Shown: positions 1 through 64,000 of the stretch, one piece after another | Layout: each line of letters opens with the position of its first letter | How positions within the stretch are numbered: the stretch's first letter is position 1 | From: an uncultured Gammaproteobacteria bacterium | Lineage (GTDB): Bacteria; Patescibacteriota; Patescibacteriia; Patescibacteriales; GWE2-39-37 | NCBI GenBank assembly: GCA_964443495.1 | Contig: CAYUCS010000001.1 | Span: 2,615 to 66,614 of the forward strand | Reading direction: 5' to 3' | DNA length: 64,000 bases | Made by a program: the position numbers and the translations under genes | Notes under the pieces: model-generated | The model's database searches: none | What the model saw: only the letters and a program-made list of their open reading frames with translations | What the model was told of the DNA's origin: nothing

Positions 1-450
1 ATACGTCGCGCGGATAAGATCGTAATCAATCCTGGCAACCTGTTTCTTTCGATAGTCCCCAATCTGTTAGTGTCTGGCGTAACGGACGCTATCCGTGAGT
101 CGCGCGGACAGAAGATATATGTTTCCAACCTAATGAGTTCTCTTGGACTGACGGATAACTTCACGGTCATGGATCACGTTAATGAACTGGAAAAATATCT
201 GGGCCGCAAGACTATCGATGCGGTGGTTTATAATACGCAACGTCCGACGCCGGAGCTGTTGCGCAAATACAGTCGTGAAGGCGAGCACTTGGTTGAGCTG
301 GGCAATGTGCCGAAAAACAGCCGTTTGAAGCTCGTGGGCGACAAGCTGGTTGCCAGAAAGGTGTTCAAGCGGCCCAAGGGGGATAAAATCAGCCGCACAC
401 TGATACGACACGACAGCGACAAGATCGCTAAGATAATATTCGCTTTATAA
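1..450 (+). CDS. YvcK/CofD-family (UPF0052, gluconeogenesis-factor-like) protein, C-terminal part; 5' end lies outside the window
   Basis: Frame 1 is open from base 1. Translation IRRADKIVINPGNLFLSIVPNLLVSGVTDAIRES resembles the conserved GPGSLYTSIxPNLLVxGIxxAI block of YvcK/CofD proteins. Stop at 448-450. Confidence 0.7.
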   Translation: MRRADKIVINPGNLFLSIVPNLLVSGVTDAIRESRGQKIYVSNLMSSLGLTDNFTVMDHVNELEKYLGRKTIDAVVYNTQRPTPELLRKYSREGEHLVELGNVPKNSRLKLVGDKLVARKVFKRPKGDKISRTLIRHDSDKIAKIIFAL

Positions 451-452
451 CA

Positions 453-1700
453 ATGAAAGTAGTCGCCGACCTGCATATTCATTCAAAATATTCGCGTGCT
501 TGCTCGCGCGATTTGGAGTTGCCGAAGATCGCCAAGACCTGCGAGCTTAAAGGCATCGACCTGGTCGCTACCGGCGACTTCACGCATCCGGCGTGGTTCG
601 AGTCGATTGAGAACGAGCTTGGCGAAGTCGCGAGCACCGGGTTCTATCAGCTAAAGTGCGGCTCGAGCCCGACCATGTTCACGCTCTCGACCGAGCTGGC
701 GCTGATTTACAAGGACGCCGATAAAGCGCGACGCATCCATGTCATGGTGCAGGCGCCGAGCATCGAAGCAGCGAGCGAGCTGAACAGCATCTTGGGCAAG
801 CGCTTCAATCTTAAGTCCGATGGTCGGCCTATCCTGGGCTTGCCTGCGGCGGAGCTAGTCAGGATATGTCGCGAAATCAGGCAAGATTTCATTATCTATC
901 CAGCTCATATCTGGACTCCTTGGTTTTCAGTCTTCGGCTCTAAATCGGGTTTCAATAAGCTGGAAGAATGTTTCCATGAGCAGACGGAGTTCATCCATGC
1001 CTATGAGACCGGATTGTCGTCCGACCCGGAGATGAATTGGCGCGTGCCACAGCTGGACAAGCTTACGCTGCTTTCCAACTCCGATTCTCACTCTTTGCCG
1101 AATCTGGGGCGCGAGTGCAATGTCTTTGACTTGCCCGAGGCAAGTTATGCCGCCTTGTCCGACGCCATAAAATGCAAGAAAAATTTGGATTACACGATCG
1201 AGTTCTATCCGGAAGAGGGTATGTACCACTTCGACGGCCATCGCGATTGCAATATCTCGATGACGCCGGTCGAAACCAAAAAGCATGGCGGCATCTGCCC
1301 GGTTTGCAAAAAACCTTTAATAATAGGTGTTTTGAATAGGGTTGAAGAGCTGTCTGAACGGCCCGAAGGCTTCGTTCTGCCTGGCGCGCCCGGTTATAAG
1401 AAATTGATCGAACTGGACAAGGTAATCGCCGAGGCGGTTGGCGTTAAAAGCCGAACTAGCGTCAAGGTGAAAAACATATACGACGAATTATTGAAACAAC
1501 TCGGAAGCGAGTTGGACATCCTGATCGGTTGCCCGGCTGAAAAGATCGCTGCCGCTTCGAGTGATCGTATCGCTGAAGCTGTGCGCCGCGTCCGCGCCGG
1601 CGAGCTAATCATCAAGCCAGGCTTCGACGGTCAGTACGGCGAAGTCATGATCTTTGCCGAAGAAGAACGTCCAGTGAGCAAGCAGAAAAGATTGTTCTAA
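453..1700 (+). CDS. Endonuclease Q-like PHP-domain protein
   Basis: N-terminal PHP motif VADLHIHSKYSRA. Cys-rich segment CPVCKKPLIIGVLNRVEEL. Length (415 aa) and layout are collinear with archaeal/Bacillus EndoQ. Start is 2 nt after the upstream stop. Confidence 0.6.
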   Translation: MKVVADLHIHSKYSRACSRDLELPKIAKTCELKGIDLVATGDFTHPAWFESIENELGEVASTGFYQLKCGSSPTMFTLSTELALIYKDADKARRIHVMVQAPSIEAASELNSILGKRFNLKSDGRPILGLPAAELVRICREIRQDFIIYPAHIWTPWFSVFGSKSGFNKLEECFHEQTEFIHAYETGLSSDPEMNWRVPQLDKLTLLSNSDSHSLPNLGRECNVFDLPEASYAALSDAIKCKKNLDYTIEFYPEEGMYHFDGHRDCNISMTPVETKKHGGICPVCKKPLIIGVLNRVEELSERPEGFVLPGAPGYKKLIELDKVIAEAVGVKSRTSVKVKNIYDELLKQLGSELDILIGCPAEKIAAASSDRIAEAVRRVRAGELIIKPGFDGQYGEVMIFAEEERPVSKQKRLF

Positions 1701-1708
1701 CTTGAAGC

Positions 1709-1745
1709 ATAACAAAAACCCCGATATAATCGGGGTTTTTGTTAT
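1709..1745. terminator. Palindromic bidirectional rho-independent terminator (ATAACAAAAA-hairpin-TTTTTGTTAT type)
   Basis: ataacaaaaaCCCCGATataATCGGGGtttttgttat lies between convergent genes (453-1700 + and 1751-2479 -). A-run and T-run flank a GC stem. Confidence 0.8.
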
Positions 1746-1750
1746 GGTGA

Positions 1751-2479
1751 TTATTTCATATTCCAAAGCCCCTCAAACAATGGTCGCATTGAATCCGCAA
1801 TTTCCTTGGATTCAATTATTACAATAAATGGTTCGTCAGAGAGTGAAGTAATAGCGGTCTTGTTATCGTAAATTGCCAAGTCCATGGCGGAGCCATTGAT
1901 TTGGGGGTTGCTTCTTATTTCTTGGCCGGCACTTAGAAAGTATTGCATTAGGTATTTTTCATCTTCATTGTCGGGCACCAAGTGGCGATGTTTCTGCTTT
2001 TCTGGCTTACCTAAATAAGAAGTCCATTTTTTTATTGAACCAGGAAAATACTCTTCGACCTTTTTGTAAGAGGTTATGAACATTGCCTCTTTGGCACCGC
2101 CCATCTGTTGGTATGTTTGCCAAATACCGTCTTTGGAGTCAATGTAAGTGATCTTCGGCTTGTGCGGACCTTTACTACCCAGGGTTTTGAGCAAGGGCAG
2201 CATCTCGGCGAAATTCTGCGCCGAGTCTTTTAGTTGACGCAAGATGACGGCTGGGTCGGCTGCCTGAAAAGCGTTGATTTTGCGGTCAGGCAGCTCGCTG
2301 GCATAGCCGCGCTTAATCAAGCCCTCGATAATGACGTAAATGATCGGCCGCTTGAGGTCGGTCTTTTTGGCTATTTGTGCTACAGTGCCGCTGCCCAATT
2401 CGAGCAGCGACAGATAGACGAGCGCTTCTTTTTCTGTGAAACCGGAGTTTCCTAAGAGTTTTAAGAGGTCTTTATCCAT
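1751..2479 (-). CDS. TrmB-family transcriptional regulator
   Basis: N-terminal winged-helix block GFTEKEALVYLSLLELGSGTVAQIAKKTDLKRPIIYVIIEGLIKRGY is typical of TrmB HTH. A C-terminal TrmB-like effector domain follows. Confidence 0.7.
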   Translation of the reverse strand: MDKDLLKLLGNSGFTEKEALVYLSLLELGSGTVAQIAKKTDLKRPIIYVIIEGLIKRGYASELPDRKINAFQAADPAVILRQLKDSAQNFAEMLPLLKTLGSKGPHKPKITYIDSKDGIWQTYQQMGGAKEAMFITSYKKVEEYFPGSIKKWTSYLGKPEKQKHRHLVPDNEDEKYLMQYFLSAGQEIRSNPQINGSAMDLAIYDNKTAITSLSDEPFIVIIESKEIADSMRPLFEGLWNMK

Positions 2480-2679
2480 ATATATATATGATAGCTCAAA
2501 ATGTCATATTTGTCAAAAATATTGAATAATTTTTATAAATAAGTTTAATTTTAGCTAATTTTATTTATATATTTATATTATATCATTGACTTTTTTGTGA
2601 TTGTGTGGTATTGTAAGTCATCAAGCTAAGAAAAGCTTGTGGACATTCAAAAAAATACAAAAAGAAAAAGGAGATTATC

Positions 2680-2868
2680 ATGAATAAATACGCCAGAATC
2701 ATTACGCTGATCATTATCGCAGCAGTGCACTTCTCGGGGGTGGTTTCGTTCATGCAGAACGTCGTTCCGCATGACAGCCCGGTGCGGTGGTTCGCCTGGT
2801 ATGTCCTTTCTGTGATTGTCTTGGCAATCGTGTTGGCGTGCAGCGTCTTGTTGCCGCCGGAGCGATGA
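2680..2868 (+). CDS. Small membrane protein (62 aa, two hydrophobic helices)
   Basis: Strong SD aaaaGGAGattatcATG. Two hydrophobic segments. Lies directly upstream of the ABC transporter genes. Confidence 0.5.
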   Translation: MNKYARIITLIIIAAVHFSGVVSFMQNVVPHDSPVRWFAWYVLSVIVLAIVLACSVLLPPER

Positions 2869-2954
2869 GCCGGACAAATGCGGCTTCGTCAATCTTGATG
2901 AAGCCGCCCATTTTAACTCAAACACTTGAGACATATTAACTAACTTAAAAGTTT

Positions 2955-3989
2955 ATGAACAAAAAAATCGTCATCAGCCTGATTGCCATTTTGGTAGTCG
3001 TAAGCGCGGTTGCTGCTTATGTTGGCAATCGTCAAAGCGGGAAGGTACAAAATACCTCAGTGTCCAAAATCGAATCAAAAGACAGTACTAAGCCGATCCG
3101 CGTCGGCATCGTGATTTACCCCGGCTTCGCCCCGTTCAATTTGGCCCAGGAAAAAGGCTTCTTTGAGAAAGAGGGCGCCAAGGTCGAGATCGTCCAGTCG
3201 GCTGATCCGAACCAGCTAATGGCATCTTTGGCCAGCGGCGACATCCAGATGCTGACCTGCTCGGCTGATTGCGCTACGCTGATCGCTGACGCTAAAATTC
3301 CGGCCAAGCAGATTTTCAGCACTGACGAATCGTACGGCGCCGACGGCATAGTGGCCAAGGACAGTATTTCGAGCATCAAGGATCTGAAGGGCAAGACTCT
3401 CTATCTGCCGTTGGGCTTCCCGGGGCATTTCCTGGTGCGCAGCTTGGCTGAGCAAGCCGGATTGAGTGCAACCGACATCAAGCTGGAACAGATGGATGCC
3501 GACCAGGTCGGTGCCGCTTTCATTGCCGGCAAGATCGATGCCGGCGTCACTTGGGAGCCGTGGCTGTCGAAGGCTAGTCAGCGCAAGGATGGCAAAGTGC
3601 TGGTCACCAGCAAAGACCAGCCAGGTATTATCGTCGATACGGTATTTGCTAGGAATGAGCTCTTAGATAGCCGTCGCGACGAAGTCAAGGCGGTGGCTAG
3701 GGGTTATATCGACGCGGTTGAGTACTGGAAAAGCAATCCCGCTGACGCCAATGCCATTATGGCGCAAAGCCTCGGAGAGACTTCGGAAGAGTTCGCTGCC
3801 CAGATGCAAGTTTCAAAGTTAGCAGACTATGATTATAATGTGGCCAAGTTCAATCAGGACAAGGCCGGATCGGTCTACCAGTTGACTACTCAGGCCTCCA
3901 AGTACTACCTGGCCGATGGGGTCATCAAGGCGCCAGTCGATGCGGTTAGCGTGACCGATTCCTCGATTATCGAGGAGCTGTACAAATAA
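2955..3989 (+). CDS. ABC transporter substrate-binding protein, NMT1/NrtA-like (NitT/TauT family)
   Basis: N-terminal membrane anchor/signal. NMT1-like blocks IRVGIVIYPGFAPFNLAQEKGFFEKEG and DAGVTWEPWLSKA. Followed by a cognate permease and ATPase. Confidence 0.75.
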   Translation: MNKKIVISLIAILVVVSAVAAYVGNRQSGKVQNTSVSKIESKDSTKPIRVGIVIYPGFAPFNLAQEKGFFEKEGAKVEIVQSADPNQLMASLASGDIQMLTCSADCATLIADAKIPAKQIFSTDESYGADGIVAKDSISSIKDLKGKTLYLPLGFPGHFLVRSLAEQAGLSATDIKLEQMDADQVGAAFIAGKIDAGVTWEPWLSKASQRKDGKVLVTSKDQPGIIVDTVFARNELLDSRRDEVKAVARGYIDAVEYWKSNPADANAIMAQSLGETSEEFAAQMQVSKLADYDYNVAKFNQDKAGSVYQLTTQASKYYLADGVIKAPVDAVSVTDSSIIEELYK

Positions 3990-3993
3990 CAAG

Positions 3994-4770
3994 ATGCATA
4001 TTATTTCCCTGAAAATTACACGGGAGCGGAAAGAGCTGGCGCTGTCGTCCAGCTCTTTTTTGCTTCTGGGTTTGGCCTGGTTCGCCGTTTCCCAAGCTGG
4101 TCTGGTGGCGCCGTTCTTCTTGCCGTCGCTTCTATCGATCGGCCAAGCGGCCGCGGCTTTACTCAAGAGCAGTCTCTTGGCCGACGTTTGGGCCAGCTCG
4201 TACCGCATCGCGTTAGGTTTCGGTCTGGCGGCGGCCATTGCCGTGCCTACTGGCTTGCTGGTCGCGATCAATCGGAACGCGAGGGCATTCTTGTTGCCCT
4301 TGGCCGGCTTCATCCGTTACATCCCGCCTTCCGCCTTGGTGCCGCTAGCCATCTTGTGGCTAGGTATCGGCGAAGTTGAGAAGGTGGCAGTAATCTTTGC
4401 CAGCATCGCGCCCTACTTATTGCTTCTGGCGGCCGATGTGGCTGGCGGCATCCGGCAGGAGTATTTCGAGGCCGCCCAAGTCATGGGGATGGGTCGGTCG
4501 CGTCTCTTCGTTAAAATCTTGCTGCCGGCAGCGCTGCCCGGAATTTGGGAGGCAATGCGCATCATGGTCGGCGCCGCTTGGTCGTACATCGTCTTTGCCG
4601 AAATGGTGGCGGCCGAGAATGGCATCGGACATCTGATCATGCAGTCGCAGCGGTATTTGCAGACGCCCAAGGTAATGGTCGGCATACTGGTTGTCGGCCT
4701 TTTGGGTATCGGCACCGATTGCCTGTTTCGGATCGGTTATCGTAAATTGTTTCCTTGGGTTAATAAATAA
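3994..4770 (+). CDS. ABC transporter permease (NitT/TauT family)
   Basis: Multi-pass hydrophobic protein with a binding-protein-dependent transport-system inner-membrane-component signature (EAAQVMGMGRSRLFVKILLPAALPGI). Confidence 0.8.
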   Translation: MHIISLKITRERKELALSSSSFLLLGLAWFAVSQAGLVAPFFLPSLLSIGQAAAALLKSSLLADVWASSYRIALGFGLAAAIAVPTGLLVAINRNARAFLLPLAGFIRYIPPSALVPLAILWLGIGEVEKVAVIFASIAPYLLLLAADVAGGIRQEYFEAAQVMGMGRSRLFVKILLPAALPGIWEAMRIMVGAAWSYIVFAEMVAAENGIGHLIMQSQRYLQTPKVMVGILVVGLLGIGTDCLFRIGYRKLFPWVNK

Positions 4771-4779
4771 TCAAAGCGT

Positions 4780-6348
4780 ATGCTGAAAGTCACAAGCTTG
4801 ACTAAACGGTACAAAACTGACGATGGGGAGGTTACGGTATTGAAAGATATCGATTTCAGTATTGGAAAAGGCGAATTCGTCGCCATTGTCGGGCCGAGCG
4901 GCTGCGGTAAGACGACTTTGCTAAAATGCGTCGCGGGATTGATTAGCGATTATGGCGGCACTGTCAGTTTCGAGGGAAGGACCAAGGGGATGGTGTTCCA
5001 GAATTTTTGTGCCTTCCCGTGGCTGACAGTCAGGAAGAGTATCGAATTCGCTTTGGAACAGCAATGGATCGGCCGACAGGAGCGGAAAGAGATCTCCGAC
5101 AAATGGCTGCTCTTGACCGGATTGCGCGATTTCGAGCATTATTATCCCAAGGACTTGTCCGGCGGCATGAATCAGCGCTTGGCATTGGCCGCCGCCTTGT
5201 CGCCAGCTCCAGACCTGGTCTTACTTGACGAGCCGTTCGGCGCCCTGGATGCGCAGACGCGATCGCTGATGCAGGAGCTCTTGTCCAATGTTTGGCCCAC
5301 GAACAGGCCATCAGTGCTGTTGGTTACGCACGATGTCGACGAAGCGATTTATTTAGCCGATCGGGTGCTTGTCATGAGCGCTAGGCCGGGAGAAATTAAG
5401 TCTGAAATCAAGATTGATCTGCCTAAGGAGAGGCACGCCGATTTGAAGCTATCGGGCGAGTTCCTGGCAATCAAAAAGCACATCCATTATATCTTGCGCA
5501 GCGAATCTATTAAGGCGGCCCAGTTTAGGGCTAGTGATTTGAACAAGGGTTCGATCAAGATCGGCGTGCATGCTTGGGCTGGGGTTACACCGTTGTACTA
5601 TGCTTTGGACAATAATTATTTTTCCAAGCGCGGAGTTCGAGTCGATATCGTGCCGCTTGAAAAGGACGAGGATCGGATTAGGGCTTTCAGGGATGGTGAA
5701 ATCGACTTGTTGCATTTGACTGTTGATTCGTTGGGCTATTTAAATGACGAGGAAAAATTGGATTGTGAAATCGCTCTTTTAATGGATGACTCCGTCGGCG
5801 CTGATGCATTAGTCGCTCAGCCTGGAATTAAGGAAGTTAAGGACCTGATTGGCAAGAAAATCGGAGTTGAGACCGGGATGTTCTCTCAGTTTTTTTTGGA
5901 ATATGTCCTTGGAAAATCTAAAATCAATTTGAGCGATGTTGAAGTAGTCGATCTTAGGGGGAGCGAAATCGGATCGGGCATGCTGGACGGTCAGGTTGAT
6001 GCAGCAGTGTTGTGGGAGCCTTGGTTGTCTAGCGTCTTGCGTATGACTGATGCGCATATCCTAGTATCTACAGAAAGCGAACGGCACTTGATTGTGAGTG
6101 TTTTGTTTGTTCGAAAGGCATTTTTAGTTGAGCATCATAATGAATTGAAAATAATAAGGGAGGAATGGCAGAAAGTAATTGATGAGATAAATGATAAAAA
6201 GGTCGGCTTGACGACTAGACTGGCTTCATATATCGGTTTGTCTCGCAATGAGTTTGAGGAGGTGCTAGGAAAGATGCAGTTTATCGGAAGAGAAGATTAT
6301 GAATTTTTTTCTAAAAAGATCAAAAAGATGATGAATCAAACAAATTAA
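4780..6348 (+). CDS. ABC transporter ATP-binding protein with C-terminal NrtA/NMT1-like domain (NrtC/CmpC-type architecture)
   Basis: Walker A GPSGCGKTT, signature LSGGMNQR, Walker B LVLLDEPFGALD. Residues from about 265 to 522 (IKIGVHAWAGVTPLYYALDNNYFSKRGVRVDIV, DAAVLWEPWLSS) repeat the blocks of the periplasmic binding protein at 2955-3989. Confidence 0.8.
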   Translation: MLKVTSLTKRYKTDDGEVTVLKDIDFSIGKGEFVAIVGPSGCGKTTLLKCVAGLISDYGGTVSFEGRTKGMVFQNFCAFPWLTVRKSIEFALEQQWIGRQERKEISDKWLLLTGLRDFEHYYPKDLSGGMNQRLALAAALSPAPDLVLLDEPFGALDAQTRSLMQELLSNVWPTNRPSVLLVTHDVDEAIYLADRVLVMSARPGEIKSEIKIDLPKERHADLKLSGEFLAIKKHIHYILRSESIKAAQFRASDLNKGSIKIGVHAWAGVTPLYYALDNNYFSKRGVRVDIVPLEKDEDRIRAFRDGEIDLLHLTVDSLGYLNDEEKLDCEIALLMDDSVGADALVAQPGIKEVKDLIGKKIGVETGMFSQFFLEYVLGKSKINLSDVEVVDLRGSEIGSGMLDGQVDAAVLWEPWLSSVLRMTDAHILVSTESERHLIVSVLFVRKAFLVEHHNELKIIREEWQKVIDEINDKKVGLTTRLASYIGLSRNEFEEVLGKMQFIGREDYEFFSKKIKKMMNQTN

Positions 6349-6358
6349 AGGAATGGAA

Positions 6359-6394
6359 AATAACAAAAACCCCGATTATATCGGGGTTTTTGTT
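6359..6394. terminator. Palindromic bidirectional terminator, near-copy of the one at 1709-1745
   Basis: aataacaaaaaCCCCGATtatATCGGGGtttttgttt lies between convergent genes 4780-6348 (+) and 6466-6711 (-). Confidence 0.8.
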
Positions 6395-6465
6395 TCCTCC
6401 TCTCGCCAAACAGCTGGCGATCGAATCCTTTTGCCCGCCAAATGATTGGCGAGGAGAAAAGAGAT

Positions 6466-6711
6466 TTATTTCTTTTTCTTTGCTACCTTTTTTGCCGGCT
6501 TCTTTACTGCCTTTTTCACGGTTTTCTTGGCAGCTGGTTTTTTTGCGGCCGGCTTTTTGGCAGCGACTTTTTTGGTCGCGACTTTCTTTTTTGCCGGAGC
6601 CTTCTTGACGGCTTTCTTGACGGTAGCTTTTTTTACCACCTTCTTGGCGGCCGGCTTCTTTACTGCCTTTTTCACGGTTTTCTTGGCAGCTGGTTTTTTC
6701 TTGGTTGCCAT
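6466..6711 (-). CDS. Histone H1/Hc1-like Lys/Ala-rich DNA-binding protein (81 aa)
   Basis: Sequence MATKKKPAAKKTVKKAVKKPAAKK... is almost entirely K/A/V/P/T. SD GGAGGTG lies 8 nt upstream of the ATG. The other-frame ORFs in the track are low-complexity artefacts. Confidence 0.7.
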   Translation of the reverse strand: MATKKKPAAKKTVKKAVKKPAAKKVVKKATVKKAVKKAPAKKKVATKKVAAKKPAAKKPAAKKTVKKAVKKPAKKVAKKKK

Positions 6712-7069
6712 TGTTATTCACCTCCTTCCTTTTGCGCGCGTCGCAGTGCGACGAGCGATTAGCATCTATTCATATTATAGATAAAAAAACACAAACTCTC
6801 AATGCGGTAGCAGCGGTTTATTATCAAGAGTGTGAGGGAGTTGAAGCAAGCCGTTTCTTCTTAATTTTTTTTTAATATCTCGATGGTAAATTTCATTAAG
6901 ATAGACGAGGATACCGAACGGCCGAGGTTTTTAAGCCGGCATCAAGCAAAGTTCGACAGAAACAAATTCCGCGAAAAAATGTATTAGTATGTGCAAGGGT
7001 GGATCAAGGTTGTTAATATTAATATTTATTTAATATTAGCCAAAATGTCTGATTTGCGAGACCGCCCTC

Positions 7070-7098
7070 TTGACAAATGAATATGCTTGTGCTAAGAT
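7070..7098 (+). promoter_or_regulatory. Near-consensus sigma70-type promoter with no annotated ORF downstream
   Basis: TTGACA (7070-7075), 17-nt spacer, TAAGAT (7093-7098). Confidence 0.45.
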
Positions 7099-7104
7099 AA
7101 CAAA

Positions 7105-7289
7105 TCAGTTTGAAAACAGAATATCAAAGGTCGTTTTGAGCGGGCTAGGCACGACAAGCATGGGGATTTTCTTTTCAGGTTTCGCTTGGTTTTTTACTGG
7201 GTGTCTCCTGAAGGAAATTTTCTTGCCTACCCGCTTAAGATGATCTTTTTTTGTACAATAAAACTCCGCGGAAGCGGAGTTTTATTTTT
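7105..7289 (+). ncRNA. Candidate structured small RNA (long irregular hairpin, 6S-like shape), or the mRNA of a 27-aa hydrophobic peptide
   Basis: Bracketed by the promoter at 7070-7098 and the terminator at 7260-7289. I could pair 7126-7151 with 7224-7248 (core AGCGGGcTAGGCA / TGCCTACCCGCT) and 7172-7179 with 7207-7214. Embedded ORF 7160-7243 encodes MGIFFSGFAWFFTGCLLKEIFLPTRLR and has no SD. Confidence 0.3.
7260..7289. terminator. Bidirectional rho-independent terminator
   Basis: AAAACTCCGC-ggaa-GCGGAGTTTT followed by attttt. Also serves the minus-strand VanW gene that ends at 7316. Confidence 0.8.
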
Positions 7290-7315
7290 GTAAGGAAGTT
7301 ATCAACAGTTTGATT

Positions 7316-9223
7316 CTATGGTGTTGTCGACGAGGCCTTAGCCTGTTCCGTTGTTTTGGGCGTGGTACTTGCAGTTGTTTCCGGCGTGCTTGATGACTTG
7401 CTCAGCGACTTGACTCCGACGAGGCAGACTTCTTGCCATGGCACGTAATGTGATGAGAATCTTTTTTTCTTTTCTTCGCCGTTGGGGTAGATGACTTTAT
7501 AGTCGAAGTAGGCATCGGCTCCGTTGTGGGCTTTTTCAGTGCATTTTTTCTTACCAGGAGCGAGGTCGGTCGTTTCTATGATCTTGGTCGCTTTCGGTTT
7601 GACGATATTGTAAATCGTCGGATAGGTCCTGGTAGCGACGCGCCCATCTGATGTTCCCCAAAAATCGAAGTAGAGGTTGTTCCCCTCGATGCGTGATTGG
7701 ATCAAGATATAGTTGCCGGTGTCATTAGTGAATTTGAGGTCTGGGGAAGGATCGTAGATGGTGGCATCGGTGCCGGCCGGCTCATAGTAGCTGACGCGGT
7801 ATGAATGGTTGCGGCGCTCCGCAATCGGCAGTCCGGATCCCAGAGCAGCCCGGAACATGGTGGTGCCGACTTGGCAGAGGCCGCCACCGAACTCAGGGGT
7901 GGTCTTGTTGCCTTTTATGACCAGCTCGGGCAGGTAGCCGGAGGAGGCGTCGATTTCACCAAGATTCCGGATAACGGAAAAGGTGTCTCCAGGCTTGATC
8001 AAGAGACCGTTCAGGGCGTTGGCACCGGTCCTGATGTTGTGACGCCGATTTTGGGGCGACCCGGAAAAATTAGAATGTCCGGTGCCGATTATTTCAGTGA
8101 TGCCTAGGTTGTCAGAACTTGAAGCGGTCGCTTCACTGGTCAGTTTCTTTACGACCAACTCGATCTGCTGCGCGCGTTTTTCAATGAAGCTTGATTCGAT
8201 GGCGGCAAGGCTGGCTTCCTGGTCGATCTGCTGGCCGTCCTTATTGGATTGGAACGCGATTACGCGCCCGTTCTTGATTTGGAATTTTGCCGAAGCGGCT
8301 TCCTGGTCGAAGCTGGCAGCGACTCGATCTTGAAGGTATTTCTGGACATTCTGCCGGTTGAGGCCGACAACTATCGGTCCAGGTTGTCCTGTGGTGCTTG
8401 AAGCCCGGTCTAGTCCGAGCCAGTTGCCAAGCTGGGTTTTGTTTACTGTCCAAGTGGAGCTGGCAGCCTTGAGAGTCAAGGGAGCTAAGCCCAGATATTC
8501 AGCGGCCAGGGCGTTTGCGTTCGCTATGTCGGCCTTCCTGATCGTCGGTCGCTGCTCGATGATACCAAGCTCGATCGGGCTGAGGTCTAGCCAAGAAAGT
8601 CGGAAGCCGAGCTGGGTGATGGCTTGGTCGTAGTTGAAATCTTGACCGGATTTTTCGGGTGCAATGGAGAAGGCGTTGCCTTCTTTAGCCAGCGGGTCGA
8701 AAACCAATTGCGCGTCTTGTCCCGGCTTGACGAAGCTGGAAAAGTTTTTTTCTAGAAATTTCCTGACTTCGGTCTGGTTGATAGCATACTTCGGTTCGAT
8801 TGAAGCGCCGGAAGCGATGGCGGAGAAGCGGTCCTTGAATTGCTGAAAGAAATTGCCTTTGCGGCCATAGTCCAACAGCAGTCCGCCAGTCGCTTCGGCG
8901 TCGATATCGATCAGAGTGTATGCGATTTCGGCGTCTGCGGAAGCGATGGTTGGCAGAAGCGTTGCGGAGCGGTTGCCATATTTTATTTGGATGCCTGATT
9001 CGTTAAGGGTGTTGATTTTCTGTTTGAGCAGCTGGCTGGCCTCCTCTGCGCTTTTCCCACCGACATCGGTCTTGCCGAGCCAGACGCCAGGGAAAACCTT
9101 GTCGGAATAATGCCAGTCGTACCAGCCATAAGCGCCAGCCATGCCGCCGAACAAAGTAAAAAAAATGATTGCTGTCGTTAGCAACCATGACGGGATGGGT
9201 GGCTTGCCTTCTTTGTGAAACAT
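7316..9223 (-). CDS. VanW-family protein with N-terminal membrane anchor
   Basis: VanW core GGGLCQVGTTMFRAALGSGLPIAERRNHSYRVSYY. N-terminal TM helix. Ser/Thr-rich C-terminal tail. Confidence 0.8.
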   Translation of the reverse strand: MFHKEGKPPIPSWLLTTAIIFFTLFGGMAGAYGWYDWHYSDKVFPGVWLGKTDVGGKSAEEASQLLKQKINTLNESGIQIKYGNRSATLLPTIASADAEIAYTLIDIDAEATGGLLLDYGRKGNFFQQFKDRFSAIASGASIEPKYAINQTEVRKFLEKNFSSFVKPGQDAQLVFDPLAKEGNAFSIAPEKSGQDFNYDQAITQLGFRLSWLDLSPIELGIIEQRPTIRKADIANANALAAEYLGLAPLTLKAASSTWTVNKTQLGNWLGLDRASSTTGQPGPIVVGLNRQNVQKYLQDRVAASFDQEAASAKFQIKNGRVIAFQSNKDGQQIDQEASLAAIESSFIEKRAQQIELVVKKLTSEATASSSDNLGITEIIGTGHSNFSGSPQNRRHNIRTGANALNGLLIKPGDTFSVIRNLGEIDASSGYLPELVIKGNKTTPEFGGGLCQVGTTMFRAALGSGLPIAERRNHSYRVSYYEPAGTDATIYDPSPDLKFTNDTGNYILIQSRIEGNNLYFDFWGTSDGRVATRTYPTIYNIVKPKATKIIETTDLAPGKKKCTEKAHNGADAYFDYKVIYPNGEEKKKRFSSHYVPWQEVCLVGVKSLSKSSSTPETTASTTPKTTEQAKASSTTP

Positions 9224-9228
9224 GGTGA

Positions 9229-9447
9229 TTATTCCTCGGTTTTTAATAATTCATTCAGAACAGCCTTGGCCAAATGCTCGTCGGTCTGGCCATCGGTGAG
9301 ACTGGTTTTCAGCTCGCAATAAATCGTTTGCCCAGGCTTTGATTCTGGCGAAATAAAAGATGCGGGAAGCGTAACGATGCGGTGGTCATCGGTAACCAGA
9401 ATGGCCCGATCGTCTTCCAGCCTGTCTAATGTGAGCTTGTGTATCAT
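9229..9447 (-). CDS. DUF3006-like small protein
   Basis: LDRLEDDRAILVTDDHRIVTLPASFISPESKPGQTIY resembles the DUF3006 pattern (DRiEgdxAVL, LPxxxLPxxxxEG). Tightly packed between the hsp20 and VanW genes. Confidence 0.5.
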   Translation of the reverse strand: MIHKLTLDRLEDDRAILVTDDHRIVTLPASFISPESKPGQTIYCELKTSLTDGQTDEHLAKAVLNELLKTEE

Positions 9448-9449
9448 GA

Positions 9450-9887
9450 TTAGCGTTCTTTTACTTTAACGGTTACCTGTTTTACCTTTTTAAGCTTTGG
9501 CAAGGTAACGGTCAGGACGCCGCTTTCCAGGTAGGCTTCAATCTTATCAGCCTTTACTTCGACTGGCAAGATGATGGAGCGGGAAAAAGCCCCCCAGTAA
9601 CATTCGCGAAAAAGGTAGTCTTCATCCATGATGCTTTCGTCCATGTCGCGCTTGCCCCGAATGGTAAGCAGGTCGTTGTTGACTGAAATATCGATATCTT
9701 CCGGCTTGACGCCAGCAATTGTCGATTTGACGATCAAGCTGTCGGGTGTCTGGTAAACGTCAATTGATAGCTGGCCCTCCTCGAAGTCCCCATCCATCCA
9801 CTCATCTTCTTCGCCCTGCTTATTCAAGAGATTGATTTCTTCGGACCAGTCGGCTGGCTGGGCGGCCTTCTTGTTGAAAATAGGCAT
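9450..9887 (-). CDS. Hsp20/alpha-crystallin small heat-shock protein
   Basis: Alpha-crystallin domain blocks LSIDVYQTPDSLIVKSTIAGVKPEDIDISVNNDLLTIRGKR, FSRSIILPVEV, AYLESGVLTVTLPK. Confidence 0.85.
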   Translation of the reverse strand: MPIFNKKAAQPADWSEEINLLNKQGEEDEWMDGDFEEGQLSIDVYQTPDSLIVKSTIAGVKPEDIDISVNNDLLTIRGKRDMDESIMDEDYLFRECYWGAFSRSIILPVEVKADKIEAYLESGVLTVTLPKLKKVKQVTVKVKER

Positions 9888-9962
9888 AAGTTTAATTTTG
9901 TTTTTATGACTATATTATAGTATTTTTTTGTATATTCGAGCAAGGGTCGCTAAGACACAAAT

Positions 9963-10010
9963 ACCCACTGGCGTGGGCTGTTTCATTTTGTGCTCCCAGA
10001 TGGAATTGAA
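9963..10010 (-). repeat. 48-bp perfect direct-repeat copy of the tRNA-Ile 3' end plus its terminator hairpin (tRNA gene fragment)
   Basis: 9963-10010 is identical to 10071-10118 (acccactggcgtgggctgtttcattttgtgctcccagatggaattgaa). It includes the last 20 nt of the tRNA and the CCCAC-tggc-GTGGG hairpin. Confidence 0.85.
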
Positions 10011-10098
10011 GGGGTTAAACCCCACGCGAAAAGATGGTTCGCCTAGCACCTAAGAGCACAAAATAAAACAACCCACTGGCGTGGGCTGTTTCATTTTG

Positions 10099-10171
10099 TG
10101 CTCCCAGATGGAATTGAACCATCGACCCCCGCTTTATAAGAGCGGTGCTCTAACCCCTGAGCTATGGGAGC
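10099..10171 (-). tRNA. tRNA-Ile, anticodon UAU (reads AUA)
   Basis: Manual cloverleaf: GCTCCCA TA GCTC AGGGGTTA GAGC A CCGCT CTTATAA AGCGG GGGTC GATGG TTCAATT CCATC TGGGAGC A. U8, A14, G18G19, T54T55C56 and A58 are present. Anticodon loop is C-T-TAT-A-A. No encoded CCA. Confidence 0.85.
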
Positions 10172-10322
10172 TAATTTATAAACTATCTATGATTTTAGCT
10201 GAAATTCCAAAAATAACAAGGATATGGGTGAGTGCGGGTGGATAAGGTGTTAATTTACAAAAAAAGACCGTCATGATAGGATTGAGCAAAATCGTACATT
10301 TCATGCCCAAAAGGAGGGGATT

Positions 10323-11369
10323 ATGATACGGAACATCATCGTACCCAAGGTGTTGGATGAACAGACTCTGGTGACGCTTTGGCTGCTTAAATCATTCGGC
10401 AAAAAACATTTCAAGGGCGCTGACAATGCAAAAGTAACGAGCCGTTCGGTTTTGGAGGCGGTTTACAAGGGCGACCTGGTGCTAGTGCCCGAGGGGCTTA
10501 AACAGTGTGCGGGCATCGAGGGCGACCTGGTCACGAAGGTAGTCAGCAAGCTGGGTCTGGAGGACAATCAAGCACTGCTGCGGACTATCGGGTTTTTTCT
10601 TAAATCGGATCAGGGCAACGGTGTTCGTGCAATGTTCAGCCTGATTGCCAGTACGTTCTCTGAAGCCAGGTCCATTAGCTGGTTCATGCAATGCATTGAG
10701 GCGAAGTATGACGAGCAGTGTTCAGTGGGCAACATCGAGTTGGAAAATTTGACTGATGCGGTCGCTCCAGAGATCGCTGAGGCGGCAAAGAATGATGTCG
10801 CGGAATTTTCACGAGTTATCCAGGTAAAACGTCCCGACGGCAACGACATTAAAGTCGGCCTAGTCGTATCGCAAGATGGAAAGACTCTTGCGGGCGGCCT
10901 GGATTTGCTAGTCGTGCAAAATCCGGTTAATTACGGCATTAGCATATTGGGCAGATTTTCCTTGCGCGATGTGGCTCGAATCCTGAGGATCGAAGAAGCG
11001 ACAAGGCGATCAGGAATGAGCACGCCGTATGCTCGTCATTGCTGGCGGGAATTTTCCGAAACCGGCGTTCACGACAAGGTGCCCCAATGGGAGTATGTCA
11101 TAGATGGCGGAACGCATCGGATCTGTTCCGGCATTAATGGCGGGCAACTGACAACTCTGAGGATCGACGAAGTGACTAATCTGGTGCGGATAGCCGTGGA
11201 CAACAGCTTCATGCTTTATCGTGCCAATAAGTGCCGGCAGCAGGTCTGTACCGGCTCATTTGAAAATCCATGCCCCTGGTATCGTTGGAACTTAACCAAG
11301 TGCCGAGGCGTTCGCGGCACGATGTTGAAAGAACAAATGGCGTTAAAGCCCAGAAGAAAGGAAGGGTAG
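10323..11369 (+). CDS. Hypothetical protein (348 aa) with C-terminal Cys cluster; no family recognised
   Basis: SD aaaAGGAGGggattATG. Long ORF with ordinary amino-acid composition. C-terminus CRQQVCTGSFENPCPWYRWNLTKC. Followed by a terminator. Confidence 0.6.
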   Translation: MIRNIIVPKVLDEQTLVTLWLLKSFGKKHFKGADNAKVTSRSVLEAVYKGDLVLVPEGLKQCAGIEGDLVTKVVSKLGLEDNQALLRTIGFFLKSDQGNGVRAMFSLIASTFSEARSISWFMQCIEAKYDEQCSVGNIELENLTDAVAPEIAEAAKNDVAEFSRVIQVKRPDGNDIKVGLVVSQDGKTLAGGLDLLVVQNPVNYGISILGRFSLRDVARILRIEEATRRSGMSTPYARHCWREFSETGVHDKVPQWEYVIDGGTHRICSGINGGQLTTLRIDEVTNLVRIAVDNSFMLYRANKCRQQVCTGSFENPCPWYRWNLTKCRGVRGTMLKEQMALKPRRKEG

Positions 11370-11382
11370 AATAATAACAAAA

Positions 11383-11412
11383 CCCCTGGATTTGCTCCAG
11401 GGGTGTTTTATT
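11383..11412 (+). terminator. Rho-independent terminator
   Basis: CCCCTGGA-tttgc-TCCAGGGG followed by tgttttatt. Confidence 0.8.
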
Positions 11413-11413
11413 C

Positions 11414-11437
11414 TGTGGACGATAGAGGATTCGAACC
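11414..11437 (-). repeat. 24-bp copy of the tRNA-Val 3' end (tRNA gene fragment)
   Basis: tgtggacgatagaggattcgaacc at 11414-11437 is identical to 11605-11628 (acceptor 3' strand, T-stem 3' half and T-loop of tRNA-Val). The T-stem partner is absent, so it cannot fold as a tRNA. Confidence 0.8.
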
Positions 11438-11606
11438 GGGGCGGAAGCCCCACGCCAGTCATGAGTCCTGTTTATTGATTTTAATTTGTTGCTGATAGTT
11501 TTTGGCTTTTTACTTTTTGTCACCTTGCTCAAATCAGAGGTTCTTCACCCCGTATCTACATAAATAAAATAACCGACAGCTGTCGCAATCGGTTATTTTA
11601 TTTATG

Positions 11607-11680
11607 TGGACGATAGAGGATTCGAACCTCTGACCTCTACAATGTCAATGTAGCGCTCTAACCAACTGAGCTAATCGTCC
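11607..11680 (-). tRNA. tRNA-Val, anticodon GAC
   Basis: Manual cloverleaf: GGACGAT TA GCTC AGTTGGTTA GAGC G CTACA TTGACAT TGTAG AGGTC AGAGG TTCGAAT CCTCT ATCGTCC A. No encoded CCA. Followed by the AACCGA/TCGGTT terminator hairpin. Confidence 0.9.
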
Positions 11681-11893
11681 AAAAGGGTGAGACAAATCGT
11701 CTCAAATTCATTGTAAAGTCCGTCAATCTGTTCCGCAAAGCATTTCGGCAAAACCACTGAATGCTTCGTTTAACGCTTTGAGCTGATCCTTGATGCGTTT
11801 TAGCATCGTCTACCTCCTTGCTGGGATTTTGTAAACAAAAAGCCGACTGATTCGGCAAATATAATATAGCCGAAAAAAATGGATATGTAAAGA

Positions 11894-13045
11894 CTACTCC
11901 AGAGGCAGGGATTTGAGCTTGTCTGTGAGGTGGGCGATAGTCATTTCTTCAAGTTTTTGCAGGCTTTGCCCCATTTTAGCGTGAGCCAGATATTTGTTGC
12001 CGTTCGGCGAGAATTCCTTGAGCAAGGCTGAGGCATTCAGATTCTTAATTGCATACAGCTGGATCGAACTCATGGTTTTTTCCGTTCCAGGCTCTTCATA
12101 TAGTAAGGCGATGGCCTTGGCTTGTGGGATGTTTACGATCAATTCTTCGACTACTTCTGCCAAGTCGGTCGGGGTAGTTCCGGTTTTCCTGAAGTCTTCG
12201 TCGGTTACGAGAGACCAAACCAGGCTATGGTCTAGCGCGCTTTTGAGCCTGGCTAGCGTCACGCCCCATAGCTTGAGCACGGACAAGTTGCGCGAACGGT
12301 AAAGCTGATTGATGATTTCATCTCGCCGGCCGCCTAAAGAGATGAGCTGGGCAACGGTCGTCAGCGAGGCAGGGGTAATGTTGGCTGTCTTAAAGCTGCG
12401 TGTTTTGGCGATGATGCCGGTCAGCAAGCAGGTTGCCATGTCCTCGTCCAGCAGTTGGCGGTCGAATTCATTAAAAAGATTGAAGAGTATCTCTGTGGTC
12501 GAAACGGCAGTCAGCTCGACTAAATTTATTTGGCCGAACTCCTCGTTGGCTGGGTGGTGGTCGATGTTGATTATCGGGGTTTGGTAGAACAGTTCCGGAT
12601 TGTCTTCATAGACTTGGCCGAGAGATTCCAGGTCGCGGCTGTCGACGGCAATGATCAGGTCATAAGGAAAAGCGCCTATTTTGGCCGAGACGTCTTCTGG
12701 CTTGATCGAGCCGCGGATCGGGGTGATCCGAAGTTCAATCTTGTCGGCAAGAAGCTGGTGCCTCACCTGGGCGACCTCGGCCTCTTCAAGCCTGACAGAC
12801 ACGACCAAGTCCTGCCCGTTAGCCGGTCGATTCTGGATCTGGTCAAAGGCAGGGAGAAAACGATAAACTTGTCCAGCCTGGTTGGCCTCGGCCAATATTT
12901 CCGGCTGCTTGCCGGTTTTTTTGAGGAAATGATAAAGCGCCAAGGCCGAAGCGACGGCGTCACCGCTCCAGTTCTTATTGAAGACGATCAGTATTTTTTC
13001 GGCTTTGCGAGTCCGTTCCAGGAATTGCTGTGATTGGTTCAACAT
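11894..13045 (-). CDS. DHH/DHHA1-family phosphoesterase (NrnA-like nanoRNase/pAp phosphatase)
   Basis: DHH motif INIDHHPANEEFG. Upstream Asp motifs (IAVDSRD). Length and layout match NrnA-type proteins. Confidence 0.75.
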   Translation of the reverse strand: MLNQSQQFLERTRKAEKILIVFNKNWSGDAVASALALYHFLKKTGKQPEILAEANQAGQVYRFLPAFDQIQNRPANGQDLVVSVRLEEAEVAQVRHQLLADKIELRITPIRGSIKPEDVSAKIGAFPYDLIIAVDSRDLESLGQVYEDNPELFYQTPIINIDHHPANEEFGQINLVELTAVSTTEILFNLFNEFDRQLLDEDMATCLLTGIIAKTRSFKTANITPASLTTVAQLISLGGRRDEIINQLYRSRNLSVLKLWGVTLARLKSALDHSLVWSLVTDEDFRKTGTTPTDLAEVVEELIVNIPQAKAIALLYEEPGTEKTMSSIQLYAIKNLNASALLKEFSPNGNKYLAHAKMGQSLQKLEEMTIAHLTDKLKSLPLE

Positions 13046-13247
13046 AAAAAGACAATGTCTTTTTGTATGGCCGGGAATCCGTTTCCTTGGCCATAATAAA
13101 ATCCACCGATGGCGGATGCATTTTGATTAGTAAATCAATATACCTGATGATTCGGGCGGTGTCAAGGCGGCAAGAAGGCCCAGAAAGGCGGTTTTTCTTG
13201 CAAAATTAGGCTCATTTTGTTATGGTTCATATATAAATAAGGAAAAC

Positions 13248-15920
13248 ATGGCCCAAAAAGAACAGCAGAAAAGCGGCGAGATCGCCAAATCATTCGAACC
13301 ATCTTTGTATGAAGATGGTATTTATAAAAAATGGGAAGAGTCAGGGTGTTTCAACCCTGATAATTTAGAGTTGCCGGAAAACGCCTCCTCGTATTGCATC
13401 GTTATGCCGCCACCCAACGTGACAGGCACGTTGCACATGGGCCACGCGGCCATGTTGGCTATCGAGGACATCTTGGTCCGCTACCATCGGTTGCGGGGCG
13501 AACGGGCCTTGTGGGTGCCTGGCACCGACCATGCCGCCATCGCAACCCAGACCAAGGTCGAGAAAATCATCAAGGACGAAGGGCTGAGCCGCCATGGATT
13601 GGGACGAGATGCTTTCTTGGAACGGGTCGGACAATTCGCCCAAGAGTCGCACGATACTATCGTTAATCAGGTACGCAAGATGGGCAGTTCGTGCGATTGG
13701 TCGCGCGAGGCCTATACGCTGGATGAAATCCGCACCAAGGCGGTGCGCTCCGTTTTTGCTATGATGCACGCCGATGGCTTGATTTATCGCGGCGATCGCG
13801 TGGTCAACTGGTGCCCGCGCTGCCACTCCACTTTGGCTGACGACGAAGTCGAGTATAAGGCGCAAAAAGCCAAATTATATACTTTCAGATATTCGAAAGA
13901 TTTTCCGTTCGCCATTTCTACGACTAGGCCGGAAACGAAGCTTGGCGATACGGCCGTGGCTGTCAATCCGAAGGACGAGCGGTATCAGCAGTACATCGGC
14001 CAGACCTTCGAAGTGGATTTCTGCGGCGTGCCGCTCAAGCTGAAGGTCATTGCCGACCGCGGCGTCGAGATGGAGTTCGGCACCGGTGCCTTGGGCGTGA
14101 CTCCGGCCCACTCGATGGCGGATTGGCAGATGGCCCGAGAAAACGACCTGCCTATCATCAAAGTAATCGATGAAGACGGCAATATCCATCCCGGCTTCGC
14201 TGACTATTCGGGCAAGACGGCTAAAGAAGCGCGCCGTTTGGCAGTGGAACGGCTGGTTGAACAGGGCTTGATCGAGAAAGAAGAAGAAATCGATAATAAC
14301 CTTTCCATCTGTTACCGTTGCGGCACGCCGATCGAGCCGTTGCCGTCGTTGCAATGGTTCATTGACGTAAACAAGAAAATCGCTAAATTCGACAAAACCT
14401 TGAAGGAACTGGCCGTCGAAGCGGTGCGTCAGGGCGTGCTCGACCGGGAGAAGATAAATATCGTGCCGGAACGCTTCGAGAAGAATTATTTCCATTGGAT
14501 GGAGAATCTGCAGGATTGGTGCATCAGCCGCCAGATTTGGTTCGGACATCAGGTGCCTGTCTGGTATAGGGGCGATGAAACTTATGTCGGCGTCGAGGCT
14601 CCGGATGGCGAAGGCTGGATTCAGGATGAAGATACGCTTGATACTTGGTTCTCGTCAGGCCTGTGGACGTTCACGACCTTGGCCAAAGATGCGGAGCAGA
14701 TTAGAGTCGAAGACGGCAGATTGGTAATCGATAGTGCTGATTTCAAGCATTTTCACCCGACCGCCGTCCTTGAGACAGGTTATGATATCCTCTTCTTCTG
14801 GGTTGCCAGGATGATCATTATGACTACTTACGCCGTCGGCGATATCCCTTTCAAGGATGTCTATCTGCATGGTTTGGTTCGTGATGACAAAGGCAAGAAG
14901 ATGAGCAAGTCTTTGGGCAACGTCATCGATCCGCTAGACATGATCGCCAAGTTCGGCACCGACGCCACCCGCCTTTCGCTAGTCATCGGCTCGACCCCGG
15001 GCAATGACATGAATCTGAGCGAGGAAAAGATCGGCGGCTTCAGGAATCTGACCAACAAATTGTGGAATATCGCCCGCTATATAATCGCCTCCGAGGGGTT
15101 TGGTAGCGCAAGCGAGGGAGAGTTCATTCCTCAGACTGCTGCTGATAAATGGATCATGGCCGAATTCGCCAAATTGGCCGGTGAGGTGACCGGCGACCTT
15201 GATTGCTATGCCTTTTCACAGGCTGGCGAACGCTTGCGCGAGTTTACCTGGGACAAGCTGGCTGATTGGTATCTGGAAGCTAGCAAGTTTGAAAAGAATG
15301 AGGACAAGCCGAAGATTTTGAAGCATATATTGGAAAATTTGCTGATATTGTGGCATCCGTTCATGCCGTTCGTGACAGAGCAAATCTGGCAGGAGATGGA
15401 CAAAGGCTCGATGCTGATGCTCGAGAAGTGGCCAGTGCTTTCAGGCGCGCTCGAGGCATCCGGCTCGTTCGAAATCGTTGTCGAGGCAGTCAAGGCGATT
15501 CGTAACGCGCGGAGCGAGAACGGCGTCGAGCCTGCCAAAAAAATCAAGGCCGTTGTTTATGCAGGCCAGAAAGCGGCGCTGCTCAGCGAGCAAGCCGCCC
15601 TGATCAAGGGTTTGCGCACCGGCATCGAAGGATTGGAGATTTCTGAGAAGGGAGAAAAGATTGAAAAAGCTATTTTCGTGGCCGTGGGCGATATCGAGAT
15701 CTATCTTGTCGGCGCGTTGGATGAGGCCAAGGAAAGGGAACGCATCAGGAAAGAAATCGAGAACCTGGAAAAAATAATCGGCGGCGTCAAGAATAAACTG
15801 GATAACAAGGAGTTCGTCGATCGTGCTCCGGCGGCTGTCGTTGAAAAGGAAAAAGAAAAACTGTCTGCGTGGGATACGGAATTGGCAAAGCTTAGGGCTC
15901 AGCAAAATAGTTTGGGTTAA
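13248..15920 (+). CDS. valS: Valine--tRNA ligase
   Basis: HIGH-region PPPNVTGTLHMGHA, KMSKS motif KMSKSLGN, CP1 editing domain, C-terminal coiled coil. 890 aa. Confidence 0.95.
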   Translation: MAQKEQQKSGEIAKSFEPSLYEDGIYKKWEESGCFNPDNLELPENASSYCIVMPPPNVTGTLHMGHAAMLAIEDILVRYHRLRGERALWVPGTDHAAIATQTKVEKIIKDEGLSRHGLGRDAFLERVGQFAQESHDTIVNQVRKMGSSCDWSREAYTLDEIRTKAVRSVFAMMHADGLIYRGDRVVNWCPRCHSTLADDEVEYKAQKAKLYTFRYSKDFPFAISTTRPETKLGDTAVAVNPKDERYQQYIGQTFEVDFCGVPLKLKVIADRGVEMEFGTGALGVTPAHSMADWQMARENDLPIIKVIDEDGNIHPGFADYSGKTAKEARRLAVERLVEQGLIEKEEEIDNNLSICYRCGTPIEPLPSLQWFIDVNKKIAKFDKTLKELAVEAVRQGVLDREKINIVPERFEKNYFHWMENLQDWCISRQIWFGHQVPVWYRGDETYVGVEAPDGEGWIQDEDTLDTWFSSGLWTFTTLAKDAEQIRVEDGRLVIDSADFKHFHPTAVLETGYDILFFWVARMIIMTTYAVGDIPFKDVYLHGLVRDDKGKKMSKSLGNVIDPLDMIAKFGTDATRLSLVIGSTPGNDMNLSEEKIGGFRNLTNKLWNIARYIIASEGFGSASEGEFIPQTAADKWIMAEFAKLAGEVTGDLDCYAFSQAGERLREFTWDKLADWYLEASKFEKNEDKPKILKHILENLLILWHPFMPFVTEQIWQEMDKGSMLMLEKWPVLSGALEASGSFEIVVEAVKAIRNARSENGVEPAKKIKAVVYAGQKAALLSEQAALIKGLRTGIEGLEISEKGEKIEKAIFVAVGDIEIYLVGALDEAKERERIRKEIENLEKIIGGVKNKLDNKEFVDRAPAAVVEKEKEKLSAWDTELAKLRAQQNSLG

Positions 15921-15940
15921 ATTTGAAATTAAATATAATT

Positions 15941-18208
15941 ATGTCCGAAAAGATCTACTTGAACGTCCTTCGAGGAGGCGTTTATCTGGCTTTCTTAACT
16001 ACTTTTTTCGTCTTCGACAATCTGCTCTTCCCTTACATCACCTCTAAGCAGATTCCGTTCAACCTGCTGATCGAAGCCCTGACAGTCGTCTGGCTGGTTT
16101 TCATCGTCAAGTTTCCGGCTTGGCGCCCCTTCGGCGCAGGCAAGCGCAAATTGACTCGCGATTGGCTCACGTTGAGCATCTTGGCTTTCTTTGCCATCCT
16201 GACCGCCTCTTGCTTCAGCGGGGTCGATTTCAACCTGAGTTTCTGGGGCGATATCGAGCGCATGCTCGGCGTATTCCATCTGCTGCACTTCCTGGCGCTC
16301 TACTTGATAATCATCACCGTGTTCAAGGGCTGGCCGGAGTGGCGCAACCTTTTGATGGTTTCAGTCGCGGCTGCTACGATCCAGACATTTTATACCATTT
16401 CCCAAGCGGCCAATTCCAAGATGGCCTTCGGAACGCTCGGCAACACTTCATACATCAGCGGACAGATGATATTCAATATCTTTTTCGCGCTGCTGCTGGC
16501 ATATCGCCAGAAGAATTGGGGCTTGCGCATCGGTTACGCCATATCGATCATCTTGATGCTAGTATCCATGAAGAACGCTGGAACGCGCGGCGCCTTCGTC
16601 GGGCTCGGACTAAGCGTCCTGATGATGCTTTTCCTGTTGGCGATGTACAATCAGAGCAAGAAGATCAAGTTCGGCAGCATCGGCTTGGCCGTATTCTTCA
16701 TCATGGGAATCGCCTTGATTTTTACCAACAGCCAAAGCGATTGGGTCAAGGGCAACCGTCTTTTCGCTCGTATCAGCCAGATCAATACCCAGAGCAACAC
16801 TTTCCAGACCCGCTTGATTTCTTGGCGCTCCGGCTTCAAGGACCTGCCTAATCATTGGCTATTAGGCACTGGTTATGGAAACTACGCGGTAAGTTTTGAC
16901 AAGTATTTCGACCCGTCTTTTTATACTTGGTCGCGCGGCGAGACTTATTTCGATCACGCCCACAACAATGTCGTTGACATCTTGTCCACCACCGGCATCC
17001 TTGGCGTTACGGCCTACCTGAGCATTTTCGCAGTCATTGTCTATTATCTGATCCATTTTTTCCGTCGCAAAGACATCAGCTTGTTGGAGTTTACGCTGCT
17101 TCTGGGCTTGCTGGTGGCTTACTTCATCCAGAACATCGTCCTTTTCGATTCGTTTATCACTTATTTGTGCCTCATGATCCTGTTCGGTTACATGTATCGC
17201 CTGTCGCGACCGGAGGGCTACCAGGAAGGCGAGTCGTCTATCGTGCCAGCGGGGACGAATAAGCCGTCGTCGGGAGACCTGACCAATAAGCAATTTTTCG
17301 CCTTGACCGCAGCATTCATCATTACGGTCTCAGTCGCGTATCAGTACAACATCAAGGTTTATAAGATGCTGGATCTGACGATCGCCGGCCAGGCCGCTGC
17401 AGCCTCCGGCAACCTGCCCGCCGCGGTCGAAGCATATAAGAAGGCGTACGAATATGATACGGTCCTGGATCGTGATAGCCGCAATACTTTCGTCCAGCTA
17501 ATGCTGCAACGGACCGATCTCCTGTCCAAACTGCCGAAAGAGCAAGCGCTCTCCTATCTGCAATACGCGGTCGAGCTTTCGGAAAAGAACGTCGCCTACA
17601 ACCGTCAAGACAGTTTCAACCTGATGATCCTCGCCCAGATACTTAATTTGACCGCCGGTTTCAACAGTGACAACCCTCAGCAGTTCTCATATTATTCGCA
17701 GCGAGCCGAGGAGGCGATCGACCAATGCATCGCCGCCACGCCACGCCGGCCGACCGTTTATTTCATCAAGGCGCAAATTTATCTTTCGCGCGGCAACAAG
17801 GACAAGGCCATCGAAATCCTGAAATACGCTGTCGATATGAATGACAAGTTTCCCGACAGCGTCTGTCAGTTGGCCAAGGTTTACGGATATGCCGGGCAAG
17901 CCAAATTGTCAGACGAGTGGCTGGATAAATGCGTCGATGCTGGCGGAGCAGACACTCTCTATTCCGGCCAGCAGTTATCCGATCTGACAAATCGGTATTT
18001 AAAGGCTAAGCAGTATGAGCGCGCAGTCAAGGTGCTGACCCAGATGACCGCCCTTGATCCGAAAAACGTGAAAGTCTGGACGGGTCTAGCTGAAGCTCAG
18101 AAGCAGCTAGGCAATAGGGACGCAGCGGCTGCAGCCGCTGACAAAGCGGCCCAGATCGACCCAAGCCTCAAATCAAGCGCTGAAAAATTCATTGAATCCC
18201 TGAAATAG
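15941..18208 (+). CDS. O-antigen ligase (Wzy_C)-like polytopic membrane protein fused to C-terminal TPR repeats
   Basis: About 12 hydrophobic helices with the Wzy_C-like loop GTRGAFVGLGLS. The C-terminal 300 aa carry TPR-like repeats (AVEAYKKAYEYD, AIEILKYAVDMN, AVKVLTQMTALDPKN). I prefer ATG 15941 over the TTG at 15923 used in the ORF track. Confidence 0.7.
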   Translation: MSEKIYLNVLRGGVYLAFLTTFFVFDNLLFPYITSKQIPFNLLIEALTVVWLVFIVKFPAWRPFGAGKRKLTRDWLTLSILAFFAILTASCFSGVDFNLSFWGDIERMLGVFHLLHFLALYLIIITVFKGWPEWRNLLMVSVAAATIQTFYTISQAANSKMAFGTLGNTSYISGQMIFNIFFALLLAYRQKNWGLRIGYAISIILMLVSMKNAGTRGAFVGLGLSVLMMLFLLAMYNQSKKIKFGSIGLAVFFIMGIALIFTNSQSDWVKGNRLFARISQINTQSNTFQTRLISWRSGFKDLPNHWLLGTGYGNYAVSFDKYFDPSFYTWSRGETYFDHAHNNVVDILSTTGILGVTAYLSIFAVIVYYLIHFFRRKDISLLEFTLLLGLLVAYFIQNIVLFDSFITYLCLMILFGYMYRLSRPEGYQEGESSIVPAGTNKPSSGDLTNKQFFALTAAFIITVSVAYQYNIKVYKMLDLTIAGQAAAASGNLPAAVEAYKKAYEYDTVLDRDSRNTFVQLMLQRTDLLSKLPKEQALSYLQYAVELSEKNVAYNRQDSFNLMILAQILNLTAGFNSDNPQQFSYYSQRAEEAIDQCIAATPRRPTVYFIKAQIYLSRGNKDKAIEILKYAVDMNDKFPDSVCQLAKVYGYAGQAKLSDEWLDKCVDAGGADTLYSGQQLSDLTNRYLKAKQYERAVKVLTQMTALDPKNVKVWTGLAEAQKQLGNRDAAAAAADKAAQIDPSLKSSAEKFIESLK

Positions 18209-18211
18209 CAG

Positions 18212-18242
18212 AAAAAAACGAGCCGAAAGGCTCGTTTTTTTT
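18212..18242 (+). terminator. Rho-independent terminator
   Basis: ACGAGCC-gaaa-GGCTCGT followed by an 8-T run. Confidence 0.85.
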
Positions 18243-18275
18243 GCTCGTCAGCGCAAAATTTGTTATAATTCAGCT

Positions 18276-19307
18276 ATGTTGAAATTACGTCGCGAGGGAG
18301 TAATCCTCGAAAAAACCAGGAATTCGTTCGAAAACAAGTCAGTCTTGAACCCAGGCGTGGTTCAGGATGGCAAGAATGTCCATGTGGTTTATCGTGCCAT
18401 CAACAAGGATTATATGTCGTGCTTGGGCTATGCAAGGCTTGAGGGGCCGACAAAGGTGGTCGAGCGCTGGAACAAGCCGTTCCTCTACCCGCAGTACAAA
18501 TGCGAGAGCCGCGGCATCGAAGATCCTCGCATCACCAAGATCGATGACACTTACTACTTGGTCTATATCGTCCATGACGGCAAGAATGCGCTCCTGGCTT
18601 ATTCTTATGGCAAAGATATCCTGAAACTCAAGCGTGGTGGCATCATCAGTCCAAAGGTCCCGTATAGCAAGGCCGGAAAGCTATTCCGCTATTCGAAGCT
18701 GAAGGATGATTATTATTTTTACCAGGCGTATTATCAGCAGTACGGCGGCAAGAATATCAAGGTCTGGGACAAGGACGGCTATCTGTTTCCCGAGAAGATC
18801 AACAATAAGTTCGCATTGGTGCACCGCATATTGCCGGACATGCAAATCGCCTATTTCAGCGAGTTCGGCGACTTAAAAGATGAGTATTACTGGATAGAAT
18901 ACCTGATGAACATGTCGAAGTACGTGATGCTGGAAAATGCTCACGGCTTCGAAGAACGACACGTCGGCGGCGGCGCACCGCCTATCAAGACGAAGCACGG
19001 CTGGTTGATGATTTATCACGGCACCGAAGAATCGAACAAGCGACGCGTCTATCATGGCGGAGCTGCGTTGTTCGACCTGGAGAACCCCGGCCGCATGATC
19101 GCTCGCTTGCCGTATCCGATACTGTCGCCTGAAAAGGATTATGAGTTGCGCGGACATGTGAGCCAGGTGGTTTTTCCCACCGGTACCAGCGTTTTTCGCG
19201 ACAAGCTCTATGTCTATTATGGCGCCGCCGATTCCAGGATAGCAGTCGCCAGCATCAAGCTGGAGACCTTGATCAGCGAGCTTTTGAAAAATCGCGTCCG
19301 CGAATAA
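18276..19307 (+). CDS. GH130-family glycoside phosphorylase/hydrolase-like protein (DUF377-type beta-propeller)
   Basis: Blocks NPGVVQDGKNVHVVYRA, GIEDPRITKIDDTYYLVY, HGWLMIYHG and YVYYGAADSRIAVA are typical of GH130 / 'glycosidase-related' five-bladed propellers. Confidence 0.7.
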   Translation: MLKLRREGVILEKTRNSFENKSVLNPGVVQDGKNVHVVYRAINKDYMSCLGYARLEGPTKVVERWNKPFLYPQYKCESRGIEDPRITKIDDTYYLVYIVHDGKNALLAYSYGKDILKLKRGGIISPKVPYSKAGKLFRYSKLKDDYYFYQAYYQQYGGKNIKVWDKDGYLFPEKINNKFALVHRILPDMQIAYFSEFGDLKDEYYWIEYLMNMSKYVMLENAHGFEERHVGGGAPPIKTKHGWLMIYHGTEESNKRRVYHGGAALFDLENPGRMIARLPYPILSPEKDYELRGHVSQVVFPTGTSVFRDKLYVYYGAADSRIAVASIKLETLISELLKNRVRE

Positions 19308-19353
19308 TTGCGATGGCAGTCAGGGAGGGTCTTCTTGGCTGTTTTATTGTTTG

Positions 19354-19516
19354 AGAGCCCGTCTGATACGTTCATTTCTACTGCGTCTTTTAAATTTCGG
19401 CATAATTTTTTCTAAATTTTCTCGCCTATATGATTTATATAAGCTCAAAAATTTATAAAAAATTCTGCTCGAAATTTAAAAGCCTCGTCACGAAAGCAAC
19501 GTATCAGACGGGCTCT
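19354..19516. repeat. 163-bp imperfect palindrome with 19-bp perfect terminal inverted repeats
   Basis: agagcccgtctgatacgtt (19354-19372) is the reverse complement of aacgtatcagacgggctct (19498-19516). An inner 13-bp IR is cttttaaatttcg / cgaaatttaaaag. The arms align along their whole length with mismatches. Confidence 0.85.
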
Positions 19517-19531
19517 TATGCGGAAAAAAGG

Positions 19532-19559
19532 TTGACATCGCTAGCGTAGCACTTACAAT
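19532..19559 (+). promoter_or_regulatory. Sigma70-type promoter for the GT4 gene, leaving a roughly 140-nt leader
   Basis: TTGACA (19532-19537), 16-nt spacer, TACAAT (19554-19559). The ATG of the next gene is at 19707. Confidence 0.55.
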
Positions 19560-19706
19560 GTCTAGAGAGCGTTTATTGATTTTTTTTAAATTCAAAATAT
19601 CGCGAGCACCGCTCGCATCGACGAAGGTTTAAAACACTATGGCGCCAGTGACATGGTCTCAAGCCAGTAACAGTTTGTTGGCTCAATTACTTCGCCGCCA
19701 TCCACT

Positions 19707-21962
19707 ATGACCAAAGCAAAAGCCCCTTGCATTCTTTATGTCAGCACTTTTCCGCCGCGAGAGTGCGGCATCGCCACTTTTACCCAAGACCTTACCAATG
19801 CCATCGACAAGGAGTTCGCTCCGGCATTGAAGAGCAAGGTAGTGGCCATGAACAAGAACGGCACCTCATTGTACAATTATCCGCCCAAGACGGCAGTCCA
19901 GATCAACGACGACGACCTGGAGGATTATATCGTGGCAGCCAATGAGATCAATAATTCTTCGGACATCAAGCTGGTCAATATCCAGCATGAATACGGCATC
20001 TATGGCGGCGAGTGGGGAGAATTCATCCTGCCGTTCATGGAGCTGATCAAGAAGCCCATCGTCTTGACCATGCATACGGTGTTGCCGAATCCGGACGATT
20101 GGGATGAACGCGAGAAACTTATCAAGGTCACTCAGAAGATCGCTGAAAAGGCTGACAAGATCGTGGTAATGACCGTCAGCGCCTCCAAGCTGTTGCAGAC
20201 ACTTTATGGCATTCCGGCTGACAAGATCACGGTCATTCCCCATGGCGTCCACCACATCGCTTTCCCTTCGAAGTCCAAGGCCAAGAAAAAGCTTAATCTC
20301 GAGGGACGGACCGTCCTTTCGACATTCGGCATGCTTAACCGTGACAAGGGCATCGAATATGCCATCGAGGCGCTGCCGAAGATAGTGGCCAAGCACCCAA
20401 GCGTAGTATATCTAGTTCTGGGAGCCACGCATCCGGTCGTACGCAAGGAGGAGGGCGAAGTCTATCGCAACAAGCTGGTCAACCTGGTAAAGAAGCTCCA
20501 ATTGGAGGATCATGTGAAGTTCTACGACAAATATTTGACGCTCGACGAGCTGATCGAGTTCCTCAAGGCGACCGACATCTATGTCTCCCCGACCTTGAAC
20601 CCGTTGCAGGCCGTTTCCGGCACCATTTCATATGCCTTGTCTTGCGCTTGTCCGATCGTTGCCACCGCCAATCAATACGCCAAGGACGTTATCAATGCCG
20701 AGCGCGGCATCTTGGTCAAATTCAGAAGTGCCAAAAGCATCGAGAAGGCGCTGTTTGAGATGCTGGAGGATAAAAAAATGCGCAAGGAAATGAAGAAAAA
20801 TGCCTATTTCTATTCGCGCCACATGACCTGGCAGAACGTGGCCTTGTCATATTTCAAGGTCTTCAACGAGCAGGCCAAGATCGTACCGCAAGAACAGGGC
20901 AAGCTGCCAGGCGTCAATTTAGGGCAGATAAAGACTTTGACCGACAAATTCGGCATGATCCAGTTCGCCACGCACACCAAACCGGACACGACTTCCGGCT
21001 ACTGCCTTGATGACAACACTCGCGCCATGCTGGCATTCCTGATGCTATACCGCCAAAAGCCGGCTCGCGAATACCAGGAGTATATCGCCCGCTATTTGGA
21101 TTTCATAGATTTCGTGCAGCAACCGAGCGGCAAATTCTATAATTTCGTCGCCTACAACAAGACGATAATCGACAAGTCGGAAAGCGAGGATTCGATCGGG
21201 CGCGCCGTCTGGTCGTTGGGTTATCTAGTAAGCACTAAAAACCTATCTGATGACATAAAGAAGAAAGCTTGCAAGATACTGCTCAAGTCATTGAAATTTC
21301 TGCCGGACTTGAAGTCGTTGCGAGCCATCTCCTTCTCTATTATCGGCCTGTATTATGCCCAGCAAAACTATTATTGTTCCGGGTCTAAGGGCGAGGCGCA
21401 AATAATCAATATCATCAAGAAGCTGGCAGAGGTCCTTAAGAACAAATATCGTTCGCAGATGAATGACCCGGTCAATCAGGAAAAACAGTGGTTCTGGTTC
21501 GAGGACTTCCTGACGTACTCCAACTTCAAGCTGCCGGAGGCCTTGCTGCGCGCTTACCAGGTGAACGGGAATAAGGAATATCTCAAGATCGCCGAAGAAA
21601 CGCTCGGCTTCCTTGGCAAGGTCAGTTTCGAGTTCAATTATTTTTCAGCAATCGGCCAAGACGGATGGTATCATCGAGACGGCACGCGCGCTTATTTCGA
21701 TCAGCAGCCGGAAGACGCTTCTTCGGCAGTCGAGGCGCTGACCGCCGCCTATGAGGTCACCAAGAAACAGGAATACGCCGATCAGGCGAGCTTGGCTTTC
21801 GATTGGTTCCTGGGCAAAAACCATCTTAATCAGATGATCTACGACGAAGCGACCGGCGGCTGCTATGATGGCATGGGCAAAGAGTCGATCAATTTCAATC
21901 AAGGCGCCGAGTCGACCATTTCATATCTCTTGGCAAGGCTTACCGTTGAAAAAGTCAAATAG
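19707..21962 (+). CDS. GT4-family glycosyltransferase fused to a ~350-aa C-terminal domain of unknown function
   Basis: The N-terminal ~390 aa is a GT-B/GT4 fold (YVSTFPPRECGIATF, EGRTVLSTFGMLNRDKGIEY, SPTLNPLQAVSGTISYALSCACPIVAT). The remaining residues have no motif I can name, although helical repeats suggest an alpha/alpha-toroid-like fold. Confidence 0.8.
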   Translation: MTKAKAPCILYVSTFPPRECGIATFTQDLTNAIDKEFAPALKSKVVAMNKNGTSLYNYPPKTAVQINDDDLEDYIVAANEINNSSDIKLVNIQHEYGIYGGEWGEFILPFMELIKKPIVLTMHTVLPNPDDWDEREKLIKVTQKIAEKADKIVVMTVSASKLLQTLYGIPADKITVIPHGVHHIAFPSKSKAKKKLNLEGRTVLSTFGMLNRDKGIEYAIEALPKIVAKHPSVVYLVLGATHPVVRKEEGEVYRNKLVNLVKKLQLEDHVKFYDKYLTLDELIEFLKATDIYVSPTLNPLQAVSGTISYALSCACPIVATANQYAKDVINAERGILVKFRSAKSIEKALFEMLEDKKMRKEMKKNAYFYSRHMTWQNVALSYFKVFNEQAKIVPQEQGKLPGVNLGQIKTLTDKFGMIQFATHTKPDTTSGYCLDDNTRAMLAFLMLYRQKPAREYQEYIARYLDFIDFVQQPSGKFYNFVAYNKTIIDKSESEDSIGRAVWSLGYLVSTKNLSDDIKKKACKILLKSLKFLPDLKSLRAISFSIIGLYYAQQNYYCSGSKGEAQIINIIKKLAEVLKNKYRSQMNDPVNQEKQWFWFEDFLTYSNFKLPEALLRAYQVNGNKEYLKIAEETLGFLGKVSFEFNYFSAIGQDGWYHRDGTRAYFDQQPEDASSAVEALTAAYEVTKKQEYADQASLAFDWFLGKNHLNQMIYDEATGGCYDGMGKESINFNQGAESTISYLLARLTVEKVK

Positions 21963-21974
21963 GCAACATCTCTC

Positions 21975-22406
21975 GTGAATAAGAAATTTATCATCGCAGT
22001 ATCGGTGTTCATTTTCGTGGCCTTGCCGCTGGCCACTTGGTTAGCTTTGCGTTCGCCTTCCGGCGAACAGGCAGCAGACGGGGAAAATCGCGGGTCATCG
22101 GCCAAGATCTCCGGCGCTGCCTTGCCTGGCTTGTCGGTCTTGAATAGGGATAATCCGCAAATCAAACTGGGCAACGAAGATATCATGTTCGATTTTAACG
22201 AGGGAAATGTCAAGTTGTCGCAAGCCGACGCTACCAAATATCAATTCTTGAAAGAAGGCGAAACGCTGGGGGTCGATGGCCGCAGCGCCAAGTATTTAGT
22301 AACCCTGTTAAGATGCAAGCGGATGGATAAGATCGAGGGAGGCATGTCAGTCCCGTATGTCATCGATTGCACGGTCGGAGTCAAGAAAGATGAGTCGGGA
22401 CTTTAA
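21975..22406 (+). CDS. Hypothetical secreted/membrane-anchored protein (143 aa)
   Basis: GTG start. N-terminal hydrophobic helix FIIAVSVFIFVALPLATWLAL. No recognisable domain. Confidence 0.45.
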   Translation: MNKKFIIAVSVFIFVALPLATWLALRSPSGEQAADGENRGSSAKISGAALPGLSVLNRDNPQIKLGNEDIMFDFNEGNVKLSQADATKYQFLKEGETLGVDGRSAKYLVTLLRCKRMDKIEGGMSVPYVIDCTVGVKKDESGL

Positions 22407-22422
22407 TTCAGCAACAAACCGA

Positions 22423-23001
22423 ATGAAAAACAACAACCTTGCCCGCTATCAGCGAATGGCGGATGAAATAATCTCTGAAAACGCGGATTACGAGCGTGAT
22501 GAATTCGAGGATCGCAACGTCCTCGAAAGGATTATCTTTCCGAATATTCTGGCTGAGTACGAGCCGAAAACAGTCCTTGATATCGGACGTGAAGATTATC
22601 AATCATTTTATAATTTGTTCTTCGAGGGCCGCGAACTGTGGACGCTTGATTTCCGTGAAGGCGGGCACGAGTTCGGGGCAGAACAGCACATCAAGGCCGA
22701 TGTCGTCACGCTCAAAGATCATTTCAAGGACAATTATTTCGACCTTATCATCATGAACGGCGTTTTCGGCTGGGGATTGGATGATCCGAATAATATCGAA
22801 ACGACATTTGCCGCGATTTATGACATCTTAAAGCCAGGCGGTATCTTCGTCTTCGGCTACAACGATTGGCCGAACAAGCCGATGGAAATAGAGGCTATTA
22901 AAAATCTGAAAAAATTGAAGCCGTTACATTTCGAACCGTTGAAAGGCAAGAGTTTCAAATGTATCAACGGCGAGCACACTTATCGTTTTTATCAAAAATA
23001 A
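22423..23001 (+). CDS. Class I SAM-dependent methyltransferase
   Basis: Motif I-like VLDIGRED, then DLIIMNGVFGW and LKPGGIFVFGY blocks. I chose ATG 22423 because it does not overlap the upstream gene. The track start at 22357 is the alternative. Confidence 0.6.
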   Translation: MKNNNLARYQRMADEIISENADYERDEFEDRNVLERIIFPNILAEYEPKTVLDIGREDYQSFYNLFFEGRELWTLDFREGGHEFGAEQHIKADVVTLKDHFKDNYFDLIIMNGVFGWGLDDPNNIETTFAAIYDILKPGGIFVFGYNDWPNKPMEIEAIKNLKKLKPLHFEPLKGKSFKCINGEHTYRFYQK

Positions 23002-23010
23002 AATATTCGC

Positions 23011-24165
23011 ATGCCAATTTCCGAATTAGCTTATGACAAAGCCGTGGAAGTATTACGGGCCTGTATCAGGCCTCAAGGATTTTATGCTTCCGGACTTAAA
23101 GGTGGCTATGAGGCAACTTGGGCGCGTGATTCGATGACTTGTGCTCTTGGCGCTTCTTTGGCTGGAGTAGAGTTTAAGGAAGCATTCAAGAACAGCTTGA
23201 TTACTCTTTCGGAAAATCAAACAGAATTGGGCTTAATTCCCAACTGCGTCGGCTCGTATAACGAAGAGCGCCAATCGGATGTGACGTTCAACTCGATCGA
23301 TGCGCCGCAGTGGTATATTATCGGGCACCATGTCTATGCCCAGGCATACAATGACAGTAGCCTTTTGCGCAAATACGAAAAGAATATCCAAGCAGCATTG
23401 CTGTGGCTGAAATACCAGGATCCGAATAATGACAAATTGATCGTGCAGCAACCGACGGCCGATTGGATGGATGCCTTTCCTCATAAATACGGTCGCGTCA
23501 TGCACACCCAGTCCTTGCAATACGCATTGCTGCACTTGGTGGGCGAGGGCTCGCTGGCCGAATATATCCGGCACATTATCAACGGCGAAACCCAGAAGTA
23601 TCTGTCTCTTTATGACAAGAAGCTCGGATTTTATAGGCCTTGGGCTTGGAAAGATCATGGCGGCGATCGCGAAACCGAAGATTGGTTCGATTCGGGAGCC
23701 AACCTGCTGGCCATCATTACCGGCTTGGCAACGCCCGCTATCGCCAAAAGCATCCTGAAACACATAGACAAGGAAGGAATCAACCGGCCATTCGCCTGCA
23801 AGAATATCTGGCCGCCGCTCCAGCCCGGTACGCCGGCTTGGAAGCCGTATTTCGACCGTTGCGACGCACGCACCCCTTTGAATTATATCAATGCCGGCAT
23901 TTGGCCGTGGACTGGCGGACTGTATGTCGTCGCCCTGGTCAAGGTCGGGCAGTATAAGAGGGCGGAACAGGAATTGGAAAAGCTGGCTGAGGGGAATATG
24001 CAAAAACTGCAGATTCGTGACATGAAGGAGGGTTACGAATTCAATGAATGGTTGGACGGACGTACCGGCGAACCGAAGGGCGAGCCGTATCAGGCTTGGT
24101 CGGCTGGGCTGTATCTTTATGCTTATGAGTGCGTAAAGCAGAAAAAAGTCCTTTACTTCATATAG
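23011..24165 (+). CDS. Six-hairpin (alpha/alpha)6 glycoside hydrolase-like protein (GDE_C / GH100-GH63-like)
   Basis: GFYASGLKGGYEATWARDS near the N-terminus, DWMDAFP, and NAGIWPWTGGLYVVALVKVGQYKRAE are typical blocks of amylo-alpha-1,6-glucosidase/neutral-invertase-type toroids. Confidence 0.6.
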   Translation: MPISELAYDKAVEVLRACIRPQGFYASGLKGGYEATWARDSMTCALGASLAGVEFKEAFKNSLITLSENQTELGLIPNCVGSYNEERQSDVTFNSIDAPQWYIIGHHVYAQAYNDSSLLRKYEKNIQAALLWLKYQDPNNDKLIVQQPTADWMDAFPHKYGRVMHTQSLQYALLHLVGEGSLAEYIRHIINGETQKYLSLYDKKLGFYRPWAWKDHGGDRETEDWFDSGANLLAIITGLATPAIAKSILKHIDKEGINRPFACKNIWPPLQPGTPAWKPYFDRCDARTPLNYINAGIWPWTGGLYVVALVKVGQYKRAEQELEKLAEGNMQKLQIRDMKEGYEFNEWLDGRTGEPKGEPYQAWSAGLYLYAYECVKQKKVLYFI

Positions 24166-24207
24166 TCCTTTGCAACCCGGCGTTACCAACCTGGAAGGAG
24201 GTGTCGC

Positions 24208-24645
24208 ATGTTACCGCTAATGATGGATTTGTGCAAGCAATGTTCCAAAGCACGCAGCATCAAAAACAAGCTGGCCCTTCGCGAGCGAATCGTCACCATC
24301 AGGCATCAATTGATGACCGAAGCAGTCAGGGAATATCAGGCAGAGGCGGCCGCAGACTCTGATGTTGATTCGGCGGCGGACGATTATTTCGACCTGAAAG
24401 GATTCCTTTATGACTGCGAGATTTCCTGCTTTGAGTGCAACAACAGCAAGGATGCCAAGATCTATTTGGTGATAAAAGAGTATCTGGAGACTAATTATGG
24501 CGACGGAAGCAACGCGCCAGGCAAGAAAGAAGATTCGTCCGAGAAGCGGCCTCCGGCAAAAGATGACACGGCACGCAAGCCGCCGTCTAGCCTAGCGGAG
24601 TATCGCCTAAAAAAAAATCGGAGAGAGCATTGGAACGACAAGTAA
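24208..24645 (+). CDS. Hypothetical protein (145 aa), acidic middle and basic C-terminus
   Basis: Strong SD GGAGGTGtcgcATG. Followed by a terminator hairpin at 24654-24678. No recognised domain. Confidence 0.5.
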   Translation: MLPLMMDLCKQCSKARSIKNKLALRERIVTIRHQLMTEAVREYQAEAAADSDVDSAADDYFDLKGFLYDCEISCFECNNSKDAKIYLVIKEYLETNYGDGSNAPGKKEDSSEKRPPAKDDTARKPPSSLAEYRLKKNRREHWNDK

Positions 24646-24722
24646 TAGAATGCAAGTGGGCTTCGGTCCACTTTTTTTTGTTTAAACATCCGAGACGAGA
24701 AGCCTCATGGCTGCATTTCCAT

Positions 24723-24758
24723 ATAACAAAAAGCCCGGTTACCCGGGCTTTTTGTTAT
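24723..24758. terminator. Palindromic terminator of the ATAACAAAAA...TTTTTGTTAT family
   Basis: ataacaaaaaGCCCGGttacCCGGGCtttttgttat lies immediately downstream of the minus-strand GT4 gene. Confidence 0.8.
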
Positions 24759-24769
24759 TTTGATTCCAG

Positions 24770-25912
24770 TTATTGCAATTTTATCTTCTTGATCGAGTTG
24801 TAAGCTTTTTCCGCTACTTTGACGTAATGGTAGTTGTTGAGCGCGTGTTCGGCGGCGTTGCGGCCCATCTCCTCGCGCAGTTTGTCGTTGGTCAGGAGTT
24901 CAAGGGTGTGCTTGGCCAGATCGGGGATGCTGGCGCGATAGGCGAAAACTTTCGGCTCGTCGAAGTGGATGCGGTGGTCGGCGTCGAAGCCCATATGCTC
25001 CCAAGCCCATTCCGATTCCAGCTTGACCGTTTCTCCGACCTCGGCCAAGAAGCCGGTCTTGCCATGGATGACGGTATCGGCAGGTCCGCCGACGTTGATC
25101 GAGATGACCGGCCGGCCGCAAGCCTCGGCTTCCATCTGGATCATGCCGAAGCCTTCGAGCCGCGAAGGGGCGGCGTAGATGTCGGCCGCGCCGATGAGGT
25201 AGGGCATGAAATCGTGCGAGAAGGCGCCGGAGAGGTAGCTGATCTTGCCGCGGTCGATGCCGAGCGTCTCGATCAGCTCATCTTCTTCGCGGCGGTGGAT
25301 TTCAGCTGATTCGCTTTCCCAAGTCTTCATGACGTAGCGCCATTTCGGGAACTCTTCATCGACCATCGAAAGGGCCTTGAGCATTTCCTGGGCGCCTTTG
25401 CTGGTAACGTCGCCGCCGATGGTCAGGATCATCTTTTCGTCAGGAGCGATGCCGAGCATTTTGCGCAAAGTCTGGATCTTCGGGTCCTGCTTGTCTATCG
25501 GGAAAATCTCTTTCGGATCAAAACCGATCGGCAGCGTCTCGAAGTTCTTGGTATCGACGCCATCGCGCTTGTAGGTGTCGGTCACCCAGTTGGAGGTAGT
25601 GAAGACGAGCGGCAGGTTAGATAGCTGCTTGTGGTAGTTGGCGACCCAGCCGTTGGCCACGAACCATGGTACCGGAGTGACGCCATTGTTCATCGGCGAG
25701 AAGACGATGTTCGGTGCGTAGGTCCAGCAGCCGACGCCGAGCGCCACATCCGGCTTGAAGGCGTCATAGACCCATTGTTTCTGAAAGCTGGGGTTGTAGT
25801 GGCAAGCGATCGTTTCAACGCCGAGCTCTTTCAAGCCGCGATACATCAGGTTGCCTTGGATGCTTAATCCGTCGGATTCGACGGGATGCGAGTACAGGAC
25901 TGCAATTTTCAT
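24770..25912 (-). CDS. GT4-family glycosyltransferase
   Basis: C-terminal GT-B nucleotide-sugar-binding block ADIYAAPSRLEGFGMIQMEAEACGRPVISINVGGPADTVIHGKTGFL (E-x7-E-type). Confidence 0.8.
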   Translation of the reverse strand: MKIAVLYSHPVESDGLSIQGNLMYRGLKELGVETIACHYNPSFQKQWVYDAFKPDVALGVGCWTYAPNIVFSPMNNGVTPVPWFVANGWVANYHKQLSNLPLVFTTSNWVTDTYKRDGVDTKNFETLPIGFDPKEIFPIDKQDPKIQTLRKMLGIAPDEKMILTIGGDVTSKGAQEMLKALSMVDEEFPKWRYVMKTWESESAEIHRREEDELIETLGIDRGKISYLSGAFSHDFMPYLIGAADIYAAPSRLEGFGMIQMEAEACGRPVISINVGGPADTVIHGKTGFLAEVGETVKLESEWAWEHMGFDADHRIHFDEPKVFAYRASIPDLAKHTLELLTNDKLREEMGRNAAEHALNNYHYVKVAEKAYNSIKKIKLQ

Positions 25913-25962
25913 AATTTTTAGTTACCAATCTCCTTTTTGGTAATGCCTAAATTATCGCTAAA

Positions 25963-26577
25963 TTATTTTAATTCCTTGAACGCTTCGGGGTTGGTGCAGT
26001 AGTTCGTATCTATGCCATCAGGACTGAAGCCGTAAATGTCGGTCATTATGGCTTTCTTGGCCATGAATTGCTTCTTGGACAGGTTCAGCGTCACGTCGGC
26101 TGAAGCGGCCGGCTTCAATTGACCGTAAAGCTTGCGGTCTTTCTTGACGTAGCTGAAGCAGAATGCGCGCTTGGCCTGGATCCGCCCTTCGGCAACAAGC
26201 GTCTTGACCGCTTCGTGCGTGGCGACATGCGCTTCGTGGCCGTACTCGCCATTGGCGCCATGCGTGAACAGGTAGTCGATCGGTAACTTGCCGAGGTATC
26301 GGGCGGCCAGTCTGCCGGCCTCTGATACTGTCTGCGCGTAATCGAGGTTGCCCTCGTCGTCCATGTCCTCGATGATAGCGGTCGCGCCGTAGCGTTCGCA
26401 GACGCGCTTGAACTTCGGCGCGCGGTCGAGATCGGAAGCGCGGCAGAGAGCCATGATCGTCCAGTCGAGTTCCGGGTGCTTCAAAATAAAACCGCCCATC
26501 CAGATCGTCTCGTCGTCCGGATGAGCCACGATGACCACGGCTCGCTCTTTGTCCTTGAATTTCAATCGAGTGTTCAT
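25963..26577 (-). CDS. PIG-L/LmbE-family N-acetylglucosaminyl deacetylase
   Basis: Signature VVIVAHPDDETIWMGG and downstream HGANGEYGHEAH (Zn ligands). Confidence 0.85.
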   Translation of the reverse strand: MNTRLKFKDKERAVVIVAHPDDETIWMGGFILKHPELDWTIMALCRASDLDRAPKFKRVCERYGATAIIEDMDDEGNLDYAQTVSEAGRLAARYLGKLPIDYLFTHGANGEYGHEAHVATHEAVKTLVAEGRIQAKRAFCFSYVKKDRKLYGQLKPAASADVTLNLSKKQFMAKKAIMTDIYGFSPDGIDTNYCTNPEAFKELK

Positions 26578-26692
26578 GCTGTATCCATTATATCAGGCGC
26601 TGTGATTTTTTTCAACAATTTAACCAATAAAAATCGGGTTATCCGTGGCGACTATTCCGCGATTTTGTGATAGACTGTAAGTATTAATTATT

Positions 26693-27430
26693 GTGTCGGA
26701 AAATATGGAAATCATCGTGGCGAAAAATTACCGCGAAATGTCGATTATTGCTGCCGATTTGGCTTTGAGGCAGCTTGCGCGGAAGAAGTCGAGCGTGCTC
26801 GGCTTAGCCACCGGCAACACGCCGATCGGCTTTTATCGCGAGCTCGTCAAAGCGAATCATCGCGGCGATGTGAGTTTTAAGAACGTGAAGACTTTCAACC
26901 TTGACGAATTTGCCGGGCTGGATGACACGGATCGGGGCAGCCTGTTCTACTATATGCGCAAGCATCTGTTTGATAAGGTCGATCTGCAGCCGAAGAACAT
27001 AAACATGATCGATGGCCGCGCGAAAAATTTGAAGGCGGAGTGCCATCGTTTCGACCAAGCCATCAAAAAGGCCGGCGGCATAGACTGGCAGCTTCTGGGT
27101 ATCGGCGGCAACGGCCACATCGGTTGGAACGAGCCGGGCACCAGCTTCAAATCGCGCACGCACCTGCTTGACCTGACGATCAAGTCGAGGCGAGCCCAGG
27201 CTGAAAATTTCAAAAGCATCAAGGAAGTGCCCAGGCAGGGCTTGACCATGGGCATCGGTACGATAATGGAAGCGAAGCAGCTCGTGCTTCTGGCCGACGG
27301 CAAAGAGAAGGCGAAGATAGTGCGCGAAGCGTTGCGCGGACGCATCAGGCAGAGGGTGCCGGCGACTGCCTTGCAAAGGCACCCGAACCTGACTGTCATT
27401 CTCGATGAAGACGCAGCTTCGGCGCTTTAG
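26693..27430 (+). CDS. nagB: Glucosamine-6-phosphate deaminase
   Basis: GLATGNTPIGFYRELV, FKNVKTFNLDEFAGL and LLGIGGNGHIGWNEPGTSF match NagB signature blocks. The start could be GTG 26693 or ATG 26705. Confidence 0.85.
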   Translation: MSENMEIIVAKNYREMSIIAADLALRQLARKKSSVLGLATGNTPIGFYRELVKANHRGDVSFKNVKTFNLDEFAGLDDTDRGSLFYYMRKHLFDKVDLQPKNINMIDGRAKNLKAECHRFDQAIKKAGGIDWQLLGIGGNGHIGWNEPGTSFKSRTHLLDLTIKSRRAQAENFKSIKEVPRQGLTMGIGTIMEAKQLVLLADGKEKAKIVREALRGRIRQRVPATALQRHPNLTVILDEDAASAL

Positions 27431-27447
27431 CAGTCATTATTCGATAT

Positions 27448-28785
27448 ATGGTTTTCGGATTGGAAAAATTCATCTACCCCGAGGAGGTGCCGTCGCCCAG
27501 GCCCAGGATTAATCGACGCAGGGAAGAGCCGGTCGATGAAAGCAGGCGTAAATTCTTGAAATTTCTCGGAGGTGCCGCCGCCGCTGGAGTGGTTGCTAAT
27601 CCTGTAATTAAGGCCGCTGAAAAGGCATTTGACCAGCTCGGACGCATCGGGTCGGTCGCAAAGGAAGGAGAGTCTGGCAATGGCCCAGACGAAGAAAGGG
27701 CGGAGGCGACGACCGGGCAGGTGGAAATCGCCAATCATGATGCCAAATCGCTTGAAGAGATAGTGTCGTACCGGAAGCCAGGCAAGATCAATCTCAATTT
27801 AGATACGGCCAAGCAAGTCGAGAACTACTGGCTCAATCAGTATGCTGTCGGCGATTTGCATCGCAGCCTGGAAACTGCCTATAGGGATATCGGTGAGTGG
27901 CAACCGTATCTTGAGGCGGAGTTCAGGAAAGAATTCAATCAGAATTTCGCGCGGGCTTATGGCCAGGATGCGCAAGAGAGGGCAATCAGCTTGGTATATT
28001 TGGCCATCCCCGAATCTCATTGGAACGTCAAAGCCATTTCGCCGGCCAAAGCGGTTGGCCCCTATCAATTTATGCAAACCACGGCTAAGCAGGTAGATTT
28101 GCGCGTCGGCGCAGGGATTGACGAACGGAAAGACCCGGTCAAGAGCGCGAGAGCTTGCGCCAAGGTTTTGAAACAGCTGTATCAGGCGACTCAGGATTGG
28201 GATCTGACCCTCTCGGGTTATAACGGCGGGTTCGTTTGGCGCTACCTCAAGGAAGCGCGCAGCGGCGGCCGGGAAATCGGCTATGCCAATTTTCTTGAAT
28301 ATTTGCAAGGTAAGATAAACCAGGCTAAGGCCGATGTCGAAAAGAATGGCAAAATCGGGCCTGATCGCAAAGAAGCCGAGTTCCGCCGCCGGACGGCCGG
28401 CTTTGCTGAAAACATTAATTATCCTGCCAAATTCAATGCAGTCTATGCCCTGATCAAGGAAAAATTGGTTAACGAACAAAAACCAGCAGTTGTTTTCGAG
28501 GAAAAGAGGGTTAGCAATCCGGCGCTTGTCCATCGGGTCAAGAAAGGGGATTCCCTGTCTTTGCTGGCCAGGCGTTACGGGCTGACTGAAGACCAGTTGT
28601 GCCGTTACAACGGCCTCGGGAGAAATAAGCCGATAAAAATGAATGCGCTCTTGAAGATTCCACCGCGTCTTAATTTGGCTGAAATCGGGCGGCAAAGGCA
28701 GATTCCGGTTTCTCGTTTGGCGCATCTTAACCCGGCCATGGAAGTGGACACTCCGATTCCTCACAATTACGTCGTCAGAGTATAA
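27448..28785 (+). CDS. Lytic transglycosylase (SLT domain) with C-terminal LysM and a Tat-like SRRKFLK motif
   Basis: SLT catalytic region IPESHWNVKAISPAKAVGPYQFMQTTA. LysM VHRVKKGDSLSLLARRYGLTEDQLCRYNGL. N-terminal ESRRKFLKFLGGAAAAGVV. Confidence 0.8.
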   Translation: MVFGLEKFIYPEEVPSPRPRINRRREEPVDESRRKFLKFLGGAAAAGVVANPVIKAAEKAFDQLGRIGSVAKEGESGNGPDEERAEATTGQVEIANHDAKSLEEIVSYRKPGKINLNLDTAKQVENYWLNQYAVGDLHRSLETAYRDIGEWQPYLEAEFRKEFNQNFARAYGQDAQERAISLVYLAIPESHWNVKAISPAKAVGPYQFMQTTAKQVDLRVGAGIDERKDPVKSARACAKVLKQLYQATQDWDLTLSGYNGGFVWRYLKEARSGGREIGYANFLEYLQGKINQAKADVEKNGKIGPDRKEAEFRRRTAGFAENINYPAKFNAVYALIKEKLVNEQKPAVVFEEKRVSNPALVHRVKKGDSLSLLARRYGLTEDQLCRYNGLGRNKPIKMNALLKIPPRLNLAEIGRQRQIPVSRLAHLNPAMEVDTPIPHNYVVRV

Positions 28786-28815
28786 AAAACCGCCAATTTA
28801 AGCTGGCGGTTTTTA
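28786..28815 (+). terminator. Rho-independent terminator
   Basis: ACCGCCA-atttaagc-TGGCGGT followed by tttt. Confidence 0.8.
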
Positions 28816-28951
28816 AGCGGTCGATGCGCCCTGTGGCAATTTGATAAAAAGCAAGCAAGATTAGCCAATAATTTGCCAAAATGAGATTATTCAGGTATGC
28901 TATATCTAATCAATCGCGAGTGATTGATAATTATATTATATTTCAAACGGT

Positions 28952-30166
28952 ATGAGCGTAATCACAGACCAGTCAAAAATCAACGAAGTAATGAATCGCG
29001 GAGTCGAGAATATCTATCCGAACCGTGAATATTTGGCCAAGGAATTAGCCTCCGGTAAGCGTTTGCGGATTTATTGCGGCTTCGACCCGACTGCTCCGTC
29101 GCTCCACATCGGTAATGCCATCCAGATAAACAAGCTCGGACAGCTTCAGGCTTTAGGGCATGAGGTAATCTTCTTGATCGGCGATTTCACGGCAACGATC
29201 GGAGACCCGACCGACAAGAAGGCGACACGCAAGAAAATGACTCGAGCCGAGGTGGTGGCGAACAGCAAGAATTTCAAGAAGCAGGCTTCGGCATATCTTA
29301 AGTTTACCGGAGATAATCCGGCAAAGGTGGTCAGGAACAGCAAGTGGCTGGACAAGATCAGTTTCGCCGGCCTGATCGAGCTGGCCGCCCATTTCACGGT
29401 CGGACAACTGATCGTGCGGGATATGTTCCAACAGCGCATGAAGGAAGAGAAGCCGATCCATCTGCACGAGTTCCTTTATCCGCTCGCGCAAGGCTATGAC
29501 AGCGTAGCGTTGGATGTCGATATGGAGCTGGGCGGCAACGACCAGACTTTCAATATGCTGTGCGGCCGCGATCTGATGAAATCACTCGGCATGAAAGAGA
29601 AGTTCGTCATGACCACCAAGCTGCTGGTCGATGATACCGGCAAGAAGATGGGCAAAAGCGAGGGCAATATCGTCGCGTTGGACGAATCACCGGAAAACAT
29701 GTACGGCAAGATCATGTCCTGGCCTGACGGCGCGATCATGAACGGCTTTGAGTTGTGCACTAACGTCGCTATGCCTGAAATAGAGGCCATGAGAACGGAG
29801 CTTAAAGCTGGCAAGAACCCGCGCGATGCCAAGATGCGCCTGGCCTTCGAAGTAACGCGCCTTAATCACGGCGAAAAGAAAGCCAAGCAGGCTGAAGCCA
29901 ATTTCATCAAGACGGTCCAGAAGAAAGAAGTTCCTGAGGATATCGAACAGGCGCGCATGCCGATCCAGAATATCAAGCTGGTCGATCTGCTGATCGAGCT
30001 GAAGCTGGCTGCCAGCAAGAGCGAGGCTCGGCGCTTGATCGAACAGGGCGGCATAAGAATCAACGAGCAAGCCGTGACTGATGTGAATAAGGATATCAAC
30101 ATAGAACACGCCCCGATGCTGATCCAGCGCGGCAAACGGCAATTCATCCGGGTAATCGGCGAATAA
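28952..30166 (+). CDS. tyrS: Tyrosine--tRNA ligase
   Basis: HIGH motif PSLHIGN, KMSKS motif KMGKS, C-terminal S4-like domain (SEARRLIEQGGIRIN). Confidence 0.95.
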   Translation: MSVITDQSKINEVMNRGVENIYPNREYLAKELASGKRLRIYCGFDPTAPSLHIGNAIQINKLGQLQALGHEVIFLIGDFTATIGDPTDKKATRKKMTRAEVVANSKNFKKQASAYLKFTGDNPAKVVRNSKWLDKISFAGLIELAAHFTVGQLIVRDMFQQRMKEEKPIHLHEFLYPLAQGYDSVALDVDMELGGNDQTFNMLCGRDLMKSLGMKEKFVMTTKLLVDDTGKKMGKSEGNIVALDESPENMYGKIMSWPDGAIMNGFELCTNVAMPEIEAMRTELKAGKNPRDAKMRLAFEVTRLNHGEKKAKQAEANFIKTVQKKEVPEDIEQARMPIQNIKLVDLLIELKLAASKSEARRLIEQGGIRINEQAVTDVNKDINIEHAPMLIQRGKRQFIRVIGE

Positions 30167-30169
30167 GAT

Positions 30170-30976
30170 ATGCGCATCGGCGTTTTTGATTCCGGTTTCG
30201 GCGGCTTGACCGTGCTGAGCGAACTGGTCCGGGCCTTGCCAAGGCATGATTTAGTCTATCTTGGCGATAGCGCGCGGGCGCCGTATGGCAATCGGTCTCG
30301 CGAGGAAATATTATCGTTTACGGCGCAGGCGGTCGAGTTCTTGGCGGCGCAGAAGTGCGGCGTAATCATCATCGCATGCAACACGGCTTCGAGCGAGGCT
30401 TTGCGAGTGATCCAGCAGCAGATGGTGCCGGACAGGTTTCCCGGCCTGAAGGTGCTCGGCGTGCTTATCCCGTCCGCTGAGGCGGTAATCGGCAAAGGCT
30501 ACGGGACGGTGGGGGTGATCGGCACTGTCGGGACCGTAAAATCAGGCGCCTATCAACGCGAAATCGCCAAAATCGCGCCAGAAGCAAAAGTAATCGCTTC
30601 GGCTTGCCCGAAGCTAGCCGGCTTGATCGAGTCCGGTGCCGGCGATAGTTTGGAAACGGAAAACGAATTGCGCGCCTGTCTTGAGCCGATGGTCACGAGC
30701 GGCGCCGAGGCCTTGATTCTCGGCTGCACGCACTATCCTTTGGTGGCAGGCAAGATAAGAAGCATGCTGCCGCCGGCAGTGGAGGTGATAAATCCGCCGA
30801 AGCTGATTGCTGAAAGTTTTTTAAAATATCTGGAGCGGCATCAGGAAATAAGAGACGGCTTGAGCCGCTTGGGCATGATACAATTTTTTACGACCGGCTC
30901 GGCCAAGGATTTCGGGGAGCAGGGAGAAAGATTTTTCGGCGGCAAGCTAGGCGTCGTCAAGCAGATAAGATTATAA
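30170..30976 (+). CDS. murI: Glutamate racemase
   Basis: IGVFDSGFGGLTV, catalytic ACNTAS and GCTHYP blocks. Confidence 0.9.
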   Translation: MRIGVFDSGFGGLTVLSELVRALPRHDLVYLGDSARAPYGNRSREEILSFTAQAVEFLAAQKCGVIIIACNTASSEALRVIQQQMVPDRFPGLKVLGVLIPSAEAVIGKGYGTVGVIGTVGTVKSGAYQREIAKIAPEAKVIASACPKLAGLIESGAGDSLETENELRACLEPMVTSGAEALILGCTHYPLVAGKIRSMLPPAVEVINPPKLIAESFLKYLERHQEIRDGLSRLGMIQFFTTGSAKDFGEQGERFFGGKLGVVKQIRL

Positions 30977-30977
30977 C

Positions 30978-31595
30978 ATGGAAAAAAGCAAAAAATATCA
31001 TATTTTCTTGCTATCGGCCACTATCGCGGTCATGGTTTGGTCGGGAATTGCGCCGAGGGATTATTTCACCTGGATCCTTGAGGTTTTTCCGGGCATTATC
31101 GGCATCGCCATCCTTTTGTCGCTTTACCGCAAGTTCAGGCTGAGCAACCTGCTTTATGCTTTAATCGCTGTCCATATCATGGTGCTAGCGATCGGCGGTC
31201 ATTACACCTATGCCGAGATGCCCCTGTTCAATTGGCTGCGCGACGCCTTCGGCTTGGCTCGCAATTATTACGATCGTTTGGGCCACCTGATGCAGGGGCT
31301 AGTACCCGCGTTGATCGCTCGTGAGATATTCTTGCGGCAGCAGGTAGTCAAGCCCGGTGCTTGGCTGAATTTTTTCATGGTCGCCTCAGCTCTGACCATT
31401 AGCGTTTTTTACGAATTCATCGAATGGTGGGTGGCGGTCGGCACCGGTACGGCTGCGGAGGCCTTCCTCGGCACCCAGGGTGACGTTTGGGACACCCAGT
31501 GGGACATGTTCATGGCTTTGGTGGGGGCCCTCGCTGCCATCGTGATTTTTACGAAGGCGCACGACAAATCATTAAATAAGATAGAGAAGTTATGA
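30978..31595 (+). CDS. DUF2238/YjdF-family inner-membrane protein
   Basis: Multi-pass membrane protein with the IGGHYTYAEMPLFNWL and YDRLGH blocks typical of YjdF-like proteins. Confidence 0.65.
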   Translation: MEKSKKYHIFLLSATIAVMVWSGIAPRDYFTWILEVFPGIIGIAILLSLYRKFRLSNLLYALIAVHIMVLAIGGHYTYAEMPLFNWLRDAFGLARNYYDRLGHLMQGLVPALIAREIFLRQQVVKPGAWLNFFMVASALTISVFYEFIEWWVAVGTGTAAEAFLGTQGDVWDTQWDMFMALVGALAAIVIFTKAHDKSLNKIEKL

Positions 31596-33319
31596 GTCTT
31601 TTGCAAAAGATAAAGACCGAATTAGCTGGCCAGATCAATGCCGGCCTTAAGAAACAGGGGACGGTCGGCGCGGCGGATTTCGTCTTTCCGCCGAACTCGG
31701 AAATGGGCGACCTGAGCCTGCCTTGCTTCGGTTTGTCCAAAAACCTGAAACAGTCCCCCAATGAAGTAGCGAGCTTTTTGGTCGGCAAGATCAAGGCGGA
31801 GGGATTCATCCAGGGCGTGCGCACCGCCGGGCCATATCTAAATATCACGCTCAATAAGAATGCGGTGACCAACGAGCTGTTCAAAGAGGTTTTTAAAGAA
31901 AAAGATAAGTTCGGCACCAATAAGACCGGCAAGAAGCAGGGCGTGATGATCGAGTATTCCAACGCCAACACTCACAAGGAGTATCACATCGGCCACTTGC
32001 GCAACATCGCCTATGGCGATGCCGTCAATCGCTTGACCGCAGCCAACGGTTTCGAGGCGATTCCGGTTTCCTATATCAACGACTTCGGCATCCATGTGGC
32101 CAAGACTTTATGGTGGCTGATCAATCCGGAGAATCATGAAAATTTGCGTAACACAGACGTTGATAAGCTGCCCAGCAAGGGCGGCTATCTGGCCAAGACC
32201 TATGCCGGCTCCACTGCAGCCATGGCTGACAACCCCGAGTCCAAGGACGAGGTCGGCCGCGTGATGCAGCAGATCGAGAGCCGCAAAGGCGAGATTTACG
32301 AGTTATGGCAGCAAACGCGCCAATGGAGCATCGATCAGTTCGCGCAGATTTATAATGAATTGGGCGTCGATTTCAAAGACACCTTTTACGAGAGCGAGTT
32401 TATAGAAGCAGGCATGAAGAAGGTCTCTGAACTGTATGAGAAGCATTTCCTGAAAAGAAGCGAGGGAGCTATCATTGCCGACCTGGAGAAGCATAATCTG
32501 GGTATCTTGATGTTTTTGCGTTCCGACGGCACCGCGCTTTACCCGGTAGCTGACCTGCCGCTAGCCATTGCCAAGTTCGAGAAGTACAAAATTAAGAAAT
32601 CGATTTATGTGGTCGATATCCGCCAAGGCCTTTATTTCAAACAGTTGTTCAAGGTCTTGGAGGAAATGGGTTACAAGCAGGAGCTGGTCCATTTGGGCTA
32701 CGACTTCGTCAAGCTGCCTGAGGGCATGATGGCTTCGCGGACCGGCAACGTCGTGACTTATGATGACTTGAAACAGAAGATGGTGGAGAATTCGCGCCAG
32801 TCCACTAGAGAAAAGCATCCTGACTGGACGGACGAGCAGGTCGAGGTTGTGGCCGAGAAGATCGCTTTGGGCGCAATGAAGTTCGAAATGATCAAGGTCG
32901 GTCGCGACAAGACGATCATTTTCGAACTGGAGAAGGCGATGCGTTTCGATGGCTTCACTGCCGCTTATCTGCAATATGCTTATGCCAGGATCCAGAGTAT
33001 TTTGCGCAAGGCCGAAACTTCGGTAAAGAAGCAGAAAGAATTGAAACTGGAACATATCAAGGAACAGGAGCTTGTGACTAAGGTTATGAAATATCCGGAA
33101 ACAGTCGCAGCGGCTGGGGAGCAATATGAGCCTTCGGAAATCGCCAAATATCTGTTCGAGCTAGCGCAGCAATTCAATGATTACTACCACGAAGTTCCGG
33201 TGATGAAAGAAGAGGATGGCCTGGTCCGTGAGTCGCGGCTGTCTTTGCTTCGGGTTGTCAGCCAAGTTCTGGCAAACGGCTTGCATTTGCTCGGAATCGA
33301 GGCAATCGAAGAAATGTAG
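31592..33319 (+). CDS. argS: Arginine--tRNA ligase
   Basis: HIGH-like SNANTHKEYHIGHLRN, anticodon-binding DALR domain (YLQYAYARIQSILRK), 575 aa. Its start overlaps the upstream stop by 4 nt. Confidence 0.95.
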   Translation: MSLLQKIKTELAGQINAGLKKQGTVGAADFVFPPNSEMGDLSLPCFGLSKNLKQSPNEVASFLVGKIKAEGFIQGVRTAGPYLNITLNKNAVTNELFKEVFKEKDKFGTNKTGKKQGVMIEYSNANTHKEYHIGHLRNIAYGDAVNRLTAANGFEAIPVSYINDFGIHVAKTLWWLINPENHENLRNTDVDKLPSKGGYLAKTYAGSTAAMADNPESKDEVGRVMQQIESRKGEIYELWQQTRQWSIDQFAQIYNELGVDFKDTFYESEFIEAGMKKVSELYEKHFLKRSEGAIIADLEKHNLGILMFLRSDGTALYPVADLPLAIAKFEKYKIKKSIYVVDIRQGLYFKQLFKVLEEMGYKQELVHLGYDFVKLPEGMMASRTGNVVTYDDLKQKMVENSRQSTREKHPDWTDEQVEVVAEKIALGAMKFEMIKVGRDKTIIFELEKAMRFDGFTAAYLQYAYARIQSILRKAETSVKKQKELKLEHIKEQELVTKVMKYPETVAAAGEQYEPSEIAKYLFELAQQFNDYYHEVPVMKEEDGLVRESRLSLLRVVSQVLANGLHLLGIEAIEEM

Positions 33320-33351
33320 TTCATTATCATAACGACAAGGAGGGTGAATCG

Positions 33352-33567
33352 ATGGGAAAGATAAGCCAAGCGGTGTTCGTGGTCTTTTTGTCTTTTTGCC
33401 TGTGGCTCTTCCTGATCGCGGTGTCGAGACGGCTGTTTGCGCGGCTTTATCGCATCGAGCATGAAGACGTCGATCTCCATCCGCATTCCGGACATCTGAA
33501 TCGAGCCGTGACGTTTTTCGTCACCGTTTTAGGCTTGCTCATGATCTGGAAGATCGACATCAATTGA
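33352..33567 (+). CDS. Small membrane protein (71 aa)
   Basis: SD AAGGAGGgtgaatcgATG. Two hydrophobic helices. Confidence 0.5.
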   Translation: MGKISQAVFVVFLSFCLWLFLIAVSRRLFARLYRIEHEDVDLHPHSGHLNRAVTFFVTVLGLLMIWKIDIN

Positions 33568-33589
33568 CCGCATCAAAAGGAGGTGCAAG

Positions 33590-33823
33590 GTGAATCCGTC
33601 GTCGAGGGTCAATTATCTCCGCTTGCAGGAGGTGAAACGCACCAGCGTCTTGATGCTGATCGGCATATTGCTGTTTACGTATGTCGTGACGCACGATATG
33701 CTCAATTTCACTTTCGAAATCCTGTATTCGGTAGCAGTCGGCGCTTTAGCTGGCAGCTGGTCGTTTTTCCTGGGCACCGGCAAGGTGTGGCAGGAATGGT
33801 TCTGGAAAAAGAGGCTCAAGTAG
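33590..33823 (+). CDS. Small membrane protein (77 aa)
   Basis: SD AAAGGAGGTGcaagGTG. Two hydrophobic helices. Followed by the hairpin aagaggctcaagtagcctctt plus a T-run. Confidence 0.5.
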   Translation: MNPSSRVNYLRLQEVKRTSVLMLIGILLFTYVVTHDMLNFTFEILYSVAVGALAGSWSFFLGTGKVWQEWFWKKRLK

Positions 33824-33935
33824 CCTCTTCTTTTTTTGCGGTAACAAAAGGTTGGCGTAACAGTATATTAATGTAAGCGTTGCTTTATCAACGCCCATTT
33901 TTAAGGTATAATGACTGCAATAATAATCGAAAAAT

Positions 33936-36725
33936 ATGCATAAACTCGAAAAAATGGGAAGAAAGTTGGCGCTGCCGCTTCTGGCGCTATGTTTGGCCTT
34001 TTTTGCCGCTGCGCCAGCAAAAGCGGCTACTGACATTTGGGAAAACATCAACCCGCCAGCGTTAAGCGGTACCATTTCAGCCATCGGCGCCATCGGCGAA
34101 TATGTCTATCTGGGCACCAGCCAAGGCATCTACAAAAGCAGTGATTACGGACAGAGCTGGGCGCTGACGAATGCCGGGCTATCTGATTTCAATGTCTCGT
34201 CTATCGCGATCGGCTGGGTTTACGGCGCGCCTTATACGTACGCACCTGACACGCCCGTTTATTTGGGAACGGCGGACGGCGTTTTTGTCTCGACCCTGAG
34301 CAGCACTACTTGGTCGCAGCTGCCAGAGACGAATAATTTGGCCGTAAACGACCTGAAAATCGACCAGTATCGGGAGCTTGGCGCCAACCCCTCCACTTTG
34401 TATATGGCCACGACGACTGCCGGCGGCCTTTACCGCAGCGACAATGCCGGAGTCAATTGGACGATCCAAGCGGCGGGGTTGAGCGGTGAGACAACCAAAA
34501 AACTTATTACCGACCTGATTGGCGGCAAGATTTTCGCAGTTACGGACACGAACAAGATCTTCGCCACCGATATGTATTCAGTCGGCTCGGTTAACGAGAA
34601 TTGGGTCGAGGCTTACGCGACCACGACGGCTATCAATAGCATTTCAAATAACAATTCGAACGGCCTGATCCAATACCTGTCAACGGATAGCGGCTTGTTC
34701 CGCTCGACCGACAATGGCGCCAACTGGGAAGATTGGAACGGTACTACGACGACCCGTTTGAGCGATCCATATATCAGGGCTATGACAACTGATTACGGTC
34801 CGCTTCAAGTTGCATTTGCCGCGGGGCAGGGTGGAGCATATTTCAGTGTTACAAATAACAGTAGCTTGATTGGTAATGTATGGAATAATGCTAACAAAGG
34901 CATGGGCAATGTCAGTTTGATCGATATCGTGACCAACCCAGCCAGCTCGACTTGCGTTTACGCCATCGGCACGACCTCGGCTTATCGGGTTATTTTTTCT
35001 GATATCAATAATGACATGGCTTTGAGCCTGCTGTCGGTCAACGATACGGTTTCGCCGGAAACGATCAGCGGCTTGAGCAGCAACGGGGCAGGAACCAGCA
35101 CCATGGAGCTGCAATGGCAAGCTGTAGGCGATGACGGCCTGGTCGGCCAGGCCACCGGGTACGACTTGCGCTATTCTACTTCGACCATCGATGAGGCCAA
35201 CTGGAACGTGGCAACGCAGGCGATTGGGGAGCCTTCACCGACGACCTCTTTAGCCTGGGAGACCTTTACCGTAACCGGCTTGGTGCCGGACTCGCGCTAT
35301 TATTTCGCGGTCAAGGCCATTGATGAGGTCGGCAACGCTTCGGCAATTTCCAACATCGCCAGCGCTTCGACATCGCCGCTCGGTGACGCGGAAAACCCTA
35401 CTACTCCGCTTGGCATGGCCATATCGTCGGCCTCAACCACTTATGTCTCATTGTCATGGTCCTCTTCGACTGACAATATCGGCGTTATCGGCTACAAGGT
35501 TTATCGGGCCACGACGACCGGGGCGCTGTCCCAAATCGGTACGACAAGCGCTATCAATTATACCGACACGAGCGCGGCCCCGTTGACGGTTTACATCTAC
35601 GGAGTCGGGGCTTATGATTCGGCCGGCAACACTTCGCCCATGTCAGCTACGACCTCGACTTCGACGCTGCCGGTGGCGCCGAGCGGTTTCACCGCTTCAG
35701 CCGTTTCAACATCGGGCATTAATCTGTCTTGGACGGCGACTGCCGGCGATGTCGCGTATTATATCGTTTATCGCGGCGGCACGCAGATCGCTACGACCAC
35801 CAATACTTCGTATTCCGACACTGGGCTGTCGGCCTCGACGGCATATAGCTATGGCTTGCGGGTTTATTCCGGATCGGGTCATTTGAGCGCCGCGGCTGCG
35901 GCGTCGGCCACGACTCAGGCCAACCAAGTGTCCGGTGGCGGCGGAGGGGGAGGCGGCGGATCCATTTCATTGACCTGTTCAAGCTGGACCTATTCCGCCT
36001 GGAGCGCTTGTGTCAACGGACAACAAACCAGGACGATCCTGACATCGTCGCCTAGCGGATGCACCGGAGGCTCGCCTGTCTTGACTCTATCTTGCACGGC
36101 CAGCGCTTCGACTACGGCAACGACGACATCGTCAAGCAGCGGCACGGCCGCGACAACTACTGCATCAGGAGCTACGGCAACGGGAGCGCAAGACGCGCCG
36201 GCGGACACGGACAAGGACGGACTCTTGAATGATTTCGAGCAGGCCCTGGGGACCGACCCCCTGAAAGCCGACTCTGATGGTGACGGCTTCAGCGACAAGG
36301 ATGAGCTGCAGAAGGACTTCAGTCCGGTGTCGGCAGGCAAAAAAATGGCAATCGACCCGGTGTTCACCAAAAAACATCAAGGCAAGGTCTTCTTGCAGGT
36401 TGATAAGAAAGGGCAGGCCTGGTATGTGAATCCTAAGGATCTGAAGCGGTATTATTTGGGCAGACCTTCGAACGCCTTCGAAGTGATGCGCCGGCAAGGC
36501 TTGGGCGTGAGGCATGAAGTGATCGAAAAGACCAAGGTTTACCCCGCCAGGCTCGTCGGCCGGATCCTGATAGACGTCGAGGACAAGGGCCGGGCTTATT
36601 ATATCAATCCTAAGGACGCCAAGGCTTATTACTTGGGCCGTCCAGCCGACGCCTTTGAAATTATGCGCCGGTTAGGTGTCGGCATAACTTCGATTAATCT
36701 GGACAAGATTGCAGTTGGATTCTAA
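33936..36725 (+). CDS. Large secreted surface protein: BNR/Asp-box propeller region, three FN3 domains, Gly8/Thr-Ser linker, thrombospondin type-3-like Ca-binding repeats, duplicated C-terminal ~50-aa module
   Basis: Signal peptide. Asp-boxes (SSDYGQSW, RSDNAGVNW, STDNGANW). FN3-like repeats with YxV/YxY patterns. GGGGGGGG run. DTDKDGLLND...DSDGDGFSDKDE. Duplicated module QAWYVNPKDLKRYYLGRPSNAFEVMRRQGLG / RAYYINPKDAKAYYLGRPADAFEIMRRLGVG. Confidence 0.8.
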   Translation: MHKLEKMGRKLALPLLALCLAFFAAAPAKAATDIWENINPPALSGTISAIGAIGEYVYLGTSQGIYKSSDYGQSWALTNAGLSDFNVSSIAIGWVYGAPYTYAPDTPVYLGTADGVFVSTLSSTTWSQLPETNNLAVNDLKIDQYRELGANPSTLYMATTTAGGLYRSDNAGVNWTIQAAGLSGETTKKLITDLIGGKIFAVTDTNKIFATDMYSVGSVNENWVEAYATTTAINSISNNNSNGLIQYLSTDSGLFRSTDNGANWEDWNGTTTTRLSDPYIRAMTTDYGPLQVAFAAGQGGAYFSVTNNSSLIGNVWNNANKGMGNVSLIDIVTNPASSTCVYAIGTTSAYRVIFSDINNDMALSLLSVNDTVSPETISGLSSNGAGTSTMELQWQAVGDDGLVGQATGYDLRYSTSTIDEANWNVATQAIGEPSPTTSLAWETFTVTGLVPDSRYYFAVKAIDEVGNASAISNIASASTSPLGDAENPTTPLGMAISSASTTYVSLSWSSSTDNIGVIGYKVYRATTTGALSQIGTTSAINYTDTSAAPLTVYIYGVGAYDSAGNTSPMSATTSTSTLPVAPSGFTASAVSTSGINLSWTATAGDVAYYIVYRGGTQIATTTNTSYSDTGLSASTAYSYGLRVYSGSGHLSAAAAASATTQANQVSGGGGGGGGGSISLTCSSWTYSAWSACVNGQQTRTILTSSPSGCTGGSPVLTLSCTASASTTATTTSSSSGTAATTTASGATATGAQDAPADTDKDGLLNDFEQALGTDPLKADSDGDGFSDKDELQKDFSPVSAGKKMAIDPVFTKKHQGKVFLQVDKKGQAWYVNPKDLKRYYLGRPSNAFEVMRRQGLGVRHEVIEKTKVYPARLVGRILIDVEDKGRAYYINPKDAKAYYLGRPADAFEIMRRLGVGITSINLDKIAVGF

Positions 36726-36760
36726 TTTAACTAATATTAGCTAATTATTAATAACATATA

Positions 36761-36789
36761 TTGACATATTTGTCAAAATATGCTATTAT
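36761..36789 (+). promoter_or_regulatory. Sigma70-type promoter
   Basis: TTGACA (36761-36766), 17-nt spacer, TATTAT (36784-36789). The -35 box is part of the palindrome TTGACAtattTGTCAA. Confidence 0.55.
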
Positions 36790-36840
36790 TTAATTACAAA
36801 ATGATCATTACAATCTCATAATAGAAAGGGAGAGAACCTC

Positions 36841-37566
36841 ATGAAAAAGCTTGTTGCAGCAGCAATATTATCCATCTTAGGAACCACCAATGTCCAAGCC
36901 GCCTGCGTTCCAGGCGACACCACCCCACCGCCGGCGGTATCGATCACCATTCCCGCCAATACCATCTCATCTGATGGGGCGTTCATACTATTTAATGCCC
37001 CAAACGATCCGAGCGGACTCGGAAATTATCAAATACGCGTTTCTAAGGTTGGCTTTACAATCAGAAATTTTGCAACTGCAACAGCATCAACAAATCAGCC
37101 GCAGGGTACGCCCGGAGCCAGCGAGGCAATTAACATTTCCGGCCTAGTGCCCAACACCAAGTATTATGTCGCAGTGAAACCTGTGGATGGTTGTGGAAAC
37201 GTTTCTTCCACGGTCATGTCGAATGTCATTACATTCACCACGCCGCCACCACCACCCACACCAGTAAAGCCCCAGGTGATTATCAGCTGGGATTACATGA
37301 CCGCGGACAACAGTCCCGGTTTCACGCTTTACGGTTTCCGGGCATACTACGGCAACAAGAGTCGGACTGATCCGACATTCGCTGGCTGGCCAAACTATGT
37401 CGAGGTCTCAGGACTGACCAACTCGTCGACCATCACATTTCCCGACATGGCAGCGGCAAGCGAGGCAACCTATTATGTGGTTACCGCACTTTACACCGTC
37501 AATGGAACGGGAGAGATGAAGGAGTCTGCCGAGTCAAAAGAAGAGGTATATGTTCCCTGGAACTGA
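36841..37566 (+). CDS. Secreted FN3-domain protein (241 aa)
   Basis: Signal peptide MKKLVAAAILSILGTTNVQA. FN3-like segment YQIRVSK...GLVPNTKYYVAVKPVDGCGN, similar to the FN3 repeats of the upstream gene. Confidence 0.65.
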   Translation: MKKLVAAAILSILGTTNVQAACVPGDTTPPPAVSITIPANTISSDGAFILFNAPNDPSGLGNYQIRVSKVGFTIRNFATATASTNQPQGTPGASEAINISGLVPNTKYYVAVKPVDGCGNVSSTVMSNVITFTTPPPPPTPVKPQVIISWDYMTADNSPGFTLYGFRAYYGNKSRTDPTFAGWPNYVEVSGLTNSSTITFPDMAAASEATYYVVTALYTVNGTGEMKESAESKEEVYVPWN

Positions 37567-37585
37567 ACTGATCTTTGTAACAACG

Positions 37586-37616
37586 GGGGAGACACGAGTC
37601 TCCCCTTATTTTTTTG
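37586..37616 (+). terminator. Rho-independent terminator
   Basis: GGGGAGAC-acga-GTCTCCCC followed by ttattttttt. Confidence 0.85.
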
Positions 37617-37619
37617 TAT

Positions 37620-37648
37620 TTGACAATTTTGTAATAATATTTTAATGT
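37620..37648 (+). promoter_or_regulatory. Sigma70-type promoter of the glyQS leader
   Basis: TTGACA (37620-37625), 17-nt spacer, TAATGT (37643-37648). Confidence 0.55.
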
Positions 37649-37654
37649 AAATTT

Positions 37655-37786
37655 TACCGAGGGAGTTTGGCACCCTCGGACAACAGAATAAAAGTGCTCG
37701 CCAGAAAGGCGGGAAAGCGGGTGGAACCGCGGGCCTGAGGCTCGTCCCGAACATTTAATACTTAAATGTTTAGGACGGGCTTTTTT
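37655..37786 (+). promoter_or_regulatory. T-box riboswitch leader (glycine-specific, transcription-termination type) with a very short Stem I-like hairpin
   Basis: T-box sequence AAAGCGGGTGGAACCGCGGG (37714-37733). The UGGA bulge fits a U73 discriminator (tRNA-Gly). Hairpin CCGAGGG-AGTTTGGCA-CCCTCGG (37657-37679) has GGC followed by A in its loop. Terminator helix 37740-37780 is followed by TTTTTT (37781-37786). Lies directly upstream of glyQS. Confidence 0.75.
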
Positions 37787-37804
37787 CGTCCTAAGGCAAA
37801 ACGT

Positions 37805-39205
37805 ATGGAACAATCAGTAAAATCAATGGAAAAGGTCGTCTCTCTATGCAAGCGCCGCGGTTTCGTTTTCCCGGGCTCGGAGATTTACGGCGGCATGGCC
37901 AATTCTTGGGACTACGGCCCCTATGGCACCGAGTTGAAGAACAACATCGCCAAGGCCTGGTGGAAGACTTTCGTGCAGTTGCGCGATGACGTCGTCGGCT
38001 TGGACTCGGCCATTATTACCAATCCTAAGGTCTGGGAAGCCTCCGGCCATGTGGCCAACTTCAACGATCCGTTGGTCGATTGCAAGGCTTGCAAGACCAG
38101 GCATCGCGGCGACAAGCTGCTCGAGGCCGTCATCGGCGTCGATGAAACGGCCGCTATCCCGTTCGAGCAGGTCGGACAGAAGCTGAACGATCTCAAAATC
38201 AAATGCCCTGATTGCGGCAAATCCGATTGGACCGACGCACGGCGCTTCAACCTGCTGTTCGAGACGAACGTCGGTGTGCTTCAAGACGCCAAGAACAAGG
38301 CGTATTTGCGCGGCGAGACCGCTCAGGGTATCTTCATTAACTTCAAGAATGTGGTGAATACCATGCGCAAGAAGCTGCCGTTCGGCATCGCCCAGGTCGG
38401 AAAGGCCTTCCGCAACGAAATTACTCCTGGCAACTTCATCTTCCGTACCCGCGAGTTCGAGCAGATGGAAATCGAATATTTCATCAAGCCGCCTCAGACT
38501 GAGGACGAATGGCGCAAGCCGTTCGAGGAATGGCAGAACCAGATCAAGAAGTTCTTCGCTGAAGACTTGGGCCTGTCCGATGAGAATATGCGCTGGCGCC
38601 GCCACGACGAGAACGAGCGCTCGTTCTATTCCAAGGATACTTATGATGTCGAATACAATTATCCGACTCTGGGTTGGGGCGAGTTGCACGGCTTTGCCTA
38701 CCGCACCGATTATGATTTGCAGCAGCATATCAAATATTCCGGCGTCGACTTGTCGTACACCGATGACGAGGGCAACAAGTTCGTGCCGCATTGCATTGAG
38801 CCGTCTTTCGGCTTGACCCGCACGCTGCTGGCAGTCCTGCTCGAGGCTTACAACGAAGAAGAAGTGAAAGAAGGCGATGTGCGCACGGTCTTGAAGTTCA
38901 AGCCGGCTATCGCGCCGATCAAGGTGGCGGTCTTCCCGTTGCTCAAGAACAAGCCCGAGCTGGTCGCCAAGGCCCGCGAGGTGTTTTCTGAGTTGCGCCA
39001 GATTTGGATGTGCGAATTCGATGACAACGGCAATGTCGGCAAGCGCTACCGCCGCCAGGACGAGATCGGCACGCCATACTGCGTGACCGTCGATTTCGAC
39101 ACCTTGGAGAAGGGCGTGGTGACCGTGCGCGATCGCGATACGATGGAGCAGGCGACAGTGAAGCTCGAGGAGCTAAAAAGTTACCTGGCAGCGAAATTGA
39201 TATAA
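37805..39205 (+). CDS. glyQS: Glycine--tRNA ligase (dimeric alpha2 class II type)
   Basis: MEKVVSLCKRRGFVFPGSEIYGG start, class II motifs (FRNEITPGNFIFRTREFEQMEIEYF, GLTR). I prefer ATG 37805 (SD-like AAGG 8 nt upstream). The track start at 37766 lies inside the T-box terminator. Confidence 0.95.
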   Translation: MEQSVKSMEKVVSLCKRRGFVFPGSEIYGGMANSWDYGPYGTELKNNIAKAWWKTFVQLRDDVVGLDSAIITNPKVWEASGHVANFNDPLVDCKACKTRHRGDKLLEAVIGVDETAAIPFEQVGQKLNDLKIKCPDCGKSDWTDARRFNLLFETNVGVLQDAKNKAYLRGETAQGIFINFKNVVNTMRKKLPFGIAQVGKAFRNEITPGNFIFRTREFEQMEIEYFIKPPQTEDEWRKPFEEWQNQIKKFFAEDLGLSDENMRWRRHDENERSFYSKDTYDVEYNYPTLGWGELHGFAYRTDYDLQQHIKYSGVDLSYTDDEGNKFVPHCIEPSFGLTRTLLAVLLEAYNEEEVKEGDVRTVLKFKPAIAPIKVAVFPLLKNKPELVAKAREVFSELRQIWMCEFDDNGNVGKRYRRQDEIGTPYCVTVDFDTLEKGVVTVRDRDTMEQATVKLEELKSYLAAKLI

Positions 39206-39221
39206 AAGGAGGTGGTCTTGA

Positions 39222-39548
39222 GTGGCTAGGCACACGAAGTGTCCTTTGTGTACGCGGCTGATCGGTCCGGATGATGAGGTGGCATTGTGCCGTCTCGAAG
39301 AGTATAAGCGGAGACGGCGGGTACATTTGTTATGCTTTATTCGGCGGAATTTTACCGTTGTATCCAGCGAAGCATGCCATCTTTCCGACAAGGAGCTAGT
39401 GTTGGCGCAAAGGCTATGTAATTGGTGTCGTGGGTATCGGCTCGTCGCCGAGATGGGCCGCACCGGACAGTCGATTTGTCCGAGTTGCCATGCCAAGCTG
39501 TCGGCGCTCTTCCAAGAAAGCAAGGAGGCCAACAAGGAGTATTATTGA
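39222..39548 (+). CDS. Hypothetical zinc-ribbon protein (108 aa)
   Basis: SD AAAGGAGGTG followed by GTG 39222. CxxC pairs (CPLC, CNWC, CPSC). Begins 17 nt after the glyQS stop. Confidence 0.5.
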   Translation: MARHTKCPLCTRLIGPDDEVALCRLEEYKRRRRVHLLCFIRRNFTVVSSEACHLSDKELVLAQRLCNWCRGYRLVAEMGRTGQSICPSCHAKLSALFQESKEANKEYY

Positions 39549-39576
39549 GGCGGTAGCGATACCGCCTCTTTTTTTT
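39547..39576 (+). terminator. Rho-independent terminator
   Basis: GAGGCGGTA-gcga-TACCGCCTC followed by an 8-T run. Confidence 0.85.
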
Positions 39577-39651
39577 CTCGTAAAAAGCCAACAGCTTTTG
39601 CATGGTCGGCAATCCATGCCCCTTGCCAAAAAAAACAGCTAAGGCGGAGCC

Positions 39652-40005
39652 TTAGCTGGTGAAGGAGAGCAGTCTGGACGGTTCAAGCGGGCAGAAGCAG
39701 GAAACGAAAACTCCGCGAGTCTGTCCGAGATTGATGCAAGCATTCAGCTGCCTGATGAATATGAGCGCTTCTCGAGCGGCGCCCTGCCCGACAGCTTCAT
39801 CGCCGCAGTCGCAGTAAAATAGCGACGTAGCGACCCATTCGCGGTCGAGCGTGGCGCCGAACATCCGGTACCCGTCTTCCAGGACATTGCGCCAGAATAC
39901 GAAGTAATCGGCGGCTTGCAGGAAAAACTGCTGTTCTTCGCTGATTCTTGCCAGGTCGGCGCTTCTTGCCGAGGTGGCATGTGACAAAAGGGCTGGAGCT
40001 AACAT
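39652..40005 (-). CDS. Hypothetical protein (117 aa from the SD-supported start)
   Basis: Minus-strand SD AAAGGAGGTGcaccATG gives a start at 40005. No recognised domain. Confidence 0.45.
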   Translation of the reverse strand: MLAPALLSHATSARSADLARISEEQQFFLQAADYFVFWRNVLEDGYRMFGATLDREWVATSLFYCDCGDEAVGQGAAREALIFIRQLNACINLGQTRGVFVSCFCPLEPSRLLSFTS

Positions 40006-40182
40006 GGTGCACCTCCTTTGTGCTTTAAGCACAGAAACTGCCGTTGATCGCTCCGAAAAATATTTAAATATATTATACCACCATTAAGAAAAGATTAAAG
40101 AGCTTTTTAAGGTGATGGCATTTGTCATAAAATCAGACGTATGGTATAAAATAAGAAGCTAATTAAATAAACGTCGATTATT

Positions 40183-40356
40183 ATGATAAAAGTTGACCAA
40201 GTCACCTGCATCGGTTGCGGCACCTGTGTCGCGCTATGTCCGAAGGTTTTTACTATCAATGCCGATGGCAAATCGCAGGTGATCAGCCAGGAAGATGTCG
40301 AGTGTGCCAAGAATGCGGCCGCCAGCTGCCCGGTGCAGGCTATTTCCGTAGAATAA
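40183..40356 (+). CDS. fdx: Small single-cluster ferredoxin (57 aa), absent from the ORF track because it is under 60 aa
   Basis: Hand translation: MIKVDQVTCIGCGTCVALCPKVFTINADGKSQVISQEDVECAKNAAASCPVQAISVE. It has CxxCxxC...CP plus a distal CP, the classic short Fe-S ferredoxin pattern. Followed by a terminator. Confidence 0.8.
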   Translation: MIKVDQVTCIGCGTCVALCPKVFTINADGKSQVISQEDVECAKNAAASCPVQAISVE

Positions 40357-40377
40357 TCATCCCTGAGAATATTAAAA

Positions 40378-40407
40378 TCAACCCCCTGTAGGGGGGTTGA
40401 TTTTTTT
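40378..40407 (+). terminator. Rho-independent terminator
   Basis: TCAACCCCC-tgta-GGGGGGTTGA followed by ttttttt. Confidence 0.85.
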
Positions 40408-40512
40408 GCGTTTTTGTGGTAAGAATAAGGCAATTTGTTCATTGATTTCCGAGCTTGAATCAGCTTTTTCAAGGCCAGGACGACAAAAAACAGCTTCAAG
40501 AAAGGAGCGCGC

Positions 40513-41652
40513 ATGAAAACGAATGAAAGGGTTTTGGTGATTCTGGCAGCATTGGCTATTATCATCGGATTCACTACCCCGGGGGCGATGGCCGCCGGCC
40601 GCTTGGTCAGCGACATGAAATTGTACAAGCCGCCTTTGGCGGTCGGTACGGCGAATCGGGAGCTGGCAGTGCCGCAGGGAAACAAGGTGCACCAGGTAGT
40701 GAAGTCTGCTGAAGGCAAGTTCGAGATCCAGACGATAAGCCTGATCGATCCAGGCGTGCCCTATCTGTCCGGCAAAGCGGAGCTGACCATGAATTTCGTG
40801 CAGCAGGTACTGCTTTACCGCAATCGGCTGTATGTCCTCGGCGGCTACAATGCCAGCCATTTCATCCAGGTTATCCATGTCGGCGATGTCGTGCCGAAGC
40901 TTGGCGGGGTCGTGTCAACGCTGACCGATGCCAAGTCTATGGCGATCTGCAGGGGGTGGCTTGGGGTCATCGGCGATGACAAGCTGCAGCTTTTCAATCT
41001 GGATAAGCCGGATAAGCCGAAGCTTAAGGAAACTTATCGCGAGGCCCAGGGAGGTTTTACCGACATCGAGATGAAAGGGCTCAGAGCCTATGTGCTGATG
41101 CATGTTCCGGGCCAGCAATCGAGGATCGCGGTCTATGCGATCAGCGAGTACCGCGAAGTCGAAAAGCTCGTTTCGGTGCCGGTCGGCCCCTTCGTCTCGA
41201 CCTTGACCCTGTTGGATGAGTTCAACAACGGCTTCATTCTGGCCATGGGGATGGAGGAACCGAGGCTTTATGAGACGTATTTCTCGTCTCGGCCCAAGCT
41301 CGAGGTGAGGGCCTATTTCGAGGCCTTCGCCATCGACAATGACGGCAGGCTCAGGCCGATCAACCCGCCGACAACCTCGAACAAAGAGATGGTGGTGGCG
41401 GTGGCGTCTAGCGAAGATTCGTCATTGTATCTGGCGATCCAGGAGTGGTCTTGGAACCAGCAACAAGGCGCGTACGCTTGCCGCCCGGTCATCAAGAAAT
41501 TCGATGTCTCTTCGGGAGGGTTCCGCCCGAGCGGCGCCACCGGGACAGGGGTCACCTATCCGGTGTTCATGCAACAGATGGGCGACGGCCTCTATGTTTA
41601 CGGACCTGATTTCGACGGCGTCCAGCGACTGGAGGTTTTCCAGATTAGGTAA
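40513..41652 (+). CDS. Secreted hypothetical protein, probable beta-propeller (LVIVD-repeat-like)
   Basis: SD AAAGGAGcgcgcATG. Signal peptide. Repeated beta-strand-rich units (LYVLGGY, LRAYVLMH, LYLAIQEW, LYVYGPD). Confidence 0.55.
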   Translation: MKTNERVLVILAALAIIIGFTTPGAMAAGRLVSDMKLYKPPLAVGTANRELAVPQGNKVHQVVKSAEGKFEIQTISLIDPGVPYLSGKAELTMNFVQQVLLYRNRLYVLGGYNASHFIQVIHVGDVVPKLGGVVSTLTDAKSMAICRGWLGVIGDDKLQLFNLDKPDKPKLKETYREAQGGFTDIEMKGLRAYVLMHVPGQQSRIAVYAISEYREVEKLVSVPVGPFVSTLTLLDEFNNGFILAMGMEEPRLYETYFSSRPKLEVRAYFEAFAIDNDGRLRPINPPTTSNKEMVVAVASSEDSSLYLAIQEWSWNQQQGAYACRPVIKKFDVSSGGFRPSGATGTGVTYPVFMQQMGDGLYVYGPDFDGVQRLEVFQIR

Positions 41653-41734
41653 GGTTTTCTCGGCCGCCCGGTATCACACCGGTGCGGCCCTTTTTTATGG
41701 ACAAATATCGTGCCGATGTTAATATACAGGTAAT

Positions 41735-43039
41735 ATGACGTTGGAACAGGCAAAAGAATACGACCTTCCGAAGCGGCCGGGCAGTTATCAGTTTTATGAC
41801 GCTTCCGGCAAGCTGCTTTATGTCGGCAAGGCCGCGAACTTGAAATCGCGGGCGCTTTCGTATTGGCAGAAAAGCACCGGCCATTCTCCGGCCAAGGCAG
41901 CGATGGTCAAGGAGGTGGCAGACATCAAATGGATTGAGACTGACTCGGAAATCGAGGCTTTGCTGCTCGAATCCAACCTGATCAAGAAACATCAGCCGCC
42001 TTTCAATGTGACGCTGCGCGACGACAAGCGGTATGCGTATGTAAAAATCTCGCTGGATGATGAGATCCCAGGGGTGTTCGTGACGCGTACGATCGGCAAA
42101 GCGGGGAAATATTACGGCCCGTTCGTCAGCCTGACAGCAGTCAAGGAAACGCTGAAGACGATCAGGAGGATCTGGCCGTATTGCACGACTCGACGGCCGC
42201 AGAAAAAACCGTGCTTTTACTATCAGGTCGGGCGCTGCATCGGTATCTGCGGCGGCACGGTCACGAAGAAAGAGTATATGAACAAGGTGGTGCGGCCCAT
42301 CATGATGTTCTTCGAGGGCAAGAAAGGGAAAATAATTTCAAATTTAAAATTTAAAATTTCAAAACTGGAAAAGAATCTTGAAAAAGGGAAGCTGCATGAT
42401 GAAGAGCGGTTAGCAACGATGGCCGAATTGCAGAACGCAAATTTCCAACTGCTGAATATGCAGAACGTCTTGTCGCACTCCCACATCCTGGGACTTGAGG
42501 ATAAATACGCGACCGATGTAGTCGAGCTGGCTAAAGTGCTCGGCTTGCCGAGGACGCCGCAACGAATCGAGGGTTATGACATTTCCAACATCTTCGGCCA
42601 AGAGGCTGTCGGTTCGATGGTGGTCTTCGCCGAGGGGGAACCGGACAAGTCCGAGTATCGCAAGTTCAAGATCAAGGTCGGTCAAGGCCAAGCTAGTGAC
42701 ACCCGCATGCTGAAGGAGGTCTTGGAACGAAGGTTTAACAATGATTGGCCGCTACCCGACCTGATCATAGTCGATGGCGGCAAAGGCCAGCTGAACATGA
42801 TCGCGTCGGTCCTTAAGAAGCTGGAGCTTGAAATAATGCTGATCGCGATTTCCAAAGGCGAGGGCCTCCGTTCGGGCATTGCGCCAGACAAGCTTTATTT
42901 TCTGGGTCAGCAGCAGCCGCTCGAACTCCCGCTGGCTTCGCCGGCTTTGCATCTGATCAAACGAGTGCGCGATGAGGCGCACCGTTTCGCCATCAATTAT
43001 CACCGCGATCTGCGCAGCAAGTCTTGGTTGCGCAAGTAA
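41735..43039 (+). CDS. uvrC: UvrC-like excinuclease subunit, short form (434 aa) lacking the C-terminal (HhH)2 domain
   Basis: GIY-YIG block PGSYQFYDASGKLLYVGKAANLKSR. RNase-H-like endonuclease block RIEGYDISNIFGQEAVGSMVVF...IVDGGKGQLN...RDEAHRFAI. The ORF ends right after this domain. Confidence 0.8.
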   Translation: MTLEQAKEYDLPKRPGSYQFYDASGKLLYVGKAANLKSRALSYWQKSTGHSPAKAAMVKEVADIKWIETDSEIEALLLESNLIKKHQPPFNVTLRDDKRYAYVKISLDDEIPGVFVTRTIGKAGKYYGPFVSLTAVKETLKTIRRIWPYCTTRRPQKKPCFYYQVGRCIGICGGTVTKKEYMNKVVRPIMMFFEGKKGKIISNLKFKISKLEKNLEKGKLHDEERLATMAELQNANFQLLNMQNVLSHSHILGLEDKYATDVVELAKVLGLPRTPQRIEGYDISNIFGQEAVGSMVVFAEGEPDKSEYRKFKIKVGQGQASDTRMLKEVLERRFNNDWPLPDLIIVDGGKGQLNMIASVLKKLELEIMLIAISKGEGLRSGIAPDKLYFLGQQQPLELPLASPALHLIKRVRDEAHRFAINYHRDLRSKSWLRK

Positions 43040-43057
43040 AATCACATCTGGTATAAT
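43028..43057 (+). promoter_or_regulatory. Sigma70-type promoter with extended -10
   Basis: TTGCGC (43028-43033), 18-nt spacer, TGgTATAAT (43049-43057). Confidence 0.5.
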
Positions 43058-43083
43058 TGGATAGAGATTATTCTATTCGAATT

Positions 43084-45585
43084 ATGGCCAAAGGAGGGGC
43101 AAAAATTCTGATATGCTTGTTCGCGCTGTCAGGATTTTTTTATTGCGTCGTTTCGTTGAATCTGGTTTTGCGCGGAAGAGGGACGCAGGCCACGTCATCT
43201 CCAATGGTATTGTTGAGTGAAATAGCCTGGATGGGCAGCGTTGAGAATGAGAATCATGAGTGGATCGAGCTGAAAAACGTCTCATCAGAAATCGTGGATT
43301 TGTCCGGCTGGACCGTGGCGGCGGCAGACGGCACGCCTGATATCGTACTTAACGGCACGGTCGGACCCGATGGATATTTCCTGCTTGAGCGCACCAGCGA
43401 TCAATCCGTTCCCAGCGTGACTTCAAGCCAGATTTATACCGGCGCCCTGGGCAATGGCGGAGAATCTCTTGAGCTTCGAGATGCGTCTGGCGTTCCTGTT
43501 GATTTTGTAGCCGCGAGCACCAGCTGGCCCGCCGGAAACAACCAATCCAAACAGACGATGGAGAGAGGAGATGACGGAAGCTGGCATGCCAGCATCTTGC
43601 CTGGCGGCACGCCAGGATTTGAAAATAGCATCCCTACCTCCACCGTTTCTGACGTCTTGTCGGATCAACCCGCTACGTCGACTGTTGCGACCTCAACAGA
43701 GGCGGCGCCGCCTGCGACGGCAACTACGGCCACGGGTGCAGGACTTCCCGGGTCAGCGGAAGCGGAATTGGAAATAACGGAGATATTGCCCAGCCCCAAG
43801 GGCAGTGATACGGCCGGAGAATTCATCGAGCTGCACAATGCGGGCGGCGCGCCAGCCGATGCCACTGGTTGGCGCCTTGCTAGCGGCGAGCGCCAGTACG
43901 TAATCGTTGCGTCATCTTCGCGTTCGAACGTCATCCCGCCGAACGGGTATCTGGCGATTTGGCGCAGCGAGAGCCGCTTAGTATTACCCAACGACCAGGG
44001 GCAAGCCATGCTGTATTCGCCGGAAAAAACCGCGCCGCGCCAAGCCGTCAGTTACGAAAAGGCCCCGGAGGGCAGGAGCTATGCCAAGAATGAGATAAGC
44101 GAATGGCGCTGGAGCGGACAGGCGACGCCGGGCGAAGCGAATGCCATCAAGACGGAAAACTTGCCTCCGGAAGCTGATTGGTCGGTAAAATCAGTAATCG
44201 AAGCCGGCGAAACGGTGCTGTTTGACAGTTCTGATACGACCGACCCGGAAGATGACAAGTTGTCGTTCGTTTGGCAATTCGGAGACGGCGGCAGTTCGAC
44301 CGATCCGAGTCCGACGCACGCATTCCAGTCATTAGGACGCTTCAAGGTCGAGTTGTCGGTGAGCGACGGAACAAACAGGTCTGCCAAATCGCGGACCGTA
44401 ACGGTCACCGCGCCCAAGGCGACTTCTACGGCAAAATTGCCGGCAATTCCGGCGGAAAAGGAATTTACGATAATCATCAACGAGCTTTTGCCCGATCCTG
44501 CCGGCGAAGATTATGACGGAGAGTGGGTGGAGCTGTATAATTCGGGAAGCAAGGATGTCGATCTGCTGGGCTGGCAGATCGATGACGCATCTGGCGGCAG
44601 CAAGGCTTTCAGATTCGAAGACAGCGTTACGGTCAAGCCGTCGTCATTTTATCTGCTTGATCGGGAGGATAGCGGCTTGGCCCTGAACAACGGTTCGGAC
44701 GAGGCTAGGATATTTGACGGCTTCGGCCGGCTTGTCGATTCGGTCAAATATAGCGGGGCAAAAGAAGGCTTGAGCTATTCTCGCGACAAGAAAAATAATT
44801 GGCAGTGGTCAGTACCGACGGCAGGCAAGCCAAACCAGACCGTGACAACCGCCTTTAAAAAAAATACGCCGACGTTGAAAAAGAAGGCGGCCGTTTCGCA
44901 GAAAAAAACACCTGCCTCGGCCAAAGCGGCGCGGTTTACCGTCGAAGGCGTAGTCACTGCCTTGCCGGGCCATGTCGCTAAGCAAGTATTTTATATCGCT
45001 GGCGCTGATTGCTGGCAGATATATAGCTATCGCCGCGATTTTCCTAAGCTGAAGCTGGGCGATCGGGTGCGGGCCAGCGGAGCAGTCGAAAACATCAAGG
45101 GCGAAAAAAGGCTGAAGACCAGCAAGTCAGCCGATATCGTGGTTTTGGGCAGCGGAGTCGCGGCTGCGCCCGATGAGGTAAGCTGCCAAGAAGTGGGCGA
45201 GGCGAAATTGAGCCGCTTAGTCAAGGTTTCCGGGGAGCTGACCAGAAAGACATCGTCTTCGTGGTATCTCGATGACGGCAGCGCTGAAGTGGCGATATAT
45301 GTCACCAAGGCGTTGGCCGATAATTTTACGAAAATGGAAGAGGGCGAGCATCTGGAAGTCGTAGGCTTAGTGACCCCGGCAGCTGCTGGGGTCAGGATCG
45401 TGCCACGCGGCATCATAGACATTGTTTGGGCCAGGGCGGCGCAGGCAGAGGAGTATCCTGAAGCGCCCTTGGCGATACCCGCAAGAGATTCTTCGCTGGA
45501 GCTCAGGCAGTATATCCAGCTAGCCGGCATCGGCATCCTTCTGGCCCTTTTCGGCTGGTGGCTGCGCCGGCGCTATGCCGTTTGA
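43084..45585 (+). CDS. Membrane-anchored surface protein with three lamin-tail domains, a PKD domain and an OB-fold-like module
   Basis: LTD signatures (LLSEIAWMGS...EWIELKN, ITEILPSPKG...EFIELHN, INELLPDPAG...EWVELYN). PKD block FDSSDTTDPEDDKLSFVWQFGDGGSS...HAFQSLGRFKVELSVSDG. C-terminal FTVEGVVTALPG...LGDRVRASG OB-like segment and a terminal TM helix. I prefer ATG 43084 because the TTG at 43057 overlaps the -10 box. Confidence 0.8.
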   Translation: MAKGGAKILICLFALSGFFYCVVSLNLVLRGRGTQATSSPMVLLSEIAWMGSVENENHEWIELKNVSSEIVDLSGWTVAAADGTPDIVLNGTVGPDGYFLLERTSDQSVPSVTSSQIYTGALGNGGESLELRDASGVPVDFVAASTSWPAGNNQSKQTMERGDDGSWHASILPGGTPGFENSIPTSTVSDVLSDQPATSTVATSTEAAPPATATTATGAGLPGSAEAELEITEILPSPKGSDTAGEFIELHNAGGAPADATGWRLASGERQYVIVASSSRSNVIPPNGYLAIWRSESRLVLPNDQGQAMLYSPEKTAPRQAVSYEKAPEGRSYAKNEISEWRWSGQATPGEANAIKTENLPPEADWSVKSVIEAGETVLFDSSDTTDPEDDKLSFVWQFGDGGSSTDPSPTHAFQSLGRFKVELSVSDGTNRSAKSRTVTVTAPKATSTAKLPAIPAEKEFTIIINELLPDPAGEDYDGEWVELYNSGSKDVDLLGWQIDDASGGSKAFRFEDSVTVKPSSFYLLDREDSGLALNNGSDEARIFDGFGRLVDSVKYSGAKEGLSYSRDKKNNWQWSVPTAGKPNQTVTTAFKKNTPTLKKKAAVSQKKTPASAKAARFTVEGVVTALPGHVAKQVFYIAGADCWQIYSYRRDFPKLKLGDRVRASGAVENIKGEKRLKTSKSADIVVLGSGVAAAPDEVSCQEVGEAKLSRLVKVSGELTRKTSSSWYLDDGSAEVAIYVTKALADNFTKMEEGEHLEVVGLVTPAAAGVRIVPRGIIDIVWARAAQAEEYPEAPLAIPARDSSLELRQYIQLAGIGILLALFGWWLRRRYAV

Positions 45586-45590
45586 CGAGC

Positions 45591-45619
45591 TTGAAAAATA
45601 TGGGCGTTCGTTGTATAAT
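45591..45619 (+). promoter_or_regulatory. Sigma70-type promoter of ftsH
   Basis: TTGAAA (45591-45596), 17-nt spacer, TATAAT (45614-45619). Confidence 0.6.
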
Positions 45620-45663
45620 CAGGGAGCAAAAGCAAGTTATAAATAAATAATCATAACATAATC

Positions 45664-47484
<1,821 letters not shown>

Positions 47485-47502
47485 AGAGAAACGGTTTATA
47501 TT

Positions 47503-47535
47503 ACAAAGCGGCAGCAAGCCGCTTTGTTTTTATTT
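47503..47535 (+). terminator. Rho-independent terminator
   Basis: ACAAAGCGGC-agcaa-GCCGCTTTGT followed by ttttatttt. Confidence 0.85.
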
Positions 47536-47542
47536 TAAACAA

Positions 47543-47571
47543 TTGACACATTAAGTAAAATGTATTATAAT
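47543..47571 (+). promoter_or_regulatory. Consensus sigma70 promoter
   Basis: TTGACA (47543-47548), 17-nt spacer, TATAAT (47566-47571). Confidence 0.65.
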
Positions 47572-47615
47572 CAAGCTTTGTTTAGTTCATTTTAATAGAG
47601 GGAGGCAGCAAAGAC

Positions 47616-48092
47616 ATGAAAGTTCGAAGACTGGTGATTTTTACCCCGATCAAGCATGAACCTGGCGAATCGTTCGAGCGTCATGAAACGGCTTATCCTA
47701 ACATGATCAGGTCAGCCATCAGGCTGGCAGAGATGTCCAGGAATGCTAAGACGCCCTTGAAAAAGCGCATCGTGCTTTATCCGCCAACGCAATGCGGCGT
47801 GGCAACCGGGTCGCTCCTGGCTCAATTGTTCCATGCGAAAGTCGCTGAAACGCCGGAGCTTTTGCCGGAAAAGCCCCATGACATGTATTGCCGCGACGAA
47901 GACGCGCTGGCAGCCGTAATCAAAAGCTATAGCCTGGAGTATGAGTTCATAATTCTGGTTACGCACATCAATCATGCGACGACTGAGCTTTTTCTGACCA
48001 CCAACCTCGGCAAACTCCTTTCGTTGTCCGTGCCCGGTTGGCACGTGTGCCAGCATTCCGTAATCTGGGAATGCGAGCCGACGCAGCTGTAA
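47616..48092 (+). CDS. Hypothetical protein, possibly a degenerate histidine-phosphatase (SixA/PGM-like) fold
   Basis: SD GGGAGG. VIFTPIKHEPGE replaces the RHG motif. RIVLYPPTQCGVATGSLLAQ and FIILVTHINHATTEL are spaced like the SPxxRAxQTA and VxHxP blocks. Confidence 0.4.
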   Translation: MKVRRLVIFTPIKHEPGESFERHETAYPNMIRSAIRLAEMSRNAKTPLKKRIVLYPPTQCGVATGSLLAQLFHAKVAETPELLPEKPHDMYCRDEDALAAVIKSYSLEYEFIILVTHINHATTELFLTTNLGKLLSLSVPGWHVCQHSVIWECEPTQL

Positions 48093-48188
48093 GCGGAACA
48101 GCAGCTAGCCCTCGAGCAATCGAGGGCTATTTATTTGACTAATACTGACGCAATGCTACTCTTAAAATAAGACAATTAAGAAAAAAAT

Positions 48189-48536
48189 ATGGCCAATATT
48201 TACGGCATTGACACTGAAAAACCGGTCTCTCCGGAAGACGTCCGGGACGCAATCGTCGAGTGCTTCGTGGCGGCTCATAAGGAGCAGTTGGACGAGCTCA
48301 AGGAGTATTTGGATGAAGCGTCGAAGGACAATTTCGAAGAGATGAAGCGGATAAATGTCCGCCAGCTGATGCGCGGCATGTTCGAGCAGGCGGGCGGCGA
48401 TTTTGATAAGCCAAGCAAGGAAACGATTATGGCTGCCCTGGAAAAGATCAAGGAGTTCGCAGTTAATTTCAGGAATCAGGATATCGTGGCCAGGCATTAC
48501 GGTGAAATCGTGAAGTTGGTGGCCTTATTGAAATAG
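48189..48536 (+). CDS. Hypothetical acidic helical protein (115 aa)
   Basis: An ORF with ordinary coding composition, on the same strand and close to its neighbours. No recognised domain. Confidence 0.45.
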   Translation: MANIYGIDTEKPVSPEDVRDAIVECFVAAHKEQLDELKEYLDEASKDNFEEMKRINVRQLMRGMFEQAGGDFDKPSKETIMAALEKIKEFAVNFRNQDIVARHYGEIVKLVALLK

Positions 48537-48551
48537 ACGCTCGCAGAGCAA

Positions 48552-49847
48552 ATGAAGACTAATTCTACAAAAAAGGGCTGGCTGGCCATCGGGGCGATAT
48601 CGATGTTTCCGCTTCTGCCGTGGCTGGCGTTGAAGCCCCTGTCGGTCCGTTTTGCTGACGGCTGGGCGACGGCAATGAGCTTGGGCCAGCTGACCGGTCT
48701 GGTCGGCATGGCGATGTTCGCTTCGGCCATTATAATAAGCGCTCGAGCGAAGTGGCTAGATACTCTTTTCAACGGGCTGAACCTAGCCTATATCAGGCAT
48801 CACCAGGTCGGAGCGATCAGTTTTATCTTGCTGTTATTCCATCCGCTTCTTTTGGCGATCAAATATGGCCAATCCTCATGGCAGTCAGCCGCGCAATTTT
48901 TACTCCCAAGCGAAAGCGCAGCTTTGAACTACGGCAGGGCTTCGCTAGCCTTGATGATATTGCTTTTAGCGCTTACATTTTACGTGAAGCTGTCATATCA
49001 GACCTGGAAAATGTCGCATAAGTTTTTAGGGTTAGCATATTTTTTGGCGACCTTGCACTTGCTTTTTGTCTATAGCGACACAAGCCGAAGCTTCGTCCTC
49101 AAGGCCTATATGCTGGCCTTGTCATTTTCGGCCTTGGCAGCGGTTTTTTATCGGACAGTGGCCAGCCGGTTTCTGGTCAGAGTTTGCCGGTATCGGGTCG
49201 TCGCCGTAAACAGAATCAACGATGCTGTCGTAGAAATAGCCATGCGGCACGAGGATAAAGAGATGCCGTACAATCCTGGTCAATTCATTTTTATCTCGTT
49301 CAATCAGCCGGGGCTTGCCGAACAGCATCCTTTTACTATCAGTTCATCCGGAAGCCAGTTGTCGGTGGCTGTAAAAAAATTAGGAGACTACACATCTGAA
49401 TTGATCGGGCTGAAAATCGGCACTATCGCGACGATCGAAGGGCCGTATGGGCGTTTTTCATATCTTCGGTCGGTCAACAAGAAGCAGGTTTGGCTGGCTG
49501 GCGGCATCGGCATCACGCCGTTCCTGGGCATGGCACGCAGCTTAGGAGAGGTGTCGGATTACGACATCGACCTGGTTTATTGCGTCAAGAATACGGGCGA
49601 GGCAGCGTTTGCCGATGAGCTTAAGACGATCGCCGCAAGCCGTCCTTGGTTCCGTGTGCACCTCTTTTTTTCTGATGAGCAGGGGCGCATTTCAGCTTCT
49701 GCCGTCAGCCAGACTGTCGGCGGACTCAAGGATCGTGACTATTTCCTGTGCGGCCCTCCGGCGATGATGGGCGCAATCAAAGCGCAGCTAAAAAATTATG
49801 ATATTCCCGATGAACTTATGCACTCAGAGGAATTCGCAATGATATGA
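48552..49847 (+). CDS. NOX/ferric-reductase-type transmembrane flavocytochrome (FRD domain + FAD + NAD(P)H domains)
   Basis: Six hydrophobic helices with His pairs RHHQVGAISFILLLFHP and SHKFLGLAYFLATLHLL (H-x12/13-H). FAD motif HPFTISS. NAD(P)H motif LAGGIGITPF. C-terminal FLCGPPAMM. Confidence 0.8.
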   Translation: MKTNSTKKGWLAIGAISMFPLLPWLALKPLSVRFADGWATAMSLGQLTGLVGMAMFASAIIISARAKWLDTLFNGLNLAYIRHHQVGAISFILLLFHPLLLAIKYGQSSWQSAAQFLLPSESAALNYGRASLALMILLLALTFYVKLSYQTWKMSHKFLGLAYFLATLHLLFVYSDTSRSFVLKAYMLALSFSALAAVFYRTVASRFLVRVCRYRVVAVNRINDAVVEIAMRHEDKEMPYNPGQFIFISFNQPGLAEQHPFTISSSGSQLSVAVKKLGDYTSELIGLKIGTIATIEGPYGRFSYLRSVNKKQVWLAGGIGITPFLGMARSLGEVSDYDIDLVYCVKNTGEAAFADELKTIAASRPWFRVHLFFSDEQGRISASAVSQTVGGLKDRDYFLCGPPAMMGAIKAQLKNYDIPDELMHSEEFAMI

Positions 49848-50743
49848 TCAAAAAAATCGTCACCTTCAGCCTGTTCATTTTCGCGTCAGGCTTGGCTGGC
49901 ATAGTAATAGCCGGCTTTTTGGCGTCGCAACAAAAATGCGGCACTGCTCTCGTTCCAGGCTCCGGTCTGGCCGGCAGTCCGGCAGATGGAGCAGGCACTT
50001 CGACCCCGGGCCAGGTCGGCCCGGCCGGAACGGTCCTGTCGTCTGAGGAAGTGTCAAAGCATAATAGCGGCAACGACTGCTGGCAAATAATAAATGGCAA
50101 GGTTTACAGCCTTTCAGCTTATCTGAATCAGCATCCTGGCGGCGCGGAAACGATCGTTCCTTATTGCGGCAAAGAGGCCACGGCCGCCTTTTCCAACAAG
50201 GGCGGCCAAGGTAGCAATCATTCCGATTTCGCCTGGCAGCTTCTGGATAAATACCTGGTTGGATCGCTTGGCCAGGACACGCCTTCATCGGCCAGCTCGT
50301 CCGGCAGCTCACGGGCAGCTTCCCAGGCGCTTGCTGGCGAAATGAAGCCAGGGTTGCCCGACAATAAACCAGCCGCTGCAGCCGCCAAGGCGGGCGACAG
50401 CATCTCTTTGTCTGCCGCCGAGGCTGCTAAGCACAACACTGCCAAGAACTGTTGGCTGGTCGTTTCCGGGAAGATTTACGATGTATCAAGCTATCTAAGC
50501 AAACACCCGGCCGGTGCCGGAGCAATAACCCCCTATTGCGGCAAGGAGGCGACAGCCGCTTTCAGCGGCACTGGCGGCGGGCATGTCCACTCGAGTAATG
50601 CCTGGGGGCTGCTCAGCAGGTTTTATATCGGAACCATAGGACAATCGACCACGGCCTCAGCAATACAGCAAAACGCTGCAGGCGCACAGTCAGCAGCTCA
50701 GCAAGCGCCATCGGGAGGAGAAAGCGAGGAAGATGATGATTAG
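49844..50743 (+). CDS. Membrane-anchored protein with two cytochrome b5-like heme-binding domains
   Basis: ATGA start/stop overlap with the upstream gene. N-terminal TM helix. Two repeats (EEVSKHNSGNDCWQIINGKVYSLSAYLNQHPGGAETIVPYCGKEATAAF...NHSDF and AEAAKHNTAKNCWLVVSGKIYDVSSYLSKHPAGAGAITPYCGKEATAAF...HVHSS) are separated by Ser/Ala/Gly-rich linkers. Confidence 0.75.
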   Translation: MIKKIVTFSLFIFASGLAGIVIAGFLASQQKCGTALVPGSGLAGSPADGAGTSTPGQVGPAGTVLSSEEVSKHNSGNDCWQIINGKVYSLSAYLNQHPGGAETIVPYCGKEATAAFSNKGGQGSNHSDFAWQLLDKYLVGSLGQDTPSSASSSGSSRAASQALAGEMKPGLPDNKPAAAAAKAGDSISLSAAEAAKHNTAKNCWLVVSGKIYDVSSYLSKHPAGAGAITPYCGKEATAAFSGTGGGHVHSSNAWGLLSRFYIGTIGQSTTASAIQQNAAGAQSAAQQAPSGGESEEDDD

Positions 50744-50829
50744 GACGCCGGGAGGCGTGTTCAAGCGGTGCATACATGTGCCGCTTGTTTTTATTTGCCA
50801 TAATAAGCAATTTTTGTTGTAATGTGGGT

Positions 50830-53616
50830 ATGAATAAACCAAAGGGAACATTATTGATAATTGACGGCAACGCGCTGATCCATCGCAGTTTTCATGCTTT
50901 GCCGCCCACTCTGGTAACCAAGTCGGGCGAGATGGTTAATGCCGTTTACGGCTTCAGCGCTGCCTTGATCAAGGCGGTTAAGGAGTTCAAGCCGGATTAT
51001 GTCGCATTGACGATGGATAAAAAGGGGCCGACATTCCGACACGAGGAATATAAGGAATACAAGGCCACCCGAGTCAAGGCGCCCGACGAGCTTTATGCCC
51101 AATTCGACCGCGTCCGCGAAGTGGCGGCAGCTTTCGGCATCCCGCTGTACGAGCTGTCTGGTTTCGAGGCTGACGACCTGATCGGCACGATCTGCAAGCA
51201 GATTGACAGCGGGCTGAATAAGATAATCCTGACCGGCGATATGGACACTTTGCAGCTGGTAGATGACCACACCAAGGTTTACGCGATGAGCCGCGGCATC
51301 AGCGACGGGGTCTTGTATGACGAACCGGCGGTAATCGCTCGTTATGGCCTGAAACCGGGACAAGTTATCGATTACAAGGCTTTGCGCGGAGACCCATCGG
51401 ATAATATTCCCGGCGTCAAAGGCATAGGCGAGAAGACAGCTGTGGACTTGCTTAAAGAATTCGGTTCGTTGGAAAATATTTATAAGAATTTGGAATCGGA
51501 AAAGATCAAGGACCGTATTCGCGAGCTGCTCAGAAGCCAGCAAGCCGAGGCGGAGATGTCATATCGCTTGGCCACGATCCATCTTGGCGCTCCGATCGAA
51601 TTTGATGTGACCGGGGCAAAATTCGGCGATTTCGATCGCGCGAAGGTGGTCGAGCTGTTCAGCGAGTTAGCATTCAAGTCTTTGCTCGCCCGTGTGCAGG
51701 ACCTAGGCAAGAAGAATGGCAAAGGAGAGCAAGATGCCGTCATCGGGGTTGATAAATTCGAACGCAATAAGCAGCAATATAGTTACCGGTTAATTGACAA
51801 CGAGAAGGATTTTAAAGTTTTTTTCAAGGAATTAAAGGAGCAAAAAGCCTTTGTTTTTGACACCGAAACAAATTCCCTTGATACGCTCACTTGCGGACTT
51901 CTGGGAATAAGTTTTTCCTGGAAAAGCGAGGAGGCGTACTTCATTATGGTGGATACTTGTGAAAATAAGGCGAAAGATGGCAATGACTTGTTCAGCTATA
52001 ACAAGAAAACTGAAGGCAATTCCTGGCTCGAGCAGTTGCGCCCGGTGTTTGAGGATAAAAAGATTAAGAAATACGGGCACAATATCAAGTTTGATTTGGC
52101 GGTGCTGGCGTCACAAGGCATAAGGGTAAGGGGCGTGTCTTTTGATACGATGATCGCTTCATATTTATTGAATCCAGGAAGCCGTCAGCACAATTTGGAT
52201 GGACTGGCTTTTAGCGAATTGGGCTTTGAAAAAATAACCAAGGACGATCTGCTTGGGACGGGCAAAAACAAAGTCGCGTTCGAGCAAGTGCCGCTGGAAA
52301 AATTAGCCATTTATTCCTGTGAAGATGCTGATATCACCTGGCGTTTGGTCAATAAATTAAAATCAGAATTGGAAGAGCATAATTTGGAAAAGCTGTTTGA
52401 TACCATAGAGATGCCTTTAGTTGCTGTGCTTGCCAAGATGGAAGAGCTAGGGATCAGTTTGGATAATAATTATCTTGGCAAATTGGGCAAGAAATTGCAT
52501 TCTAAGATCACTGCTCTGGAAAAAGAAATTTTTGAGCAGGCCGGTCAAGAATTCAATATCAACTCTCCACAGCAGATGCGTGAAATTCTGTTTGAGAAAT
52601 TGGAACTCTCGACGGTTGGCGTCGGCAAGACTAAAACAGGCTTGTCGACTGCCGCCGATGAACTTGAAAAACTTAAAGACCAGCATCAGATCGTTAAGTC
52701 TATTTTGGAGTACCGTGAGTTAACCAAGCTGACCAGCACTTATGTGGATGCCTTGCCGAAGTTGATAAATGCTAAGACTAAGAGGATACACACCAGCTTT
52801 AACCAGACCGTGGCTGCGACAGGAAGACTGTCTTCATCCGAGCCTAATCTGCAAAACATTCCAGTTAAAGGAGAATGGGGACAGGCTGTGCGCAAGGCTT
52901 TTGTGGCGGCGCCAGGGTATAAGTTGGTCGGTCTTGATTACTCGCAAATCGAGCTACGCTTAGCCGCGCATTTTTCTGGTGACGAGCGGATGGTAAAGGC
53001 GTTTATTGAAAATGAGGATATTCACACAGCCACTGCCGCAGCAATCAATGAAGTGGAGCTGGGCCAAGTAACCAAACAGATGCGACGAGAGGCTAAGGCG
53101 ACGAATTTCGGCATCCTTTACGGCCAAGGCCCGCACGGCCTATCGCAAGCCGCCGATATTACTTTTTGGCAAGCCAAGGAGTTTATCGATCATTATTTCG
53201 AGGCTTATCCTGGAGTGAAAAAATGGATGGACCAGGCGATTGAAGAAGCTCGAAGAGCTGGCTTTTCCGAGACGCTGTTCGGGCGCAAGCGCAATCTGCC
53301 GGAAATCAATTCTTCAATCATGCAGGTACGCAAAGCAGCCGAGCGCATGGCCATCAACACACCGTTGCAAGGCACGGCGGCTGACATGATAAAGGTCGCG
53401 ATGATCCAGGTTCACGAATTGCTTCAAAAAAAATATCCGGCCGGCGAGGTCAGGTTGCTTCTGCAGGTGCATGACGAGCTTTTGTTCGAGATAAAAAGGG
53501 ATATGATCGACCAGTCGGTGCCGGAACTTAAAAAAATCATGGAAAATGTGCTACAATTAAAGGTACCGGTGATCGTCGAGTCAAAAATGGGCGAGAGCTG
53601 GGGGGATTTGGAGTAA
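50830..53616 (+). CDS. polA: DNA polymerase I (5'-3' exonuclease, 3'-5' exonuclease-like and polymerase domains)
   Basis: LLIIDGNALIHRSFHAL 5'-nuclease start. Pol A motifs DYSQIELR, RREAKATNFGILYG, QVHDELLFE. I prefer ATG 50830 over the upstream track start at 50776. Confidence 0.95.
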   Translation: MNKPKGTLLIIDGNALIHRSFHALPPTLVTKSGEMVNAVYGFSAALIKAVKEFKPDYVALTMDKKGPTFRHEEYKEYKATRVKAPDELYAQFDRVREVAAAFGIPLYELSGFEADDLIGTICKQIDSGLNKIILTGDMDTLQLVDDHTKVYAMSRGISDGVLYDEPAVIARYGLKPGQVIDYKALRGDPSDNIPGVKGIGEKTAVDLLKEFGSLENIYKNLESEKIKDRIRELLRSQQAEAEMSYRLATIHLGAPIEFDVTGAKFGDFDRAKVVELFSELAFKSLLARVQDLGKKNGKGEQDAVIGVDKFERNKQQYSYRLIDNEKDFKVFFKELKEQKAFVFDTETNSLDTLTCGLLGISFSWKSEEAYFIMVDTCENKAKDGNDLFSYNKKTEGNSWLEQLRPVFEDKKIKKYGHNIKFDLAVLASQGIRVRGVSFDTMIASYLLNPGSRQHNLDGLAFSELGFEKITKDDLLGTGKNKVAFEQVPLEKLAIYSCEDADITWRLVNKLKSELEEHNLEKLFDTIEMPLVAVLAKMEELGISLDNNYLGKLGKKLHSKITALEKEIFEQAGQEFNINSPQQMREILFEKLELSTVGVGKTKTGLSTAADELEKLKDQHQIVKSILEYRELTKLTSTYVDALPKLINAKTKRIHTSFNQTVAATGRLSSSEPNLQNIPVKGEWGQAVRKAFVAAPGYKLVGLDYSQIELRLAAHFSGDERMVKAFIENEDIHTATAAAINEVELGQVTKQMRREAKATNFGILYGQGPHGLSQAADITFWQAKEFIDHYFEAYPGVKKWMDQAIEEARRAGFSETLFGRKRNLPEINSSIMQVRKAAERMAINTPLQGTAADMIKVAMIQVHELLQKKYPAGEVRLLLQVHDELLFEIKRDMIDQSVPELKKIMENVLQLKVPVIVESKMGESWGDLE

Positions 53617-53640
53617 TAATTAAAAATATCACATAAAAAA

Positions 53641-53997
53641 ATGGATAACGTTTACTCATTCATCAATGAAGCGGTCAAGGTAAAAGTCCACCGTCCATTG
53701 GGCGCAGAACACCCGAAATACGGTTTCATTTATCCGGTCAACTACGGTTTCTTGCCGGGCACGGTCGGGGGCGACGAAAAAGAAATTAACGCTTATATTT
53801 TGGGCGTAGCTGAGCCAGTGACCGAATTCACTGGAAAATGCGTCGCCGTTATCCATCGCACTGACGATCCTGACGACAAGTTGGTGGTCATTCCGGAGGA
53901 GATGGGGAATATCAGTGATACTGATATCCGAGAGCTGACCGATTTCCAGGAAAGCCATTATAGCTCGGTAATTATCAGGGACCCGAAAGCGGAGTAA
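53641..53997 (+). CDS. Short inorganic-pyrophosphatase-like protein (118 aa)
   Basis: YPVNYGFLPGTVGGDEKEINAYILG and VIHRTDDPDDKLVVIP align with the family I PPase core blocks (YPxNYGFIPxTxxxDGDPxDxxVL; MxDxGExDxKxxAV). The N-terminal third of canonical PPases is missing. Confidence 0.5.
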   Translation: MDNVYSFINEAVKVKVHRPLGAEHPKYGFIYPVNYGFLPGTVGGDEKEINAYILGVAEPVTEFTGKCVAVIHRTDDPDDKLVVIPEEMGNISDTDIRELTDFQESHYSSVIIRDPKAE

Positions 53998-54037
53998 AGG
54001 ACCAGTTTTCAATTTCTAAAATTGAAAATAATTATAG

Positions 54038-55387
54038 ATGAAAAATTTGCAGGAAAAATTAGGCGGGAAGAGGGTGGCGTTACTGGGCCTCGGAGTGGAA
54101 AATTTGGCTTTGGCCAAATTTTTGTTATCCCACGAAATCGACTGCCAGATCACTATCTGTGACATGCGCTCGAAAGAGCAGCTGGCCGATCGGTTCGACG
54201 AATTTGCCAAGCACCGGAATATCAGCTGGAAGCTTGAAGCGGACTTCAATCGCGGTCTCGAGCCGTTTGATTTTTTATTCCGCTCTCCGGGTTGGACGCT
54301 GGCTTGTCCCGGCATCAGGTCGGCCTTGAAAAAGAATAAGAAAATCGTGCTGACAAGCGCGATGGAGCAGTTCCTGGAAATTTGTCCGACCAGAAACGTG
54401 ATCGGGGTAACCGGAACCAAAGGCAAGGGTACGACTTCGTCTTTGATCGCGGCGATATTTAGGAAGGCGGGCAAGACGGTCTGGCTCGGCGGCAACATCG
54501 GCGTAGCGCCGTTCGCATTCATCGACAAGATCAAGGCCGAAGATTGGGTCGTACTGGAACTTTCAAGCTTCCAGCTGCAGGATATGAAATATAGTCCGCA
54601 CATCGCGGTCATGACTAATTTTTCACGCGAACATCTGGCGCCGGCAGATCCGAATAATCCGAATTTCCACAAGAGCCTTAAGGAATATTGGCAGGCCAAA
54701 TGGTGCATTGCCAGCAATCAGCAAGCTTCGGATTATCTGGTTGCCAACGGCAAGCTGGCTAAGCGCATCAACAAGGAGCTGCCTCGAAGCCAGACGATTT
54801 ATTTTTCACGCTTGGCTTGGCCCAGCCAGCTGATCGGCAGGCACAACCAGGAAAACGTCGCCGCCGCCGCTTTGGCGGCCGATATCGTCGGCATAGATAT
54901 CGCCACGGCGCAGGCGGCAGTCAAGGAATTCGCCGGACTGGAACACCGCCTCGAACTCGCCCGCACCGTCAACGGGGTCGATTATTACGATGACTCTTTC
55001 GCAACGACGCCGGAAGCGACGATGATCGCCCTCAAGTCATTCCGCAAGCCGGTCATCTTGCTGGCGGGAGGCGCCGATAAAGGCGCTGATTTCAAGGCTT
55101 TGGCCAAGCTTATCGCTAAACGCAAAGTGAAGTCTGTCATATTGTTTGATGGTGCGGCAACGCCCAGGCTTAAGGCCGACCTATTGGAGTCCGGCTTTGC
55201 GGAAGGCAAAATTTTGGCCGCGAACAGTATGGCAAGCGCTGTAAGCCAGGCCGTTGAGCTGGCAAAGGCAGGCGACGCGGTAGTAATGTCCACTGCCTGC
55301 GCCAGTTTCGGCCTATTTAAGAATTACAAGGAGCGGGGCAATCTTTTTAAAGAAGAGGTGTCTAGAATTCAAGGAGAGCGGCATTAA
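54038..55387 (+). CDS. murD: UDP-N-acetylmuramoylalanine--D-glutamate ligase
   Basis: Mur ligase P-loop GVTGTKGKGTTSSL. MurD-type N-terminal Rossmann GLGVENLALAKFL. C-terminal LEHRLE block. Confidence 0.9.
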   Translation: MKNLQEKLGGKRVALLGLGVENLALAKFLLSHEIDCQITICDMRSKEQLADRFDEFAKHRNISWKLEADFNRGLEPFDFLFRSPGWTLACPGIRSALKKNKKIVLTSAMEQFLEICPTRNVIGVTGTKGKGTTSSLIAAIFRKAGKTVWLGGNIGVAPFAFIDKIKAEDWVVLELSSFQLQDMKYSPHIAVMTNFSREHLAPADPNNPNFHKSLKEYWQAKWCIASNQQASDYLVANGKLAKRINKELPRSQTIYFSRLAWPSQLIGRHNQENVAAAALAADIVGIDIATAQAAVKEFAGLEHRLELARTVNGVDYYDDSFATTPEATMIALKSFRKPVILLAGGADKGADFKALAKLIAKRKVKSVILFDGAATPRLKADLLESGFAEGKILAANSMASAVSQAVELAKAGDAVVMSTACASFGLFKNYKERGNLFKEEVSRIQGERH

Positions 55388-55471
55388 TATAAAAAAACCA
55401 ACTTAAGATTTTAATCTCAGTTGGTTTTGTTTTTGGTCAAGGAGTTTTCAGTCAGCCGTATCGGTAAAATC

Positions 55472-55624
55472 TTATTCTTCCGGGATGATTTCCAGCTTGA
55501 GCGGGTGGAGGGTGAGCACCTCCATGTCGGTCTGGCAATTGTTGCAGGTAACGAGATCGCCCACAACCACCTCATTGTCAACAATCAGTTCGCTGTGGCA
55601 CTTAAGGCAGAGCGCTTTTTGCAT
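55472..55624 (-). CDS. LysW/ArgW-like zinc-ribbon amino-group carrier protein homologue (50 aa), absent from the ORF track
   Basis: Hand translation: MQKALCLKCHSELIVDNEVVVGDLVTCNNCQTDMEVLTLHPLKLEIIPEE. It is collinear with the Thermus LysW pattern CPxCGAELxLENxxxGELVxCxxCGAELEVxxLDPLRLE and ends in Glu. The plus-strand track ORF 55421-55678 is its antisense. Confidence 0.5.
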   Translation of the reverse strand: MQKALCLKCHSELIVDNEVVVGDLVTCNNCQTDMEVLTLHPLKLEIIPEE

Positions 55625-55693
55625 AAAAGGCTAGAATGTGTTAATTTACTTATAATTATTTTAATTTTAGCAAAATAGTAAGTTTTTTGGAAG

Positions 55694-56695
55694 ATGGTAA
55701 TTTTTTTATACGGACAAGACACTTTTAGGAGCAGGCGCAAGCTCAATGAGTTCATTGAGCGGTTCTTGAAAGAGGTGGATCCTTCCGGGCACAGCTTGAC
55801 CGTGCTCTCTTCTGCCGAAGCCAATGTCAGCGCTATCGGGCAGGCGGCAGGCAGCGGCTCTTTGCTGTCCCGTAAGCGGATGCTGGTCGTTGAGCAGATT
55901 TTCAGCCGCAAAGACGTCCAGTCTTTGGCGGAACTGCATAAGTATTTGCAAGCCGAGCCAGCGGGCTTGGCTGATAATATCGTTATTTTCTGGGATGATG
56001 TCTCCAGCGAGGAAAAGGGAATGACCAAGGAGCGAGGGCAGCTTTTCCGCTGGCTTGCGAGCCAGAAATACGCCCAGGAATTCAAGCCGCTGTCCAACAC
56101 TGAGCTCGCCAGCTGGGTCCGTGAAGAGGTGATGCGTCGCTCAGGCGAGATCAGCCGCGAGGCAGCAACACACCTCGTGGCTTTGACCGGAGGAGATTTG
56201 TGGCAGATCGATCAAGAGCTGAACAAGCTGGTGCATTATAAGGCCGGCCAGAAGCTGGGCCTAGGCGCGGCTGTCGTGCCGGACAAGATCGAATTAAGCG
56301 ATGTCCGGGAGCTGGTGGTCGGCGTTTTTGACGAACAGGTCTTCGCCTTGACCGATGCTTTGAGCATGCGCAATCGCGCCTTGGCGGCCAAGCTGCTTGA
56401 GGAGCAGCTGCGTGGCGGAGAAAGCGAGGAGTATCTTTTGCATATGATTACGCGCCAATTCAAGATTCTGGTCCAGGTGCGTCAGGCGCTGGACAGCGGC
56501 TTGGTCGGCAAGAAAATAGCCTCCGAATTGAAATTGCATCCCTTCGTGGCCCAGAAGAGCGTGGGGCAGGTAAGGAATTTCAGCCTGGACCAGCTGAAAA
56601 AAATACTGTTGCAGCTTATCGATATAGATTATCTGGTCAAGACGGGCCGCGGCCGACCCAAGGTCGAGCTGGATAGGATTATCGCCCAACTTTAA
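55694..56695 (+). CDS. holA: DNA polymerase III delta subunit
   Basis: N-terminal IFLYGQDTFRSRRKLNEFIERF and the DLWQIDQELNKL helical-domain pattern are typical of HolA. 333 aa. Confidence 0.7.
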   Translation: MVIFLYGQDTFRSRRKLNEFIERFLKEVDPSGHSLTVLSSAEANVSAIGQAAGSGSLLSRKRMLVVEQIFSRKDVQSLAELHKYLQAEPAGLADNIVIFWDDVSSEEKGMTKERGQLFRWLASQKYAQEFKPLSNTELASWVREEVMRRSGEISREAATHLVALTGGDLWQIDQELNKLVHYKAGQKLGLGAAVVPDKIELSDVRELVVGVFDEQVFALTDALSMRNRALAAKLLEEQLRGGESEEYLLHMITRQFKILVQVRQALDSGLVGKKIASELKLHPFVAQKSVGQVRNFSLDQLKKILLQLIDIDYLVKTGRGRPKVELDRIIAQL

Positions 56696-56740
56696 GCACA
56701 TAAAAAAAGAAGCGCTTTGAGCGCTTCTTTTTTTATGTGC
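56696..56740. terminator. 45-bp palindromic bidirectional terminator
   Basis: gcacataaaaaaaGAAGCGCtttgaGCGCTTCtttttttatgtgc lies between convergent holA and rpsT. Confidence 0.85.
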
Positions 56741-57009
56741 TATTTAGCAGCTGTGATCGTGTTCAATTTTTTGGCCAGTCTGGATTTGCGGCGGTTGCGG
56801 GTATTCTTCTTGATGATGCCCTTCTGGGCGGCCTTGTCCAAGGCCTTGAGGGCTTTGGCGACAGCAACCTTGGCATTTTCATCCTTGGCAGCGATGGCTT
56901 TAATGCTCTTCTTTACCAAGCTTTTAGTGGTGTCCTTCACCTTCTTGTTGAATTCGGTGCGGACTTCTCGCTTGCGCAATTCCTTTTTGGCTGACTTCCG
57001 ATTTGGCAT
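56740..57009 (-). CDS. rpsT: 30S ribosomal protein S20
   Basis: MPNRKSAKKELRKREVRTEFNKKVK start, and a basic helical 89-aa protein typical of bS20. Confidence 0.9.
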   Translation of the reverse strand: MPNRKSAKKELRKREVRTEFNKKVKDTTKSLVKKSIKAIAAKDENAKVAVAKALKALDKAAQKGIIKKNTRNRRKSRLAKKLNTITAAK

Positions 57010-57073
57010 ATTCCGTTTGTTCTCTTAATGATTTTTTATTTAGAGTGTGAGAGATAAAATGACAATACCACGA

Positions 57074-57919
57074 TTAGTCTGGTTGGTCAAGGGGTGCGAC
57101 GGGTTTTTTAAGGTAATTTTTGGCCAATATTATTAAGGCGGCCAAAAGGACGATCAGGCTTACGGCTTGAGGCCAGCGCCAGCCGAAGGCGGTCGGGGCG
57201 AAGTCAATGCGGATAAATTCCAAAGAAAAGCGTAAAAAGGAATAAAGCGATAGGTATGCGAGGACAAGAAACTGGGGCGTCGGGGTGCGTAATATCGCAG
57301 CTTTTTGGTTTTTGATGGCGCGCAAGGACAGATAGAGCAGTAATCCGAATATGGCCAGGCTGCCCAAGGATTCGTATAGAAAAGTCGGGTGGAAGTATTC
57401 GGCATTCAAAAATTGGGCAGGGCGGTTGAAGATGTCGATCGGGATGCCCCAAGGGAGGTCGGTCGGTTTGCCGAAAAGCTCCTGATTGAAGTAGTTGCCC
57501 CAACGGCCGATGGCTTGGCCCAGGGCCAGTCCAGGCACGATCAGGCCGGCAAACTGCCAGAAGGAAAGCTTGTTCTTGCGGCAGAACCAGAAAATCGTAG
57601 CCGCGCCGGCGATGATGGCGCCATGGATGGCAAGGCCTCCTTGCCAGATTTTCAAAGCATCGAGCGGATGACTTGCGTAGTATTTATACTCGAGCAGCAC
57701 ATCATAAACCCTGGCGCCGACAATGCTGTTGATAATCAGCCAAAAAGAAAGGTCGTCGACGATTTCCTGGCTTATTTGCTGGAGTTTGGCCAGGTATTTG
57801 GTGACCGCCAGGGCCGCGATAATGCCCAGAACCAGGCACAGGCCGTACCAATAGACCTTGATGGGGCCTAGGCTGAAAAGGATTTGTTCTGGGTTGGAAG
57901 CGTGTAAGAAATTGAACAT
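57074..57919 (-). CDS. lgt: Prolipoprotein diacylglyceryl transferase
   Basis: YWYGLCLVLGI, HGAIIAGA, GQAIGRWGNYFNQELFGKPTDLPWGI and HPTFLYESL Lgt signature blocks. Confidence 0.9.
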   Translation of the reverse strand: MFNFLHASNPEQILFSLGPIKVYWYGLCLVLGIIAALAVTKYLAKLQQISQEIVDDLSFWLIINSIVGARVYDVLLEYKYYASHPLDALKIWQGGLAIHGAIIAGAATIFWFCRKNKLSFWQFAGLIVPGLALGQAIGRWGNYFNQELFGKPTDLPWGIPIDIFNRPAQFLNAEYFHPTFLYESLGSLAIFGLLLYLSLRAIKNQKAAILRTPTPQFLVLAYLSLYSFLRFSLEFIRIDFAPTAFGWRWPQAVSLIVLLAALIILAKNYLKKPVAPLDQPD

Positions 57920-57981
57920 ATTATCATTTTCCCGAGTTTGTGAAGATTAGTCAATGACTTTGGCGGTAAATAAGCATTGTG

Positions 57982-58057
57982 AGTCCGACTTTCGGCATCA
58001 TTTTTACTGCTTAGACGAGTACGTATGTTCCATAAAAATGATGCCGAAAGTCGGACT
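57982..58057. repeat. Perfect 24-bp inverted repeat separated by a 28-nt spacer
   Basis: agtccgactttcggcatcattttt (57982-58005) is the exact reverse complement of aaaaatgatgccgaaagtcggact (58034-58057). Located between the lgt start and the terminator of the upstream lipoprotein gene. Confidence 0.9.
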
Positions 58058-58134
58058 GGGCTCGTTTAATGCTTTGTAAAAAAATGCCCCGGGATTGATG
58101 CCGGGGCGAATGAAGGGGGGGGGTGCTGCTTGGT

Positions 58135-58554
58135 TCAACGGATGCGTTGGGGTAGTTTGGGCGGGTTGGGATCCCAGGTAATGCCCCATTGCTTTCCTTC
58201 CAGATGGGTCAAGTCGTTAAAGAATATGGCAAGTTTTTTGCCATTGCCGTACTCGATGATCAAGTCATCCGGGTAGTTTTTCTTATACTCCTTGAAGGAA
58301 TAGCTTGCGGGGCGCTGCCCTCTGAGAAGGTATTTGTAGGTACGTTGGGCGTACCCCCGGTTCTCTTTGAGAACCGCTTCAACCCCCCAGATTAGCTGGT
58401 AGTCGTAGCCGTTGCCGTCCCGGTATTCGGGGTCGACAAGGTCAGCAGGCGTCCGTGCGAAGTTTCCCATCAACATGGAAGGTGTTTCTTTGCAGGAAAC
58501 GGCACACACGGCGATAAACAACAAAAACAGTGCTGTAGTCCAAAACTTGTTCAT
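58135..58554 (-). CDS. Hypothetical lipoprotein (139 aa)
   Basis: Signal peptide with lipobox FIAVCAVS-C. Terminator GCCCCGG/CCGGGGC plus a T-run lies downstream on the minus strand. Confidence 0.6.
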   Translation of the reverse strand: MNKFWTTALFLLFIAVCAVSCKETPSMLMGNFARTPADLVDPEYRDGNGYDYQLIWGVEAVLKENRGYAQRTYKYLLRGQRPASYSFKEYKKNYPDDLIIEYGNGKKLAIFFNDLTHLEGKQWGITWDPNPPKLPQRIR

Positions 58555-58688
58555 GACAATCTCCTCGCGTCGTATTTTTCCTTCTAGTGAAGGGTTGTTT
58601 ATGAAAAAGGGCTAATGGTAAATATTACCATAGCACATTTTTAGGTAATTGTCAATGATTATGACTATTTTGGGGCTATAGTTAGAGA

Positions 58689-59666
58689 CTATTGGAAATT
58701 TTCATCGTGGATAATGACTACCTCAACCTTAACCCTGTCTGAACCAGCTTCTGGGGTCAGGTCGATTTTGGCAATCAGACCTTCGTTTTTGAAATCATCT
58801 CCAAGCTCTTTGGAGAGCCGTGCCAGCCGGGTTTCGTCGTTTTCCTTGATTGAGCGTTCGATGCCGACATGGTCGGCGCCCATGCTCAGAGCGAGGCTCG
58901 GTTTGCGGCCCAGTTCGGCTTGCAGGTATTTGGCCACTTTTTCGCTTTTCTGCGCCCAGAGGTCGTTGCGCGTGTGGATCGTCTTGCTGCGATCGAGATT
59001 GGTCCGGTAAGTCGCGTCTTCAAAAACTTTTTGCGCCTTGCGGGATACTGATGATTCATCAGGTTCAAGACCGGTGCCTTTGGTAGAGATGTAGCCGGTC
59101 ATCCGCCCGATCAAGGGCGAGGTCAGCGCCAGCCCTGTGGCTGATTTGCCCAAGAATTTCAGGAAGTTGCGGCGGCTCATTTTGGGGTTGTCTGTAATCA
59201 TGCGTTTCAAGTCAACCGCGGCCCACATGATCGCGCCTAAGCCGAGCGAACCTTCGATGGCCACCTTGAGTTCGTTCTTGGACATCTCGTCCTGGTCTTC
59301 GCCGTTCTTGGTCTCCAGCATGTTTTGGCTTTTGGCCGTGGCGCGCGACAGATCTAAGAGAAAAATCGGCTTTCCTTGTTCGGCGGCGGCTCTTACCGCT
59401 TCGTGGTAAGGACTAGTCTTGTCAAATAATGCATGCTCGACGGATTTTTTGGTTTTTTTGTCATCCCGGAAGTCCGTGATCGATTCCAGGATTAGCGCGT
59501 CGGATCGGTTGACTATTTCCGGGCTGGTTTGGACATCATGTCTGGTGTAGTAGAGCAAGTAGTCCGCATTTTCGGTCGATAGCTTAGCCGTGTTCTTGAG
59601 CTCGTAATTGTTTGAGGCTTCCGGTGTCTGCGGCTTGGCGTTCAAAGATAGCTTTTCGAAGTTCAT
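58689..59666 (-). CDS. Hypothetical protein (325 aa) with an internal Tat-like motif/TM segment; weak TraB/TIKI-like resemblance
   Basis: Internal MSRRNFLKFLGKSATGLALTSPLIG at residues 163-187. The C-terminal LSMGADHVGIERSI resembles the GAGH block of TraB/GumN-type proteins. No firm family assignment. Confidence 0.5.
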   Translation of the reverse strand: MNFEKLSLNAKPQTPEASNNYELKNTAKLSTENADYLLYYTRHDVQTSPEIVNRSDALILESITDFRDDKKTKKSVEHALFDKTSPYHEAVRAAAEQGKPIFLLDLSRATAKSQNMLETKNGEDQDEMSKNELKVAIEGSLGLGAIMWAAVDLKRMITDNPKMSRRNFLKFLGKSATGLALTSPLIGRMTGYISTKGTGLEPDESSVSRKAQKVFEDATYRTNLDRSKTIHTRNDLWAQKSEKVAKYLQAELGRKPSLALSMGADHVGIERSIKENDETRLARLSKELGDDFKNEGLIAKIDLTPEAGSDRVKVEVVIIHDENFQ

Positions 59667-59757
59667 AGTAGCTGCTTATTTGCTTAATTTACTTCAGTAT
59701 ATCAGGCTAAGCCGTCGTCGTAAAATAAAAAAACCGCCGTTGGGTCGGCGGTTTGAT

Positions 59758-60966
59758 TCAGGCATAAAAGAACGTGTGCCAGCCTTCGCGGTGGCGGGAA
59801 AGGCGGTCCAGGTTGTCGGCATGGCAGGGGTCGATGGCATCGCTGAGGGGCATGATCGAATCCCGGTGCTTTACCGGCCAGGACAAGCCCGTTGAGAAAG
59901 GCCTCGAATATTCGGTGAAGATGAATCGTCCGTTCAGGCGTTGCCCGTAGGCATCGCACAACTCCTGCTTGCGGAAGTGGCGATGTTTGATCCGTCTCAG
60001 GGTTGAGGCGTGGTCTATGGGATTGAGCATCTGGTCGAGCCACCGATCGGTGCCGGACATCAGGTCGTCCGCCGAAACGGTAGCGTTGCGGTAGAGATCC
60101 TCGATGGCTCTTGAATAGACCAGCTCCAGCTTGCGGCAATCGGGGTTGCGGTAAAGTTGGTCATGCATGATGGCGCGAAGCTGCAGGAAGCGGTGGAGCC
60201 TTGGTACATCATTGAAGTGCGGTCGGCCGTCTTTAAGCGTAATGCTTTGCCAGATGTCCCCGAATAGCTCGTCGCTTTCCACCAGGCTGGTCAGGGTCTT
60301 CGGCGCATGGCCGCTGCGGATAAGGAAATAGACATCCAGGATCGTGTAGCTGACTTTGTCGAGAATGTCCAAAAGCTGGCCGAACTTGCCTTGGCCCGAA
60401 ATCCATTCGCTGGCAGCTGTGAGATCGAAGCCTAAAAAGCGCCAGCGCTTGTCCAGGCCGTTACCGGCGATGATCTTGGCGAAATTCTTTTCTTCGCACA
60501 ATTTCTGGCGGTCGATGCGGATGGCGGTGTCGCCGTAAGCCGGGGTGGCTACGTCGTGGTAGGCGGCGGCAATGGCAAAAAGCAGCTGCTCGGCCGGACT
60601 GTAGCCTTCGCGATTGAGCAGGATCAGCCCTAGCGCGGCTACGATCTTGGAATGCGCCAATCTGGTGTGAGGAAAAAAAGGAACCTTCCCAAGTTCATCA
60701 TCGAGGCAGCTGAACGGAATCAAGTGTTGGAGCTGGTTGATATCGGCCAGCCTCAGAAAGGCGTTTTCATTGAGCAGCTTTTCCATCATGCTCCCGTACT
60801 TGACCTGCATCGAGTAAGAGCTGAAGGGCAGTTCGATCCATCGGGTGTCGTTGATCAGGTGCATATCCAGCGGTTGTCGAGGGCTTCTGGCGTACACCCT
60901 GATTTCACGGTTGCTTAAGCGGGCGGCTTCAAGGGAAGCCGGTCTGGCTTTGGCTGGTCGGTTCAT
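59758..60966 (-). CDS. HD-domain phosphohydrolase-like protein (distant dGTPase/SAMHD1-like layout)
   Basis: SD AAGGAGGaagccgATG. HTRLAHSKIVAALG followed by AIAAAYHDVATPAYGD gives an H...HD...D metal-site spacing. Confidence 0.6.
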   Translation of the reverse strand: MNRPAKARPASLEAARLSNREIRVYARSPRQPLDMHLINDTRWIELPFSSYSMQVKYGSMMEKLLNENAFLRLADINQLQHLIPFSCLDDELGKVPFFPHTRLAHSKIVAALGLILLNREGYSPAEQLLFAIAAAYHDVATPAYGDTAIRIDRQKLCEEKNFAKIIAGNGLDKRWRFLGFDLTAASEWISGQGKFGQLLDILDKVSYTILDVYFLIRSGHAPKTLTSLVESDELFGDIWQSITLKDGRPHFNDVPRLHRFLQLRAIMHDQLYRNPDCRKLELVYSRAIEDLYRNATVSADDLMSGTDRWLDQMLNPIDHASTLRRIKHRHFRKQELCDAYGQRLNGRFIFTEYSRPFSTGLSWPVKHRDSIMPLSDAIDPCHADNLDRLSRHREGWHTFFYA

Positions 60967-61088
60967 CGGCTTCCTCCTTTTGGTTTGGTTTTTAATGATG
61001 CTGCTTCCAGGTTAGCTCATTTTTCTGCCCGGCGCAATGAATAGAAAAAAACAGCCCCGAGAGAATCGGGGCTGTTCAGATATCTTAA

Positions 61089-63575
61089 CTATTTTTTCGC
61101 CTTTGCTTTCGCCTTGGGCTTGGCTTGAGTTTTGGCTGGAGCTTTCGCTTTCGCGGCCGGTTTGGCCTTGGCCGCTAGCTTGGTCTTGCTGCCCTTGCCG
61201 CTCATCTTGTCTTCCTGTTCGAGGATGGAGAGGGTGGTCTTGATGACGGTGTCGGGATTGAGCGAGATGGAGTCGATACCGAGCTCGACCAGGAACTGGG
61301 CGAAGTCCGGGAAGTCTGACGGAGCCTGGCCGCAAATGCCGACTTTGGTCTTGGTCTTCTTGCCCACGGCGATGAGGTAGCGGATCAAGTCCTTGACCGC
61401 CTCGCTCTTCTCATTGGAAACGCCGGCGATATTGAGGATGCCCGAGTCGCGGTCGATGCCTAAGGTGAGTTGGGTCAGGTCGTTCGAGCCGATAGAGAAG
61501 CCGTCGAATACTTTAGCGAACTCTTCGGCCAGAATGATGTTGATTGGGATTTCGGCCATGACATAGACCTCGAGGCCGTTAACGTGCTGCTTGAGGCCGT
61601 TCTTGGCCATGATTTCCAATACCCTCTGGCCCTCGGTGACGGTGCGGCAGAAGGGGATCATTACTTTGAGATTGGTCAGGCCCATCTCATTGCGTACGCG
61701 GGCCAGAGCCTGGCATTCGAGCGCGAAGGCCGGTGCGTATTTCGGGTCGTAATAGCGGGAGGCGCCGCGCCAGCCGATCATCGGGTTGGCTTCGATCGGC
61801 TCATAGGCGGTGCCGCCGATCAGATTAGCATATTCGTTGGATTTGAAATCGGACAAGCGGATGATGACATCTTTCGGGTAGTAGGCGGCAGCGATGGTGG
61901 CTACGCCTTCGGCGAATTTGTCAACGAAGAACTGGGCCTTGTCCTTGTAACCGACGGTCAGTTCGTCGATCTGCTGCTTGACCTTCTTGTCGGTCAGGGT
62001 GGCGTAATTGAGCAGGGCCAATGGGTGGGCCTTGATGACGTTGTTGACCACGAACTCGACGCGGGCCAAACCGACGCCGTCATTGGGGGTGAAGGAGGTG
62101 GCAAAGGCGATATCCGGCGAGCCGATGTTCATCATGACCTTGGTCTTCGGACGGCGCATGCCTTTGATGTCGGTCTTGTTGACCTTGAAGGGCAGGATGC
62201 CGTCCATGACGTAGCCTTCATCGCCCTCGGCGCAATCGACGGTCACCTTCATGCCCGACTTCAGCTTCTTGCTGCCGTCGCCAGTGCCGACGACGCAGGG
62301 AATGCCGAGCTCGCGGGAGATGATGGCGGCGTGGCAGGTGCGTCCGCCAGAGTCGGTGACGATGGCCGAAGCGATCTTCATGATCGGCTCCCAATCAGGA
62401 TCGGTCATGGTAGTGACCAGGACTTGGCCTTTCTTGAATTGGTCGATCTGGGAGACGTCCATGATGCGGTTGACCTCGCCGGTGCCGATGCGGTTGCCGA
62501 CCGAGTGGCCGGTCACCAAGACCTGGCTCTTCTTGTCCAGCTTGTATTCTTCGATGACGTTATAGTTGCGGACGCTATGGATGGTTTCCGGACGGGCCTG
62601 GACGATATAAAGCTGGTTTTCTTTGCCATCAAGGGCCCACTCGATATCCATCGGACGGCCGTAGTGCTTCTCGATTTCGACGGCCCACTTGGCCAGCTCC
62701 AGGACCTGGGCATCGGTGATCGACTGGGTGTATTGGTCTTTGGCCGGAATCGGGATATCCTTGACCGGACGCTCGGCCTTGGGGGAAGTTTCGTAAACCA
62801 TCTTGATCGTCTTCTGGCGCATGGCGCGGGAGATGATCTTCATGGTCGGTTTGAAGACGTAGAATTCGTCAGGGTTGACCTTGCCTTGGACAATGTTCTC
62901 TCCCAAGCCGTAAATCGAGTTGATCAGGACGGCGTTGGCAAAGCCCGATTCGGTGTCGATGGTAAACATGACGCCAGAGGAAGCCAGGTCGGAGCGGATC
63001 ATCTTCTGGACGCCGACGGAGAGGGCGATTTTGAAATGATCGAAGCCCTTGTCGACGCGGTAGGAGATGGCGCGATTGGTGAAGAGAGAGGCGATGCACT
63101 CTTTGACAGATTGCATCAGCTGCTTTTCACCGCGGATGTTCAGGTAGGTTTCCTGTTGGCCGGCGAACGAGGCGTCAGGCAGGTCTTCGGCGGTAGCGGA
63201 AGAACGGACAGCGACATCGACGTTGTCAGTCTTGTATTGCTTGGATAATTTTTTGTAAGCGGTGACAATCTCTTTTTGCAAGTCAGCCGGCAGCGTGGCT
63301 TTGAGGATAGTCTCGCGGACTGCCTTGCCGCGCTTGGCCAGGTCGTTGACATCCTTGGTGTCCAAGCCTTTGAGTATCTCGATGATCTTGGCTTTAGTGC
63401 CGGTCTTGTCCAGGAAATAGTTGTAGGCTTCAGAAGTGGTGGCGAAGCCGTTCGGCACTCGGATGCCCTTGCTTGAAAGGGTCTGATACATCTCGCCCAG
63501 CGAAGCGTTCTTGCCGCCGACAATCGGCACGTCCTTAATGCGCAGTTCCTCGAAGAATTTGATGAATTGAGGCAT
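61089..63575 (-). CDS. ppsA: Phosphoenolpyruvate synthase (pyruvate, water dikinase) with a ~37-aa Lys/Ala-rich C-terminal tail
   Basis: ATP-grasp N-terminus GGKNASLGEM. Phosphohistidine swivel GGRTCHAAIISRELGIPCVVG. PEP-utilising C-terminal domain GSNDLTQLTLG and CGQAP. Tail GKGSKTKLAAKAKPAAKAKAPAKTQAKPKAKAKAKK. Confidence 0.9.
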   Translation of the reverse strand: MPQFIKFFEELRIKDVPIVGGKNASLGEMYQTLSSKGIRVPNGFATTSEAYNYFLDKTGTKAKIIEILKGLDTKDVNDLAKRGKAVRETILKATLPADLQKEIVTAYKKLSKQYKTDNVDVAVRSSATAEDLPDASFAGQQETYLNIRGEKQLMQSVKECIASLFTNRAISYRVDKGFDHFKIALSVGVQKMIRSDLASSGVMFTIDTESGFANAVLINSIYGLGENIVQGKVNPDEFYVFKPTMKIISRAMRQKTIKMVYETSPKAERPVKDIPIPAKDQYTQSITDAQVLELAKWAVEIEKHYGRPMDIEWALDGKENQLYIVQARPETIHSVRNYNVIEEYKLDKKSQVLVTGHSVGNRIGTGEVNRIMDVSQIDQFKKGQVLVTTMTDPDWEPIMKIASAIVTDSGGRTCHAAIISRELGIPCVVGTGDGSKKLKSGMKVTVDCAEGDEGYVMDGILPFKVNKTDIKGMRRPKTKVMMNIGSPDIAFATSFTPNDGVGLARVEFVVNNVIKAHPLALLNYATLTDKKVKQQIDELTVGYKDKAQFFVDKFAEGVATIAAAYYPKDVIIRLSDFKSNEYANLIGGTAYEPIEANPMIGWRGASRYYDPKYAPAFALECQALARVRNEMGLTNLKVMIPFCRTVTEGQRVLEIMAKNGLKQHVNGLEVYVMAEIPINIILAEEFAKVFDGFSIGSNDLTQLTLGIDRDSGILNIAGVSNEKSEAVKDLIRYLIAVGKKTKTKVGICGQAPSDFPDFAQFLVELGIDSISLNPDTVIKTTLSILEQEDKMSGKGSKTKLAAKAKPAAKAKAPAKTQAKPKAKAKAKK

Positions 63576-63603
63576 AATGTTTTTTATTTATGTTAAATGT
63601 TGA

Positions 63604-63939
63604 TTAATGTATCGTGACTTTGCGGCTCCATTCGTAGACGTAAGGTATCTTCCATGATTGTCCGGAAAGGGCGCGGATGAAAGCGAGGGCCGATAGGGCT
63701 ATCATGCCGAGGGCCATGAGCCAGCCGAAGAAGGGGAACCAGGAAACCAGGGCGACCAAGACGTCGAGGACGAAGATGACCAGGCCCTGCTTGGCGTGGA
63801 ACTGGGCGAATTTGGAGTGCGGACGCAGGAGCAGTGGGATGAGCCAGAGAATGAAGATGTAGGACAATGCCGCGACTTGGCAATTTTCCTTGATATCGGC
63901 AGCGTCGCTTGTGGCGCCGTTCGATTTTTTGACGGCCAT
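63604..63939 (-). CDS. DUF4870-like small membrane protein
   Basis: AALSYIFILWLIPLLL...SKFAQFHAKQGLVIFVL pattern and three hydrophobic helices. Confidence 0.6.
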   Translation of the reverse strand: MAVKKSNGATSDAADIKENCQVAALSYIFILWLIPLLLRPHSKFAQFHAKQGLVIFVLDVLVALVSWFPFFGWLMALGMIALSALAFIRALSGQSWKIPYVYEWSRKVTIH

Positions 63940-64000
63940 AATGTTTGTCGATTTGCGTACGACGGTTAGAGTGAGTTAAACATATTATATTATAGCATAA

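What the first reader, a model, noticed from the sequence alone, without database searches (positions are those of the whole stretch)
48552..50743. NOX-type transmembrane flavocytochrome translationally coupled to a membrane-anchored tandem cytochrome-b5 protein
Seen in sequence:
- ORF 48552-49847 has six hydrophobic helices and two histidine pairs with the NOX/FRE spacing (RHHQVGAISFILLLFHP and SHKFLGLAYFLATLHLL, that is H-x12/13-H).
- It also carries an FAD motif (HPFTISS) and an NAD(P)H motif (GGIGITPF).
- Its stop overlaps the ATG of the next ORF (ATGA at 49844-49847).
- That next ORF has one N-terminal TM helix and two ~75-aa cytochrome-b5-like repeats. Each repeat has HPGG or HPAG plus a downstream His, and low-complexity Ser/Ala/Gly linkers tether them.
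Established knowledge: the bis-heme His spacing and the FAD/NADPH motifs define NOX/ferric-reductase flavocytochromes. Stand-alone bacterial NOX homologues (for example SpNOX) are known. Cytochrome-b5 domains are uncommon in bacteria.
Inference: the pair forms a two-gene electron-export chain, NAD(P)H to FAD to two membrane hemes to extracytoplasmic b5 hemes. Possible roles are O2 or metal reduction, or electron exchange at the cell surface. This sits in a genome segment that otherwise shows no respiratory genes. I am not aware of such a NOX-b5 operon being described.
Basis: partly seen in the sequence, partly recalled or inferred. Interest (0 to 1): 0.65.

Follow-up and report, generated by a model that had tools for sequence, protein, structure and literature searches.

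The report
NOX-like reductase with tethered b5 partner
A tiny-genome (CPR/Patescibacteria) bacterium carries a widely conserved two-gene unit, a membrane NAD(P)H-driven heme/flavin reductase followed by a surface-tethered double cytochrome b5. It most likely carries electrons out of the cell, is real and untested, and its gene pairing had already been noted in a 2021 preprint.

Summary

- **ORF 48552-49847:** a full-length SpNOX-type flavocytochrome. It has six TM helices, invariant heme histidines H83/H97 and H156/H169, HPFTI, GIGITP, and an AF2 model matching SpNOX at TM 0.78-0.85.
- **ORF 49844-50743:** overlaps the first ORF by ATGA. It encodes an N-terminal signal-anchor helix, disordered Ser/Ala/Gly linkers and two canonical bis-His b5 domains. 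The closest structure is the periplasmic E. vacuolata b558, which shares both Cys.
- **Conservation:** in 80 species-level genomes with a homologue of the reductase, 49 have a b5 gene immediately downstream on the same strand. Of these, 39 lie within -4 to +17 nt and 15 have the same ATGA overlap.
- **Fusion:** one natural fusion (P0187) joins reductase, an extra TM helix and b5. That places b5 across the membrane from the NAD(P)H domain.

Best reading: NAD(P)H → FAD → two membrane hemes → tethered extracytoplasmic b5 hemes → an unknown external acceptor.

The novelty claim fails in part. A 2021 bioRxiv preprint reported ferric-reductase/cytochrome-b5 colocalisation in 185 CPR genomes, with function unknown. 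No experiment exists. The pair offers a candidate physiological protein acceptor for bacterial NOX-like enzymes, an open question in the SpNOX papers.

The parts
48552..49847 (+). SpNOX-type (NOX/FRE) flavocytochrome gene, 431 aa. It has a six-TM bis-heme ferric-reductase domain plus an FAD/NAD(P)H dehydrogenase domain.
   Evidence: ORF. Pfam PF01794/PF08022/PF00175. Profile hit to SpNOX 8qt6, E 4e-67, full length. AF2 pLDDT 91.6; Foldseek TM 0.78-0.85 to SpNOX. It passes all sequence filters of Hajjar 2017.
48693..49049 (+). Ferric-reductase transmembrane domain (aa 48-166) carrying the four heme-ligand histidines. The codons are H83 (48798-48800), H97 (48840-48842), H156 (49017-49019) and H169 (49056-49058).
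   Evidence: Pfam. All four His are invariant in 40 homologues. They align to SpNOX H69/H83/H129/H142.
49326..49340 (+). FAD-binding motif HPFTI (aa 259-263).
   Evidence: Sequence. H259/P260 are invariant and F261 nearly invariant. It matches H[PSA]F[TS][LIMV].
49503..49520 (+). NAD(P)H-binding motif GIGITP (aa 318-323).
   Evidence: Sequence. G318, G320 and P323 are invariant; I319, I321 and T322 are nearly invariant. [quoted passage not shown]
49844..49847 (+). ATGA start/stop overlap between the reductase gene and the b5 gene (translational coupling).
   Evidence: Sequence. The same 4-nt overlap occurs in 15 of 49 related loci, and 39 of 49 have spacing of -4 to +17 nt.
49844..50743 (+). 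Membrane-anchored tandem cytochrome b5 gene, 299 aa.
   Evidence: ORF. PF00173 matches twice, E 2.4e-42. 1cxy gives E 8e-18 by sequence and TMt 0.90 / rmsd 1.7 A by fold.
49856..49912 (+). N-terminal signal-anchor helix of the b5 protein (aa 5-23, preceded by MIKK).
   Evidence: Hydropathy 2.35. AF2 helix 3-30. The same MKK + hydrophobic helix is seen at the N-terminus of nearly all 49 partner proteins.
50030..50275 (+). b5 domain 1 (aa 63-144). Heme ligands are H97 (HPGG) and H126. The Cys pair is C79/C108.
   Evidence: pLDDT is about 80-93.
50402..50644 (+). b5 domain 2 (aa 187-267). Heme ligands are H221 (HPAG) and H249. The Cys pair is C203/C232.
   Evidence: pLDDT is about 85-90.
50708..50740 (+). 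Disordered acidic C-terminal tail (aa 289-299, ...GGESEEDDD), preceded by a conserved Gln/Ala-rich helix (aa 271-287).
   Evidence: Acidic tails occur in 12 of 49 partners.
50762..50797 (+). Intrinsic-terminator-like hairpin (11-bp stem, T-rich tail) 19 nt after the b5 stop. This is the likely end of the transcription unit.
48189..48536 (+). 115-aa ORF of unknown function, 15 nt upstream of the reductase gene with no terminator between. It may be co-transcribed. It is conserved only in the nearest Falkowbacteria relatives, so it is not a core part.
   Evidence: No Pfam, NCBIfam or PDB match.
48106..48139 (+). Terminator-like hairpin after the upstream 158-aa ORF. This is the likely upstream boundary of the unit.

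Best explanation
The two genes encode a self-contained electron-export module.

- The 431-aa protein is a SpNOX-type flavocytochrome. Its cytoplasmic C-terminal domain takes a hydride from NAD(P)H onto FAD.
- Single electrons then pass to the inner heme b (H83/H156) and the outer heme b (H97/H169) across the membrane.
- The co-translated 299-aa protein is held in the same membrane by an N-terminal signal-anchor helix. It displays two bis-His cytochrome b5 domains outside the cell on flexible linkers.
- These b5 hemes are the dedicated protein acceptor of the exposed outer heme. They hand electrons on to an external acceptor that is not identified; candidates are O2, Fe(III) or another metal, or a host or partner surface component.
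- For a fermentative CPR cell without a respiratory chain, this would be a sink that re-oxidises NAD(P)H or supplies reducing power at the cell surface.

Shown here: domain content, motifs, folds, gene coupling, conservation of the pair, and one fusion protein.

Inferred: heme binding, extracytoplasmic location, direct outer-heme-to-b5 transfer, the terminal acceptor and the physiological role.
For: - **Reductase identity:** Pfam domains; four invariant heme His, HPF, GGIGITPF, CGP and C-terminal F428; full-length profile match to SpNOX, E 4e-67; AF2 pLDDT 91.6 with Foldseek TM 0.78-0.85 to SpNOX.
- **b5 identity:** PF00173 twice. Over 54 partner domains, the ligand His are conserved at 94% and 91% and the Cys pair at 100% and 98%. 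The best solved relative is the soluble bacterial cytochrome b558, 1cxy, which has both Cys.
- **Functional link:** a b5 gene lies immediately downstream on the same strand in 49 of 80 species-representative loci. Of these, 39 are spaced -4 to +17 nt and 15 have the identical ATGA overlap. b5 is the only widely shared neighbour: 51 loci, against 14 for the next family.
- **Operon boundaries:** terminator-like hairpins bracket the unit and none lies inside it.
- **Fusion:** P0187 is reductase + seventh TM helix + b5 in one chain.
- **Outside location:** MKK + long hydrophobic anchor in nearly all partners; K/R bias 26 partners against 9; relatives with an LPxTG sortase signal, PKD, Big_2 or InlB B-repeat domains; the fusion topology.
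- **Variable acceptor in the same gene slot:** the slot holds 1, 2 or 3 b5 domains, and one locus also has an adjacent 8-domain b5 protein. Five DPANN archaeal loci with ApbE upstream instead have a TM-anchored linker peptide ending in TRAS.
- **Precedent:** SpNOX has a solvent-exposed outer heme and no identifiable O2 site. It reduces cytochrome c directly without O2, and its authors suggest an unknown protein acceptor (PMC11564096; PMC11031084). MsrQ-like PF01794+PF00175 proteins are proposed to feed extracytosolic flavoproteins (PMC8238504).
- **From general knowledge, not tested here:** NOX hemes are lower in potential than typical b5 hemes, so the step would be downhill.
Against: - No experiment exists for any member. 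Heme binding, topology and electron transfer are all predictions.
- About 30 of 80 related reductase genes lack a recognisable canonical b5 neighbour. The reductase can therefore work without it or with other partners.
- One remote b5 homologue (P0133) has no reductase nearby.
- I found no residues in the TM domain that distinguish b5-partnered from unpartnered reductases.
- No docking model could be made, because no multimer prediction or coordinates were available.
- CPR bacteria are generally thought unable to make heme (general knowledge), so four hemes per module must be scavenged. That leaves room for a heme-handling role.
- The fusion protein is a single sequence from one short contig.
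Confidence: 0.6

Rival explanations
1. Assimilatory metal (ferric or cupric) reduction. The module is a surface ferric reductase like eukaryotic FRE. The b5 domains and the acidic tail serve as the site where Fe(III) chelates are bound and reduced for uptake. This is a special case of the best explanation in which the terminal acceptor is fixed as iron.
For: The Pfam family is 'ferric reductase'. MsrQ-like clusters in other bacteria are linked to the VIT1 iron transporter (PMC8238504). A conserved poly-Asp/Glu C-terminal tail could bind cations. P-type cation ATPases lie near the gene in 7 of 80 loci and in L084.
Against: No iron transporter, Fur box or siderophore gene is adjacent in the window; the neighbours are FtsH, two unknown ORFs and PolA. 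The neighbouring ATPases are of the Cation_ATPase_C type, not heavy-metal pumps. SpNOX ferric reduction is very slow compared with cytochrome c reduction. Only 12 of 49 partners have the acidic tail.
Confidence: 0.15
2. A true NADPH oxidase. The reductase itself reduces O2 to superoxide or H2O2, for oxygen scavenging or as a weapon or signal toward the host cell. The b5 protein is an accessory, stabiliser or regulator rather than the electron acceptor.
For: SpNOX, the closest characterised relative, consumes O2 and makes superoxide in vitro (PMC5676040; PMC11564096). The protein passes every sequence filter used to define bacterial NOX.
Against: The SpNOX authors could not find an O2-reduction centre and doubt that O2 is the physiological acceptor. 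A redox-active bis-His heme domain, strictly conserved and translationally coupled, is an odd choice for a mere accessory. The slot can also hold eight b5 domains or a putative flavin-carrying peptide, which suggests electron carriers.
Confidence: 0.13
3. Heme capture and handling. The tethered b5 domains act as surface heme-binding (hemophore-like) modules that scavenge host or environmental heme for an organism that cannot make it. The reductase reduces the bound ferric heme to promote transfer or uptake.
For: b5 binds heme non-covalently. The variable number of domains on long tethers resembles surface heme-capture proteins. CPR genomes generally lack heme synthesis (general knowledge, not tested here). 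ABC-transporter ATPases lie near the pair in 10 of 80 loci.
Against: Both axial His and the compact b5 core are conserved as in stable electron carriers. No heme transporter or heme-degrading gene is adjacent in the window. The nearest solved relative, b558, is a soluble redox cytochrome.
Confidence: 0.09
4. A cytoplasmic b5 / b5-reductase system. The b5 domains face the cytoplasm and are reduced directly by the FNR-like dehydrogenase domain, as in NADH-cytochrome b5 reductase, nitrate reductase or Ncb5or. They would then feed a membrane enzyme.
For: The dehydrogenase domain is homologous to NADH-cytochrome b5 reductases (2eix, 7rom).
Against: The N-terminal MKK + hydrophobic helix predicts N-in/C-out. 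A conserved Cys pair, as in periplasmic b558, would not be expected in the cytoplasm. Relatives carry LPxTG, PKD, Big_2 and InlB-repeat extracellular modules. In the fusion P0187 a TM helix separates b5 from the dehydrogenase domain. No desaturase or P450 lies nearby.
Confidence: 0.03

Closest known systems
SpNOX (Streptococcus pneumoniae NADPH oxidase; PDB 8qq7, 8qt6) and the prokaryotic NOX group of Hajjar et al. 2017
   Same: It shares the single-chain architecture of six TM helices, two hemes b on His pairs in TM3 and TM5, and an FAD + NAD(P)H domain with a C-terminal aromatic residue. The profile E-value is 4e-67 over the full length and the model TM-score is 0.78-0.85. All NOX sequence filters are passed.
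   Different: Identity is only about 24%. The CPR family has a loop between TM3 and TM4 that is about 14 residues longer and contains a short helix. It comes with a dedicated, co-translated b5 partner gene, whereas no partner is known for SpNOX. No activity has been measured.
Ectothiorhodospira vacuolata cytochrome b558 (PDB 1cxy), a soluble bacterial cytochrome b5
   Same: It is the best sequence and fold match of each b5 domain (E 8e-18; 44% identity; TMt 0.90; rmsd 1.7 A). It has the same HP(G/A)G and second His and the same two Cys positions.
   Different: b558 is a single soluble domain. Here two domains are strung on disordered linkers behind a membrane anchor, followed by a Gln/Ala-rich helix and an acidic tail, and the gene is coupled to a reductase gene.
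CPR 'pFre'-cytochrome b5 gene clusters (bioRxiv 10.1101/2021.11.17.468889, section 3.5)
   Same: It is the same kind of pairing in the same group of organisms: a PF01794 gene with PF00173 gene(s) nearby, reported for 185 of 1427 CPR genomes, with all products membrane-anchored and the function unknown.
   Different: The preprint centres on operons with Tyr-ligated MAPR-like cytb5MY, two atypical b5-like proteins and a two-component system. The window has only canonical bis-His b5 domains and no two-component system. The preprint gives no gene order, coupling, topology or electron-path model. It states that the pairing is absent outside CPR, yet I find it in an Acidimicrobiales, a Dehalococcoidia and a Pacearchaeota assembly.
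MsrQ-like extracytosolic electron-transfer systems with ApbE-flavinylated partners (Meheust et al. 2021, PMC8238504)
   Same: A PF01794 membrane protein, often fused to a PF00175 NAD-binding domain, is proposed to pass cytosolic NAD(P)H electrons to an extracytosolic redox protein encoded next to it.
   Different: The partner there is an FMN-binding domain protein plus the flavin transferase ApbE, mainly in Actinobacteria. Here the partner is heme b5, and the genes flanking the pair are not ApbE.
MsrPQ (E. coli MsrQ/YedZ with periplasmic MsrP)
   Same: A ferric-reductase-domain heme protein hands electrons from its exposed outer heme to a docked extracytoplasmic protein.
   Different: MsrQ lacks the fused dehydrogenase domain and draws on quinol or Fre. 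Its partner is a molybdoenzyme with a defined substrate, not an electron-carrier cytochrome.

Membership tests
Prokaryotic NOX (SpNOX-type; criteria of Hajjar et al. 2017) | FAD motif H[PSA]F[TS][LIMV] | tested here: met
   HPFTI at aa 259-263.
Prokaryotic NOX (SpNOX-type; criteria of Hajjar et al. 2017) | [quoted passage not shown] | tested here: met
   GIGITP at aa 318-323.
Prokaryotic NOX (SpNOX-type; criteria of Hajjar et al. 2017) | Two His-x12-14-His pairs, at least 20 aa apart, in TM3 and TM5 of a six-TM domain | tested here: met
   H83-x13-H97 and H156-x12-H169, invariant in 40 homologues. Six TM segments by hydropathy and by AF2.
Prokaryotic NOX (SpNOX-type; criteria of Hajjar et al. 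2017) | Overall fold of TM plus dehydrogenase domains as in SpNOX | tested here: met
   Foldseek E 1e-26; TM 0.78 (query) / 0.84 (target) to 8qta.
Prokaryotic NOX (SpNOX-type; criteria of Hajjar et al. 2017) | NAD(P)H-dependent O2 reduction to superoxide/H2O2 and a b558-type heme spectrum | not testable with these tools
   This needs purified protein. The O2-site residues described for eukaryotic NOX were not identifiable even in SpNOX.
Cytochrome b5 (PF00173, bis-His class) | Pfam PF00173 above the gathering score | tested here: met
   143.2 bits against a cut-off of 23.7, with two stretches.
Cytochrome b5 (PF00173, bis-His class) | Two axial His: the HPGG-type His and a second His about 28 residues later | tested here: met
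   H97/H126 and H221/H249. The equivalents are conserved at 94% and 91% in 54 partner domains and are invariant in the 15-sequence alignment.
Cytochrome b5 (PF00173, bis-His class) | b5 fold | tested here: met
   AF2 domain pLDDT is about 80-93. Foldseek to 1cxy gives TMt 0.90 and rmsd 1.7 A, and many b5 structures match.
Cytochrome b5 (PF00173, bis-His class) | Heme b binding and a reversible Fe(III)/Fe(II) couple | not testable with these tools
   This needs recombinant protein and spectroscopy.
Secreted bacterial b5 of the E. vacuolata b558 type | Conserved Cys pair flanking the heme-binding core. I recall, without having checked it here, that these form a disulfide in b558. | tested here: met
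   C79/C108 and C203/C232 align with the two Cys of 1cxy. They are conserved at 100% and 98% in partner domains. Disulfide formation itself is not testable here.
Secreted bacterial b5 of the E. vacuolata b558 type | Extracytoplasmic location | tested here: inconclusive
   Only predictions are available: the signal-anchor helix, the K/R bias (26 partners against 9), extracellular-type fusions in relatives, and the seven-TM fusion P0187. No dedicated topology predictor and no experiment were available.
CPR pFre-cytb5 cluster (bioRxiv 10.1101/2021.11.17.468889) | A PF01794 gene with a PF00173 gene within 10 kb in a CPR genome | tested here: met
   The genes are adjacent and overlapping. The nearest named relatives are Candidatus Falkowbacteria at 72% identity.
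CPR pFre-cytb5 cluster (bioRxiv 10.1101/2021.11.17.468889) | The 'ancestral operon' content: Tyr-ligated cytb5MY, atypical b5-like A/B proteins and a two-component system | tested here: not met
   Both domains are bis-His. The neighbours are FtsH, two unknown small ORFs and PolA, and no other b5 lies in the 64-kb window. The locus belongs to the broader 185-genome set, not to the cytb5MY operon type.
MsrQ-like flavinylated extracytosolic system (Meheust 2021) | [quoted passage not shown] | tested here: not met
   The genes flanking the pair show no ApbE or FMN-binding domain. The partner is b5. ApbE does accompany homologous reductase genes in 9 of 80 other loci.
MsrPQ | A periplasmic molybdopterin MsrP partner and a reductase subunit without a dehydrogenase domain | tested here: not met
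   The partner is b5, and the reductase carries fused FAD/NAD domains.

The most novel reading that the evidence does not exclude
CPR bacteria, some DPANN archaea and a few other lineages may possess a minimal, cytochrome-c-free extracellular electron-transfer conduit. It would consist of an NAD(P)H-driven SpNOX-like pump of electrons across the membrane with an interchangeable tethered acceptor in the downstream gene slot. That acceptor would be one to three b5 hemes (with a further eight-domain b5 protein next to it in one genome), an LPxTG wall-anchored b5-like domain, or a peptide that carries only a C-terminal ApbE-attached flavin. Such a conduit would give organisms regarded as purely fermentative a respiration-like sink for reducing equivalents, possibly discharged onto the host cell. 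It would also identify the long-sought physiological protein acceptor of bacterial NOX-type enzymes.
Probability: 0.3. Interest if true: 0.75.

Novelty: new member of a known kind. Interest (0 to 1): 0.5.

Why it matters
- **Open question for bacterial NOX.** Both SpNOX structure papers (2024) say the physiological acceptor and role of bacterial NOX-like enzymes are unknown, and that the exposed outer heme suggests a protein acceptor. This conserved, translationally coupled, once-fused b5 partner is a concrete candidate. It can be tested with two recombinant proteins and a spectrophotometer.
- **CPR physiology.** These bacteria are usually described as lacking respiratory chains and heme synthesis. 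A four-heme, NAD(P)H-driven surface redox module bears on how they balance redox and interact with hosts. By the 2021 preprint's count the reductase domain occurs in roughly a fifth of CPR genomes, and the pairing in a subset of those.
- **Limits.** The gene pairing is not a new observation, both protein families are well known, and nothing is shown biochemically.

Tried and rejected
- **First genome scan:** a single-protein scan of genome contigs found nothing. It had to be repeated with an alignment.
- **Upstream ORFs as module parts:** the 158-aa and 115-aa ORFs are conserved only in the nearest Falkowbacteria and weakly in L084 (20% identity). They have no Pfam, NCBIfam or PDB match. I treat them as not core.
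- **Other shared neighbours:** clustering all ORFs of the 80 loci gave only b5 as a widely shared neighbour. DUF4352, ABC ATPase, ApbE and P-type ATPase are lineage-restricted. The two-component system that the preprint links to cytb5MY operons did not appear among the shared neighbour families I examined.
- **Docking residues:** I searched for TM-domain residues that separate b5-partnered from unpartnered reductases, as a possible docking signature. None was found at the thresholds used.
- **Unpartnered loci:** Pfam scans of downstream ORFs in 'no-b5' loci gave no hits for most. By eye, several are divergent b5-like or other tethered proteins.
- **Literature on b558:** a search for the b558 disulfide gave nothing usable. 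That point rests on my memory of the 1999 JBC paper.
- **Lipoprotein reading of the b5 N-terminus:** rejected, because ...LASQQKC is not a lipobox.
- **Complex model:** none could be made, because the structure tool takes one chain and returns no coordinates.
- **Whole-window scan:** I did not scan the window systematically against Pfam for heme or respiratory genes. The gene list looks like housekeeping genes, and no second b5 or reductase exists in the window.

Full report
**1. Observation**

The region holds two same-strand ORFs: 48552-49847 (431 aa) and 49844-50743 (299 aa). The stop of the first overlaps the start of the second as ATGA at 49844-49847.

The first protein:
- It matches Pfam PF01794 (aa 48-166), PF08022 (214-284) and PF00175 (315-410). 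PF08030 is just below its cut-off.
- Hydropathy gives six TM segments with more K/R on the predicted cytoplasmic side (9 against 4).
- The histidine pairs are H83/H97 and H156/H169, with 13 and 12 residues between them.

The second protein:
- It matches PF00173 twice (E 2.4e-42).
- It has one N-terminal hydrophobic helix (aa 5-23, after MIKK).
- It has two b5 domains, at aa 63-144 and 187-267, with HPGG/H126 and HPAG/H249.
- The segments between the domains are rich in Gly, Ala, Ser and Pro.

**2. What the proteins are**

*Reductase.*
- A search of 5.8 billion proteins gave more than 3,000 relatives. The closest named ones are Candidatus Falkowbacteria (72% identity), Parcubacteria, Buchananbacteria and Gottesmanbacteria, so the window is from a CPR/Patescibacteria genome. 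An exact look-up places both proteins on an unnamed 772-kb NCBI contig.
- In a 40-sequence alignment the four heme histidines are invariant. So are H259/P260, most of the GGIGITPF motif, C400/P402 and the C-terminal F428.
- A profile of this alignment matches SpNOX over its full length (8qt6, E 4e-67). The only sizeable difference is a loop between TM3 and TM4 that is about 14 residues longer in the CPR family.
- The AF2 model is confident (pLDDT 91.6, pTM 0.85). It shows a short helix in that loop. Its best structural matches are the three SpNOX entries (TM 0.78-0.85), followed by NOX5, DUOX1 and NOX2.
- The protein passes every sequence filter used by Hajjar et al. to define bacterial NOX.

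*b5 protein.*
- Each domain is most similar to Ectothiorhodospira vacuolata cytochrome b558 (1cxy, E 8e-18), including two Cys positions.
- The AF2 model shows helix 3-30, disorder at 32-61, a b5 fold, disorder at 148-184, a second b5 fold, a helix at 271-287 and a disordered acidic tail. 1cxy is the top fold match (TMt 0.90, rmsd 1.7 A).
- In a 15-sequence alignment of two-domain relatives, H97, H126, H221, H249 and the four Cys are invariant.

**3. Is the pair a unit?**

I fetched 80 loci from species-representative genomes that encode a relative of the reductase. I scanned them with an HMM built from the b5 domains.
- A b5 ORF lies immediately downstream on the same strand in 49 loci.
- With the first ATG taken as start, 39 of these 49 are spaced -4 to +17 nt from the reductase stop. 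Fifteen have the identical 4-nt overlap.
- The partners begin with a short basic stretch and a roughly 20-residue hydrophobic helix in nearly every case.
- Across 54 partner domains the two ligand His are conserved at 94% and 91%, and the two Cys at 100% and 98%.
- Clustering all ORFs of the 80 loci shows that b5 (51 loci) is the only widely shared neighbour. The next families are DUF4352 (14 loci), ABC ATPase (10), ApbE (9) and P-type ATPase (7).
- Two-domain partners are a minority (5 of 49). Homologues with three domains exist, and one Saccharibacteria locus has an eight-domain b5 protein right after a one-domain one.

In the window, terminator-like hairpins lie at 48106-48129 and at 50762-50787, which is 19 nt after the b5 stop. 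None lies between the 115-aa ORF, the reductase gene and the b5 gene. The 115-aa and 158-aa upstream ORFs are conserved only in the nearest relatives and match nothing known.

A chimeric query found one natural fusion, P0187 (561 aa). It consists of the reductase, then a further hydrophobic helix (aa 450-468), then a b558-like b5 domain. It sits on a 6.8-kb contig next to a PAS/GGDEF gene.

Checking remote b5 homologues in the reverse direction gave mixed results:
- P0135 has a reductase gene about 0.9 kb away on the opposite strand.
- P0142, on an archaeal contig, is followed by a reductase-domain-only gene.
- P0133 has no reductase gene nearby.
- P0146 is a DUF2231-b5 fusion.

**4. Topology**

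The dehydrogenase domain must face the cytoplasm, where NAD(P)H is. Several lines place b5 outside the cell:
- The b5 anchor has its positive charges on the N-terminal side. Across partners, 26 have more K/R before the helix than after it, 14 are equal and 9 have fewer.
- The conserved Cys pair matches that of the soluble bacterial cytochrome b558. I recall, without having checked it here, that b558 is periplasmic and that these Cys form a disulfide.
- Relatives in the same gene slot carry an LPxTG sortase signal or PKD-like domains. Other b5 relatives carry Big_2 or InlB B-repeat domains.
- In P0187 a TM helix separates b5 from the dehydrogenase domain.

All of this is prediction. No dedicated topology tool and no experiment were available.

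**5. Mechanism**

The best-supported reading is an electron-export chain:
1. NAD(P)H passes a hydride to FAD.
2. Electrons move to the inner heme (H83/H156).
3. They move to the outer heme (H97/H169).
4. They reach the tethered b5 heme(s).
5. They reach an unidentified external acceptor.

It fits what is known of the nearest characterised relative. SpNOX has a strongly solvent-exposed outer heme and no recognisable O2-reduction centre. It reduces cytochrome c directly under anaerobic conditions, and its authors write that oxygen may not be the physiological acceptor and that a protein acceptor may exist (PMC11564096; PMC11031084).

It also parallels two other systems. In MsrPQ, a ferric-reductase-domain protein feeds a docked periplasmic enzyme. 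In the 'MsrQ-like' systems of Meheust et al., PF01794+PF00175 proteins are proposed to feed ApbE-flavinylated extracytosolic proteins (PMC8238504).

The gene slot after the reductase appears to be a slot for a tethered acceptor. Depending on lineage it holds:
- one to three b5 domains;
- LPxTG-anchored divergent b5-like proteins;
- in five DPANN archaeal loci with ApbE directly upstream, a small TM-anchored low-complexity protein ending in (R/K)TRAS. This resembles the end of the ApbE flavinylation motif D-x-x-[S/T]-G-A-[S/T] (PMC12052999).

Rival readings, weighed in the structured fields, are:
- assimilatory metal reduction, which is a special case of the main model;
- a true O2-reducing NOX with b5 as an accessory;
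- heme capture and handling;
- a cytoplasmic b5/b5-reductase pair, which is contradicted by the topology evidence.

Points against the main model:
- Nothing is measured.
- About 30 of 80 relatives lack a canonical b5 neighbour.
- I found no partner-specific residues in the TM domain.
- The fusion is a single sequence.
- The heme source is unexplained.

**6. Comparison with what is known, and novelty**

Both protein families are well known. The pairing is also not new as an observation. A 2021 bioRxiv preprint on MAPR origins (10.1101/2021.11.17.468889) reports several points:
- PF01794 occurs in 1427 of 7645 CPR genomes.
- 185 of those have a PF00173 gene within 10 kb.
- The products are all membrane-anchored and may form a complex with an unknown CPR-specific function.

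That paper focuses on operons with Tyr-ligated cytb5MY proteins and two-component systems, which the window lacks. It does not describe gene order, coupling, topology or an electron path. I found no later or experimental work.

This analysis adds the following:
- a strict reductase-then-b5 order with start/stop coupling across many lineages;
- the anchor and Cys-pair evidence for an outside location;
- the fusion protein;
- the variable acceptor slot;
- occurrence of the pair outside CPR, which the preprint said it did not see. Examples are an Acidimicrobiales 1.4-Mb contig, a Dehalococcoidia contig and a Pacearchaeota contig.

I therefore file the window's locus as a new member of a known but uncharacterised kind.

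**7. Verdict**

The architecture and the likely electron-export role hold up. The claim of being undescribed does not. The function is untested.
- Interest is moderate (0.5). The locus gives a concrete, easily testable candidate for the unknown physiological acceptor of bacterial NOX-type enzymes, and it points to a heme-based surface redox module in organisms thought to lack respiratory chains. It is built from familiar parts, and its pairing has been noted before.

Noticed in passing
L016:4747-7128, L052:5139-7574, L053:5130-7706, L058:5168-7658, L059:5136-7616 (DPANN archaeal loci): The gene order is ApbE (flavin transferase), then the NOX-like reductase, then an ATGA-overlapping small ORF (80-139 aa). 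The small ORF is an N-terminal TM helix, a Thr/Pro/Ala low-complexity linker and a conserved C-terminal (R/K)TRAS followed by the stop. TRAS resembles the last four positions of the ApbE flavinylation motif [S/T]-G-A-[S/T]. This could be a tethered peptide whose only functional group is a covalent FMN. The association holds in all five loci.
   Followed up: partly
L054:7283-11479: In a Saccharibacteria locus the reductase gene is followed by a one-domain anchored b5 gene and then by a 1209-aa ORF with eight complete b5 domains. Each has DCW...HPGG...CGK...HS. The ORF also has an InlB B-repeat-like domain and Cys-rich C-terminal repeats. This could be a chain of b hemes reaching away from the membrane.
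   Followed up: partly
L089:586-2271 (protein P0187): This is a single-chain fusion of a NOX-like reductase, a seventh TM helix and a b558-like b5 domain, on a 6.8-kb contig next to a PAS/GGDEF gene. It is one sequence only, so an assembly error cannot be excluded.
   Followed up: partly
L012:1467-2156, L032:7368-8063, L074:7384-8100; L026:7399-8166: Downstream of the reductase gene in loci that my b5 HMM and Pfam called negative, there are TM-anchored proteins with a divergent b5-like core (C...CLYI.NGKVYEKGT..PH..PCG). Three of them have a C-terminal LPxTG sortase signal, and L026 has a PKD-like domain. The true fraction of reductases with a b5-like partner is therefore above 49/80.
   Followed up: partly
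L072 (Acidimicrobiales, 1.4-Mb contig, GC 61.5%), L007 (Dehalococcoidia, GC 62.8%), L034 (Pacearchaeota, GC 26.7%): The reductase-then-b5 pair also occurs in assemblies labelled as non-CPR bacteria and as a DPANN archaeon. The 2021 preprint reported no such colocalisation outside CPR. Binning errors are possible for the short contigs but unlikely for the 1.4-Mb one.
   Followed up: partly
L086:5001-6607; P0146/P0190/P0191: On an archaeal contig a two-domain b5 gene is followed by a 219-aa gene with only the ferric-reductase domain and no dehydrogenase domain. Other b5 relatives are fused to the membrane domain DUF2231 (PF09990), and one cluster of these has 74 member sequences. b5 thus seems to pair with several kinds of membrane modules.
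   Followed up: no
L021, L026, L029, L030, L033, L035-L038, L041, L047, L048, L050, L065 (about 0.1-1 kb after the b5-like gene): In Saccharimonadia a DUF4352 gene follows the b5-like gene in 14 loci, often with a second copy about 3 kb further on. Several of these loci also have a second, divergently oriented reductase copy and ApbE.
   Followed up: no
window 50762-50830: The longest polA ORF starts at 50776, inside the strong terminator hairpin (50762-50787) that follows the b5 gene. The real polA start is probably the downstream ATG near 50830 (MNKPKGT...).
   Followed up: no
window 47503-48139: After ftsH there is a terminator-like hairpin (47503-47527), then a perfect 12/12 sigma-70 consensus promoter (TTGACA-17-TATAAT, 47543-47571). 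This promoter precedes a 158-aa ORF of unknown function (47616-48092), which has its own terminator-like hairpin (48106-48129). The ORF is conserved in the nearest Falkowbacteria and perhaps weakly (20% identity) next to the reductase gene in L084.
   Followed up: partly
window 43057-45585: This is an 842-aa protein with three lamin-tail domains, a PKD domain, a weak OB-fold match, an N-terminal hydrophobic stretch and a hydrophobic C-terminal end. It is syntenic with the reductase/b5 pair in the nearest relative (L082). It is probably an unrelated surface protein.
   Followed up: no
window 50654-50740 (b5 protein aa 271-299): The close b5 relatives share a Gln/Ala-rich helix (IQQNA..AQSAAQQ) followed by a poly-Asp/Glu C-terminal tail. 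Acidic tails occur in 12 of 49 partners. The function is unknown; it could be cation binding or docking to a basic surface.
   Followed up: no
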